Assembly: GCF_964204645.1 (NCBI RefSeq) | Contig: NC_134025.1 | Coordinates: forward strand, 7,192,001 to 7,256,000 | Reading direction: 5' to 3' | Source of the DNA: Tubulanus polymorphus | Taxonomy: Eukaryota; Animalia; Nemertea | Length of the DNA stretch: 64,000 bases | Part shown: positions 1-64,000 of the stretch, one piece after another | Layout: every line of letters begins with the position of its first letter | How positions within the stretch are numbered: position 1 is the stretch's first letter | The notes under the pieces: generated by a model | Databases searched by the model: none | What the model saw: only the letters and a program-made list of their open reading frames with translations | What the model was told of the DNA's origin: nothing | Made by a program: the position numbers and the translations under genes

Positions 1-542
1 CTAAAATGAATGTTTCTGTCTGTCTTTCACTTTGTAAAGAGAACCGTGTTTTCGTGACTCAAAATTTGCCGGGCAGAACTCGATCGTAATGTACCCGATA
101 AAAAAGATCTCAGTATTAACCGAAAGCGACGATCATAGCCCAAAGCATACACAGTTTATTGGCAATCATTCAAAGAATCGCCGTTTACTTAATTCCCGAT
201 TCGCATTTATACACGACGCCAATGAAGGAACGCTTATAAAATTGGCTACAACGTGTATTACTTTTCTATATTCTCATCATATTCATTCGTTCATCCCGCA
301 GTTAAACTCTTACTCACCCCCCTGACGCGTACGTTATAACCGTGATAGTGACAGTGACAGGTTGTACCTGCAGCTCATGTCGAGGATACTTTTGTTATTT
401 CGCTAACCTAAAGCTACAATTCGCCGGCTAATTATCACCAATGAAAAAAAAGATTAGCCCAATTAAAGTAGGACGCCGCAGAAATATGAATATGATTTTT
501 GCACATTCCAGATAATTACGGAGATTCTGCGTAACTGATTAA

Positions 543-611
543 TCTCTCTCTTCCTCTTTCCCACTCCCTCTCTCCCTCCCGCCGCCTCTTCCTCCCTTTC
601 TCCCTCCCCTC
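543..611. repeat. Polypyrimidine/polypurine tract with G-quadruplex consensus on the minus strand
   Basis: An almost pure C/T run. The minus strand has seven runs of three or more G, including GGG A GGG AGAGA GGG AGT GGG. Confidence 0.8.
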
Positions 612-3600
612 GATTTGTAGTATATGAACCGATCGCAGCCATGGAAAAACAATTAACAAGCACCATATAGCGCGCATGATATACTCTCGCAAAGAACTCG
701 GGAAAGTGTTGTAAACCACCATTGATAAGCTTAACTCAAGAGTCGGGTTCCACTTCAGGGAAGCAATCGACACCTGTCGAGATCAAATTGACAAAAAAGT
801 TGAGGAAACCTTCTCTTTCGATAGAAGCTGCCAACATTCCACCGCGTAAACAAGCGACAACCCCAAGAGATAATACCTTTACATCCATATTCGCGTTGTA
901 CGACTATACTACAAATGTCGTGCAAGAAACTTATGTGAATTTGACCGCGCCGTAAGGCTCAAATAGAATCTGTACAACATCCATTTTTCTTCTCAACACT
1001 GATTGATGAATATCTCCGTGACACAAGTAGCCCCAAAGCCATCAGCTTACCCTCCAATTAATTATAAACATTTGATCGATCTTCGTTGACCATTTGCTGT
1101 GACATGATCATTAACCAGGCCTCGCGGGATCAGATAAGCCCGTTTAGACTTTTTAGTGCCACTCGCTGGGGACCGCAGCTTGTCAATAAAACTAAGTCTC
1201 TCGCGCTGATTTTTTGAAAGCGATTTCGCGCCGGACCCGTCACGGCACTGAAAAAGACCGACCTGTCAAGATATCGCATTACGGGAAACGAACTGTTTAA
1301 AGACGTTTAACGGCAATGCGATACATTTATCATAGTTCCCCCTGACAACACGCGGGTAAATGTCGATAAGCGATTCCATTGGTCAATGCCTGCAACTGAA
1401 CTCACCAGAGAACGAGATGCAATCATAACTGATAATACGTTGCGGGTTTTTCACTTTAAAGATTCCCAATATCGGAACGGTCCCAGCGCAGGGAAATCAT
1501 TAGTAGGGTAACGTAGTAATTTCATAGTATTCGGACTACGTGAGAGACCGCGGAGTGAGTCAGTGATCGGGGTTCTAACGATCAATCAATCGCACCGAGC
1601 TGGGCTTATCGAATGGCCGCCATTGAATAGCCGGATAATTGATAACAGTACGAATTAGTGGCCCCGATATCGTTCATAAAACGTAATTAACTTATCGCTG
1701 AGCTTACGATTGTTACTGATACGGCGCGATGCTCCGATTGATTTACATCGAGAGCGCACCGCCATTGTCGTCTGTTTGTAATCGCTATCAACTACCGGCC
1801 AACGACAATTTCTCTTCAGCGAACATGACCCCGAACCAACCCTATACAATTCAGTAAACTAATGGAAGCCCGAAGCGAAGCGATTGATATTTAATTTCCA
1901 AAAAGAAAAAAAAACTTGTATAGATTGTTTCACCGGTCGATTATGAGTAAGCAGACGATCTGAGGTCAGCGCGGTTGGAGATGGTCAACCAGGAGGGCCA
2001 GGTGATGTTGCATTAAAACAATCAATGCTGTACATGACAGATCATTCACGCTGAACCACAAGAGATTTGACACATGAAAAAGATCGCACGCTTAGAATCG
2101 ACGCACGTTATTCCCACTCGATAATAAAAGTACGAAGTGTAACTAACAATTCATAACACGTGGTTCACTTTATCCAAGAAGATCGAAGAAAGCCAGGGCC
2201 GGTTTTATAGACTGGTTGTAACTTAAACCACAGACCTTGATAATCCAACAATTTGACTCGAGAATTCTAAATGCGATGATTACGAAATAGTATGTTTCCT
2301 TATAAAACGCTTCCCTGGGAAACAAAAATCAATTATAGTCAACTGTGAATGTTTATCAGTTTACACAATACTCATATTCCATTCTAGCGACAACGTATCA
2401 GCAATAATAACCCAAGATGTACTTGCGATTTAATTGCGGCAAAACGTAAATAACGGAAGTCTGCGCTACCTAATAGGGAAACTTAAAGCGCGAATGAGTC
2501 ATAGAAGTGGTGAAGCTGAGAGGTTTTGAAAGTGACAGGTAAGAAGGAAAGGGATCCTCGACATTGAGTAGTGTTTCCAAGGGCTTGGTACACGTACCCG
2601 GAATAGACGTTTGTCAACTGACTAGCTTACAACAACAGGTATCTAGTGAAATGGTATCTTTGTTGTTCTCTTAGAAGGTGTTGCGACACATTAAATAAAG
2701 AATTCTCGCATTCTCACTTACGTTACATCAAAAGTTATTTGAATCTCAAATTCAGTTCGGAAAGTTACGTTTTAGTGACATCTAGACAACAGGGAAAACA
2801 TTTAAAAGAATCGTCTTGTTTTATTCACGAGCAGTACGTGTACTGCCGGTCGGGATGTTTCCAGGGGCTAATAATATGGTATAACCGTATGGTAATTATT
2901 CGATACCGATCATTGCTCATTACTTTTCAATTATTCACTTTCACCGGCGCTAATAAAACCCAGTGAAACTATGCTGGCGGGTACAGTCGACGGCCAACAC
3001 ACGAATGACCACGATATGCCATTAAAACCCGACGATTCATCAAACCAAATCCATACACGCGCTTACGACGATAAAATGAAAAATCTTAATCGCGTAATTT
3101 ATCGACATTTAAATTCCCCGTCTGACAGCGTCGGCTTTTAACCGCAAGCAAAGATCGTATCACCTGCAGATAACTTGTCAGTCACATTCTATACATACAT
3201 TTGATGTTCGATACTACAGTATTCACACGATTAAAACAACTAATACATTTCGAATCTTAGCTAACGAGCTTTTGTTTTAGAAATATACCGCAAAAACTAC
3301 TTGAAGTGTAGAATGAATTAGAAGCGACGCTTTAGATATTTTCCCGGCAGCGACGATGAATTTGATTAATTCTCGAGATATTGCGGAAATTCAATTAATT
3401 ACCGAAATAAGCGCACGATTTCGTAGTATTCGACAAAACGAGACGATGATATCAGATTCTAAAATCCGAATTAAAACTGACTCGTATTTAAGCGCGTCCG
3501 GAGTGGAATGATAATTTTGCGTTAGTATTTGATACGATCCTATTGATTAGAAGTTAATCTTCTTCCATTCCAATATCGAGTGCTTAGCGCTGTTAAATGG

Positions 3601-4573
3601 ACCGTCCATAAACACAAGTTTGGATTACCGATGCGTATATTATGCCGAGTACCGCGTGACGTCACCAAGACTAGCTCCCAGGGTTGCCATATCTTCTAAA
3701 CTATATCAAACGCTGTATCCGTTAGCAACCGCATCGTTCAGTCCCAACAAAACTAATCGCGTTGGCCAAACTTTACGCAATCTATAGTAAACTCAAACGG
3801 AGCGGTTGAATGCAATTTAAACGATGTTTCGCGTAGGTGGAATTTACACAAGAATAGACGAGAACCAACGTCAACAGTCATCAACGCAGTTTGATTCGTT
3901 TCAGATAAACTTTTAATGAAAAATAGAACAAAACGCAACGCAGTCTAAGAGAAATTTAGCGCTTTAAATAAGTCATTATGTTCTCCCCATAGTAGCATAT
4001 AGGTAAACGAAATTTAATAGCTAAATTCAATGGCTATGACTGTTTTGTGACAAAAGAGCGCCATTAATGGAAAGAAAATAGTTCATTAGGTTGACTCCTT
4101 AGTTATCGGTAACGTAGAAATCTTGATTTGGACACATTGAACGCAGTGACGTAACGATTATGCAGGGCAAGGAGTCGGTGACTGAAACATATCAAAATTC
4201 ATTATGAAAACAAAACACGGCTGCGGGTGCTCGACTAAATGTTCTCAGTCAGTGGCTGAGCCAGATAAAACGGAAGCAAGTCCCTTTTCAGAGGATTACA
4301 CGGACTTCGTGTAAGAAGACAACTACGTTAACTGAGTCATTTGGAAAAAGTCTAATCCGTCTTTTAACCGTCTTTTGGTCTTATGTGTCTACAGAACCAT
4401 GATCGGTATATCATAATGTACCGTGTTGTAAACCCAGTAAAAACCAAAATCCATATGTATTCATGCTAACTTGAAATGACGAAACAATAACGTTTCTAAT
4501 GATGTTTGAATACCCTTTTGTTGTTGAATGTACGCATCTTATTAATTGTAACTATAAACGGCTTTATGAAATC

Positions 4574-4635
4574 AGCGTGGCTGAGTGGGGACGATTGTGG
4601 ACGGTGGTTCAAAGATCGAATCCTCGCATGGCTGG
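4574..4635 (+). mobile_element. Degenerate tRNA-like head (SINE remnant)
   Basis: A-box TGGCTGAGTGG (4578-4588) and B-box-like AGATCGAATCC (4613-4623). It does not fold into a full cloverleaf. Confidence 0.4.
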
Positions 4636-7600
4636 CCGATCGATGATTTAAACTCGGTAATCTGCGTTTCTATGTTTTTCTAAAATTGCCTTATTATAGA
4701 AACAAACAGCTAAGCGATCAATTTTCACTTCTTTCAACGATTTTTGTTATATGACAATGAACGACGATACCATTTAGATTGCATCTACCAAAGAGACAAG
4801 ACAAGTCGCCGACTGTTTACCGTTTGAAATTTTCCAACTGTTCCCAATGACAAGAGAAAATAGCGCGTGTGACACATGACGATATTAATACGATCCCGGG
4901 AGACACCGAGTGCGCATGAAATTATTTCTTTTCTGTCGTATGAATAAACAACGAGCAATAAATCAAATCATTGATCAGCGAAATCCGACGGAATTTCAAA
5001 CTTTCAAGAATCACCATAAATCCACAACGGACTTCGAGACTTCCACACCGCGGATTTCTTGACATCGCTCCGCGCGACGCGGTCGCTGTTATATGGAATA
5101 TTCGAATGAGATGCGTTCATTTTTCTTCATAATCATATTTTGTCGTCCGCTTTGAAAGTCGGATCGCGAGGAAAGCATCGTCTTCGTAATGAAATCATAT
5201 ACTCGAAATGTAAAATATCGTTCGTAGCCGGAACAGAAATGGCAGAACATCCATAACCACGTTAGACAACACTATACTCGAACTCGGAGAAAATTTCGGC
5301 GTGGACAAGCAAACAAATTATATTCAATCAAATTATCCGAGTCCGTGAACTGGTGTCAGCTTAAACTCCTTCTTCTATTTCTGGAAGTCTAATTGATTCT
5401 CACGAGTTCATTTCGAATCGAACCTCGGTACTCATGAGTCCATACTGCATGTATTTAATGAGTTCAGTCGTTGCTATCTAATGCATGGACCACGAGGGAC
5501 TGGCTTCAAATCACAGATTTAGTACCATATAGAAACAAAGGAGGCCCCCAATTATACTGATAATCTTAATGAGCTTCGTCAGTTATTGTCACAAATCTAT
5601 ATATTCGAATAAGTATGAAATAATTGTTCATTGGGGGAAATCTGGAAACTTAATTTTGGCAATCATTCAGTCCTGAAGCGTATTACCGCGCGTCGAAGTA
5701 ATTACAACCGAACACAAAAACAGCTAATTGAGAAAAATCGACGAAACGCAATCACTGCCGGAGCTCAAGAATGATTAAGATCGTCTTAACTTGTGATTCC
5801 CCGGGTGAGAGCGAATGTGACTGAGTAAACCGGGTAACTTCCTGTTATTTGCTGATAACATTAGCTTTAATCACAGATAACTCTTACCACTAAATCTCTA
5901 CCCTTATTTCTAGCGGCAGTAGACGAGTCTACGCTGAAGATTTTAATTTTCGATGCGTAATTTCGTTCCGATTGAACTGCACACAAAACAATCTTATTAG
6001 TTGATTACAACCAGATTAACGTTAATGTGGGACAATACAAATCCCAAACTGAAAACGTACAGGCATAAAATATAGAGCCCAGACAAAGCTCGTTGGGGAA
6101 CAAGTAAATGCCATTTAAACTGATAAATAGAAATATGAGGGTGGCGATTTGCTTTTTTTTGCCTGACTATTTACTGATATATAAGTTGTTCTCCCTGACT
6201 TAACCCGCTAAGAACCCTATCAATTAACAGAGGAAATGCGTAAAACGTAGACATAAACCGTATGGTTATATACGCGGTCTTACTCGATCGAACCCTGAAT
6301 TTGCTAAAGAAATGAAAGTTTCCTGTGTTATTCCTAATTTCCAGGTAAGTTACCACCCTGGTTCCAGTCCATCGTCTCAAGACGCTTGGTTTTCTAAACG
6401 AGCCTGTTTATGGCGCGCTGTAAAAAAATTCATCGTCGCAACGAACTGCGGTTGTTTACAGCCGTAAATGAGTTTTATTAATTTTGCGGTAATGATTTAC
6501 ATTAAACCTCCTCGTTCCGAGCAATAAACAATTAAACTGGTTCCGACTCCTTTGTCTCGGGCAGACATCATAAACCAACTACGAGACAGTGTTATGAGTC
6601 GAGAAGTAAGTCACCTAACCACTGTCATGCTATGAAGCAGTATTCACACGAACTCATCTCACCATAGACTACCAAATATATATTTTGGATTCTCAGGAAG
6701 GCAACGAAAATCGAACTAACCCTCAAGGAACTGGGGATAATTGATTTAAAACTGCGAGTTCTTTCGATTGGTCCCATTATAAGTATTGCCGCTTTTGCGT
6801 TACCCACGCGGATTTGATAGGCTTGTTCTCCGAAACAGGGTCTACATAGCCAAAGGTTTCGAAAGAATCAACGATGAGTCGCGTATTATACACTATTAAC
6901 ATCGATGTATACTCAAAGACAGGGAGAGATAAATTATTCCACCGGGAAGGGCTCTATACCTTGCGAACACTCGACTTCGGAAAGTCATAATAACTCGGTA
7001 AATCTAGCTTTTTCCCAACACGATGCCGAGAGAGCCCTCACCTCGCCATATCGTTAATACAACGTCCATCAGCGTAATGACCATACTGGACACAGGGACA
7101 AATTACATTATATTAATATGGATTGTCAGGTTCGGGTAACACCTATGTTGTATCGACATCGAGAACCAGTTACTGATAAGACTAACGGGTACGATAAATC
7201 TGTATCAGAGTCTAACAAACGGCATTTATCGCCGACATTTATGGCTTAACCGGATCAGGATGGGTGAACCGTGCGGTGGACATCGAATTTATGTCATGAG
7301 CTGCGTGTCTTCTTGATCGCTGATACAACAGAGACCAGTGCAGCTCGTAAAGCCCAAAACGCCTGACTTACGTTCGCAGCCCATTTTCATAGACTAGCCA
7401 TGGAAACATGTACTGAAGAAAAACTGCCACCTATGTCCGATGTCATGTCGCTTTCGTAATGTTAATCAATACTAGTTTAAGAAATAAGCCTACGGTAAAA
7501 GTTTATTGTGCCCAGTACTATGGTCTAAGAATTTGTTTCTGATATTGTATAACATGTTGCATTGTTTTTTCGCTCTAAGCAAATGTACTTCTGTGAGCAA

Positions 7601-10600
7601 TAAAAATATATTCTACATATGCTAAGCTTATTCCGACCCTCTAGTCAATATGATGATCTAAGACGTGGCCTAGAACCCGTATATACATGACCGCCTGATA
7701 CAAATCCTCACCTTAGATTTAGATCCACGATCCCAAAAGATAATATCAATATTCCGATATTCCATATTCGCGCGCGCCAAGAAAATAATAATTCACAATA
7801 GCTGAAAGAAATTCTCACTGCGCGATGAAAGTTAGACTCAGTAACGGTTAAAAGATGCATTACGTGATTATTATGCCGTATACGTATTAATACACCTGCT
7901 TTGTAATTTTACCAGATGAGCGCGCGGGCCTGAAAAGATACGCTTTTTATGCCATTTAAAACTAAATGTTTTTGTTTAACGCCGTTTGCTTTGCGTAAAC
8001 AGCGAGCAGGATTTAAATGTAAATATTTTTTGCACTCGTACTCGGCTACTTAAGCCCACCAAGGCATCGGTAGAATACGCAGTATGCATGCAACGACTTT
8101 TGAAATCGATCTACCCTATTTGAATACTTCATGACTTCGTTTGAATGTTTTGTTTTTGCATATCTACAGATATTCTAGGGGTGAATATAGAATATTTCAT
8201 CTTCGTATCACGAATGTGTAATGCAAATCGCGTATATTATACGTCAATGTAGAAGGACAAGAACTACATGCAAAAAGCAACAGTGCGTGACAAAGCACGA
8301 AGCTTTGACCATAAGCGCAGAAACAATGCTATTACCGAGCCAATTATTTCGTATGATGGGAATTTTCCATGCTCCATAAATCGCCGAAGCGCTGTGGGGA
8401 GAAGCGTTCCGAACGATGACAGCCCGTGTCGAAGGTTCATCGTTTTTAATCAGAACGACGGCCAATATTAGAAAACTACCGGCGACCGAAGCAGCCACCA
8501 CGCAGGTTTCCATATACATGTACATTAGCGCCTCGGTAACGTCCGGAGACGTTACGCCGTTCCGTTTCAAACGACGCTCTCTTCGCCGTGGCCGCTGATG
8601 AATTAATGGAACTTCTGCTAGAGTAGCTGGCTACTCACATAGTACAAATGCTGATTGTCCGTCTTGATTGCCTTGTCGGAACAAGTCATAGCCACCAATT
8701 AATTTCTTAATAATGCGGCTACACGACATACCATCAACCATCGCCACAGCAGCGAGCCACGCGCACTTAGCTGGTCACCAGTTTTATTGCATTGATAGTG
8801 AAAGATTTAAAAAAAACGCCACCCGCATCACAATTCAAGATCTTCCCTCGCATAAGCTTTCCCATATCAAACTTACACACCCAGTTTGTCTATATATACA
8901 AACTATTTATAAATCGTTGATTTGATTAATTTAAAGATATTTCGCGCTTTCTCCACGAAACGAGAGATCAATCAATAGCGATACAACATTGTACATATAC
9001 CGCCATACATATACCTAAACTGACACAATAACACAAGCGAATATTACTGAGATAGAAGATCTGTGCATTTTCTCTGCTTTCTTTCCTTGAGTTTGGAATC
9101 AAATCTTTTGAGATATTTTAGGGCTATAGCTAAGACTAAATATTGCCCGGCTTACTCTTAATCATAAAGACTGATTTATATTCGTATGGTGGCCATCTTT
9201 ATATGCGATGATCGGACAGTTTGTCGTATCAATCACTTAACACATATACACATCAGCAACAGCAATAATAATGCATTGAACAAATATTTACCATGACATC
9301 TTCACATTAATTCAGACGTGGGGCAAGTAGAAAAACGATACTCGCTGGTCTCTGCACGATATTGAATATAATGAGCTCAGGCAAATGTCATCAATTCAGT
9401 CATGCATCCATAAAGAGAACGACCGAGAAGATTCTATCTTGTTCTCTGAACGTGGCGAGTTTAGGAGAATGGGTTGAACTTTTTAGGTGAGCTTTCGATT
9501 GGACTTGAGTTGTTTGATTAGTTTTAAGATTTCTCGCCTGGGCACCGCGAAAAAATTGATAGATTTCTCAGTAGTAAATCATAGTTATTGAGAACTGTGT
9601 AGTAAATGAGTTTTATCATTATTACTACTGCATCCAATTGAAAATGTATTTTCTAATAAGCGACGACAAACTTCCGACGACGTATTTTTGACGAACAATG
9701 CGATGGTATATTACATGTTTGCACAGGTAATGAAAGGCCTTTTATCCTGTTTAACGAATCGATCTCGCGGATGGACTCATGCCGTTAAGAAAATTGACTC
9801 TCAGCTTTCAGACTGTTGCCCTTAGTAATTATGAACGTTCATTTCCTATTTCAATACGGTGCCATTTACCGAGTTATACGCAGTTCTTGGGTTTATATAG
9901 TGGGTTCACGTGCTTACTCAGAAGTTTTCAATAGGGTTTGTGCGTTTTTAAAGCAAAACTTGGGGTGAATATCTAAACCGTTGAATTACGGATAAAGATA
10001 AGGCTTTAACTAACCAAATAAGCGAAGTACCTATCAACGGAAAATGTAATTGCGTAAAGGAGCTAATTCGCTACGTTTGAAATGTTTTCTCAGTCTCGAC
10101 GCGGCATTAACGAGTAATGGCACCTTAACGTTTTTACGCTCGCCGGTTTCGTCGTGTACAGGATGCGCGAGCAGCTTTCCTTTCGTTTTGCAGCAGATCA
10201 AAGACGCGCTACGGCAGTTCAAAGTCATTAAGTTTCACCCGAGGTGACGCGATCAACGGTGGCCACTTACCCGTCGTATTGCGCCACGGAACCCGTACAA
10301 CCTCTCAGTCGACTCGATCCAATTTATCAGCCAACCGTACCTTATATAACGTGTCATATCTGATCGATTTATGTTGGCATCATCCCCCGGAGATTCGTGG
10401 GCCTTCGTTTGACACTCTGACGTTTTGACATCGTAGACGTGTCGCCGGGCTTCCAAGGTGTGCGTAATATTAACGCTGACAGGTAATAACTTTGATACAG
10501 TAATGACGCCGGCACTGGCAAGCGAGTGTGGTTTTTACTAGTGACCACGTGACTCACGTTGAGTTTCTCTCTCAAGTCGAATTTAAAGATGACGATGATG

Positions 10601-13600
10601 ATTTTAATCGAATAAACGATCAATGACTTCAAACCTGATTCAATTAAATACATTAGAAATGCATGCCTTGATTACGGCAAGCATTAGAGTCCCGAGTACA
10701 CCGCAAAAACCTTCTGATGTTTTCAAACGTTTGAATAATCAGATTTTCATACGGAAGTGAAAAACAACTAACGGTGAATCTAATGAAATACGCCCGCATA
10801 CTCTGAACCAAGTACCCAGTTAGGTTTTTCACAAAAGTGTCTTCGCAATTCCTGGAAGATTCAAGGGTATAAGCGGTTTCAAATACGTCATCAACCTTAA
10901 ATCTACAATTTCAACCCGAGGTAATACGAAACTGAAATTAGACGCCAGCATGTTTTTCTAGTCAACTTTCCATCGCAATTTTTCTTGGAAGATCCTAATA
11001 AAGAAAGCAGTTGGTATTCATATTTGTTATTTCGCAATGAAGATTCGTCGACTGCAGTTATGGCGATAAAATCATAAGCAAATTAGTGAACCCGGGCACA
11101 TTATTCGATGTCCTCGGTCGGTGACATCGATGAACCCAGCAGCATACGGACGGATAGAACGATTTACTCAGCTGCGCGATAACCTTCTCAAGGGACTGAA
11201 AAGATATTCTGACCAACTCACACCTCGCTCAATCCAGTATCGCTGGCGCTTTATTAAATGCGGATCTCTCTCGAATATGAAACGGATCTCGAGGTCTGAG
11301 TCGGTTTATCCCCGATGCGCGCTACACCGCGTAATAAGACGACTATTTTGTCATTCGGACGTGTGAATAATTAATTTAGCTAACATCTCCAGGTACAATG
11401 AATCGAAACGGATACAGCACGGTAGCCCGTTCAAGGGTACGATAATTAATATTTGCATAGCACGAATCCATCTCACTTTTCAGACCAAACAAAATTCTTG
11501 CCAGTTATTATGGATATTCCGCATCACTCTCTAATTCAATCTAGTTATGCATTGGTCATTTTGTGGTCCTTCTCAGAAGAAGAGGGACATATCGTACACA
11601 TAAACGCGAGATCTTAATGATTCGCTTTTTCAAAAGAATCGTTTTCTGATTCCACGCCGTATAAAGAAATGTTTCATTTGTGAAATGAATTCCATTCGAT
11701 CTCGGCTTGATGTGTAGATGTGTTGTAAATTTGAGGGGTTTCAATAAATCAAAGCGAAATAACCACGTTTCGAGAGACGATCAAACAAAACCGATTTCGA
11801 GTTTGCGCACGTACGGAGTTTATAAATTATCGTACGAAACTAGAAAATATGAATGTTGTCAGAAAAATGAACAGTTAAGCGTTATGAATGACTACAGCTC
11901 ACAAGAAGTATCAAACAGACATAAATCATTATATTTTGTCTGGATTTTATGTCTCGTATGTGATGCACAAGCGAGATTTCAGAAAAAGACGACTTTCTTA
12001 GATAAAAAGTATTCAGTCTAGCTGCAGGCTGATCACGCAAAATTCTAAATATTGCCGCGCAGAATTAGCCTTAAGACGTTTGGTTTTCTACACTCGACCA
12101 AATAAAGACTATCTTCTTTTAGCAGCAGTTCAGATTGGAGCTGTGACACTTTTACGAGTCTCGCGGGAACGAGTGGCTTTTGGCTCCGTACTTTCATACA
12201 GTAATCAAGCTACGTCAACTTGACAGCGGTTGAAGAAATCAAGGGTTCGTCGCCTATACGCCTCGCAGGCTTTCGAGTCGCAGTGTATAAGTCGCCTCGT
12301 CGGAAAACAGTAGCTTTTTAAAAACCGCTTCATTATTTCACGAAATCCTACCCTTACATTCTGAAATCACTCAGACCTTACACTGTTCCTGAGTGTGAAA
12401 TTATTATGAGCACGAATGAATGTTTTCCCAATTTCCCCCAAAGGGCCGATATTCATCCCGTAATGGAACATCCGCGGGCGTTAAAAAGTAATCGGTCTAT
12501 TTTTTTTTCATGTCAAAACAGTTCGATATCTTTGGAAACAATTTTCATTCACCGGTTAGCGATGCGTCGATAAAGAAATATCCGTATGTAAAGCGTTGTG
12601 TCAATATTCGTTCAAGAGATTGAAACGATTCTGAAATATATACACGTGAATATAAATACACGTTTAGTCACATGCCCTTTAGCGAAGTTTCGTATTTTTA
12701 GCACCCAATATATACCCTGAATTGAACTTTAATTATATTTCCGATCTCAGAAATCTTGTATACTGATGATTTGACAAAAGACGTAAAATTGAGCAATACA
12801 AAGAACGAAAATTATGACGTCAAGTTTTCACAATTTGATTCAGTCCACCAGAATTTCAGTAAACCATGAGCAAAATATTCCTTTGCGCACCGCATATGCG
12901 TATCACGGATTAAAGGATTTTGGAATAAAAGGGTTAAAAAAGTTACCGCTTATTCTAACCGCAAAAATCTACGCGGGAACATCTGCCTATAGGTGAAAAC
13001 AATTACTCGACTAGCAGCTCACACAATCGACAGAGTTTATATCACGCTGAGACGGAAGCAGAGAACTTAGTGCAAACATAATTTTCTAATTTTTGAAGAA
13101 AAACATCGTAATTGACGACTTCGCATAGTAATTCGCGTTGCGTACGAGATTGTGTAATAGGATTTGAACACACAAGTTAAAGCGCGTCTTTTGAGATCTT
13201 TTGGTTGAGGATTTTTGCATTCAAATTATAATTCACACGAGTGGCTTCTGTTCCCAAAAATAAGTATATACATGGAATCAAATCCCAAATCGAATCTCAT
13301 TACCGAAGTTCTTCTCTCAAATCTGTATTGATGGGGGCTAATAATATACTATCTGAGTCATTATATCCCAGGTTAAGTATGATGATTCTCGAGATGAAGA
13401 TAAAGTATCGAAGAGGAAATATCCATGATGATAATGATGATGACGATGATACGCGTGCTTACAAGTTACATTATCACCACATACTCGTCGCCGCGCAATA
13501 AGAGTGCGTTCACTCGTGGGACGCGTCGTTTCATTTTGGAACATTACAAAATACACCCCAGAGTACTATGCGCGAAGTAGCCTGAGCGCGGGCTTGTAGT

Positions 13601-16600
13601 TTGTATACGGTATTAGGTAGTTTAGCTGCGTGAAAGATCGTGACTTGTAAGAAGGTGTATATTAGTACGAGAATCGAACATGGCGATTGTCCGAGACGGT
13701 GATGATGGATTGGACACTTCGGTTTGATCGTATTTGTTGCAGCATTGTCGCCGCAGAATTTATCCGTCAATCTCTTCATTGTCATCACCATCAATGACTC
13801 ACAGATCATCCTATCCTCGTTGGGTTCTTAGCTCCGTGCGTACGCCAAAAAAACCTCAAAACGACGAACATGAATTCATCTGCAGGTAGAGACGGCAACA
13901 CCTTACTATGATATCGATAAGGACATGGTTCTATGAATGATAAATTCAGGAGTTAACTAAATACAGACCAGTTTTAAGATCTAAGCCCATCTTTGGTCAT
14001 AATTCATTCCTGTCGTTTCATCTCGTAGTAAAAAAGCAAAGAACCATTAGATCACACAACGCAAATCTCTAAATAGACTTAATAAATGTATATGACATGA
14101 ATTTCAAAGAAAAGTTTCAAGAAATACTTGAAAATCAACAACAACTACTGAATCTAATTCGTTTCCAACTTCAAAATGTATAAACCTATGCTTTTCTTCA
14201 GGTGAACCGGATCTTCAAGGGTAAACACGCGATATTTAAGTGAATATCAATACTGTAATTGAATAACGCGAATTCATTCGGCGAATATATTTTCCATAGC
14301 CCCAGTACAAATACTCGCCAATTTGTTAAAGTGTTCATTCAGAGTTCAGAACGCAATAAATCTATTTGATGTATATGTCAATTTTCAAAATGTAACCACG
14401 CCAATAAAGTACATACACGTCAATTGATAAAAAGTTCTAATGTGATTTTGATTAAACAGCATTAATAACGGAAAATTATAGTCATTATCGCAATTTTTTT
14501 TTAGAAAAGTCAATATTCTTATTTATTCAATGGGCTAAGAATGCGGGATATCGCAGTGACGAGTGGTACTAAATTCCACTGTTCACTGTTTGTATGCATT
14601 TTTATCAGGACAATACGATAAATTGTTATCATAGCATTTCTAGAGACTGAAGTTGGTATATAGCTTGCCAACCGGCCCCGCAGTTTATCGTCGTAATAGC
14701 TACTGAAGCGATTTACTACATGTACGCCTAGTTACGATAGGCCATGCAGAATAATTTCAATCGTGAACGTCATTATGATATATCAGCCAGTTTACTGCTC
14801 GAATTCGGTGTCATAACAGGAAGACAACCAACGACGGTACGCGAGCGACTACAGGAAGGAATTAAATCTACTTAAAATAACAGATCAGCGCTCAATACTG
14901 GCTGCGTTGTTACTCGATACGACAAGCCAATGAATGGATTTACGCGGAATAAAACGAGCGAACAGAAAAACGAAATAAAATTCCTCATCCATCAACCCTA
15001 TTCCACTTTAAATTCAAAGTTTTGAATATGGATATACTTCGAAATCAAACACATTTTTCGATCTTTTCTATAGTATTAAGACACTATTAAGTTTTTAAAG
15101 ATCTTTCACTTGCGAATGCTCCTAAATTCCTGAATTAGCACTATTTATTCCGGCCGATGATACAGCGCGGTAAGACTCGGAAAGTAATTACTCTGAGAAA
15201 AATGTCAAGCGTTTAAGGCGTCAGGCTCGACCAGTTTTTATGTACCCGCCATCCGTCATTGAATTACCGTCGCGCGAGAAGAAAAACTCGCTGACTTCAT
15301 GGACGAAGGGAAAAAGCAAAAAACGACTCTCGTTGCGCCAGGAAAGCCCCACAAGGATTTTAATAATAACCCATCCAAAGCCACAAAATTGCAGACACAA
15401 ACCACTCATAGGGCGTTGGCTCTGTCTTAAATCGGATTTAAGTAAGAAACAAATGCGACTGAAATGAAAGTTGATAAAAGTGAAAATATAGAATTTGTTT
15501 GGGTGTAACTAAAAATTGCCGTACAAAAAACGGGCAATTCATACTTGACATTTATAAAAACCCTTTTTGTATTGATGTATGGATCTTAGATCGGTTATGG
15601 GGACTCCTTCCTCGTTCGGACGCGAGGACAAAAACAGATGCCACAATCAATAAAAATACAACCGATTTTATTGAGGCGAATGGTCGATAAGCGATATAGA
15701 CTTGGCGAGAGACTGACGCGTCCCCGGTGTTCGCGGCGCTGAACACGGCCTCGCAGATTAAAGATGTCGATATCACCTGAACACGATCGAAATTCTGTGT
15801 TACTTTTTTACAATGAGCCGATCACTGCCGCCTCATGAACTCTGACAACTATGGCAAAATCGGAAAATCCCGAAGAAGTTTTCCTTTTGACAAGGTTTGA
15901 CTAGAATTCAAATTCGTGTGCGGATTATTCACGACATTAAAATGCAATTTCGTAAAAGAAGATGGATATCTGTATTCCTGCACTCACCCACTTGCCAGAA
16001 TATTTTCCAACTAAATTCTAAAATCCCTTACTATTTATGAGTGTTGTCAAGACGGCGACCGATGTAGAAATGAAGGAAGGACGATGTGAAAAAGTCATAC
16101 GGTTACCGTTGGAAAAGTTCCGGACCGCGAGGAGAATCGGTCAGGCAGTGTGGTCAGTGAGAGTTTTGAGTCATTTTCTCGACGAAGGCCAGGGGTCAAG
16201 TCAAGCATCCTCGCAGAGGTAACAGGATTAAATGTAGCGTCAAGTCGACGCGGAAAATTCGGTTTGATGTCGGCATCAAGGCGTGAAATTACTCACTTGG
16301 GAGAGAGAAGATCGCGTTGCTTAGGTGCTGATTTTGAGAGGTTCACGTTGCATCGGGCGCAAATTACATTTGTCTAATGATAATACTGTTTTTATTAGTC
16401 TAAAATACATTATGCTTGCCTTAAACAAATGATGTGTAATACGTCATTAATCAAGATAACCACCATTAAAAGGAAACATTCTGGAGCACGTCGAATATCC
16501 AAAATATCATATTCAATTGATTTATTTTCTCGCTAACATTTATGATAACAGGACCTTTAAAAAGAAAATCTTTGAAATAACTATGGACAAAAATTGATTG

Positions 16601-18506
16601 CAAATTCGTTTGTCAATGGCAAAAAATCTCGTCGGTGTATTGAATAAATAAGTCCACACTGTCATTGCAGATGTGTTAATATTTCTCGAAAAGATACAAT
16701 TTCACGCACTATTGTGCCACGCGCGACTGATCTGTCTGCACCAAGAGACAGAGACTAAAAGATATCCGAGGGAGTTGAAAAATCTTCCAATATCTTCTGC
16801 AATCCAATGACGACGGATGGACAGACAAACCATTCAATCGCGCGTTCGCTCTCATTCATTAACGAAAGAAAGCCCTCGACTCAGCGTCGACTCGAGTAGT
16901 TACACAATCGTACCAAATCGTATACGTCTAATTCAATAACGGGCCGTGATGAATTTGATTTACGATTGATATTCAAACTGCGAATAATCTAGTAAACCAT
17001 ACATTACTGATACGCTGATTAGAAGTAGTATGTGTATCCGGCAAAATTACGTTCCCATCTATGATAATTGCGTGCAATGTTTCGTTCAAATTTAGTGGAG
17101 TGTCACTTGAAGATCTATACATATGAACCGTAGTCAAATCAAAGCATACATAAAATTTCCCAAATTTAAATTAATCAATAGTGTGTCATCTGTGTTAAAT
17201 AGTTTTGCAATAGATGCCTGGGAAATTCCAAGATCTTTCAAGATCTTTTCATGGTCTTTTTTACTTTGATTGGCATGCTTAGTGGTGGTTTAAAGCACAA
17301 TACAATCGCGATTCATCACAATACTCCCATCGCATAGAAGAAACGAGTCCAATAACTTCGGCCAGAACAGCATTTATATAGCGAAAATACGATGAAGATA
17401 TTTTCTCATACACCAGCGAACTGGACAAGACAGTCTGAATGAAATGCCGACTGCAGGGCCGAGGAATCCTCGGTATTTCTGATGAAACTTTGATATCGCG
17501 AGCGCACAATGAAAATTCAACGATAGAACTGGCGGATAGAACCGGAGCAGAGGAGGCCGATGTCCGTAGAGAATAAATTGATTAACGACAACGCTAGGCG
17601 TATGATGAACACTCACTTTGGTCTCTCGTTACGAATATCTACCTAATCCGTATGTTCATTGATTACGCAACCGTGTTCTAGAAATACTACTCACACGAGA
17701 ACGGAGGATTTTTTCTGCAGCGATATCCCAGCGTCGATGCGTTTCCACATTTTTTCTCTAGTTCATTCATGAGATTCGTCGATGACAAGTGGACGCACAA
17801 AGCCGCTAAAAACTAGCCATGCAATTTGTAAGTTCTTATTGATATATGATGCTAGGAAGTCACGCGCTTCGATATTGATCAGGGATGATTAATTATTCTC
17901 GTTAAAAAATCAAACGTTAATCAACTCTTCTTCATCATTGTTTAACTTTTTCACCTGACACTATTCATGCATAGATTTGCTAAAATTCCGGGTACTTTTC
18001 CCTTATCATCATCGCCCATGTTATCTGGATAAAAAAGTAAAAAGCCTTCAAGAACAAATTTCATATCTGTTCATTTACTGCTCCACTTCTGTGTCTGTGA
18101 GACTATTTTACCGTGGTATTCCCCGATCAAGTGTAGATTCGGTTTTATTAGCGAGAAATGGAGAACTTTTTAAGCTAAAAACAACGCGTCGATATGATAT
18201 CTAACCAGGCGAGTGTTTTATCGTCATGAAAATTGAGAGAAAACTTGAGCCGGCCGTAAGAGCATTCGATACGGAAAATTCATACGCGACGGTTATGACG
18301 AATTCACATTTTCAGTATGACCACCGTCAATAGAGGAAGAGCGAATTTACAATTAAATTAAGTGTGCCAATGTATCTACATCAAAGAGCACTTACCTACT
18401 CAAAAGGTGCTGTCACTTGAAATTAATGTCACGATGCGTTGGGAAAAATTCACACATACACGGTTTTTACGCTCGTACAAGCGCCATACATATCATCTCA
18501 GCTGCA

Positions 18507-18529
18507 GATGATAATAATGATGATGATGG

Positions 18530-18611
<82 letters not shown>
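18507..18611. repeat. (GAT)n microsatellite
   Basis: 27 perfect GAT units at 18531-18611 plus a degenerate 5' extension. It explains the poly-Asp and poly-His ORFs. Confidence 0.98.
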
Positions 18612-18613
<2 letters not shown>

Positions 18614-19648
18614 AAAATATCAGCAAACGTGATATAACCAATTACAAACCGTGCGCGATAACGATATGAAAGCTGGACGGAGAGATCCATGCAAAGGGCG
18701 TGGGTATTTTTCAAACGCGAGAACTCATCTAAGATATTCATATTCAGCGCATGTGTACCCATAGTGTCGAGATAATCTGATTGCGGATTAGTGTTTATGT
18801 GTTTTATACTTTATCGTTTTGTCAAATTCAGGCCTGTTTCTAAGCGTTAATCTTAGGAACGTCTTACACGAAAGTCATTTTCCGATTCGTCACTAAAATT
18901 GCCACAACTACGAAAACAGATTGACGCATTTTGTGACGAAATAATAAGCTACGTATCTAATTACAGGAAAATACATGTCGTCGTAATAAGTTTTCAGTTC
19001 ATTAAATTTTCTCAGGCATTTTGAACTGCTTCGGGCGTTGAAATTGGGCTGTTTTTTTCTCGCGCCAAAGTCATTTGCTCACGTTTTAAATATAATCTGA
19101 AGAATGACGCACGCGCGTGCATGAACTATTTATACCCGACAGAAAATTAATTTGTAGTAGCGGTATGCGTATCGATAGGTTAACAAACCATGCAGCACCG
19201 GCATTCTCATAATTTGATACATGCAGCCCGTGAAATGCAGTCGCTACTACTTGTGTAATCATATCACCTGATCGCATATGAACTTGCCCGCGAGAATGAA
19301 ATATGTCCGCCTTTTTTCCTGGTCGGCCGCTGACATATTAGCGCTTTTAATATCGTCATCTTGTTAGACAAAGCAGAAATCAGATTTTTGGCGTCAATAA
19401 CGCGCGCGGCGATCGTGAGGGAAAAATGCGCTATAAATTAATATATCGCTTCTATACGGTGATAGCCTCGTGGCCGCAGGTAACCGGGTGCGTATAGATG
19501 AACCCCAGCACCGACTAGACTGTCACGTAATAACCGAAGCCGAGAAATAACACCTTTCCACCGACACACCGAGTTAATAGATATTTATGTATCGCCATAT
19601 GAAATGTCTTCATCATTTCTATTTCAGGGAGACTTATCATAAGAGCTA

Positions 19649-19872
19649 CAGCGGCCAGTGCTACAGAAACTGGCCGGCAAAGTTATACGGGTTTTTTCTG
19701 AGGTCTTTGTCCTCGAACCTAACGAGTTTGAATTAGAGCGCATATCTCAATGAAAAAAAAGAGTCAGAGTTTACCAGTGGATATAGTTGACATAATGAAA
19801 ATAAAAATCCATTATTACCACGGATTTATCCACCGGTTATCTTAAGACAACCTCTGAGCAACTGGCCCCGTG
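19649..19872. mobile_element. Degenerate MITE (GGCCAGT(T)GCT-type termini)
   Basis: The left end CAGCGGCCAGTGCTACAGA resembles the reverse complement of the right end, CACGGGGCCAGTTGCTCAGA. Similar GG(C/T)C-(C/T)GGTTT-type ends occur at ~2195 and 33377-33500. Confidence 0.35.
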
Positions 19873-22800
19873 TTTTCAGTTTCTACTTCAAACAGGGGAA
19901 TTCGTATCACGACACAATTTTGAAATTGAATTTTCTAGCAAAGATGCCGGGTTGCAAAAATTGAAAACGACGGTTCTAATCGTATAGATAAAAATCATGT
20001 ACGACCTGTGACCATGCGATAGACTGGAATGAATTAAGCTGGAATATTAAACTAATTTCTATTAATTGAAGAGCGCCTCGAAGCATGTAAGATTATACCG
20101 AGTCGCAACTTTCGATTGATAACTACGCAACTTACATGTAATTCCTGATTGTACAGAGCTCGGAAATTGTCCGGCACTTATGATGTCATCATATGCACTT
20201 GAGACCGAAGCCTGATGAGGGAATCATGACAGGGACAAGCATTAATATGCCGGCTTGATGGGCAAAACACACATTCGTGGAAATCTGATTTTCCGTCGAA
20301 TAATATCAATCAACTGAACTTCACCGCAGTTATATGCATTCACGTCGTACTATTATATTTATCGATGAACTGAGAAAAATGATGCATTCATTGATACACA
20401 TCTCGAGATCTGATCGGAAAACTCTCCAGAGTCCACGATCCAGGTTTGAGAAATCCCTGCTCGCGATGTATCTCGCGGGAAATAGTCAACAGAATTCTGT
20501 AAATCCTGTCCAGAGTGGCTAGCGTAAAAGAAATAGGTTATTACGCCCGCGGGGCATAGTTATACTGATCAGGTGAAGCCATTGATGATATTAGATTCAT
20601 AATCATAGGTGTGTGAAAACAATCGATGGACTTTGCAGCCGAGGAACAACAGGGAGACGAATTCGAATTTCAGGTTTTCCAATTCGGCGAACTTAAAGGG
20701 TCGCCATAGCAGAAATAATACACGGCCGTACCACTTGTGTCTTACAACCGATAACTTTGTCAGTCATTCGATTCGGATACAATTGAATTTCGATTCCTAC
20801 TCCAATTTCGCTGGCAAACATCTTTAATCTAATCCACCGCTGAGCGCCACCGATACTCTCTCGCGCGGCGATTTCTCGACTATAATAACGTGCGCACACG
20901 ACGCACGTAAAAAGTAGAAATCGCCTAGTATACGGATAGAAAGCGATCGCCCTCGACAAAAACGTATAAGACGTCGTTTTGCGGTCGAAAAGGTTCTCTT
21001 ACGTAGCGGCGATGAATGTGCGTAAACATAAGCAGAAAAGACGAACGAAAATCCCATCAATCGCTGTACGTAAACCAACTGGAAAACAAATCTGACACAT
21101 CACTTTTTTGATAGTGCGGTGTCACGTGATTTAAGTAGATTCGAAATTGATCTGGTTCCGAATTGGAAATCCGAGTAAGCCGAAATCATAATCACATGGT
21201 TCATAGTATTAGTGTAGGTTTTATCATTTGCAATCTTTTTAAACGAAATAGCAACAAAATATTTTCTTTCTTCTACGTATTCTGAACTACGCATTCGTTG
21301 TGGTTACTTGGGAAGAAGAACTTAAACTATTATTTTTCACCCGAGAACCCTTTATAGCAGCTATCCCCCACATGATGTAAAGAAAACAGAGCAAAATAGC
21401 AGGGATTTGTACAGATTGTAGAGAATCAATTATGTCTTCATGCCGAAGTCACTGATAGCATCCCAGCTATAACCTTCGCTATCAGAATAATAAGAAGAAA
21501 ACACGGTCCGTTGCGATAGCGTTTTCAAAAAAAAACTTTTAATACAAGAATTTAATGATTGACTTTCCAAACAATGCACAACAAATAAAACTATATCAAG
21601 AAATCAAGAAATGAGCGAGGAAATGACATTTCCAAAAGACATGTTAAGGTACTATAATAATTCGCTTGGCGTGCAATTCCGTGCTGAAATGGATTCTGAA
21701 GATTTTTCATAGAAAATTTCCGACGATTTCTATTAATTTTTCATCGAAGGTGTGATGATATTTTACAACATTTCTTTCATGATCGTCGCCGTCAATCTAA
21801 CACATACGAGTGTCGAATTCTTCCCCGACTTAAGGATCGGAAATCAGAACCAACCCTGACGGATTCGAATTTCAGCCATCGAACATTTCGATCGTTTCAA
21901 CCGAATGATAGGCAACTATACGCGGCAATATCGACGGATACCTCGATCTGAATGGAGATATTTTTTCCTAAAGAAATTCCACGGCGAAGACAAACACGCG
22001 CGCGCCTGCGCGATACACGGCCATTGTTTTGCCGAGGCGGAAATCCATAAAACGACAAAGTTATTGAATTTCACGAAGTAAATCGTTCTTTAAACAATCG
22101 GACCGGATTGCGATATCACGCCTCCATCCAATGAAGAAGTATTCTCACGACAAAACGATGAAAAATATCGTCGGATTCCGCCATTAATTAACACGGTGAA
22201 ACGGTGTCGTTCTTCGACAGCTGGCTGGAGAGTTATTGGATTCATACTTTGTTTAGTTAAAGAATGGATCTATTGAAAAAGAGCGGCAACATGCTATTTC
22301 ACTGCGCAGATAACGATAAACACATATAAGGTAATTCCAGTGCTATCGATATCGATAAAACAGACTCAGAAAGAAAAAAACGGGGAAATGCTTCAAATCC
22401 TCGATGCTGCGTAATATACACGGGGTGCCTTCCGTTAAATGTTCAATTTCAGCTCGCGAGCTCCCGTTAATGGAATGAATTTGATATTTTCCTTAAAAAA
22501 GATATTTCTGGCTAGGCCGATATTTTCAAACATCCATTCGATGCGAAAACTTCCGTGTTCCATACGTACAGAGATTTTTTCGCATAAGAATAAATTCATT
22601 TGATTCATCAAACATTCATAGGCGATTTATTTGGTAGAATGCGAATGCAATTTTTCATCCTCAAAATATCAACAACAATTCTAAACCATACACACCATAT
22701 ATCTATACAAATATAGCGACACGGGGTATATTTTATTTTTTGATGTGTACAAAGTGTGTGTGGTGAAGAAAATAAGTATGTATGATATGATCACAGTTCT

Positions 22801-25800
22801 CTATGTCTCTCACAGATACAGACTCACACGCGTAAGATCACAGCTAACAAATAAGGCCCTCGGCTAAAACAATGCATGAACCGTTTTTCGTCGAGACGGC
22901 GCCGTGAAATAAAGCCACATCTATTCACTGATATATGATTGCCGATGAAATTTACTTTGTACACTATCATAGAGACGCTTGATACGCGATCTGACATGTA
23001 TTCCATCAATTGAAATCACTTATTCGACTACAAAACAAACAAAAATGTTTCGAATTTTTGTTTCGACAACGGGGTTAAACAGTGAAAGCAGGAAAATGTA
23101 AGAAGTTTAGAAATTTTCGAAAAAAAACTGGGGCTTAATTTATGGGAATATAAGCTTTTACTAACCGTAAACGTAAACTTGTACTAAACGTCATCATCAT
23201 TTTCTTGCGTCGATTCTTTCCTTCCCACCTTAACCTGCCGGATTTTACAGAAAGCTTTGCGTCGACAGAACGAAAGTGTTTTTGGTAATGATATGATATT
23301 TACAGCGATATTCTCTTATTGCGTATAAATTTACAAAAAAATGAAAGTTTTTCTCGCTGCCAGATAACGTGATTTTAATATTATAAGAAGGAACAAATAT
23401 ATTTAAAATCGAAATCGCACTCGGTATAATCACGAAGTCAAGAATATATTTCCGAGACTGAATTTGTACGTGTTCGGTCAAAATACAGTTCCTAATTAAT
23501 CTTAACAGCCAGAAGCTTTATCGAAGATTACGTAACTCCCAAATAACTTAATAAATTAATATATGCTTATGACGTATATGACGTTTGAATGCGCGAATCT
23601 GGAGAGAATATAATTCGAAATGGTTTATCTCTGACGTTTTCAAAACCACAACAATATAATGACCAATTCGATATTTTTCGCGTCGAGCCCAGAGTGCTGC
23701 GCATTATGCAACCGTTTATGATAAATAGCCCGGCGACATCTCTCTTTGCATTACACGTTTTTTTTAATCCGAAATATTTGGATTTCTTTTCAATGCGACG
23801 ATAGACTTCCGAGTTTAGACATAGCTCTATGCAGACCAAAGATTCGAAAATGCAATGTAATGATTGTTTTCCGTATCTGTGCCGGATTTGTTTTGCAAAT
23901 ATTAACCGCGCCCCACCCCATACGGGAACGCTTTCAAAAACTGCTAAACCGATTGCACACAAAAACGCCAAATCGAAAATAAAAACTAAACGCAATAACG
24001 AACAATACGTAGAAGTTTGGTACGAATTACCTACCTGCTTTTGCAAATAATACGCCTTGGAATTGTGCACTCAGTGATTCATAGCGTGGCTTATTCCAAT
24101 GTCGGTTCGAAAACTTGCAGCAACTAGCAGCATAAGTTGCAGCGACGCTAGATGTCTCTCTAGTCCTGCTGCAGCCTCGTCGATGATGCGTTAGCAGTAT
24201 CGGCAGCATATTGGCTCTGGAAAAATACAATAACAGCGACACGATCTTCAGTCGTAGTAGAACATTTCAGACTGAATGAACGAAAAACTAAAAATTATAT
24301 AATGGGCATGAAAACACTCGACGAAATTCACTGGCACACCATTACGTGAAGTTGTCGCTCTTCAAAATTTAATTGACACAATTATTTTAACTGGGATATT
24401 CAGTACTATGCTGAAATAGAATATTCTTGAAACGAGACACCATGCATTTAAGATACAAATTCATTATCTAACTTTACATAAGCGATGAATATAATTAAAA
24501 GCTTTTAATATGAATGAGTTTTATCAGTAATTCGTAGGAAAATCTTTAACTCGTCTCTGCATACTGAAAATTATGATCTGAATAAGTTATTTCATATATA
24601 GACTAATTGATTTTGTCGTGAACGGTTCTCATGAATTTATCAGGACTATTTTACAGGAATATGGAGTCTATCGAATTCCTTCGGTAGGATGCCTACAGAC
24701 ATTCAGTTATGCAATCATCAGTTTCGATATCTATGGCTAAATGCTAGCGTTTATCAAATATAAATTTCGACATCAGATGTACGGGTTTTAATTAAAACAA
24801 GTCCATAAACATGCGGCAATTCCTGTTTAATTACGCCGTCCTCAAACTCCAAGTGAGCATTTCAATGGTACACAACTTCAAAGCCGAAGCTGTCTGCAAG
24901 CAAAATAAATTTAATCTCAAGCGGCGTCTGTTCCCCCTAGGTAGAAATTACGTCTCGAAACAAACCACTAATAACGCGAGCCAAACTTGAGTCAACCGTC
25001 ACACGTCACAGCGATCGGTCTCTGGCGCAGTGTGTTTCGATTCTCATCATTTCGAATCTTAAAAAAAAACATATTACGAGCCCGAATTTAATTAATTCAT
25101 TTCTCCGATAAAATCGAAGTCTTAAGCGTTTTTAAGATTACTCGACGAAAAACCATACACAACACGTGCGGTTAGAGAACCCTTCCGGATCCAGGTACGT
25201 TTGCTTATTAGTGGCTTCTCTGATTTTTTGCTTGTAGACCGCAAGGTTTATCACAGTTTTGCGTTTATGTTGCCTAGTACGACAAAAAACTAACGCGCAA
25301 TGAGGCAATGCCCATGAGCTTTTCCTGTGACTGGTGCTCCGTACAAAGACAAGTGCGCTAACAACGCCTGGTGAGAATGAGTATAAATAAACGATAAGTT
25401 ACTATTCGTAAACGTGGATGGAAAAACTCGATCAAATATCCTGAGTTAGAGTGAAGGAAAAGTTCTACTATTTCATACATACATGTGCCACGATTGATAA
25501 TATCCATGTACACACTGTTGTTTTTTAGTTTTCTTTTCTCATTTAGCCACACTAACAGTGCTAGATCTATGATGATTTGTGTAAAAATGGAACTTAAGAT
25601 CAAATCAGGATTGTTCATCGTCGATGCAATACTATGTGCATATTTTGAGATCTAAATGTGGACACGGGTATGATTAACCTACGTTCTGTGGATGACATAT
25701 CATTATTATGTTGTCTATTTCTAAGTATGAGAGTTTTCACGATTCCTAATTAAATTTGACACGATGTTTATAGGCGATTGAAGTCGCTTCGTGAGAAACG

Positions 25801-26745
25801 GTAAGCATTATACTCTATATGCGTACGTACACACGTACACACGTATATACATAACTTCTTCTGATATTGAAAGATAAAGTTTTTACAGAACGAGGTTGAT
25901 TAGTATTTTATGAAGTACCGAAGCGTACGTGCATACCTTTACTTATGTAATTATATCTTTCTGAACAACCTGAAACTAGTCAAAACTACTACAAGCTTAC
26001 GTACACTTAGCTGTTTGAGGTTTTGTTATCTTCTTCTGCGTCTATGCAAAACAATACAAACATCGCACAATTGTTGATGGTGTCACGACGAGTCATACGA
26101 CACCATTTTACTTTTATCTCTAGGACGGTTATACTTCAGCGAAGAGTTCAAAATTTTATGTACGAAGAAGAGCGTAGAATTACGCGTTAAGATAATCGTA
26201 TTTCTGTGGAAAAAAAGAGAATGTCGATTGTAAGAAGTAGGTTTGAAATATTAGAGAATAAGGCTTTAGACGTTTCAGGTTACGGAAAGAAATACAGGAA
26301 AATTAGATAATATAGTCTAATTACATGAAGAAAAGGGCAGAATAGGAACCTCTCATGAATGCTCTCTTCAATGTTTAGAAAATCTTTTCTCGCGACTGTG
26401 ATGACAAGATTTCGAGCTCAGTAAAAAATTGCATAACCGCACGGATGCACGGATAATGCTGCGAAAGTATAGGAAGGAGGCGGATTCGCAACGTGAGTTC
26501 AATAGATGATGTTGACGAGTGCCTATAACACAAGATAATTGACTAATTTACTAACAAATGAAGCGAATACCAAGACTCAAAAATGTTCAGCAAATAACAG
26601 ATATTTTGGCTTATAATAAAATATTCTCTGCACATTGAGGCATTTTGTGCGATGTACAGAAAGAAGTTTGTTCTTTCACAATGGTAGCTGCAATTCAGCA
26701 ACGCAGACGGTATAGTAGAAAGAAGCAGCGTGAGCGTTTACTTCT

Positions 26746-26768
26746 GCAGCAGCAGCAGCAGCAGCAGC
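26746..26768. repeat. (GCA)n microsatellite
   Basis: About 7.7 units, read directly. Confidence 0.9.
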
Positions 26769-28999
26769 TAAACTACCGGTCACCGATGATGACTTAATGA
26801 TACGTCAATTACGGTCACTCTCGCGTAATACCCCCAATCTTGACATGGCTCATTACACACACAAATAACGACTCAATGAAATCAACCCATCACGACGTAC
26901 GACCGTACGACACCGCGACACGGCGGGGTGCTGCGGCAAAAAATGTATACAAAAATGTCATCGTCGACGCCAAGTCCGGTGGCGTAAAAAAACCCTTCGT
27001 GCACTTTTGGTCGGAACGTGAAATGTCTTGAGATGCGAATTTTATCAAATGTGAACGCGAATTTTTAACAGGTAAACAATTCAGTAATGACCGCATAAGA
27101 CTATATGGTTAGTCTGCAGTCAAAAGTTTGTCAATAAAGTAAAGTAAAGTTAAGGGCATGTAGTCACAACGTATTCAATATCATCAACAATTCATTACAT
27201 ATAATACAGACATGGAGATGACGTACAAATATAGAGAAGAGCTTTAATTGATAATTTGATACCAAGTTGATCATTAATAATTTGTGAATGTAAATATCAT
27301 AGAACAATCAAGTCTAGTAAGGTGGACGTTTGACCGATGAAATCAAACAGTATATATACCTATAACAGGGTGTTAGGAATATGGCAGCATGCAAAGATCT
27401 GCAGGTTTTCTGTTAAGGCATTCACCCTAATCATTCACTCTCACACGAACCTATACCTGGAATATCTTTCGAGAGACCAAATCCCAATAGAAGCATCAAA
27501 TATGATCGACATGAAATATTATCAGATATGTATAAGTCCGGTAGAGTAGAACATGTAGGTAAAATATCGTATGCGAAAGAAAAATATATTGGTTCTGCAG
27601 TGAATAAACGTAAATCTCGTTCATTTATCAGTTTGTTCAGGACTCCCTGAGTGACGCTCAGCGAGGACATTCCGCCAATTCCCATTTATTGGTTTACGAG
27701 AGAGAGAGAGAATGAAAGTGATGGTCAATAATAAGTCCATCCGTCGTCAATCGTCGTCTTTCTCACACGCAGACGTGCACTCCTCGCCGGACATAATGGC
27801 CTGACCAAACGTTCGCTTCTATTAACGACTGCTTATGATTCACGGCGAATCTGGGAAACTCGCTGCCGCAACAAGATTGATGTCAGGAAAGATTACGTTT
27901 TCCGCAACAATGATGAAATCATATTTATACGACGATTATCGCCTGGACGTCATTAGAATACCCGGCCGTATGCGAAATTCAAAATACCAACAACAGCATA
28001 TTAATACGGCAAGACGTAGTAAGATTGATGTAGAGACAAGTTCTTCTTGTTTTCAGGCCCTAGAAATGTTATTTTTTGTATTTTTGTTTCTTTGTAAACT
28101 CTATCGGGCAAACATTATTTACAACTACTCAAATCTACGCTAGCGAATAAAATAACAATTTGCATGTACAGCCACTCATGTGTACAACCATTACCAAATA
28201 CGAATTTGTCCCGACGAGGCTCGACAGGAAACGAAAGCTGTTCACTTTGACATTTCACCTGATTGCCGGGGAAATGGTAAGATTAATTGTGCCACTTTAA
28301 TACATGATGTCCCGACGATCACATCATCAGCTCTGAACGATGTAGAGCTGGGAAACGAGACTTTACCATCGGGGTCACCATCAGTATAGCGACACTCAAA
28401 TATTGAGGTGTCAGAAAATTACATGAAACTTTTTCTACCGATCACGATTTTCCACAGAATGTTTTTCTTATAATCTTGTTCTTGTCCTCATGTCATAACG
28501 GTACCCCGTCTCCCAGAAGCTACATGCTAAAGTAAAGCAGCAATACGGTAAGTGGGTGAATGGATAAATGGCTGTATGAATTCTGCATCCATATGGTGAT
28601 AATATCACCAGAATCAATCACCATTGAATAACGGCATAAGAGAGCTAATTGAATTATTTCTAATGAAAAATGAATAAGCGAAGAAAGGATGATCAAAATA
28701 ATGACAGTTCTGTCTCATGATGAACACGTGCCGGTTCATTTGGTACATGAAATCGTTATTAAACAAATGCCTCATCAATGTTGCATTTAAAGCTACGTTG
28801 AAGAGCGAGATTCTGCGCGAAACGACGTCACTTTCAGGCATGAAATAATGATAACCTCGGTGGTGCACTTCAGTTGAAAAGCTTAATCTTTCAATGAATC
28901 GAAATGAATGCGATCGTTTCGCGCACATAAAAAGCTGACGGGTTTTTATTTTTTATGAGCAATCAATCAATGTAGCAAAGTCAATGCAGCAAAATACTG

Positions 29000-29300
29000 C
29001 AACGGTGGATTTAGGTGGGTGGATCGGGTGGACTGGTCCACCCCTCCAAAATTCGAATTTGCCCTCCCAAATGTCTTGAATTTTACGAAGAAAATTTCGA
29101 AAAAAATGAGAAATCAAACCAATGGGCCACACGAATAAGCATTGAAAACTCCTTTTTGTCATAGGTTTTTTGTGGAAGGACCCCCACCAATGCTTTCGCG
29201 TTCAGCCCTCGCATTACCAAATCTGCCCTTTTCACATAGGCCTAAGTGTCCATTCAAATTTTCAGGTCCACCCCTTCAGGGAATCCTAGATCCGCCCCTG
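29000..29300. mobile_element. MITE with CAGGGGCGGATCTAGG-type terminal inverted repeats
   Basis: Left end CAACGGTGGATTTAGG and right end CCTAGATCCGCCCCTG, with GGTCCACCCC near both ends. No clear TSD. Confidence 0.7.
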
Positions 29301-31076
29301 TAAAGATGTTGTCTACAAAATGAAGCCATCCATATTATTTCTATTCGAATATCAGTGTAGCGAGAAGAACGTCCCCGAATTAGTACCACTGTCTTGTTGC
29401 TAATAGAATACTCGATGATGCATGACGCCGACGATCAGATGGCGTAATGAAATGGTGTGAAAGGTGAAGAAAACATTTTCGCATGTTTACTAGAGCGTCG
29501 TTCCAACCGTCACCGCTCGAGGTGGGACTTAATTAGCAAATTCTGCTGGTGAAAATCGTGCCTTTTTTGCCACCGATCGACTGCGAAATGACGAATGCGG
29601 AGCTCAATCGACGAGAGGCAGCGCGCGTACGCAATTAAGAATTATCCGACACCTGGGTATTATTTCGACGTTCGGTCGGCTCGATATGAATTGAGTTGAT
29701 ATGGTGACGCGAAAAAAAAAATTGCCCGAGCATGGCCGCCGCTGCTGACAGATATCGGGAGGGGGAACTGAAGTAACAATAGCTATCCGCCCGCGGAAGC
29801 AGTAACTGCGGTGTATTTTGACAAACGAAACAATCATAGCTTGGTTGTGAAGTGACGATGGCAAACTCACCTGCCGTAGCCTACAGTTTGTTTTAAGATT
29901 TATTCACGTTAATTTCGAGTTAAGTTTCATTGAAGGCAAAGTTGGCGTTAAGTTGAGGAAAATTGATTTGCTACATCAAAACTAGAGGTTGCCCGTAATG
30001 ATTGAAAAGCATAAAAGAAATGGTGACAAAAGGCGTTCAGTGAAGTGTAAAAAATCAAATTATAAAGTTATCATAATCAACGCCAATCTCATAATCAACT
30101 GAGCAACATAAATCCAAGATCAATTAACCCTTTGACTTCAGAATACTCAGTCAAGTTCATTAATATTTACGTCGTCGATCGTATGCAAAATTCCCGCCGA
30201 AGACGTTTCGACAACAGGCGTAGTGCCCGTAATACCCACGAGAGGGGATGCCCTCTTTAACAACGACATCAAACATGAATAGGGACGAGTAAATCGCGCT
30301 CTTAGCCGAGTCCCAGGATAGGCCCGACAAACTGATGTGTCACCGGGGGCCGCTGTCTGACATGATCGAGTGTGATTGATGTAATAATATTTCCTTACAC
30401 TTTAATTCGCGCAGTCTTGAAAAGAGCGGCTCTAAAAACGAGAGTCTGTACGCATTAATCCATTAACTGAGATAAACGTGATACGAGCGTGTTTACTTGA
30501 GACGCATACCGACTCTACATGTACGACCTGAAATTTCGAGACCGTATCGAATGCATTAAAGTACGACGGCACCCTGGGGACATACACAGTTCAGCAGTAT
30601 CGTCGGATTCAAGTACGGTGCAAATATTCTATAAACTAAAACTATATTCTAGTCGTGAACCCCCCAAGAACAGTTGGAATAATTTCGCAATTAAGTAAAT
30701 AATTAGGTAAAACTCATTTACATTCAGATTTTCATTCTAGAAATATGTCGATAAAAATTACAAAATGAGTGGAATAAGTTCTCCTGTGGAAAATTATCGA
30801 AGCCACATTGACCACAGGACCCACTATAGGAGCAGGCCAGGCGAACTAAGATGCTTAAAGCAATGGTGCAACTACCTCAATTTAGTTTCGAATCCTTGAA
30901 ATAGGCCCATTCATGTAGTAGTCGCTGAGGAGGTGGACTAGGCCAGGATAATTTTGCTGTTTAACTTGCACTGTGTCACATCGATATAAGATTTAGTTCT
31001 TTTGCGTACATACCACAAAAAATATACCGATGATAATCGCGTCAAAACAAAGGTTATCGGAATTTAGCCGAAACAT

Positions 31077-31140
31077 ATACAGTCGACCCCGCCCGAGTCG
31101 GATCCGATTAAACTCGGATATCCTTTCAAGTCGGATATCT
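31077..31140 (+). mobile_element. Tc1/mariner-type MITE terminus (TACAGT...) fragment
   Basis: TACAGTCGACCCCGCCCGAGTCGGA followed by repeated TCGGAT units. Similar TACAGT-initiated ends lie on the minus strand at ~39430-39457 and ~43860-43880. Confidence 0.35.
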
Positions 31141-34100
31141 GTTGAAATATTTTTTGTGACACTATCTATGAAATACATAACTCAATCACTCAATTCGGGC
31201 ACATTTTACGGTCCTTAATGATACGGCTGGGGCGGATTATATATAATGTTATCAGCGCAGACATTAATCAATATGTCGTTGTCTATGATCAATATTGCAC
31301 AAAAGACGGTATTCTAGCTATAGGGGGCCCATCACCCGTGAAAAAATGAACACAATACGTTATGTGCATCCCAGTCACCGGATATGATGATGTTTTTCAA
31401 GCGAAAAACAGCTGAACGGATTTTTTTCATCAATATACCCGGTACACTGCATTAAATTGCATCACCAGGTGTTTTAAGGGACGTTAAGTGCATCTGATCG
31501 GCTGGCTGGCGAACATGTGCGTTCAGACGCACAATAATCAAAGCGAGACGCAGAGCGCTATGCTCAATGATAATTGAAAAATGTAATTTTCAATAGGATT
31601 CATGTAAATATTGATGTTTTCTCTGTCTCAGCTACTACTAATAAATGCATTCTAGTAAAATATGTAGCGAATCAATGATCTTATTAGATTATTCAATCGG
31701 ATTAGATTATTCATATTCTCATTGAAATTCGGGTCCTTGTAATTCGGGGAAAACGCCGATGCAACGGGAAGGCGCGACTTTTCCCAAAAGCTCTACAACA
31801 CCGCTTTGCAACAAAATAATAACTTCATCCATTTAAAGTGTTTGATAAGACGAAGTGATTTTTAAAGAATTATTTACCTCAATAAAATCAAGATACGAGA
31901 AGTCATTACCATATTTTCTTGTATTTGCACCATTTGATATATCGTATAATATATTGCCGCAATGACATAACCATAGTTTACACACAATTCCATCAATCAT
32001 TCGTTGCCCGTCGATAAATCGGGTTACATTTCAATGCAATTTTTATTTTCATCGGAATCTTATCAATTTCGACGATTTCCATTGATTAGCAATTCCAGTG
32101 GCTCGAGGCGTGAAAACGAAATCAGTTCGAATCATCACAAGCACGAATACTATACTAGCACATCAGTCGTTCGCTGATTTATCCAGAAGTAATACAGGCA
32201 ACACTATGGGTGAACGTTGGGCCAGGTTTTCTTTATGCACAGGCTAACTTCAATGCTTTTTCGACAGATGGTACTTGAATATATACAAACACGACGGTGT
32301 ACAGCTATATTTGCATGTAGCCATATCATCAGATCTATCGCGACGCAAGGTGGCCTTTTATCCCGTTTAAAGGTGCAGAATTCGTTGCTTCCATTTTTCT
32401 GGAAGATAATGATTTTGAGCAAATTTTCGTATATTTTCAACTCGCTTTAGCTGATATTTTACTACCGTGCCCAAAAGCTCCATTCAGCTGGATATACCAA
32501 ATCAGATTTGATTCCATTATCTTGAAACGAATTCCTGGACAGCTGCCAGTTTCCTTATTTTTTTATTCAGAGCGGCTTAAATTTATGGATATAAGCTTTA
32601 GTCGATTGTCATTTGACGCTCCAGTGGAATTTGATGATTTCTGAGTTTCAATAAACTATGATTTACGCGATGGTGCGGTCTTCCATCACTCGAAACGTTC
32701 ATCTATCTTGCTTACGCCTCATCATCGCCGGATGAGGTTAAAACACTATTTCTAATCGCGGTCTAATCAATATCGGATTCGAGCGATCACTACTAAAGTC
32801 AATCATCTTTAGGGGTCTCTTTAATGTACGCAGAGTAATGTAATTACTAGAACAAGAGATCGTAGTGCGGTTATAGGACTCGACTAGATCAGCTATAACG
32901 TCGGCGAACATTTCGTTACGGCATTTTATCCGTCTGCCGTGGTACGCACTGATGTCTGCTATTAACGTTGTCATTCGTTGATGCAAGATTAGCCACTTAA
33001 ATGAAAGAGAGAGAGAGACCATTTCTTTCTGACAAGAGAGTCAATATGGATTAGCTTCTAACGGTTTTTCTAGTCAAAAACGCAAACGGATATTACCTTA
33101 AATGTTCTTACAAGAAAAGAGTGTTCTCGTTCAACTTATGTGGCTGTTCTGGGACCCGTTTCGCGGAACGACTTAATATTTCATTCAAGTTTCGTCAGCA
33201 TTGCGTTACTATGACTAATGAGGCTTTAATCTGCTCTGTGAGATGGACCCGAGGACAGTATGTTCCGGGCGCACCGAAAAAGGTGACGGTCAACGTGTGG
33301 CTTCTGGGAAAGAGGATTATTCCATGACTCGTTACATTCTAATCCCCGTTCCATGCCATGGCCAATGGCAACGGACCAAGGTCTGGTTTCATGCAAAAGT
33401 TTAAGGCGGTTAAGTTTGAATTTTGCTGGCATTGAAAACATGAAGCATCCAATAGCAATTAAACCAAAAGTTAAGCTTTACTTTTTAAACTGGACCCAGT
33501 AAACAGTGCGGTTTGAGGGATTTAGATTTTTTTAATACAGTGCCCTAGATTGATATTCCACGAAAAGTTATTCCCTCCACGACGGAATGTCAATAGTGGT
33601 AAAATGAATTAGTTACAATACGATGATGTCGTTTACAGCGACGGAAACTTGTACACAAGGAAATGCCTGCATTTTATTCTCGCACGGAACGGAAGCCTAA
33701 TTAGATAGCAAGAAACGTTTTAATCGCCGCATGCGAATTAACATAACGGAGTTAATTGAATTATACCGCTGTCGTACGAGTTAAAACAAAAAGCCGTTTT
33801 AGTGCATGCAGTGACAGCGACATGAGATGATTTCACAATGGAAATGATGACAACGATAGCAACAAAAATGCTGCACATCTATTTTACTCTTTGAGAGAAT
33901 TATTGAGCGAGCCAATCGATGAATGAATATGTACAAGTATATTTCACGTATGAAATTGAACGGCAGGCATTCGAATAATTCAAAATTACCACAGAAAACT
34001 TTATAAGTCGTTATCATCTGTGGCTGATACCGTCACGGCTTAAACAAGACCAGTCTTGAGATTAAAAACCGCCTTTGGACCTGTCGACCATAGAACCGGG

Positions 34101-37100
34101 CCCTGAATACTTATTAAATACGTAAATTTGAAGCTCCGCGATCTTATACATCACAAAAAGGACAACGAGACAGGATAAAACTCCTGTCGGCCATTGAGAC
34201 ACGTATAGTTCAGGGTGACTAGATTTCGCGTTGACAACCGATCGTGCATCTCAATATAAATCCACGGTGATAGATGCAGATTTAAAGAAGAGCCGCTTAA
34301 TTCTTGACGCACACAAGACGGATGACCGTTACACCTGAGCTATTATCCGGACAGCTTTTATCATTTCCTTGCCACAAATACCCTGTGGAGCACATAAGGC
34401 GAATTTTTGATAACGTGTGTGTATTGTCTATAGCTTTTTGAATTGAATCTTCTATATTTCTTATATCACTGGGATATAACTTTTCTTGGATGGCATCATT
34501 TCTGTACGTCGGGGCATCCTTAACGAGGGATTGTATTAAAGCAAGCCAGCCATGAATGATAACTTTGCTGCGGTGCGCTTGGTTGAATTTACCAAAAATA
34601 GCGCGTGTGGTGTGCTGTGAAAATACCCGACACGATAACAAAATATCTTTATTCGAAGTATTATATCCAATTTGACTTGTCAAACGAAAGGCTAGGTGAT
34701 TAATTATAAAAGGTAAAATTTCAATGATTGAAACTTCACTCGGCAGCATGATGTAAAACAGCTCTGCAAATCTCTGCGGGAAATAAACACTGCTACTCGT
34801 GGGTATTAAAACTAAATCGAAACAGCTTGTCAATTAAAATTGAAAGATTCGCTACACGACTATTTGCATTACGTGGATATCCATCTAACTTCGTGCAAAT
34901 GAAGTCGAACGAAATCTGTGCTCAATTTCGCAACGGCATGTCGAAGCCTTCGCTATCGTTCAAACTAGGAATATTTCGACGCGGCTAAACAAGGATTTCT
35001 GGGAAAAGTTATAAAAAATGTATTCACGACAAAACTGAAATTTCAGACATATACATATATGTCGCGATATGTTCTGACTAGTTTCTTGGTAACGGGTACT
35101 TGAATCGGTGCCAAGGCATCAACAACGTAGTGGATGACGCGAACACAAAATAAGCCCTTGACAACGGAACTGCAATCACACCTGATTGGTTACTAATCTG
35201 GTGGCACTCGAGTGGAAAACTTGGCATTAATTGGCTGCCTTCATAGCCTAAGACGTATTAATTATTCGAACATAAACGTAGTGGAAGTCATGATAAACGA
35301 CATCGTGTAGAAACACGATACTCATACCAGCCCCTATGGCGTACGAAAATTGAACAGTTAGTTAACAGGCAGCTTGATCCAAACATACGCCATCATCGCT
35401 TATAATTTAAAAAACAAAACGCAATACGTGTACCGTAAGATTTATCAAAAATTAATTCAAACATCTCGAACTCAACCGAAAACTAAAAAAGGCTAATGAA
35501 AAATATGCTTGGTGATTACAAACAACGGTTTATAAGTGTTCACTGACGTCATATTGAACGTCAAATAGCAGTCAACCTCAGATTTTTTGACGCCGACAAA
35601 ATCGTTACGATAATTTTTATATACATTCATACCTAAGGGGTTCTGTGTGAGCCGATGCGCCGGTCAATGCAATTATCGATATATTCAAATCCAAAATAAC
35701 TTCATCGATCCTGAATACTGTCATCATCATTTCGGCTATGTGAGGAAGGGTTTTTCTTCCAACCGATATTATATAATTCATATTATACAATTCATTGTCG
35801 ACAATATTAAGCAATATGTGCATATATGTGTTATTTTTCAAGACGTCAATAAACCTTCAAGTAAGTTTTCTTGTTACTTCAGTTAGCCGTTTGTGCTGGC
35901 CGTCGGATGTGTCGCGTTGTGACGTCAAGTGCATTACCTCTAATAAAAAGTTTCAAATTTTCATAGATTCGGAATTTTGATAGACTTTCATAATCTATTG
36001 ATTCTCGTGACTTGGTTTTCAGAATATAGTGTCATAAGCCCCCGAATCTGAGCAGAGTAAACACTCAATACAAAACTTGTGATGAGCTTTAACCGGCGTT
36101 CAGTGATGTAGCTCTGCATCAGTGCAATAAGACGATAAAAGCGGTTTTATCACATATTAATGAAACTCAATTCCCCGAACGCAATCAGTAAACTCAGAGA
36201 GAAATGAGAAGACCACAACTCATCAAAGCGCTAAACTACAAGGTACATTATCTTTTAATAAGGATAAGCTCATCAATAGAATAACGTTATGTACTCGGCA
36301 AATATTATCCAACCTGCAATGCTAATGAATCTACAACCATTATACAAAATCCCGAAGACTAAACGATATACAAAAGGTATTGGTGTAGATATTCCAAAAA
36401 CTATCAGAGATCTACGACCACTGTTGCAAGCTTACAAGGTCACGAGTCACACATCCTCTAAACCCACACATTTGTTTGTAAATTTGTTAGTGGACCTAGT
36501 GCCCTGGGTTTCATTTTTAACCGAGAAAAACGAGAAGCAAATGCCATGATATTGCAACTACATGTACCGAGATAACTGCAGTGTACGTCTACTTCAGACG
36601 ATTCCGTAAAAATAATAGCCTTCATTTGGTATGAGAATCGTTTCTAGCATAGTTCTTGCGCTGGTTAAACATGGCATCGGCGCATGGCTATCGTTCCCCG
36701 ACCTTTATTTCTTCGTAAAGCGGCTATTTCATTAGTATCAGCGTAGATGGCTATTTTTTACACATCAAGGAAGAAGATCCGACAATTTTCACACATCAAG
36801 GCAAACGTGGTGTCACAGTATAATATACGGCTGGGAAAAGATCACATAGCCGACGGCAAACGGCTAAATATGAATGATATTTCTATCAGATTATGGCTGT
36901 ACTTGGAGAGGACTGACCGAATCAAAGAGGATAAAAGACCGTACGCCACATAATCACATAAAAAACAGCTCAACGAACGCGATGCATCGACTTAGCCTTT
37001 TCGTATGAATTGTCGACCTTCAAAAGACCTCTTTTTCACTACGAAATATCTTGATATCGAAATGTTTTGAAAAACATTTTTTTCTCTCCTCCCAGTATTT

Positions 37101-40100
37101 TGGAGACATAAGAGGATTAGGTGGATATGTATATATACATTACCTCAAAATCAACGTCTGCAAAGTATTTAATTCATTCAAGGTTCAATTAATTCGAATA
37201 ACATTTAACGCCTGAAGACATGTTTTTTGCGTTTATGTGATTCAAACATTTCATTGAAAAAGTTATCGAGTTTATACAATGACTGTCTTATTGTTGTCTA
37301 GTAAAACATTTGGGTTAAGTACACGCTATTCGTGGACTTATAAGATGTTTCAGCGTCGAGGCATTTTAAACGACAATGTACAGAAAACAAACCGTTACAC
37401 GCGCTTCCCTTTAATAGCGACGCATCCTTCAACGGGAAGATGAAAACGGTGAACGGGAAAGGAGAGCACTGACACTCGGATTGACTTGTGACTCATGACG
37501 ACAGCAAAAACCCATCGCCATCGCATGCTCACGCGCCAAAACAAAAACGAAAATCGGTTAGAATGCCAGGAATTCAACGTCGTTAAATCAAACGGTTAAA
37601 ACGAAAATTTACGGCTAAACATCGTCGAAATATCTTTTGCAACATATATTATAATGAATATCTCAACGATGTCGAGATACGAATATTAAGTAATGCCGGG
37701 ATGCACGCGATCGATACGGAAGAGGTTACGACTAACGAGTTTGAAGGATAATAACTTGAAACAATACAAAGCGACGGCGTGCCAGACGATAAGATGACAT
37801 ATTCGAAAATTCAATTAAATTCCGGGCAACGCGCGTCAAAATTGAACGCATATTAAGTATTAATGCGAATTTTGAACCCGGGGTCTCTTAAACCGACACG
37901 AGGATAATATCCATCGATATCGATTATCTTGACTTAACCGATCAAAAAAGTCGAGGAAACACAATGCCGACTGGTGCAATTTACAGTCAAATATGCAAAG
38001 GCCAAGGCAAGGCCATTCTATTTTCAGTGACAACAGAATCTTACGTTTAAAAGGCTGCATAAAGTTAAACATTTATGTAAGAGCAGCTTTTCATCGATAG
38101 ATTTGATTACTTCGAAGAAAACAGCCGAAAAATTACGAAATCTCTTTCTGCGATTTCGACTGGCTGAAACACCGGTTCGACATCCGAGCCTAGGGACAAA
38201 AAACCTGGTCAATTTCGTCTCCGCGCTTCTATCATCATCAGAGGCCATTTGTCACGCAGGCGGCGGACAACCTCCAGGTACGGTCAGTAATGTGTGGCCA
38301 GTCACACGCAGATCAAAGAATCAATCCATCTTCCTTGACAAATATACACTTTGAGTGTTGGCGTTTTTCTGTATGTACGCCGAGGAAACGATCGAGAAGG
38401 GAGACTTTGTCTCCACGTGTAAGCTCATCGAAATCAAAAATAATAGCAAGTTCGTATAAAACAGTTTTCGAAAGCAGTTTTAAAACAGTCTCTTTGCATG
38501 CTAGTACCCACGGATCTAGTGCTTTGACAATAATGATTTTATCCAGAATTTCACGACCGAACGAGCGTTGATCGTGTACTGATCCACTCGGACATATACG
38601 GGTTCTCGTGAAATACAAAACCTCGGAAGAAATATACGGCCCGGGATGTATCGGTGATGATGACTACGGTATTTTTTCAAACAAAGGTTAATTAGGGGTG
38701 TGATTGTTTACTATGATGAGACATGAACATCTGATGTCTTGCGTTTGTTTCTTGTCACATCTGCGATAAACGTTATGACACGAGCGAACTCAGTCATTCA
38801 TTCAATAACAAGCGCGTCTTCACATTTCCTGTGGTAGCTGCGTACTATTTTCTAAATTTTCAGATCGTAGTATTTTCCCGTCGTCTTGACCGTCGTGTAC
38901 ACGGTATAGATTTTCTACTGGTAATGAGAAACTTTAATGAGCAAGCCCGTGGCTCATCGTGTAAAACGAGAGTAAATTTCCGATCTAATCGCGATTCAAA
39001 GAGTCAAATAAATCCGAAACAAAGTTAATTTTTCACATCAATAGTTACATAATTTGTTAGGTTTGTTATAACGAGAAAAGACGCAGCGACTGTTAGATAA
39101 AGCAACGACTAATGAAGAATATTTCAAAAGCACATCACATCAAGAGTCGAAACATAAGCGTACCTCACAGGAAACGGAATTTTAGCAAATTACTTCTCTA
39201 TCTACGAGGCGTTCGTAAATGATCAAACGACTTGACATTATGTGACTTGCGAAAAGAAGAATTACTTGCAAGCTATTTCGATTATAGCCAAAAGAATCGT
39301 AGTCATGATGCCCACATCGGTGCAGAACGATTCTGGCAGTATAGAGAGTATGGTGGTACATCGGGGGTGTTTTACTATATATTTGTATAGAGATGTACAT
39401 TGAGAAAACTGAGCGATATCTAGGAGGGCGCTATAGATATATCGGGGGTTAACTGTATTTTGCATTTCAAAATTACATTATATGGTAAAGGAATGTGCAA
39501 GATTTATGAATGTTTTTACAATCAAGCACAATAATGAAATACAGAAGACCCAGAGAAGTCGATGCACACTCGACTAAGACACGATTTACAGGAGACGCAG
39601 TGTACACAATTTCAATACTCAAGATGATCAATCATAATTATGCAATACTTGTACATTAGACCTACCAATACATCACATTATCAGGGAAATTTTAGTTTCA
39701 ACGCCGATCAGAATGACCTCACGATGAAAATCTACTTTACTTTGCCGACTGTGTGGAAGTTGTTATTGGTATTGAAGACGTTACCACGAGTCGCCATGAA
39801 AAAACAATTTACCCAGCGAAATTAATAGTCACGATGGAGCCCGAATCAAGGAGATTCCGTCCATTAACCTTTCGCCGAGCATAAAGTTTATTTAGAAAGG
39901 TGACTTCATTGTATGGAAAACATGACAGTACACGTAGTAATTACATGATCCCCGCGCAAGACGCATTTGATGCAGGCTCACATTTTATACGCCATTAACA
40001 CAGCAGAGTGGTGGAAAAGAGAAGTAAAGACGCAGAGTAGATGGAAGATAGTGACGATTACACCTGAATGAAAGTGGCACGCGCAGACGTTTAATTCTCG

Positions 40101-41687
40101 CGGGTTCATTTTCCGAAAGTTCATTAATAAATCACGGCTAAACGACACTGGTGACATTTGACAGCCAGTCATGGCTGAAATACTATACTTAAAACACAAA
40201 AACTACACTATGTATTTGGCTGTAAAATAAAAGAAAGGCTGCATTCGATACCTCAACAGATTCGTATGTCAATAGATACATGTACACGTATACTGATAAC
40301 TAATCAATGTGAAATACAGTAAATCATTGAAGTAATAAAATGAAAGATCAATCTTCTCTACATTGCAATTCTTCTCATAGTCGCGAAGGCCGGGACCCGG
40401 GGAAAAATGAAAAAAATACTGATACGCACTCATTTACTTTTTTCTTTTTTTTACGGATTAATCAGACAAACTGCTACTGACAAGCACGTATAGATTGATG
40501 AAGGCCGATGAATACGACGAATTATTATGCACGGGAATATTGAAAGTGATCATGTAAAAAATTACCGGACAGTATCAAGTACCCGATGAATATAACGATG
40601 ACCGGTGGTTGCATGACACTTGCGACAAATGGGTTGAGTATTTCTGACAAACAGCACGCAATACGATGACAGATCATCAGCTTACGAATCAACGTGCGCA
40701 TTAAAGCAATAAATCTCTACCATAGTCGACCAAACAGCAGCCAGCCAGCGCAACGGAATAAAACCGTACTAGCATAAGCGTCCGTTAGATCGGACGACGA
40801 GAAAAACTACACTACGGCTACAAGGAAGACAGTCAGCGTATTGTTTATGCATCGGTAGTGATAGATTTAGAAAATAATGTTGGGGAAAATCTGCCTAAGA
40901 TCCGCTTAATATTCAAATTTCATAATGTTCGTAATCCTCTGTTCAGACAGAACATTTCTAGTCTGAGTCCATTTCAGTTGAATTTCACGACCTCCACGCT
41001 GGACCCCTCGTCAGAGAACTACCGATACTCATGGATTGGAAAATTCTATTGATGTTTGTGGGATTATCTAGTTTCGGCCTGGCTTGGACCGTGTAGATTT
41101 GAACTTTACATCTCGAGCACCGACCGGAGTATTGATGGACAGACACAGTACGCGAATGAAAAAGGTTGAGTGCCACCGACGTTTGGCATCCCTAATTTGT
41201 TCCCGCTTGTTCAACCCCTTCATCATGTAGTCTAAGATTCTCGAAACTATTGCTGTTATAACAGTGACTGGCATGTTTAACTGAACCATGACCGAATATA
41301 CCACGGTATCACTATCAGAGCCGAAACCACCCGCTTTTGTTCGGTTTTAAGTTAAATACGCCCAGCCACGGGCACGAAGACATGACATTGACATAGATGA
41401 ACTAGATTTGTTTGAATTCTTTATCATTTCAGTTTTCTTTAAGCGTAGGCCTATGATAGATTTTGTTTTTTCTTTCAAAATTTAAAGAGAGTTTATTCAC
41501 CCGGGCTCAAACGCTACAGAAACTTTTCGCCCAAATAAACAATTGCAAGCAATGCCACGTGCCTTCTCACGATCGTAAGAAACTTCGTAACGGGCGCGGG
41601 AGTCAGCGACGGATGAACCTATTTTACGGATATGGACTTCAGGCACTTCTACCCATTTACTCGGAGCCACCCTGAAGCCTTTCATTC

Positions 41688-41700
41688 CAAGATGGCAGCC
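41688..41700 (+). promoter_or_regulatory. YY1-like motif overlapping the cysteine synthase start codon
   Basis: CAAGATGGCAGCC resembles the AAGATGGCGGC motif typical of short-5'UTR housekeeping and mitochondrial genes. Confidence 0.45.
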
Positions 41701-42685
41701 TCCTTGATAAAAGTTTTTTCTACATTTCGGCAAATTAAAAACAAAAATGCCGTCGCCAGTATCGTTCCATTATCACTATTCGCACGTAGGAGCATGTCAA
41801 ATGTAAGGACCTATCAATTGAATAAATTGTTCTAATATGACATCGTCCTTCCTTCTGGAGGTCGGATTGAAAATGAAATGATGATAGTCATAGAACTTAA
41901 CTGACTGATTTGACAGTTCCACCTGTCCACTCCCCAGTTCCTCCTTGCTTGGTGACCTTCCACTTGGTACGTAAGTACGGGTATTTGACTCCATTATCAT
42001 TTCGTTTTTATTTTTATTTTTAGTCTATCAGAAAGGGGTTGGTTGGAATGGTAGGCAGGTAATATAGTTGTGGTGATAATGTCCATAGCCGATATCTGTT
42101 TACCATGTGTACCTTACTTCTAAATAGATTTGATATTTTCCAGGACTCCTCTTGTGCGACTTAATAAAGTTAGTGATGAAATGGGTAAGCCATGATAGTG
42201 GTGATTAATTGATTTGTAGAAAATAATTGAGTTTTCATTTTAATGATGGTATAATTGTACTTCTTCATATTTCAATTGATTCACATTAATTTAGGTTGTG
42301 AAATATTAGCAAAGGCTGAGTTTGCTAATGGAGGAGGATCAGTCAAAGACAGAGCAGCATTATACCTCATAAAAGATGCTCAAGAGAAGGGTCAGTGAGA
42401 ATGCAATACTGCAATTGATCCAGTTCCACATGGACATGGACATGGAGTCAAGATTAATTCATTTCTACGCGCTACCTTGTCCTGGAAATTGTTTCTGATA
42501 CATGATATGTGATGTTTTGTAGGCTTACTGAAACCAGGTGGAACGGTTATAGAAGGAACTGCTGGTAATACTGGAATTGGTTTGGCTCATTTATGTTGTG
42601 CAATGGGATATAAATGTGTCATATATATGCCTGATACGCAATCAAAGGTGTTCATTTTATCAGCTTAACTCACTTCATCTTTCAA

Positions 42686-42736
<51 letters not shown>

Positions 42737-44302
42737 TGAAAACAAATTGTTACTTCAGGAAAAGATTGACATGTTAAAAACACTAGGTGCTGATGTCAGA
42801 CCTTGCCCAGCTGTCCCATGGGAAGACCCGGATAATTATAATCATCAGGTAGGGTAGGTACTGGTATATAGTGTGCTTAGAATTACTTCTTATAACATTG
42901 ATATGTGTCTATCGAGGACAAATTTTACCGTGTTTTTTAGGCTAAACGATTTGCGGATGGATTAGAAAATTCTGTGTGGACGGACCAGTTTGATAACACT
43001 GCAAACAAAAGGGCTCATTATGAAACCACAGGACCTGAAATTTGGGAGGAAACAGGTATGAAACAATACAAAATATACCTGTTCAATAAACCTTGGAGTA
43101 ATCTCCAAGAAAAAACCGTATCTTAACTTTTGAGTGTACAACTGTTTATGTATTTTGTTTGTCTTCTGTAGATGGTAAAGTGGATGCAGTTGTATTTGGT
43201 ACTGGAACTGGTGGAACTCTAGCAGGAGTGGGCCAATATCTAACTGAGAAAAATCCCAATGTGAAAGTCTTTCTAGCAGATCCTCAGGTATAGATTTTCC
43301 AAAAGCATGAGTTCCTTGCGAAATGACAGGAAAAAATCAACATGGCTATATATATGTATTGATGACAGCGAAGAATATTCTTAATTTCTCTTATGTCCTA
43401 GGGGAGTGTATTGTATAACTGGTTTGAATATGGGAAATTAGAAAGAACCGATGGTATCTCTATCACCGAAGGCATTGGACAAGGTCGAGTAACTAATAAT
43501 CTAAAAAATGCCCCTATTAGTAAAGCGTTTCTAGTCACAGATGTTGATGCTGTTAGTATGGTAAGTAAAGTTTTCTGATATTCTGTTTAAATGTTGACTG
43601 GACGTTCCTTTGCTCAATGTTTTTATGTTATCATTGAAGACATTTCGCCTGCTTCATGAGGAAGGACTCTTTGTTGGAGCATCGTCTGGATTGAATGTCA
43701 ATGGTGCCGTCCAAGCTGCTAAACTACTTGGTCCAGGTCACACAATTGTCACTTGCCTGTGTGACACTGGTCAGGTAATTGTTTACTGATTTATGATGAA
43801 ATAGTAAAATGCCCAAACTACGCAAATTGGATTCACTCATTCTCATTATGTGGACCCCTTGAGTTAAAAGGTCTACTGTAGTTATTACGGTATAAGTAGA
43901 TTAAAGTTTATTGCTCCACAAAAAATATAATTGTTACGAGTATGAATTCAACCATTTCTTTTGCAATACCCATACACTGTTTACCTTTGTCATCACTTAA
44001 ATTAACAGTTTGATGTTTGAAATTCCTGCAATTTCAGAGATATTATGCTAAACTGTTCAGCAAGGAATTCTTGAAAAGTAAAGGTAAGGCAAATTTTGAG
44101 AGATTAGACAGGGATTGGTAGTAAAGCATGCTAGAATTTTTCTTATAAGAATGATTCATTCAAACATAGAATGTTTTTTTCCCATTAAGAACTGCTGATC
44201 TTCAGCTGCTGAAATACAATTCTTAGTGTTGGTATCCTTTACTGATCCTTTTCAGATTTGTTGGACTGTATTCCAGAGCCATATAGAAAATCTCTTCATT
44301 GA
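41692..44302 (+). CDS. Mitochondrial-targeted PLP-dependent cysteine synthase (O-acyl-serine sulfhydrylase), fungal Cys1a/CysB-like; 12 exons, 371 aa
   Basis: Exons 41692-41802, 42024-42058, 42144-42184, 42295-42390, 42523-42647, 42759-42848, 42941-43055, 43172-43287, 43402-43560, 43640-43774, 44038-44083, 44256-44302. All introns are GT-AG with compatible phases, and the total is 1116 nt ending in TGA. Motifs: [23 protein letters not shown] (PLP lysine), [72 protein letters not shown]. The N-terminus [37 protein letters not shown] is basic and has no acidic residues. Confidence 0.95.
42686..42736. repeat. (CAT)17 microsatellite in intron 5 of the cysteine synthase gene
   Basis: Read directly from the sequence. 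Confidence 0.97.
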
Positions 44303-44434
44303 TTGAAATCTTTAAAAAAACTCAGGTCAAGGACTGATATATGAGAACTGGTGCTTAAAATTCTGAAATATCATTGAATTAATTCTAATTGTAGTAATTA
44401 AGTAATTGTAGTATTTTATATGTTATTGATGATC

Positions 44435-44472
44435 AATAAATCGACAAATTATTTTTAATAGAAGGAAATAAA
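44435..44472 (+). terminator. Polyadenylation signals of the cysteine synthase gene
   Basis: AATAAA at 44435 and 44467, followed by a T-rich downstream tract. Confidence 0.55.
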
Positions 44473-44875
44473 GAACAAAATGTATAACAATTCAGTAATA
44501 TTTTATTTTTATGGTATTTCTTGTATGTTTTCTTTATAAACTATTATTGGAAGTCTACCTGGCTCCAGAGGGTTCCTTCACAGTACGTACGGTTGCGCCA
44601 CTACGAAAGCGTCATTCCATACTGTGGCACGCGAGATAAACACTGAGTAAAGCTAAAAGTAATAATATCAACCCAAGATTGTTTAATGGACTGTTTCGCG
44701 GTCATCGACGTCACTATTGAGGCACATTGATATTGAAATACTGCTTGATTTATCTAGAAAAAAAAAATCATTATTTCAACTTGCATTGAACCGCTACTAA
44801 TTTCGTGAAATTGTTATAAATGCAATCAGTTGTTTAGACTGTATAGTGCGATCATTAGTATGGCTGTGTGTAAAG

Positions 44876-44950
44876 CACGTGTATTTGTTTACATTGCCTG
44901 AACGCGGAAGTACAATACTTCCGGGAATTTGAAAACTTGTGCTGGTAAAG
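44876..44950 (+). promoter_or_regulatory. Putative housekeeping-type promoter, probably the distal RIN promoter
   Basis: E-box CACGTG (44876), FOX-like TGTTTAC (44886), an inverted ETS pair CGGAAGTA-caa-TACTTCCG (44905-44923), and then a donor CTG|GTAAAG at 44944/5. Confidence 0.5.
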
Positions 44951-45122
44951 TAAAGTCGATCTATTTCTGTACAGTTTTAGTTGTAAATAAGGCTGATAAG
45001 AATTAGTGACTGTATTTTAGAAATATCCGCCTGATTTAGGCCAATATGAAGATGAGTCTTGCCGTTTAAGTGAGGAGGCTGAACTAAATTTTCCCGCTCC
45101 GCTAGCACTACTTAGTCTGAAT

Positions 45123-45193
45123 CACAGGTGCTCGTATCATAAGTTTGTGGGTGAACTGTAGCTTAGATTATCCAGTGTCCCTGAAGAAATATA

Positions 45194-45238
<45 letters not shown>

Positions 45239-45299
45239 CAGGGATACTGGATGATCTAAGCTACAGTTCACCCCCAAACTTATGATACGAGCCCCTGTG
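45123..45299. mobile_element. Foldback/MITE-like inverted repeat: two 61-bp arms around an AT-rich/(TA)n spacer
   Basis: Arm 45123-45183 (CACAGGTGCTCGTATCATAAGTTTG...TCCCTG) is the reverse complement of 45239-45299 with 4 mismatches. The spacer contains a long TA run. Confidence 0.85.
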
Positions 45300-48106
45300 C
45301 CGTGGCACTAGTTAGTAGCAGTACTTACCATTATTTTGGCATTGCAGTATTCATTTTGTTGGAATTGGATTGCTCCTGTTTTCGACCCCCTCTATCCTAG
45401 GTATTATATAAAACATCAGAAGTATTTCTATGAGGTACCTTCGATATTGGGATCAAAAACCTTTTGCATCAGGCCCCTGACCCTGTAAACTAACTGAGCC
45501 TTTTTTTCTAGCTTCTGTCTTAAGTCTGAATGCAATTTCTTTTCCAATTATTAGGCCTACTACCACCTACGTGCTTATTGGAAATTGCTAATTGCTAATA
45601 TAGCTCTACCATTTAGATTTTCAGGATTGCATAATAATTAACATATTTATGAACGGCCCTTTTGGACGGTGTTCTAAATATCCTACTAAATTTTAGTAGC
45701 ATACGTTTATTTGTGCATGAAATATCAGAACGGACGTGTCATAATGTATTTATGCTTATCATTTTCTGTATGTAATGACACATAATTGTAGTAATCAATT
45801 CAGACACTATATCAGTAATAGACTGAGTCTAATCACCAAGTATTCTACGGTTTAATTGCGTAATCACTTGTTTTTCACATTTGTAGTTCACATATCATTT
45901 CCTGTTCAAAGTCTTGTTAGCCTCATTATTAAGGAGATAAAGAACTTTTTCTTAAATTATTAAGACTGTGGGAACTAGAAATCAAGCTCCTGTTGAATTC
46001 ATTTTAGGATAGTTGCTTTAAGCAATTTTTTAAATTCATTTTCCAAAGTACGTGTTACCCATTAGAGATTGATACATCATTGAAAATGAAATTTATTAGC
46101 TTAGTTACAGGTTGGACAATATAGACAATATATAGACAATGGAATAAAGAGCATTCTAAATGGAAATAATCTGACTGTAGGCCCTATAATGTTTCTGCTT
46201 TAAAGTAAGAAAGCATAATAATTGCCACGTTTATTAAAAACATTGTCTTTTCTTCGATGAATTTATTGTTGCAAGTAATCCGTACAACACCTATGCTACA
46301 GTTCACCAAAGGGTTAAGTGTTTAAAGGTAGGTCTCTCTTAACTCGGTAGTGGAATGAGGCCACATTAGTGCATTATTATGTGTACATTTTCTCTGTATA
46401 ATTGTGTCACTATCAGCTGGAACTGTGTACACAGCGCAATCATTTGACAGTCCTTCCTGTAAGTAACTTGTCTACTGTGCATTTGTTTACCTAAAAACTT
46501 TATCATCAGATTTTTCTTTTCGTGTAATGTACTCCCGACTTGAGCGGATTAATTATGCAAATTATTTTAAGCCGTGTATTTTGACAGGTGTCTGAAAATA
46601 GTGCACTCGTATTTAATGACTGGCTATGTTGTTTGTGTTCCGGATATGCCAGACATTTCTGACAGGACATACAATTTGCCTGGTAAAACTTTTGAACTGA
46701 TTTGAGTAGAACTTTTTAAGTTTCATAGTTTAAATTTTGTCCTACAATTTTCTAGACAGGTATTTAAACTATTTTTCTGTGAACTTCATAAGTGAAATTG
46801 ATAATTCGATATCACTGAATTCATTAGCTTAATATCAACTTGAATAACCCTATTACCTGGGGTTACCTTTTTGTTCATCTGAAGGGTGGTCCTATGGCCT
46901 AGCGTCAAGAGAGCTATTTGATTTCCAGGGACTAGACAGGTTGTGGTTAGTTTGTGTTTAATATCAATGATTGAGATGATTTCCAGGGAATATTTCACCA
47001 GTGCCCTTCACACTTCCATGGAAACATCACTGCACTAGGCTGATCAACAAATATTGATTCTATTTTGAGTCATTGATGAACAAAAGATAACTGGTTTTAT
47101 GGGCTAATGTGTGATTTTACTTATTTGCCCATCGTCCTACATAGTCAGTCAAGTGTTCTAGAATTAATGACAGTGGATCATACAAATCCTATTGAAAACC
47201 TGATTGACATGAATGGTTTATTCTATTGGTCCCTGCGTTTAAAATATTGAAAGATTGCAGTATTTGAGATATCAATATTTATGTTGAAAGAATTAAAATC
47301 ACAATTCTGAGGCTGATTCATACTTTCAAACAGTGTTTACTAGTTCTCGTAGTCTGAATGAGATCTTTCTTGGTCTCAGAGAGTAAAAAGAAGATCTCCC
47401 TCGGGTTCGCTGTTTATGTAATTTACTCTTAAACAACAGATAAGCCATTTTTCAGATGTGAGTCAATCTCCCGGATTCCTGCGGGATATCAAAATATTTT
47501 TAGAGTGAGAATCGTGTTCTTTGTGTCTGGAAACGAAAAAACGGCTGGCTGGCTGAGCTGGCTTGTTGCTTCATCCATCTGCATCTTGTCAGAGATTGAG
47601 TTTATTACTAACATCTCCGTTCTCTGCGGCGGTCCAGTGTGACAGATTAATTTCGAAGAGACTATCACTGACACGATATCTACATCTTGAACTCGATACA
47701 TACATATATCGATTCGAATAAATAAGCAACTTCTGATACATCGCTTTCTAGGGGACATTTTTCACTGGTGTACAGTGCGTATGCAGCAGAAAAACCAGAG
47801 TTTGGATTTGTCTCGTTTCATTGTCAATAACAGATAAATTCGTGTTCCCGAAATTAGTGGTCCCAAATGAATCGATATCAATAGACTCCAGTGGATATTA
47901 TATAATAATGGTCTACAATACAGCTGAATCAGAAAAAAATTCCTCGCTTGTGTATTTATGAGTGCGAAATAAGCGGGCAGGCGTGAAACGACGAAATATG
48001 AACAACAATTTTTGCTGTGTGTATTTCAGGTCCAGTGCAGTACGGAGATATGCTGGCGGCGCGTCGTAGATTAGTGAGTTTTCGGATTTAACATTACCAA
48101 CCGAGA

Positions 48107-48163
48107 ATGGAATCTGAGGTGAATTACAGAAGTTCAACTGGTCGGAAATCCAGCTACCATAAG
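48107..48163 (+). CDS. Candidate alternative first coding exon of the RIN/sprint gene (MESEVNYRSSTGRKSSYHK)
   Basis: ATG at 48107, 19 codons, then a consensus donor AAG|GTAAGT in phase 0, which fits the phase-0 exon at 51347. There is an upstream acceptor tttcag at 48025-48030, and the surroundings are locally richer in CpG. Confidence 0.5.
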
Positions 48164-49124
48164 GTAAGTTGTGTTAAGATTTAAATCAATATACACAATG
48201 CGAAGTTACAAAAATATTTACAGGAAACAAGTACCATAGAACTGTACTATACACATATAATTTCAAACTGTCAAATTAAATGTAAATTCAGACCCCGATT
48301 TAACATACTTCCCCGCAAATTTATCAATTCTGATTTACGACTTAAGGTAAGACTTGAACGACAGGGTCTAGCTCGCAGAATATGTCATTTATGATTTCGT
48401 GTCGTGTTGATTATGTACCACATTATGCGAGTGATTTGCTCTAGATTTCTGCGCCTTTTGAAGTGGCCATAAAACCATTAGTCAAAAAAATTGTTCCATT
48501 CAATCGTTGGAATAATGAGCAGTTTAAAGAACTATTCTTTCGGCATTGAAATGCTGTTGTAAATTTTTCGAAATTTTCAATCAATACGAAAAACAACATT
48601 AATTGGTAGGAGTTTTGGTATTTTAGTTTGTATATGGTAGTTTATTGTTAGCGTTCTCAACGGGAGAGTGGAATATTGTCTGGTTCCGCGGAATCATTCC
48701 TGAAATAGATTCCCCTGTGGAGTCATACAGTACAGAGCTTTTGATTGAATATTTTTATGTAAAGAAAAATGCCTTTGATAGGATTAGCCATATTTTCCAT
48801 TTGTCTGGCTCCGTATTCTTTGTGTCACTCAGCATTCTTTGATTTGTTTTAATCAAATATGCGTACATTACATGCTTGTAGAAAAGTCAGTCAAAATGAT
48901 TACTTTGTGGTTCTTCGTTGTCAAAAAAGTTTGTTTATTTTTAGTGAAGTGTTGACAAAACTAATTGAGACGTCCAACATGTTGTGAAATAAAACAAAGG
49001 CAGTAGGAATTGACATAGGCCTATTGACAGGCACTGCAATTACCATGTTAGCCATCTATAGATATTTGACAACAAATTCATATTCTCAGAATCTTGGAAT
49101 CTTCAGTACAAGTTTCTCATGAGA

Positions 49125-49338
49125 GGTGCAGTGGCCTAGTGGTTTAAGCCGCCGGTCACTGGTCTCGTCAATCCAGGGTTTATGGGTCCAAACCCTGGTG
49201 GCAACAGGAGTTTTTTGGTCGAAGGTTCTTCTTTGGTTTCTCCCTCATTGGGGAAATATAAAATCAAACCTGCTAATAATGCCCTGCATGGCGCTCAGTG
49301 GGTTGAGGCTATTAAAAAAAGATTAAATTAAAAACATT
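49125..49338 (+). mobile_element. tRNA-derived SINE with target-site duplication, upstream of RIN exon 50401
   Basis: A-box TGGCCTAGTGG (49132-49142), degenerate B-box GGTCCAAACCC (~49184-49194) and an A-rich tail. Flanking direct repeats are AAGTTTCTCATGAGA (49110-49124) and AAGTTTCTTTTGAGA (49339-49353). Confidence 0.75.
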
Positions 49339-49412
49339 AAGTTTCTTTTGAGATTTCTTCACAAACAGACAGGTTCTTAAACAGTGTTTGAAATTTTGTA
49401 TATCGACATATC

Positions 49413-49666
49413 CAGGGGTAGATCTAGGGTGTGATTCAGGGAGGGGTGCACCCCCAAAAAAGGGAATATATGTAATTAAAAGGGTACCCCAAAAGAAAGC
49501 TCATCAGAAAACATTAACTCATTTTTGAAAAAAACAGAGGACAAACTTATGAATTCTATTGTTTATGTATCTGTTTAATGTTTTCATTTCCCCATAAAAT
49601 TTCAGGGCATTTTGTGACATTTTTAGGGGTGCGCACCCCTGCACCCTCCCCTTGGATCCGCCCTTG
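49413..49666. mobile_element. MITE with CAGGGGCGGATCTAGG-type terminal inverted repeats
   Basis: Left end CAGGGGTAGATCTAGG and right end CTTGGATCCGCCCTTG, with subterminal GGGGTGCACCCC palindromes. The termini are of the same type as 29000-29300. Confidence 0.75.
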
Positions 49667-50400
49667 TGAATCTTTGATTTTGTTAGTAGCATTGTGGCTT
49701 GTACATACAAGAGATCAGAAGTACTCTATGATGTCCTCGTTCTGCAATTTGCATTTATAATGTGAATTCCATATAAATTATACACATATCAAAACAAATT
49801 CTCAGTAACCGGAAGTCACATAAAAGTCATTATCGACTTTACTATGAAAGGTGACAGGCCATAAATTGGCCGTGTGCCATTTTGCCGTAATGGAAAAATA
49901 CTTTTTTAAATACCAACATTGAATGCAAAGTGTAGGCAGGGCTTTATGTTGATGTGATTGACTGGCGCTATCTATTTAGGATTGAATCCGACACAGTTCC
50001 TTCCCAGATCAACACACCTCTCAGTAGGCTTGGCGGAATGAATTCATATCATTTTTTTTTGTGGAAAAGTTATCGGTACATACCAGACGCTTACTCCGAT
50101 CGAGGACATGTATTGTGTGCAAACAAAGAGTCATAATTCCGAGTAATGATATTATGTTACATGGCGATTTGACCACAAACCGTGGAGACAAGAACAACAT
50201 ATAATGATCTTATATTGATAATCTTGTGTATAGTACTAGTAATATACTCAACAATTTAGTTCATACGATCGAATTTAGAAATTAGTTCTTCAAAGTGCGT
50301 ACGTCAATGAACCATTCTTGTGACAAACTTCAATGGATTCAAACTTATATTTTCAACGACTCTCAAACAGCGTGCTGGAATAACGTAGGTTTAGACGTAT

Positions 50401-53400
50401 ATGTCCGGCAGTCTGGGTCTAATGATGGGCATTAGGAATAGCTCTTCCACTGAAATCATGTTATCCGATCCAGTAGAACCACGAAAATCACTGCAAAATA
50501 TTGAGGATGTAAGTTAGTAATCATAAATATTTGACAGTATATTTGTACTCAAGATGATGTTGATACGATCCAGTTTCATGATAGCATTTCAGTTGCGGAT
50601 CTTTTTTTCAATTTCACTATCCGAATATGATTATCAAAATTTGTAACGCTTGAATATTCAATTAGATTTTCACAGATCTAATTCAGTTTATGTTTATGTA
50701 ACCTGTTTGAGAAATTTGAATGTGACATTGGAGATGTTTCACATATATCTGTAATGATGTCTGGATGTTCACGCACAATATTATTGGTATTCATACGATT
50801 TTGATATATTTTCGTCTGTACATGGGGATATATTGCTGAATGGTTGTTTGAACAGTCTGATATTTTATTGTATGATATTCTCTCGGTTTATACAGTAGAG
50901 ATTAATGGTGTATTTATATCACGCAATATTATATAACGTATAGCTTAACGATTGACCTGTTGTAGCGTTGGAATATTAATCATTTTTATGAATAATATCC
51001 CTATATAATTGATGTGCTGGAATAAGAAGTTTCATTATTATTATGAACCAAATATCAGCTAACCTAAAAAAAGCAACTAATTTGTCAAATCAAAAGATTC
51101 TGAAGATTTGCATTTTTATGGATGATTAGTTTCAAATGAACTATAAGTGCCTGGCATAACATCCTCTGCCCCAAAATCCAAGCATTTGTCATAATATTGT
51201 GAACCAATGACCTGATTATTCAAAGTTAGAAAGACAATGCTGGTATTTCATTACTGTAATGTTTGACCAGGCGCTCCTTAATGCGTTTGATGAAACATGG
51301 TAATTATGATTCCAAGCTGTCAACAGTAATTTCCTCATTATTTCAGCTTCTGAGCAGCATAGCCGATGACCTAGATTTCCTCCTCAATGACCTATATAAA
51401 AACTATCCACAGATCGGTCCAACTCGGGTCTCACCATGGGATGAAGAAGGTATAATTCCAAGCGAAAAACAGTAAGTGCTTCATCCAAAAGAGATATCTA
51501 AAACATTCTTTTTGGTCTAATTTCTTTTGTGCTATAAAATCTTGCAAACATTACGTAACATATGAAACAGGAATCAAGAATGAAAGCTGAATTATTTAAT
51601 CGTAATCATTTTCAGCGCTTCAATATTCGAGCAGTACATGGCAGGAGTTGAAGCTGATGATGAGGCATCGGATGATGAAATGCCACGGTCCGATGCAGAT
51701 GTGTCTTGCCAAAACTCTGTCATCTCAAGTCATCTCGACATATTTGCTTTAGAAGATTCTGAAAAGGTGACTTTTGCCGATCAATTGATTCCTATATTAA
51801 TAAATCTTAGAACATTTTATAAATTGCGTCGTGATTAAATTGTGTACCGAATCATATCCTGCTCAACCAGTTCTAAATGATAATTATTGTATCATACAAA
51901 ACAATGAACCAGCATCTAAAAAGTGATTGTATTTATTAAAGCTTTGTAGTTACGTACATTGACGTATATGCATGTTATATGTATTATCTTCTTCATGCAG
52001 GCGCTGCATATTCCTGAAAGAGAGGAAATAGAAGAACCTGCTGCTCCATTATCATTGATTGAGCGTCTCATCAAGACCCATCCCATCTGGTACCTTCCCG
52101 ATGTCGACCGCAATGAAGCTACTAGCATTCTTCGCAACCATAATGTCGGCGTAAGTACTTGAACTTTAAAGTACTGTACAGGATATATTATCAATCTATT
52201 GATACTATCATTGAACTGAAATTGTTCTACTGTTACATCGTTTTTTAGACGTTTTTGGTTCGTCAATCTAGTCACAAAGACACGATGGCATTATCATTGA
52301 AACTAAATCACAGCGACCCAGGGTTGGACCATTATTTGATCGAATTCACAGACAAAGGTTTACACGTAGAAGGCTCAAACCATTATTTTCCAGCAATGCC
52401 TCTTCTCATAACACATTATACTGAAACTCTGTAAGTCAATTTAATAGATGGATACATAAATTCATGGATGAACAAGAAGATATTCATTGTTGATTAACCT
52501 GTTTATGCCAGATTGACCAGAAAACAGCTGTGCCTTCAGAATTCTTGACATTGTATATGGCATCATTCGATTGTATCTTGATAGAAATTGTTGGTAATGT
52601 ATCCATTCATTTACAGGGATGAACTACCAATTCAGTTGAAACTTCCTAACTTGATTTTAAAAGCTGAAACTGTTGAGCACCTCGCATCACTGGCAAATCT
52701 TGGTCAAGGTAGCTATCATCGAAAATACCGTACATGAAAATCGATCATACGGTAGGTGTTACATTGGAAAGCATCATCTCATTTTATTTCATTATAGGAT
52801 TTTGGACCGCATATTTCGATGGAAATGATAATGAGAATTTTGTCGAAATCGAATGCCCGAGAAGATCTGCATCACCGGATACAACGCTCGTTGCGCACAC
52901 TGTTAGTTCACCAATATCGATTGGTAAATTCATCCAGAATAAACCGAAACGAGACATTTTCCAGACACCTTCAGGATCGAGTCTATTGTCGGATTGTTCA
53001 TTAATGTTGTTGCAATCATCAAACATTCAATCAAACTTGGATACATGGGAATCTCCAAATGAACTCAATGCGTTTAGTCGTGGTCAAGAATCAAAATTCT
53101 CTACGTCGAAAAGCATGAACAAATTTTCAGCTGGTTTCGGGGCTGAAAGCTCTGAATATCCTGATACTCAACAGCTGGATGAAGTTCAAACAAAAGAATG
53201 CAATTTTTCTGAAAAACTCGATACGTTTAAAGCTTTAACGAAGTCACAGTGTTATCATTTCAATACGGAAGAACTCATGTTTGAAACAGTAGAATCTCAT
53301 TGTAGCGATATTAGATATAAACCGAAAGATGACAGGTTATCTCTAAAAAGTATATCCAGTTTCACTGATGTGGAACATTGGCACGATCCACCTCCACTTC

Positions 53401-56400
53401 CGGAAAGGAATTACAGCATTGGAGAGGAAGACCACTTGTCTCTTAGTTCATCGAATGTGCCAAGAAACTCTAAAAGTGATAAATATGAGTCCGCGAATGA
53501 ATATTTTTCTGGAAATTTTAGTGATCGATTGAGCGATTATGAAGATGTATGGACAAATTCACCATGTACGAGTGCCTCAAATCTGCATCAGTTATCAATA
53601 CCGAAAATAGAACTTAGTAAACCTGGCTCTGAGAGTTTGTCAAGCATATCTTGTAACGAACAGTCTCTCTCAAAAACAGGCAGTCTGTCATTCCTGAATG
53701 CTGTGTATAACGGGGATGATCATTCGAAGTTACAAAGAGCTGATAGTTTAGGTTTCATAAATCCTATGTTTGAGCAGTATACTGTTGATAGACGCGATGT
53801 CAAAAGAAATGAAAAAGAGGTAGCAAGTGTCATTGTGGATGTTTTTCCAAATGATGTTTCTGTGTGTCATTCTAAACATCTTAGAGTTTCTGTCAAGGAT
53901 GATGAATTATCAAGCTTGTCATATGAGATGAATTCAAGTCCAGAGATGTTGATGTTCGATGCACTTGAAAGTAGTCATTCAAGTGATTCAAAATGTCTTC
54001 CGCCCCCACCACCGAAAACGTGTAAGAACAGGACAAAATTACCTGATGTGCTCATGTGTTCATCAGAAAATATGTTCAGCCGTGATGAGCATTGTAATGA
54101 ACCACCTCCTGTGCCACCAAGACGAAGAAAACAAAGAAGAAGTTCTGTTCCAAATATACCGAAGAAAGAATGTCCAATACCAAACAGGACAAAATCTGTG
54201 TACGTTCCAACTACAGAAAAAGAGTCCCTTCCGTCATTTTCACCTGCTGAAGATAAAATATGCAGCGATGTTGCAACAGCGGTTGCAGATATTGAAAGTA
54301 GTTTACAGGACATAACGTTCGAACTGGAAAAACTTGATGCAGCGCAAAAGACTGAAACTGATGAAGATTATACCGAATTGCCAACATCTAGTCAACATGC
54401 GAATGTGGAAAGTATGAACGATGGATTGAAAAGTGATAATGACATGCTTCACAATACTCATAATGGCCATTTGAAACATTCTCTTATGAATAGTGCCCGA
54501 TTACAGAATCTCCATGCATTTGTGCCTATTCGAAACTCTGTGACATCCAACCGAACTTCGTTTTCAGAAACTTCAACAGTTGAAGATTTACTACGAATGA
54601 CATCACCCGGGTTAAGCGACAACGGTCACGAAATGGGCGATCATGTACCATCTTATGACAACTTGAACTGCACTATGCCTCCTCTTTCTGCGGCAAGTGT
54701 CAGCACTGTGTTTTGTAAGCCGTGGGATAGTAGTTTGTGGGAGAATTTACTCCAAAACACGACAAGTGGTTGTCGTTTATCTGTCCGTTCTTCCCAACTT
54801 CCTTTACCAAACAAAGATAAGATAAACGATTCGATGCTAGATTGGATCAATAAACCGGATGATGGTACATCAATTTACGGTGGACTGAAATCTGTTGATA
54901 ACATAAGTTGCATTTCATTAGCTGATAGTTGGACATATCAAGCAGCCGATATTGCGCCAGTTATACCGATAAAGTGTGCAAAGGCTACCACAATGCTGGC
55001 TACTGAACACCATAGTTACCATGCTTCACAAATTGAGAAGGATATTCAAAACGATACGCCGATTTGTATGAGAAAGAATCATCCCGTTAAAGAAGAAAAT
55101 GAGAATCGCGTTACAGAAAATTGTTCACCAACGATGGAGAATATTTCTAACTCCTGGGTGAATATATCTCTGGATAATCCAACAACACGACCAGTGACTA
55201 TTTCCAAATTTCCCACTGATTCTGTGACAGGGAGAAATAGTTTCTTTTCCAGTCTCAGTAAGTGTAAACCTTTCAATACATGAAATGTCTCTCATTCTAT
55301 GAAATTTTTTTAATTTCTCGCCAAAAATCTAATTTTCAGGTGCTCCACGACTTGTAAGCTTGAAGAATCGTGGAAAGGAACCAGGCATTAAGATCTGTTC
55401 TTTTATTCATAAGTAAGACGATATCGATTTTGAAATAACTTGCATATTCTTGACTCAAAATGTATAAGCTACATGCATCATTTGTATTCAGGTTGGCTAT
55501 GGATCATTGCACAACCTTTGGTGTAACCATTGACAATTTTATCCAATGCACAACAGAGAGCTGCGAGAAAAGTCCTCAGGTCGCAATGCGTAATGTAAGT
55601 CATTATAATTCCTGTAATATACAGTACCCTACCTTTAAGTTTCATTTAATTTGGCTTCATTTTATGCACAATTTCCATGTATGTTCACTACAGGTACGGC
55701 AGTTCATGAGTGGAATCAAGAATTATCTTACGAAACATGGTGAAGGAAATTTGGAAGATATAATTGAAGAAGAGCGTAATAAGGTTGATATATACTTAGC
55801 TCTCCAACAGTTTCCTTCACCAGAAATACACACAGTATATAGAGGGGTTTAATATGTGTTGATGATTTGCTTTGTTTACACAGTTACAATGTGACGAATT
55901 CTTGAACATCGACGCCATCATAGAAGGAGCACTTCACAAGTGCGTAATTAAACCACTCAAACAGCACTTGTACTCCTTATTTGTACACCACTATACAAAG
56001 TAAGTAGTGATAATATGATAATTTGCATATTTTGTACCATGGAAATGTTGCCATTAAACATATCTAGCTTTCATATTACTCAGTAGTGGCATTTTGTTGA
56101 TGTGTTTCAGGAATGGCAGTTTAGAATTATTGTCAAATAATATCAAATATGCACAGACGAAAACTCCTGAAGAATTAGGAGTTCGGGTGAGTTTTAAATA
56201 CATCTACTTGTATGACAATACGGCAGTTGAGAACATACTTTTCAAAGAATGAATTTTCTTTAATTCCAGCCAGGGTTGGTTCCTCCTCAGGGCACATCTC
56301 TAGATATTATCAATCATTTTCTGAAGAAGATGCAAAGAGCTTACTCTCCTTTGAAAAAGCTGGAAAACCTACTAGGTGCTACGGATTCGATTTACAAAGG

Positions 56401-57485
56401 GGTGAGTGGACCAACAATTCAATGATAATTATTCTCCTAGTAAAATGATTTATGACAATTTCTTAATTTTGTAAACTTAAGGTGCAAGAATTGGATGGAG
56501 ATCAGTTGAAGCCAGTTAGTTGCATGGGAGCAGATGGTAAGCAAGAGTGTTTCTATGATCTTACTACCCGTAGTTTTATCATCACTGATTTCTCTAGATT
56601 GAAATAACTTGATTCGTCATACAGATTTCTTGCCGATGTTGATATGTGTGCTAGTCAAATGTAATCTCGTCTGTGCTGAGGTTGAGGCTGATTATATGTG
56701 GGGTTTGTTACACCAGTCGCTACTCAATGGTGAAGGTGGATATTATTTAACGATGCTCAGCAGTGCTGTCCATGTTCTAAAAACTCTGCGTGAAGTCGAA
56801 GAGACTAATGCGAGCTTTGTTATGAGACAGGTAATTATCTAAAACATATCTTCAAACTTTAATTGTCATAAGGTATTCAATGACTTTCCTCATGATTTTA
56901 GCCAAGTGTTCAGAGTATAAGCGAGATGCAGGGCTTCTTGAAAGTATTGATACCAGATGAAGTGAATGACAGTATTCTATCTCATTCGTTACCGATTCGG
57001 CCGAACATGACGACGAAAGAAGTGTGTAAGTAGTACAAAATGAACTCTTTAAGATACAGAAAATTTGCCCTTAAGGTCATTATCAGTAATGCTCACCTTT
57101 CACCTTGTTTACAGGTAATATGATTGCACATAAATTTCGGATAACAAATCCTCAGGACTATGGTCTGTTTGAACTCATCAATAAACAAGGTAAAGTTATC
57201 GGTAGTAGCAATTTGAGGAACCAGTTCGCCATTCTGTCAGTAGAATTAATTCAAAGATAGCTACATGCTTAGTTTTAGTTGATTTAGATTTCAGATCTCT
57301 GGAACTGAGGTGAAACCAGACACGCCGATAGATAAACATTTGACATTTACTTCTTTTCAGAAACGCAATTACATGACACCCAGTTACCACTTACAATAAG
57401 ACTAGATCTTCAGTTGGAGGGCAAAGACTGTAGTTTTGCATACAAACGAATCAATGCAAAATTTGCCTGGCCATTGCATCTATAA
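50401..57485 (+). CDS. RIN2: Ras and Rab interactor (RIN2/RIN3 / Drosophila sprint-like) Rab5 GEF: SH2, Pro-rich linker, VPS9, RA domain; 18 exons, ~1480 aa
   Basis: Exons 50401-50508, 51347-51471, 51616-51766, 52001-52150, 52249-52430, 52617-52708, 52798-55257, 55340-55412, 55492-55594, 55694-55783, 55884-55999, 56111-56186, 56270-56401, 56482-56536, 56625-56830, 56902-57025, 57115-57189, 57361-57485; total 4443 nt in frame, ending in TAA. SH2: ERLIKTHPIWY...TFLVRQS...DELPIQLKLP. VPS9: YSPLKKLENLL, MGADDFLPML, GEGGYYLT. RA: LPIRPNMTTKEVCNMIAHKFRITNPQDYGLF. The first coding exon is the least certain part, and the symbol denotes the family rather than strict orthology. Confidence 0.92.
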
Positions 57486-57774
57486 TTCATCTGTGAAAAC
57501 GATTGTACCATGTAGAGATTGACAGAATCTGATTGATATACCGACCATGAAATGTGTATTTTGACAAACAATTGTTTTCTGATTAAGATTGATTGTACAT
57601 TTTGTGACTAATACATTTTAATGTAAAAAGCAGTTTATAAAATCGAAGTCTATCCTATTGTAATTAAGACCGACCAGTTATGTCCATTGTTTTTTTAAAT
57701 TTCAGTAGCCAGGCTACCAAATCCTCTGAATTGGCTTATCTTGTTCATGCAATTGTATTCATAATAGTATATTA

Positions 57775-57865
57775 AATAAAGCAAATCATGTAAATTAATG
57801 TTTACATTGCTTTGATGTAATTATGCTGTTCAGTATTATTATTGTTTTATACAGCTTCTAATAAA
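57775..57865 (+). terminator. Polyadenylation signals of the RIN gene
   Basis: AATAAA at 57775 and 57860, downstream of the stop at 57485. Confidence 0.5.
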
Positions 57866-58311
57866 CCAGTTATTAATACAAAATTGCATTCTTAAATGTG
57901 CCTTCTTTTTAGTTATGGTTTTTCCCCTCAAGACGTCATGGAAATGGGTCCAACCTACTTCCCTGGCCTGACTGTTGAACGACTGTCATTTCGAGGTAAT
58001 TAGATAGAGCTAAGGATGACTCCATGAGGTTAGAACTTCCACATTTCATTTTGCATTTCGGAAGGATGTTCTTATTGATAGTACAGAATGACTGACTCTT
58101 CGAGCAACTGATATTAGTTCCAGTACATCCCCATGTCCACGATTCATCTCAGTCTCCAGCTGTGGTTGGTTTCAGATACGGTACCCGGGTTTTGTTGCGG
58201 CCAGAGAACACCCAAGATGAAATGAGCAGTAAGATGATATGTAGACAGAACATTTCACATTCAGCGAAGCAGAATGTTACAGTACAGAAGTTGTCCTCAC
58301 ATAAACTCTTT

Positions 58312-58391
58312 AACAGCACTGGTTGTTCAGCTAATATGCAGGACCAATATCAACAGCACTGGTTGTTCAGCTAATATGCAGGACCAATATC
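58312..58391. repeat. Perfect 40-bp tandem duplication
   Basis: AACAGCACTGGTTGTTCAGCTAATATGCAGGACCAATATC occurs twice (58312-58351 and 58352-58391), between the convergent RIN and TMEM179 3' ends. Confidence 0.95.
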
Positions 58392-59240
58392 TCACCTTAG
58401 TGTTGACCAAAAAATGACCAGGACTGCGTGGAGTCATTGACCAGATTAGTCTGAATACCAGAAGTTCCCTGTCCTTTCTTTATAGGCAAGTCATTGGTTC
58501 CTCTGGTCCATCTCACAGTCTGTCCTTTGAGAATAGGGGTTTATTTATCTCCAAGTACTGTGGTTTACCACAGAGATTGAAAAGTCTAAGATACTAAAAG
58601 CAGTCTTTTTAGAAGTGCTGGGATCCAAAAGACCAAGAAACAATGAAAACAGATTATTCAAAATAGAATCTATTATATTTGCCATAAAGAAATAATTTCA
58701 ATACACAGCCGAAGTGGAAAGTTATCATATTTAAATCAATGTAAAGCACCATCTCAAACGTAAGTACCAGCGGCGTAATACTCAAAAAGTAAAATACAAT
58801 ACAAACACAAAATAAACACATCGTATTTACATAAGACTTAATTGCGACAGATAAATTACTTCAACACAGCTTCATTACAATGTCACTGGAAAATGAAGAT
58901 ACCTACAAAAATCAGCATAATTGAGGATAAAGTTATTATCAAAAATTCTAATCTAGTATTTATGAATTTTTGTTAATATACAAATGTTTAATCAATTCTC
59001 TTAAGCCTTTAATTCAGAAGATTGTCAACAGTTTTAAGAAATTGTTTCGACGTAATATTCTTCAATCATCACAATATTTTCAACAGGGATATCAAACAAC
59101 CGTATTATGAAATCTCATTAGCATTAACACGATTAATTCCTTGTTGTTAAAGGGTTGAATAGCAATTTTATGGATGGTCCCTATAAGTAAAATGATCTTT
59201 GACAGTTTCTTTGTCGCAAGTGTCCTAATTCAGTTCATTA

Positions 59241-61153
59241 TTAAATACTACTAGCGTCTGATCGATGCACAAGACGCTCTCTTTCATTTTGGACTGCTGT
59301 CTTCATATCTTCAATTTCAGAAAGTTTGTACATCTTAAAAACCCACATGATACTCAGAACAAGCCAACAAAACCAAACAGACCAAAGTCCAAACTGAAAA
59401 GAAAAAGTTTAAACTTGTAAACAAAAACAAGTAGGGAGATAACAAAATTCTATGAAAAATTATCTAAAAATTAATGAAATATTTATCATTTCAGTTTCTA
59501 AATTATTTTGTTAAGATTAGATGATACCTGAGCCATTCCAAATTGAGTGTAAAATTTTGATGAGATTATATTGCTGCCAACCATTAAATCAATTTGAGCA
59601 TCTTGACAGCTGAAACACCAAGAAAATCAGATCTTTATGCTATCATTGAGACCAAACAGCCATAAAGCTTCCTGACGATAAGAATTTGAGGATAGAATAT
59701 ATTCATGCATAAGTACACTTGCACACATAAAATACATTACAAAATGGATAAATTAAGATGGATATAACATTGACCTGATAAGTTCAATCTACTATAGCCA
59801 GTAATGCTCATAAACGCATTAATTTCAATGAATTTCAATTAGATACTGTGTAGATAGACTTGATGATGATAAGCACTATGAACTTGTGTGACTAAAACGA
59901 GGATGTAAGACTGATATGAATCAATACTCCACAGCTGGTTCAATAGCACATCGATGTATATAACAGCACAATGACAGTTCATGAGCGTGAAAATGTATAT
60001 GGCCTAGTGTGTGAGCATGAAAATTCATACTTACGACATATAATTCTGATTAAGTAGATGGCACCATGCTTGGAATCCGGTGGATATCGTAATAGCAGCG
60101 GCGAATGTCAGTATCGTAAAACCACAACTTAACAGCATATTACATAGACCTTCATTCCAACCACTGGAAGATTTTTAAAACTCTAAAATAAAGGCTCAAC
60201 GACCCATTATTGCCTAACATAAATATAGAAAGAACTTTTAATAAGAATAGAAAGAACAGGTCAATTTTTACCATATCGCGGACTTAACACTGATGATCGC
60301 TAATAGTATTTTAGCTGAAACGTTGCTCGAAATATAATCATTTTGATATAGAACTTTTCATTTTTTGCTAATTTATCGTGGGATTATCTTATCGCGGACT
60401 TGTTCCTGCATTTTGACAAGCTATTCACCTCCCTCGATTTAAGACTTATTTTCCGTTTAATTTTCAAGGTTATGCTTCCTGTTTGACTCATAGCAAAGAT
60501 CATGAATCTTCCTTATACCACATCAGATATACACACTATAGAATGAATTTTTGCTTTCTGTGTAAAAACCCTTTTTCTGATGAAAGGTTTTACATGTTAT
60601 TGTTGTATTTCCTTATATTTGTTAGTACCAGCAAGATGCTATATGATGCTATATAACAGGAGAATAGTTATGTACATCAACACTTAAAAAGGGGTACGAG
60701 TTGACCAGGTATGAGATGTCCGTAAATCATGTAGCCTCTACTAGAATTCCGGAGCGACACAACCTAGGCCTATAGGTCTACTGTAATAATAGTTAACTTA
60801 CTTAATTCATTATTACCACATCGTTTATTTTTTTGACAAGACATGTCATCTTACCGAAATACTTACATGTCGATTCCTTTACCTAGGTGAACAAATGAGA
60901 CAATTGTTGAGAGTAAACAGACAAACATTGTCGCCACTCCGACGAATAAACTGAAGTTACATCCAGTGGAAGTACCCCATTCAGTAATAACCAACGTTCC
61001 ATTGTTCAACCAGTTCCCTCGAGCATTTAACAAACAATGTCCATTGAAATCACTTTGGTTAACGGCCAATGGAATGAAAATGAAGAAAGCTAGCACAAAT
61101 GCCACCGAGTAAGTCACTGTCTTAATTAGAATCACTAAATTTCCTAATCCCAT
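59241..61153 (-). CDS. TMEM179: Transmembrane protein 179 (four-TM); 4 exons, 216 aa
   Basis: Exons 61153-60867, 60163-60035, 59609-59528, 59393-59241; total 651 nt with GT-AG introns. Family motifs: PLAVNQSDFNGHCLL, EWG...CNF, ISTGFQAWC, SCQDAQID, FYTQFGMAQFGLW, ERERL. Confidence 0.93.
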
Positions 61154-61185
61154 TTCTACAACTGTCTATTTGATTTTGACGTTAT

Positions 61186-61230
61186 ACTTCCTGGTTAATA
61201 GTTTCATCAATGACTACCAGATGGCAGCAT
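61186..61230 (-). promoter_or_regulatory. TMEM179 promoter region: ETS site and CTCF-like motif
   Basis: ACTTCCTGG (ETS on the minus strand) lies ~35 nt upstream of the ATG. TGACTACCAGATGGCAGCA (61211-61229) resembles the CTCF core. Confidence 0.4.
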
Positions 61231-61289
61231 AGGCTAACAGACCTGCCACTAAAAGAAAACATACTTTCATATTTTTTTTGTAAGAACGA

Positions 61290-61295
61290 TTTATT
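61290..61295 (-). terminator. Putative distal polyadenylation signal of the poly(A) polymerase gene
   Basis: Minus-strand AATAAA with a downstream U-rich element (TGTTTTCTTTT, ~61251-61261). A proximal AATAAA lies at 62834-62839. Confidence 0.45.
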
Positions 61296-62936
61296 TTCAT
61301 TTTTAATATAAATCAAATAATTTACACAAAATTATGAAATTTCTGACTGTGTATTTTCATATGTGAATGTACAGTATCATATTGGAGACCGCTTATTACT
61401 CCTTGGCAAATATATAACTATAATATGTTACACTTTGTATTTTGTTTAATGTTTGTTTGTTTACTATGCAATGAAGGATGACAATGATGATGATATGACA
61501 TTCCAAATAGAGCATCTCAATTTGCAAAATTCTAGCATGGTGCTGACTAATTAGGCTAAAAAAACAAAACAAAAGAGGATAGGGCCCAGAGGCTTCATAA
61601 ACCTTTGCAATTCAATAGCAATAGCAATTAAGTAGCAAAACAGGAAGCTGATAACTTCCACATCATACATTCAAATAGGTTTACGTATTTTAAAAGACAA
61701 ACAGTGCCTCCTGGTTTCTTTCTTAAAAGCTGGAAAATCATTAAAACTCACTTTCTCAGTCGGCCTACATCGATACCCAATGCCCAAAATGTATAATTAA
61801 CAGGAATATAGTGAGAGTGCAAACATGTGACCACACAGCACGACCCATAGGGCACAAAAATACATTATACTAATGTGGACATCAAAAGAAAGGATTGCTT
61901 CCTATCAGTACGAGCACATGGAAACCTGAATCGACACGCACAGTTCATGAATCGATTTTTCTTCGACTGTACGTGTATGTGGAATAAGCGAGTATTTCAC
62001 GATCCCCATTTTCTTCGAGAACATATTTCAACTTAAAATACACCGACACGAATAACACATTCGTTTCGAGTGCAAACTAAAAAGCTTTTCCTACTAAATG
62101 ATACTAAGATGTATGTTAATACTACTACACAAACACGTACAGAGAATTTTCCATTACATGTTTTGTTTTTTGCTTCTTACGCGCATCACGTTTATAAAGC
62201 CGCATTTCTATTAACACTATAATATGTTATAATAACAACAATACTAACCATTCAAATATTACAGTTTTAAAAACAATTCCGAGGATATGACGCGACAAAA
62301 GACAAACGTATCGGAAGAATTTATCAACGCCAAGAATATTAACATCTGCATTATCATCTCTTCTCTCAGTCACAGCATCGCAAACCATCCAAATATCCCG
62401 ACGGTAAACTCAAACATTTTGAAAAATCAGCACATTCAGTCTTTCTTACATTTTTGTGAAGAGATTAGAATAAAATCACGCACGACTCGAGTTACACCAT
62501 TTTACAAGGATATCTTGATATCAGTCATTTTATTTCTCCCATTTTAACATCACTCTTAACTACATGCACCCTACATACGTTTACATGCAAATCTTTTCAT
62601 CGACAGGTCAAAATTCCCACTCATGAAAGTATTACAAAACAACGATTATTCCCAGCATGTCGATTCATGAGAATCAATCTTGAAGCAAGTGTAGCTAAAA
62701 CAACTGAAAATATCATATTCTATGCATGATGAACACGCAGCATTTTTTAAAACCCAATCAACACCAAGACACCAAACTCGATATGACAAGTCAAGGTCTG
62801 CATTCTGTTTTTTTTTTTTACATTTTAAAATCATTTATTAAAGTACTAAATAAAGAGAGAACATGTTGAACACAATATTGTTGTTGTAGTAGTGCGACAG
62901 TATCGTATCATTAGTTTGAACAATAAATGACATTTC

Positions 62937-63310
62937 CTGAGAATATCAAGACAGAATTTTACAAAATGAATTACGAGTGTCGTTCTGTAATGAATCCGTA
63001 GGCTCCAATCACTGGATGCGTGTTTTGGTCAGAGATAAATACTTACCACACCACAGGAGCATTTAACTCACAGAGAATTTTCACACTGTATCAACAACTG
63101 AGTTTCCAGCATTGCTGCAATAGCCAACTGAAAATATCGTCGTATTCTACCCTACATATTTTGTATCAGCACCTGTTTAACCTGAAACAAAAAAATATCA
63201 ATATTTTTATGGAGGGAGTATAAGAGCTATGTACACTAAATATAGACATCTTCCTGCTTCCCACATATTTCGTATTCATACATTATTTCATAATAAACAT
63301 GATTACTTAC
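62937..63310 (-). other. Two putative 3'-UTR introns of the poly(A) polymerase gene (63310-63182 and 63046-62937) flanking a 135-nt non-coding exon
   Basis: On the minus strand there are GTAAGT donors at 63310 and 63046, and polypyrimidine acceptors ttttttgtttcag (63182) and tcttgatattctcag (62937). Intron sizes of 129 and 110 nt match other introns here. The middle exon has stops in all three frames. Confidence 0.65.
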
Positions 63311-63346
63311 ATAAACAAAGTTAACAACCCTAGCATGGGACAATCT

Positions 63347-64000
63347 TCATTTCAGCTTTAGTCGAATTGGTTTACTTCCTACTACAGTTATAGCCTGAGG
63401 GGCAGTGGTGGGACTGGACATATCTGGCAATTCATTACTGGGCATACGAGTCAACTGAAATGATCACAACATTTAACGTTGGACTGAATAATGGTGGTTT
63501 GATAAAAGCAAACTTGTTCCATTACTATTGATTTCAACAACTTACTTGTTTATGATCTAGCACTGCTTTAGCGGCCACAAAAGAGGACATATTCTCATCT
63601 ACTTGCATCGGTGAACCAGTGCTCTGAAAAAACAAGATTAAGAACTGTGAAACCGTCGATGAAAAGCGACATGAAACCTAAGTACAAGATGCTTACAGAG
63701 CCATCCTCTTTGTCACAGTAACGTTTCGGCGGGGTACCGTGATGACCACCGGGGGAATGTGGACGTTTTGGTAATTGTGAAGCATCATTGGATAGGTCAC
63801 TTTCCGACTAAAAAACATTCCACAAAACACGAATGAAGGTTTATGAAATATCTGAACGCCCTTGAGCAGTATAAATATCATCAAAAACCTTACTTGAACT
63901 GGTTCTAGAGATAATTTTCCATCGGTTTCGCCGTTAGCACAATTAGCGCCACCATCTACACTTAACACACTATCCATACTGTTCTCATTTTTCATAACTA
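63347..64000 (-). CDS. PAPOLA: Canonical nuclear poly(A) polymerase (PAPOLA/PAPOLG-like), C-terminal exons only; gene continues beyond the window
   Basis: Phase-0 exons >64000-63894, 63807-63697, 63623-63546, 63454-63347 (TGA). They translate to ...LPKRPHSPGGHHGTPPKR...LTRMPSNELPDMSSPTTAPQAITVVGSKPIRLKLK*, which matches the remembered vertebrate PAP tail (KRPHSP; LPSKELPD.SSP...IRL.L). The catalytic domain is not in the window. Confidence 0.8.

Follow-up and report, generated by a model that had tools for sequence, protein, structure and literature searches.

A Spliced Cys1a-Type Cysteine Synthase Gene with a Predicted Mitochondrial Leader in the Nemertean Tubulanus polymorphus

Results

Structure and Splicing of the Gene

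The window, i.e., the whole stretch of DNA that was analysed (64,000 nucleotides of Tubulanus polymorphus, positions 7,192,001 to 7,256,000 of contig NC_134025.1), harbors on the forward strand a gene of 12 exons (41692-44302, modelled in window coordinates), whose joined coding sequence is 1116 nt long, corresponding to 371 codons followed by TGA, with zero internal stops. The 11 introns are 79-263 nt long and all of them have GT-AG borders. An earlier reading made from the letters (the sequence-only reading) had described an intact 371-aa PLP enzyme with characteristic motifs and eleven canonical introns, and this description holds: the frame is open, the motifs EGTAGNTG, DQFDN, and SITEGIG are located at window positions 42552, 42983, and 43459, respectively, and the protein possesses a single fold-type II PLP domain in which the Lys, TAGNT, GTGGT, and SITEGIG loops are present. 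The features of the gene are the following:

41632..41634 (+), in-frame upstream ATG, which would add 20 residues; spliced contigs do not reach 41632
41692..41802 (+), exon 1, basic and acid-free leader of 37 aa, predicted mitochondrial presequence, with R-x-M-S directly before the mature start
41794 (+), within exon 1, Met35, the start of the database protein
42024..42058 (+), exon 2, where the conserved domain begins (model and contigs)
42144..42184 (+), exon 3 (model and contigs)
42295..42390 (+), exon 4, with Lys80 (42345-42347), the counterpart of the PLP lysine K74 of Aspergillus fumigatus Cys1a
42523..42647 (+), exon 5, asparagine loop TAGNT (residues 107-111)
42759..42848 (+), exon 6, NYN motif (162-164)
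42941..43055 (+), exon 7, QFDN (Gln182-Phe183)
43172..43287 (+), exon 8, PLP phosphate loop GTGGT (216-220)
43402..43560 (+), exon 9, second substrate loop of 10 residues (263-272)
43640..43774 (+), exon 10, Ser311-Ser312 and Asp338
44038..44083 (+), exon 11, Arg342-Tyr343
44256..44302 (+), exon 12, coding part with the stop TGA

In the contigs assembled from run X5, every one of the 11 junctions is joined, 41802>42024 among them, so that the splicing of exon 1 to exon 2, on which the sequence-only reading of the leader depended, is seen in a contig. Those of run X3, which belongs to a separate study, join 10 of the 11, the exception being the junction between exons 1 and 2 (exon 1 is uncovered in this run, and X3 and X5 cover 36000-41700 at a repeat only); one of them runs on to 44437, representing the 3' UTR. 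In run X1, a contig retains intron 1, and runs X2 and X4 yielded unspliced pieces only between 41300 and 44700. The junctions are thus supported by assembled contigs of runs that have no RNA label on record; since spliced transcripts would produce contigs from which precisely the GT-AG introns are missing, they were read as spliced. Five in-frame combinations with alternative exons in intron 1, all of them using the weak donor 41785, were discarded, as no contig joins them. Intron 5 contains an (ATC)n microsatellite (42686-42736).

A search with exon 5 over the 268-Mb assembly returned one match, located in the window itself (contig C1, 7,192,001-7,256,000), and a second Cys1a copy was not found in the T. 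polymorphus genome. Exon 9 matches at 100% a T. polymorphus database protein of 337 aa (LOC141913319, P0001), in which Pfam recognises PF00291 alone and no CBS domain. This protein begins at Met35 of the model and the leader is therefore omitted, which is probably a truncated annotation and possibly a short isoform.

Downstream of the gene, at about 51,200-58,400 (+), lies a RIN1-like gene with a VPS9 domain and an open frame of 856 codons, which can be classified from its domains as a Ras-and-Rab-interactor type. Further along, a hydrophobic exon (60,863-61,165, minus strand) gave no significant Pfam match; we presume that it resembles TMEM179. On the other side, positions 39310-39409 are occupied by a dispersed repeat of ~100 bp with a very high copy number (in run X1, summed contig depth >18,000 vs. 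34 in the flanks), which runs X3 and X5 contain as well.

Family Assignment and Phylogeny

Among the 25 NCBIfam families shown, the only one whose cut-off is passed by the T. polymorphus protein is PRK10717 (477 bits vs. a cut-off of 387), the models for CBS (TIGR01137; 317 bits vs. 510), CysK (262 vs. 351), and CysM (209 vs. 394) being failed (TIGR01136, TIGR01139, and TIGR01138 for CysK/CysM). The same pattern of passes and failures was obtained with the homologues of Porites (a coral) and Ciona. The protein shares 60-78% identity with 34 named animal homologues (the named and mostly full-length sequences from 120 listed, the unnamed ones and nine short, fused, or near-duplicate named ones being left out), 61-62% with seven of 120 listed fungal proteins, 51-57% with four alphaproteobacterial loci, and 38-40% with the CBS of the worm itself and with CysK and CysM of Escherichia coli. 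In one bivalve record among the animal sequences listed (P0076, 1158 aa), ABC-transporter and EF-hand domains accompany a Cys1a domain; it is probably a merged gene model.

In a FastTree phylogeny of 142 sequences (three partial animal models were dropped and 96 of 148 unnamed representatives were kept for coverage), the gene falls into an animal clade (support 0.98) that is sister to the fungi (0.985). The IQ-TREE phylogeny of 36 sequences recovers the animal clade (99/97) and the animals joined to the fungi (94/88), with CBS apart (100/98). In these trees, where named orthologues stood in for the sequences of Schizosaccharomyces pombe, Aspergillus, and Acropora loripes, the T. polymorphus protein nests among animal proteins named cysteine synthase 1 and away from E. 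coli CysK and CysM. Nematode CYSL proteins are termed CysK-like in the supplement of Salazar et al. (2022, PMC9506716), and the CysK side is represented in the trees by E. coli CysK, the CysK models failing on the T. polymorphus protein. The hypotheses of the AU tests, run under the simpler LG+G4 model, were preset, but the members of each group were chosen from the first tree; a grouping of the gene was rejected with CBS (p 2e-61), with the alphaproteobacteria-containing clade (p 5e-5), and with the fungi alone (p 0.015).

Of the 42 residues named for Cys1a of A. fumigatus, 37 are matched, vs. 23 in the worm's own CBS, 22 in CysK, and 20 in CysM, the count of 37 being inflated, partly by construction, by the anchoring of the mapping on shared motifs; of the five mismatches, three lie in an indel region and two are conservative.

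Two facts might suggest that the gene is a CBS in truncated form, or that it stems from contamination or from recent transfer, fungal or bacterial: the best PDB matches (5i7w, 5jis, and 5jjc, all of them labelled cysteine synthase) are followed by CBS entries, and the identity to fungal proteins is as high as about 61%. However, the CBS cut-off is missed, the protein has neither a haem-binding N-terminus nor a CBS domain, a separate CBS with a haem-type N-terminus and a C-terminal extension is encoded on contig C6, and all three groupings were rejected by the AU tests; in addition, the 11 introns are spliced and the window lies inside contig C1, with the RIN/VPS9 gene at its side. Such an origin is extremely improbable, and the CBS, CysK, CysM, and recent-transfer readings were dropped on the basis of the NCBIfam cut-offs, the IQ-TREE phylogeny, and the AU tests. 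The gene is assigned on its sequence to the animal Cys1a clade, as the T. polymorphus Cys1a orthologue. It is native to the animal, being neither a contamination nor a recent transfer, because of its spliced introns, the RIN/VPS9 neighbor, and its position among animals in the trees, as the sequence-only reading had argued from the introns and the neighbor genes.

The Leader and the Predicted Localisation

The peptide encoded by exon 1 is as the sequence-only reading had it, i.e., a basic and acid-free leader of 37 aa (three Arg, three Lys, and zero Asp/Glu) ending in RRSMSN. A basic and acid-free N-terminal leader is commonly read as a mitochondrial presequence. Basic leaders (an extension of 20-36 residues with at least two Arg/Lys and at most one Asp/Glu) were recognised in 30 of the 34 named animal homologues; the other four comprise three database models without the leader region and one with a neutral leader. 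An R-x-x-S pattern, which is a permissive one used without a control, occurs near the mature start in 21 of these 30, as RSMS does in T. polymorphus. The hydrophobic moment of the leader (6.4) is mid-range with respect to the animal homologues and below most of the fungal ones. By its composition, the leader appears ordinary for an animal homologue.

The same enzyme might be mainly cytosolic if translation started at Met35 (41794), exon 1 being mostly 5' UTR. This would agree with the start of P0001, with the three leaderless and the one neutral animal sequences, and with the fact that the ATG at 41692 is reached by no spliced contig, exon 1 being covered in the spliced X5 contig from 41743 to 41802. 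Against it, this contig reaches 51 nt beyond Met35 on the upstream side, no stop interrupts the frame back to 41692, whose ATG is flanked by A (-3) and G (+4), and the leader shares its charge with 30 of 34 homologues and the place of the (permissive) R-x-x-S pattern with 21 of 30. A mainly cytosolic enzyme is therefore judged quite improbable, and exon 1 is likely to represent a mitochondrial presequence, as predicted from composition and homologues: charge and R-x-x-S fit, with the start codon lying beyond the cover of the spliced contigs.

The sequence-only reading had also quoted a mitochondrial route in corals, which does not stand in that form: the string "mitochond" is absent from the main text and from the supplement PDF of PMC9506716, and the localisation stems from fungi and from prediction. 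A preprint reports a predicted mitochondrial signal for A. fumigatus Cys1a (bioRxiv 10.64898/2026.06.04.730285), and cys11 is placed among the mitochondrial genes of S. pombe in PMC10582590.

Partner Genes in the Genome

Partner genes were searched in the whole genome (G000) exon by exon, a procedure by which genes can be missed. The sequence-only reading had proposed that a Cys2 homologue be looked for, and a candidate is available: a MetX gene on contig C7 (17.212-17.216 Mb), found in six pieces with TIGR01392, one exon of which matches at 100% a T. polymorphus protein of 477 aa (P0121) that passes the PRK00175 cut-off. Its N-terminus is basic, the first position of the turn is Gly, and the nucleophile elbow is followed by Ser-Leu. 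The Arg and Asp listed for the MetX-G3c group are conserved in the alignment, but are unmapped to the reference numbering of PMC9506716. According to the same paper, the turn of the MetX-G3c group, i.e., of serine succinyltransferases, reads GLSA/P or GISA and is accompanied by Ser-Leu/Met; the turn of the C7 protein is GLSG, which agrees with GLSA/P at three of four positions.

This difference bears on the acyl group used, since a GLSG-type MetX could be an acetyltransferase or a bispecific enzyme, O-acetyl-serine then being the substrate in vivo. The solved structures nearest to the C7 protein are labelled homoserine O-acetyltransferase, the corresponding enzyme of the tubeworm Lamellibrachia luymesi was called a serine O-acetyltransferase (PMC10077716), and fungal Cys1a accepts O-acetyl-serine, the S. 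pombe enzyme reportedly preferring O-succinyl-serine by ~threefold only (as cited in bioRxiv 10.64898/2026.06.04.730285). On the other hand, the GLSG turn recurs in 14 of the 120 MetX matches listed, mostly from early-diverging fungi (58% identity in the alignment), one of them being automatically labelled "Serine O-succinyltransferase"; no CysE over the cut-off was found in the genome, each of the three matches falling on a hexapeptide domain within a fusion gene that is unrelated; and animal MetX homologues were placed in MetX-G3c by Salazar et al. (PMC9506716). An acetyl-based route is thus considered rather improbable, and the C7 gene is a probable candidate, on motif and alignment grounds, for a Cys2-like serine O-acyltransferase acting as the partner of Cys1a. 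In DcsE, the first Gly of the turn reportedly admits serine, and the fourth residue is said to affect homoserine.

Besides the CBS on C6, the genome contains a cystathionine gamma-lyase (CSE) on C2 and, on C4, an SQR (E 4e-29 to mitochondrial SQR structures), which was missed by PF21706 and by one pattern and found by a third probe. Basic leaders are present in all three of Cys1a, the C7 MetX, and SQR. The search for the sulfite reductase domain PF01077 gave zero candidates in the genome, with 11 of 14 controls positive, so that a gene split over exons could escape it. A match to the PAPS-reductase family on C4 presumably resembles FAD synthase.

Two further loci were observed. On C1, at 25,750,805-25,752,085 (+) (L037), a second PLP gene of Cys/Met metabolism lies in exon-sized pieces; the structures closest to one of its exons are O-acetylhomoserine sulfhydrylase and methionine gamma-lyase, not cystathionine gamma-lyase, and its product might provide a further source of sulfide, or a further sink for it. 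On C12, at 5,734,326-5,748,303 (-) (L022-L024, L033-L034), three tandem units are found, with a GC content of 0.49-0.58 in their bins vs. about 0.38-0.43 around. Their long open frames (660, 833, and 826 aa) each encode a fusion of a Gfo/Idh/MocA oxidoreductase and a hexapeptide N-acetyltransferase (3mqg, an acetyltransferase of LPS biosynthesis, is the best PDB match, E 1e-46), and two of the units run into a WbpE-like DegT aminotransferase, the remainder of which is spread over two more open segments, suggestive of an interruption by introns. We take this fusion to resemble the bacterial WbpB-WbpD-WbpE diacetamido-sugar steps in one polypeptide; it is a candidate for an intron-bearing horizontal transfer in an animal.

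Discussion

The Proposed Route

The explanation that we consider very probable is that a spliced Cys1a orthologue is imported into mitochondria and, as predicted, makes cysteine from O-succinyl-serine and a sulfur donor; from the genes at hand, the most likely route in T. polymorphus is the O-succinylserine one described by Salazar et al. (2022). To judge from composition and homologues, exon 1 would be a cleavable presequence, cut near RSM/S. The C7 MetX would move the succinyl group from succinyl-CoA onto serine, and Cys1a, with PLP bound to Lys80, would carry out a ping-pong beta-replacement with release of succinate, in which H2S or a persulfide made by SQR would be added to the aminoacrylate, as fungal Cys1a suggests. 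The negative searches point to a worm that may be unable to reduce sulfate. Since no sulfate reduction was found, the route would recapture sulfide rather than assimilate sulfate; this sulfide might come from the sediment, the gut, or the worm's own CBS/CSE activity, beside an intact transsulfuration.

The sequence-only reading had regarded the route as an alternative to transsulfuration. The part of this claim concerning the presence of Cys1a together with a Cys2-like candidate stands; however, CBS and CSE are both kept, and Cys1a would therefore be a second, additional route and not a replacement.

The main job of the enzyme might also be the removal of sulfide or persulfide (or of cyanide, as a beta-cyanoalanine synthase) in a burrowing worm, rather than a net supply of cysteine. 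With CBS and CSE present, cysteine supply as such does not need Cys1a; the deletion of cys11 in S. pombe leads to more H2S, and Cys11 takes GSSH and H2S (PMC8577491), a paper in which SQR, persulfide, and Cys11 are linked; and nematode CYSL paralogues are involved in H2S handling, according to titles in the reference list of PMC9506716. Conversely, one copy of the gene was found, and nothing about it points to a special adaptation; its orthologues are present in animals of fresh water, land, and reefs; and Cys1a turns over slowly (with O-acetyl-serine, 1.5-5.7 per s; bioRxiv 10.64898/2026.06.04.730285). The worm also possesses an SQR as the usual sink. Removal as the main job is on balance unlikely, with an appreciable chance left to it; it is compatible with the proposed route to cysteine, from which it differs in physiological weight only. 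Sulfide detoxification in T. polymorphus, also suggested by the sequence-only reading, may be possible.

Tentative, and less probable than not, is the idea that, where animals retain CBS and CSE, Cys2, Cys1a, and SQR might form a module of the mitochondrial matrix in which succinyl-CoA is spent and sulfide or persulfide is trapped as cysteine. It would then be a sulfide sink of the assimilatory kind, which vertebrates have lost and which is conserved in lineages from sponges to tunicates. The three proteins of T. polymorphus have basic leaders, and a mitochondrial setting is not mentioned in the animal papers cited here.

Comparison with Known Systems

It is known that Cys1a and Cys2 occur across the animal lineages searched, with vertebrates, arthropods, and nematodes as the exceptions (Salazar et al. 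2022, PMC9506716), and that both genes, taken from coral, complement S. pombe mutants (PMC9506716). The pair of A. loripes (Acys1a and Acys2) belongs to the same family and its Cys1a is likewise intron-bearing (362 aa vs. 371 in T. polymorphus); a Cys2-like partner exists in the genome of both the coral and the worm. The homologue of the coral Porites is 69% identical to the T. polymorphus protein and falls into the same clade. Unlike T. polymorphus, which keeps CBS and CSE, Acropora is described as lacking CBS (PMC9506716), and the GLSG turn of the worm's MetX differs from the GLSA/P or GISA of that study.

Lamellibrachia luymesi, with LlCS (374 aa) and LlCYS2, is a lophotrochozoan worm with both routes and a fungal-like enzyme, in which sulfide was proposed as a direct source of sulfur (PMC10077716); the likeness drawn here is one of published description. 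It differs in being a symbiotic seep tubeworm, whose LlCYS2 the authors called an acetyltransferase.

In S. pombe, Cys11/Cys1a, Cys2, and Sqr (PMC8577491, PMC10582590) are the counterparts, the enzyme belonging to the same clade according to the literature, and an SQR is found in T. polymorphus as well; the yeast is wholly dependent on the Cys11 route, while in the worm the sulfite reductase domain was not found in the genome. For Cys1a/CysB of A. fumigatus, of which structure and kinetics are given in the preprint mentioned above (bioRxiv 10.64898/2026.06.04.730285), the likeness extends to a predicted mitochondrial presequence and to the coexistence with CBS; the sequence of the leader differs, and Phe151 and Arg344 correspond to Trp157 and Lys346 in T. 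polymorphus. The bacterial PRK10717 proteins ("cysteine synthase A"), whose cut-off the T. polymorphus protein passes and of which four alphaproteobacterial loci share 51-57% identity with it, have neither leader nor introns and form a separate clade (AU p 5e-5).

The presence of the pathway in this lineage had been supposed to be possibly undescribed. This novelty is thin, as the pathway is already reported across most animal lineages (PMC9506716), with both routes in Lamellibrachia (2023, PMC10077716). No report of a nemertean cysteine synthase was found in the literature; "Nemert" is absent from the main text and supplement PDF of PMC9506716, whose species list (Data S1-S3) may include one.

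Significance

The Cys1a of T. polymorphus is real but ordinary, being a further case of a described and widespread family. With it, a nemertean joins the invertebrates for which the pathway had been reported, and it suggests that the database annotation of the protein lacks its leader. Since most carriers also keep transsulfuration, the question is why an enzyme fixing sulfide has been retained, and, in more general terms, whether in animals the pathway operates in mitochondria and, in those that keep CBS, acts as a sink for sulfide; the question of retention would be better suited to a tractable invertebrate than to T. polymorphus.
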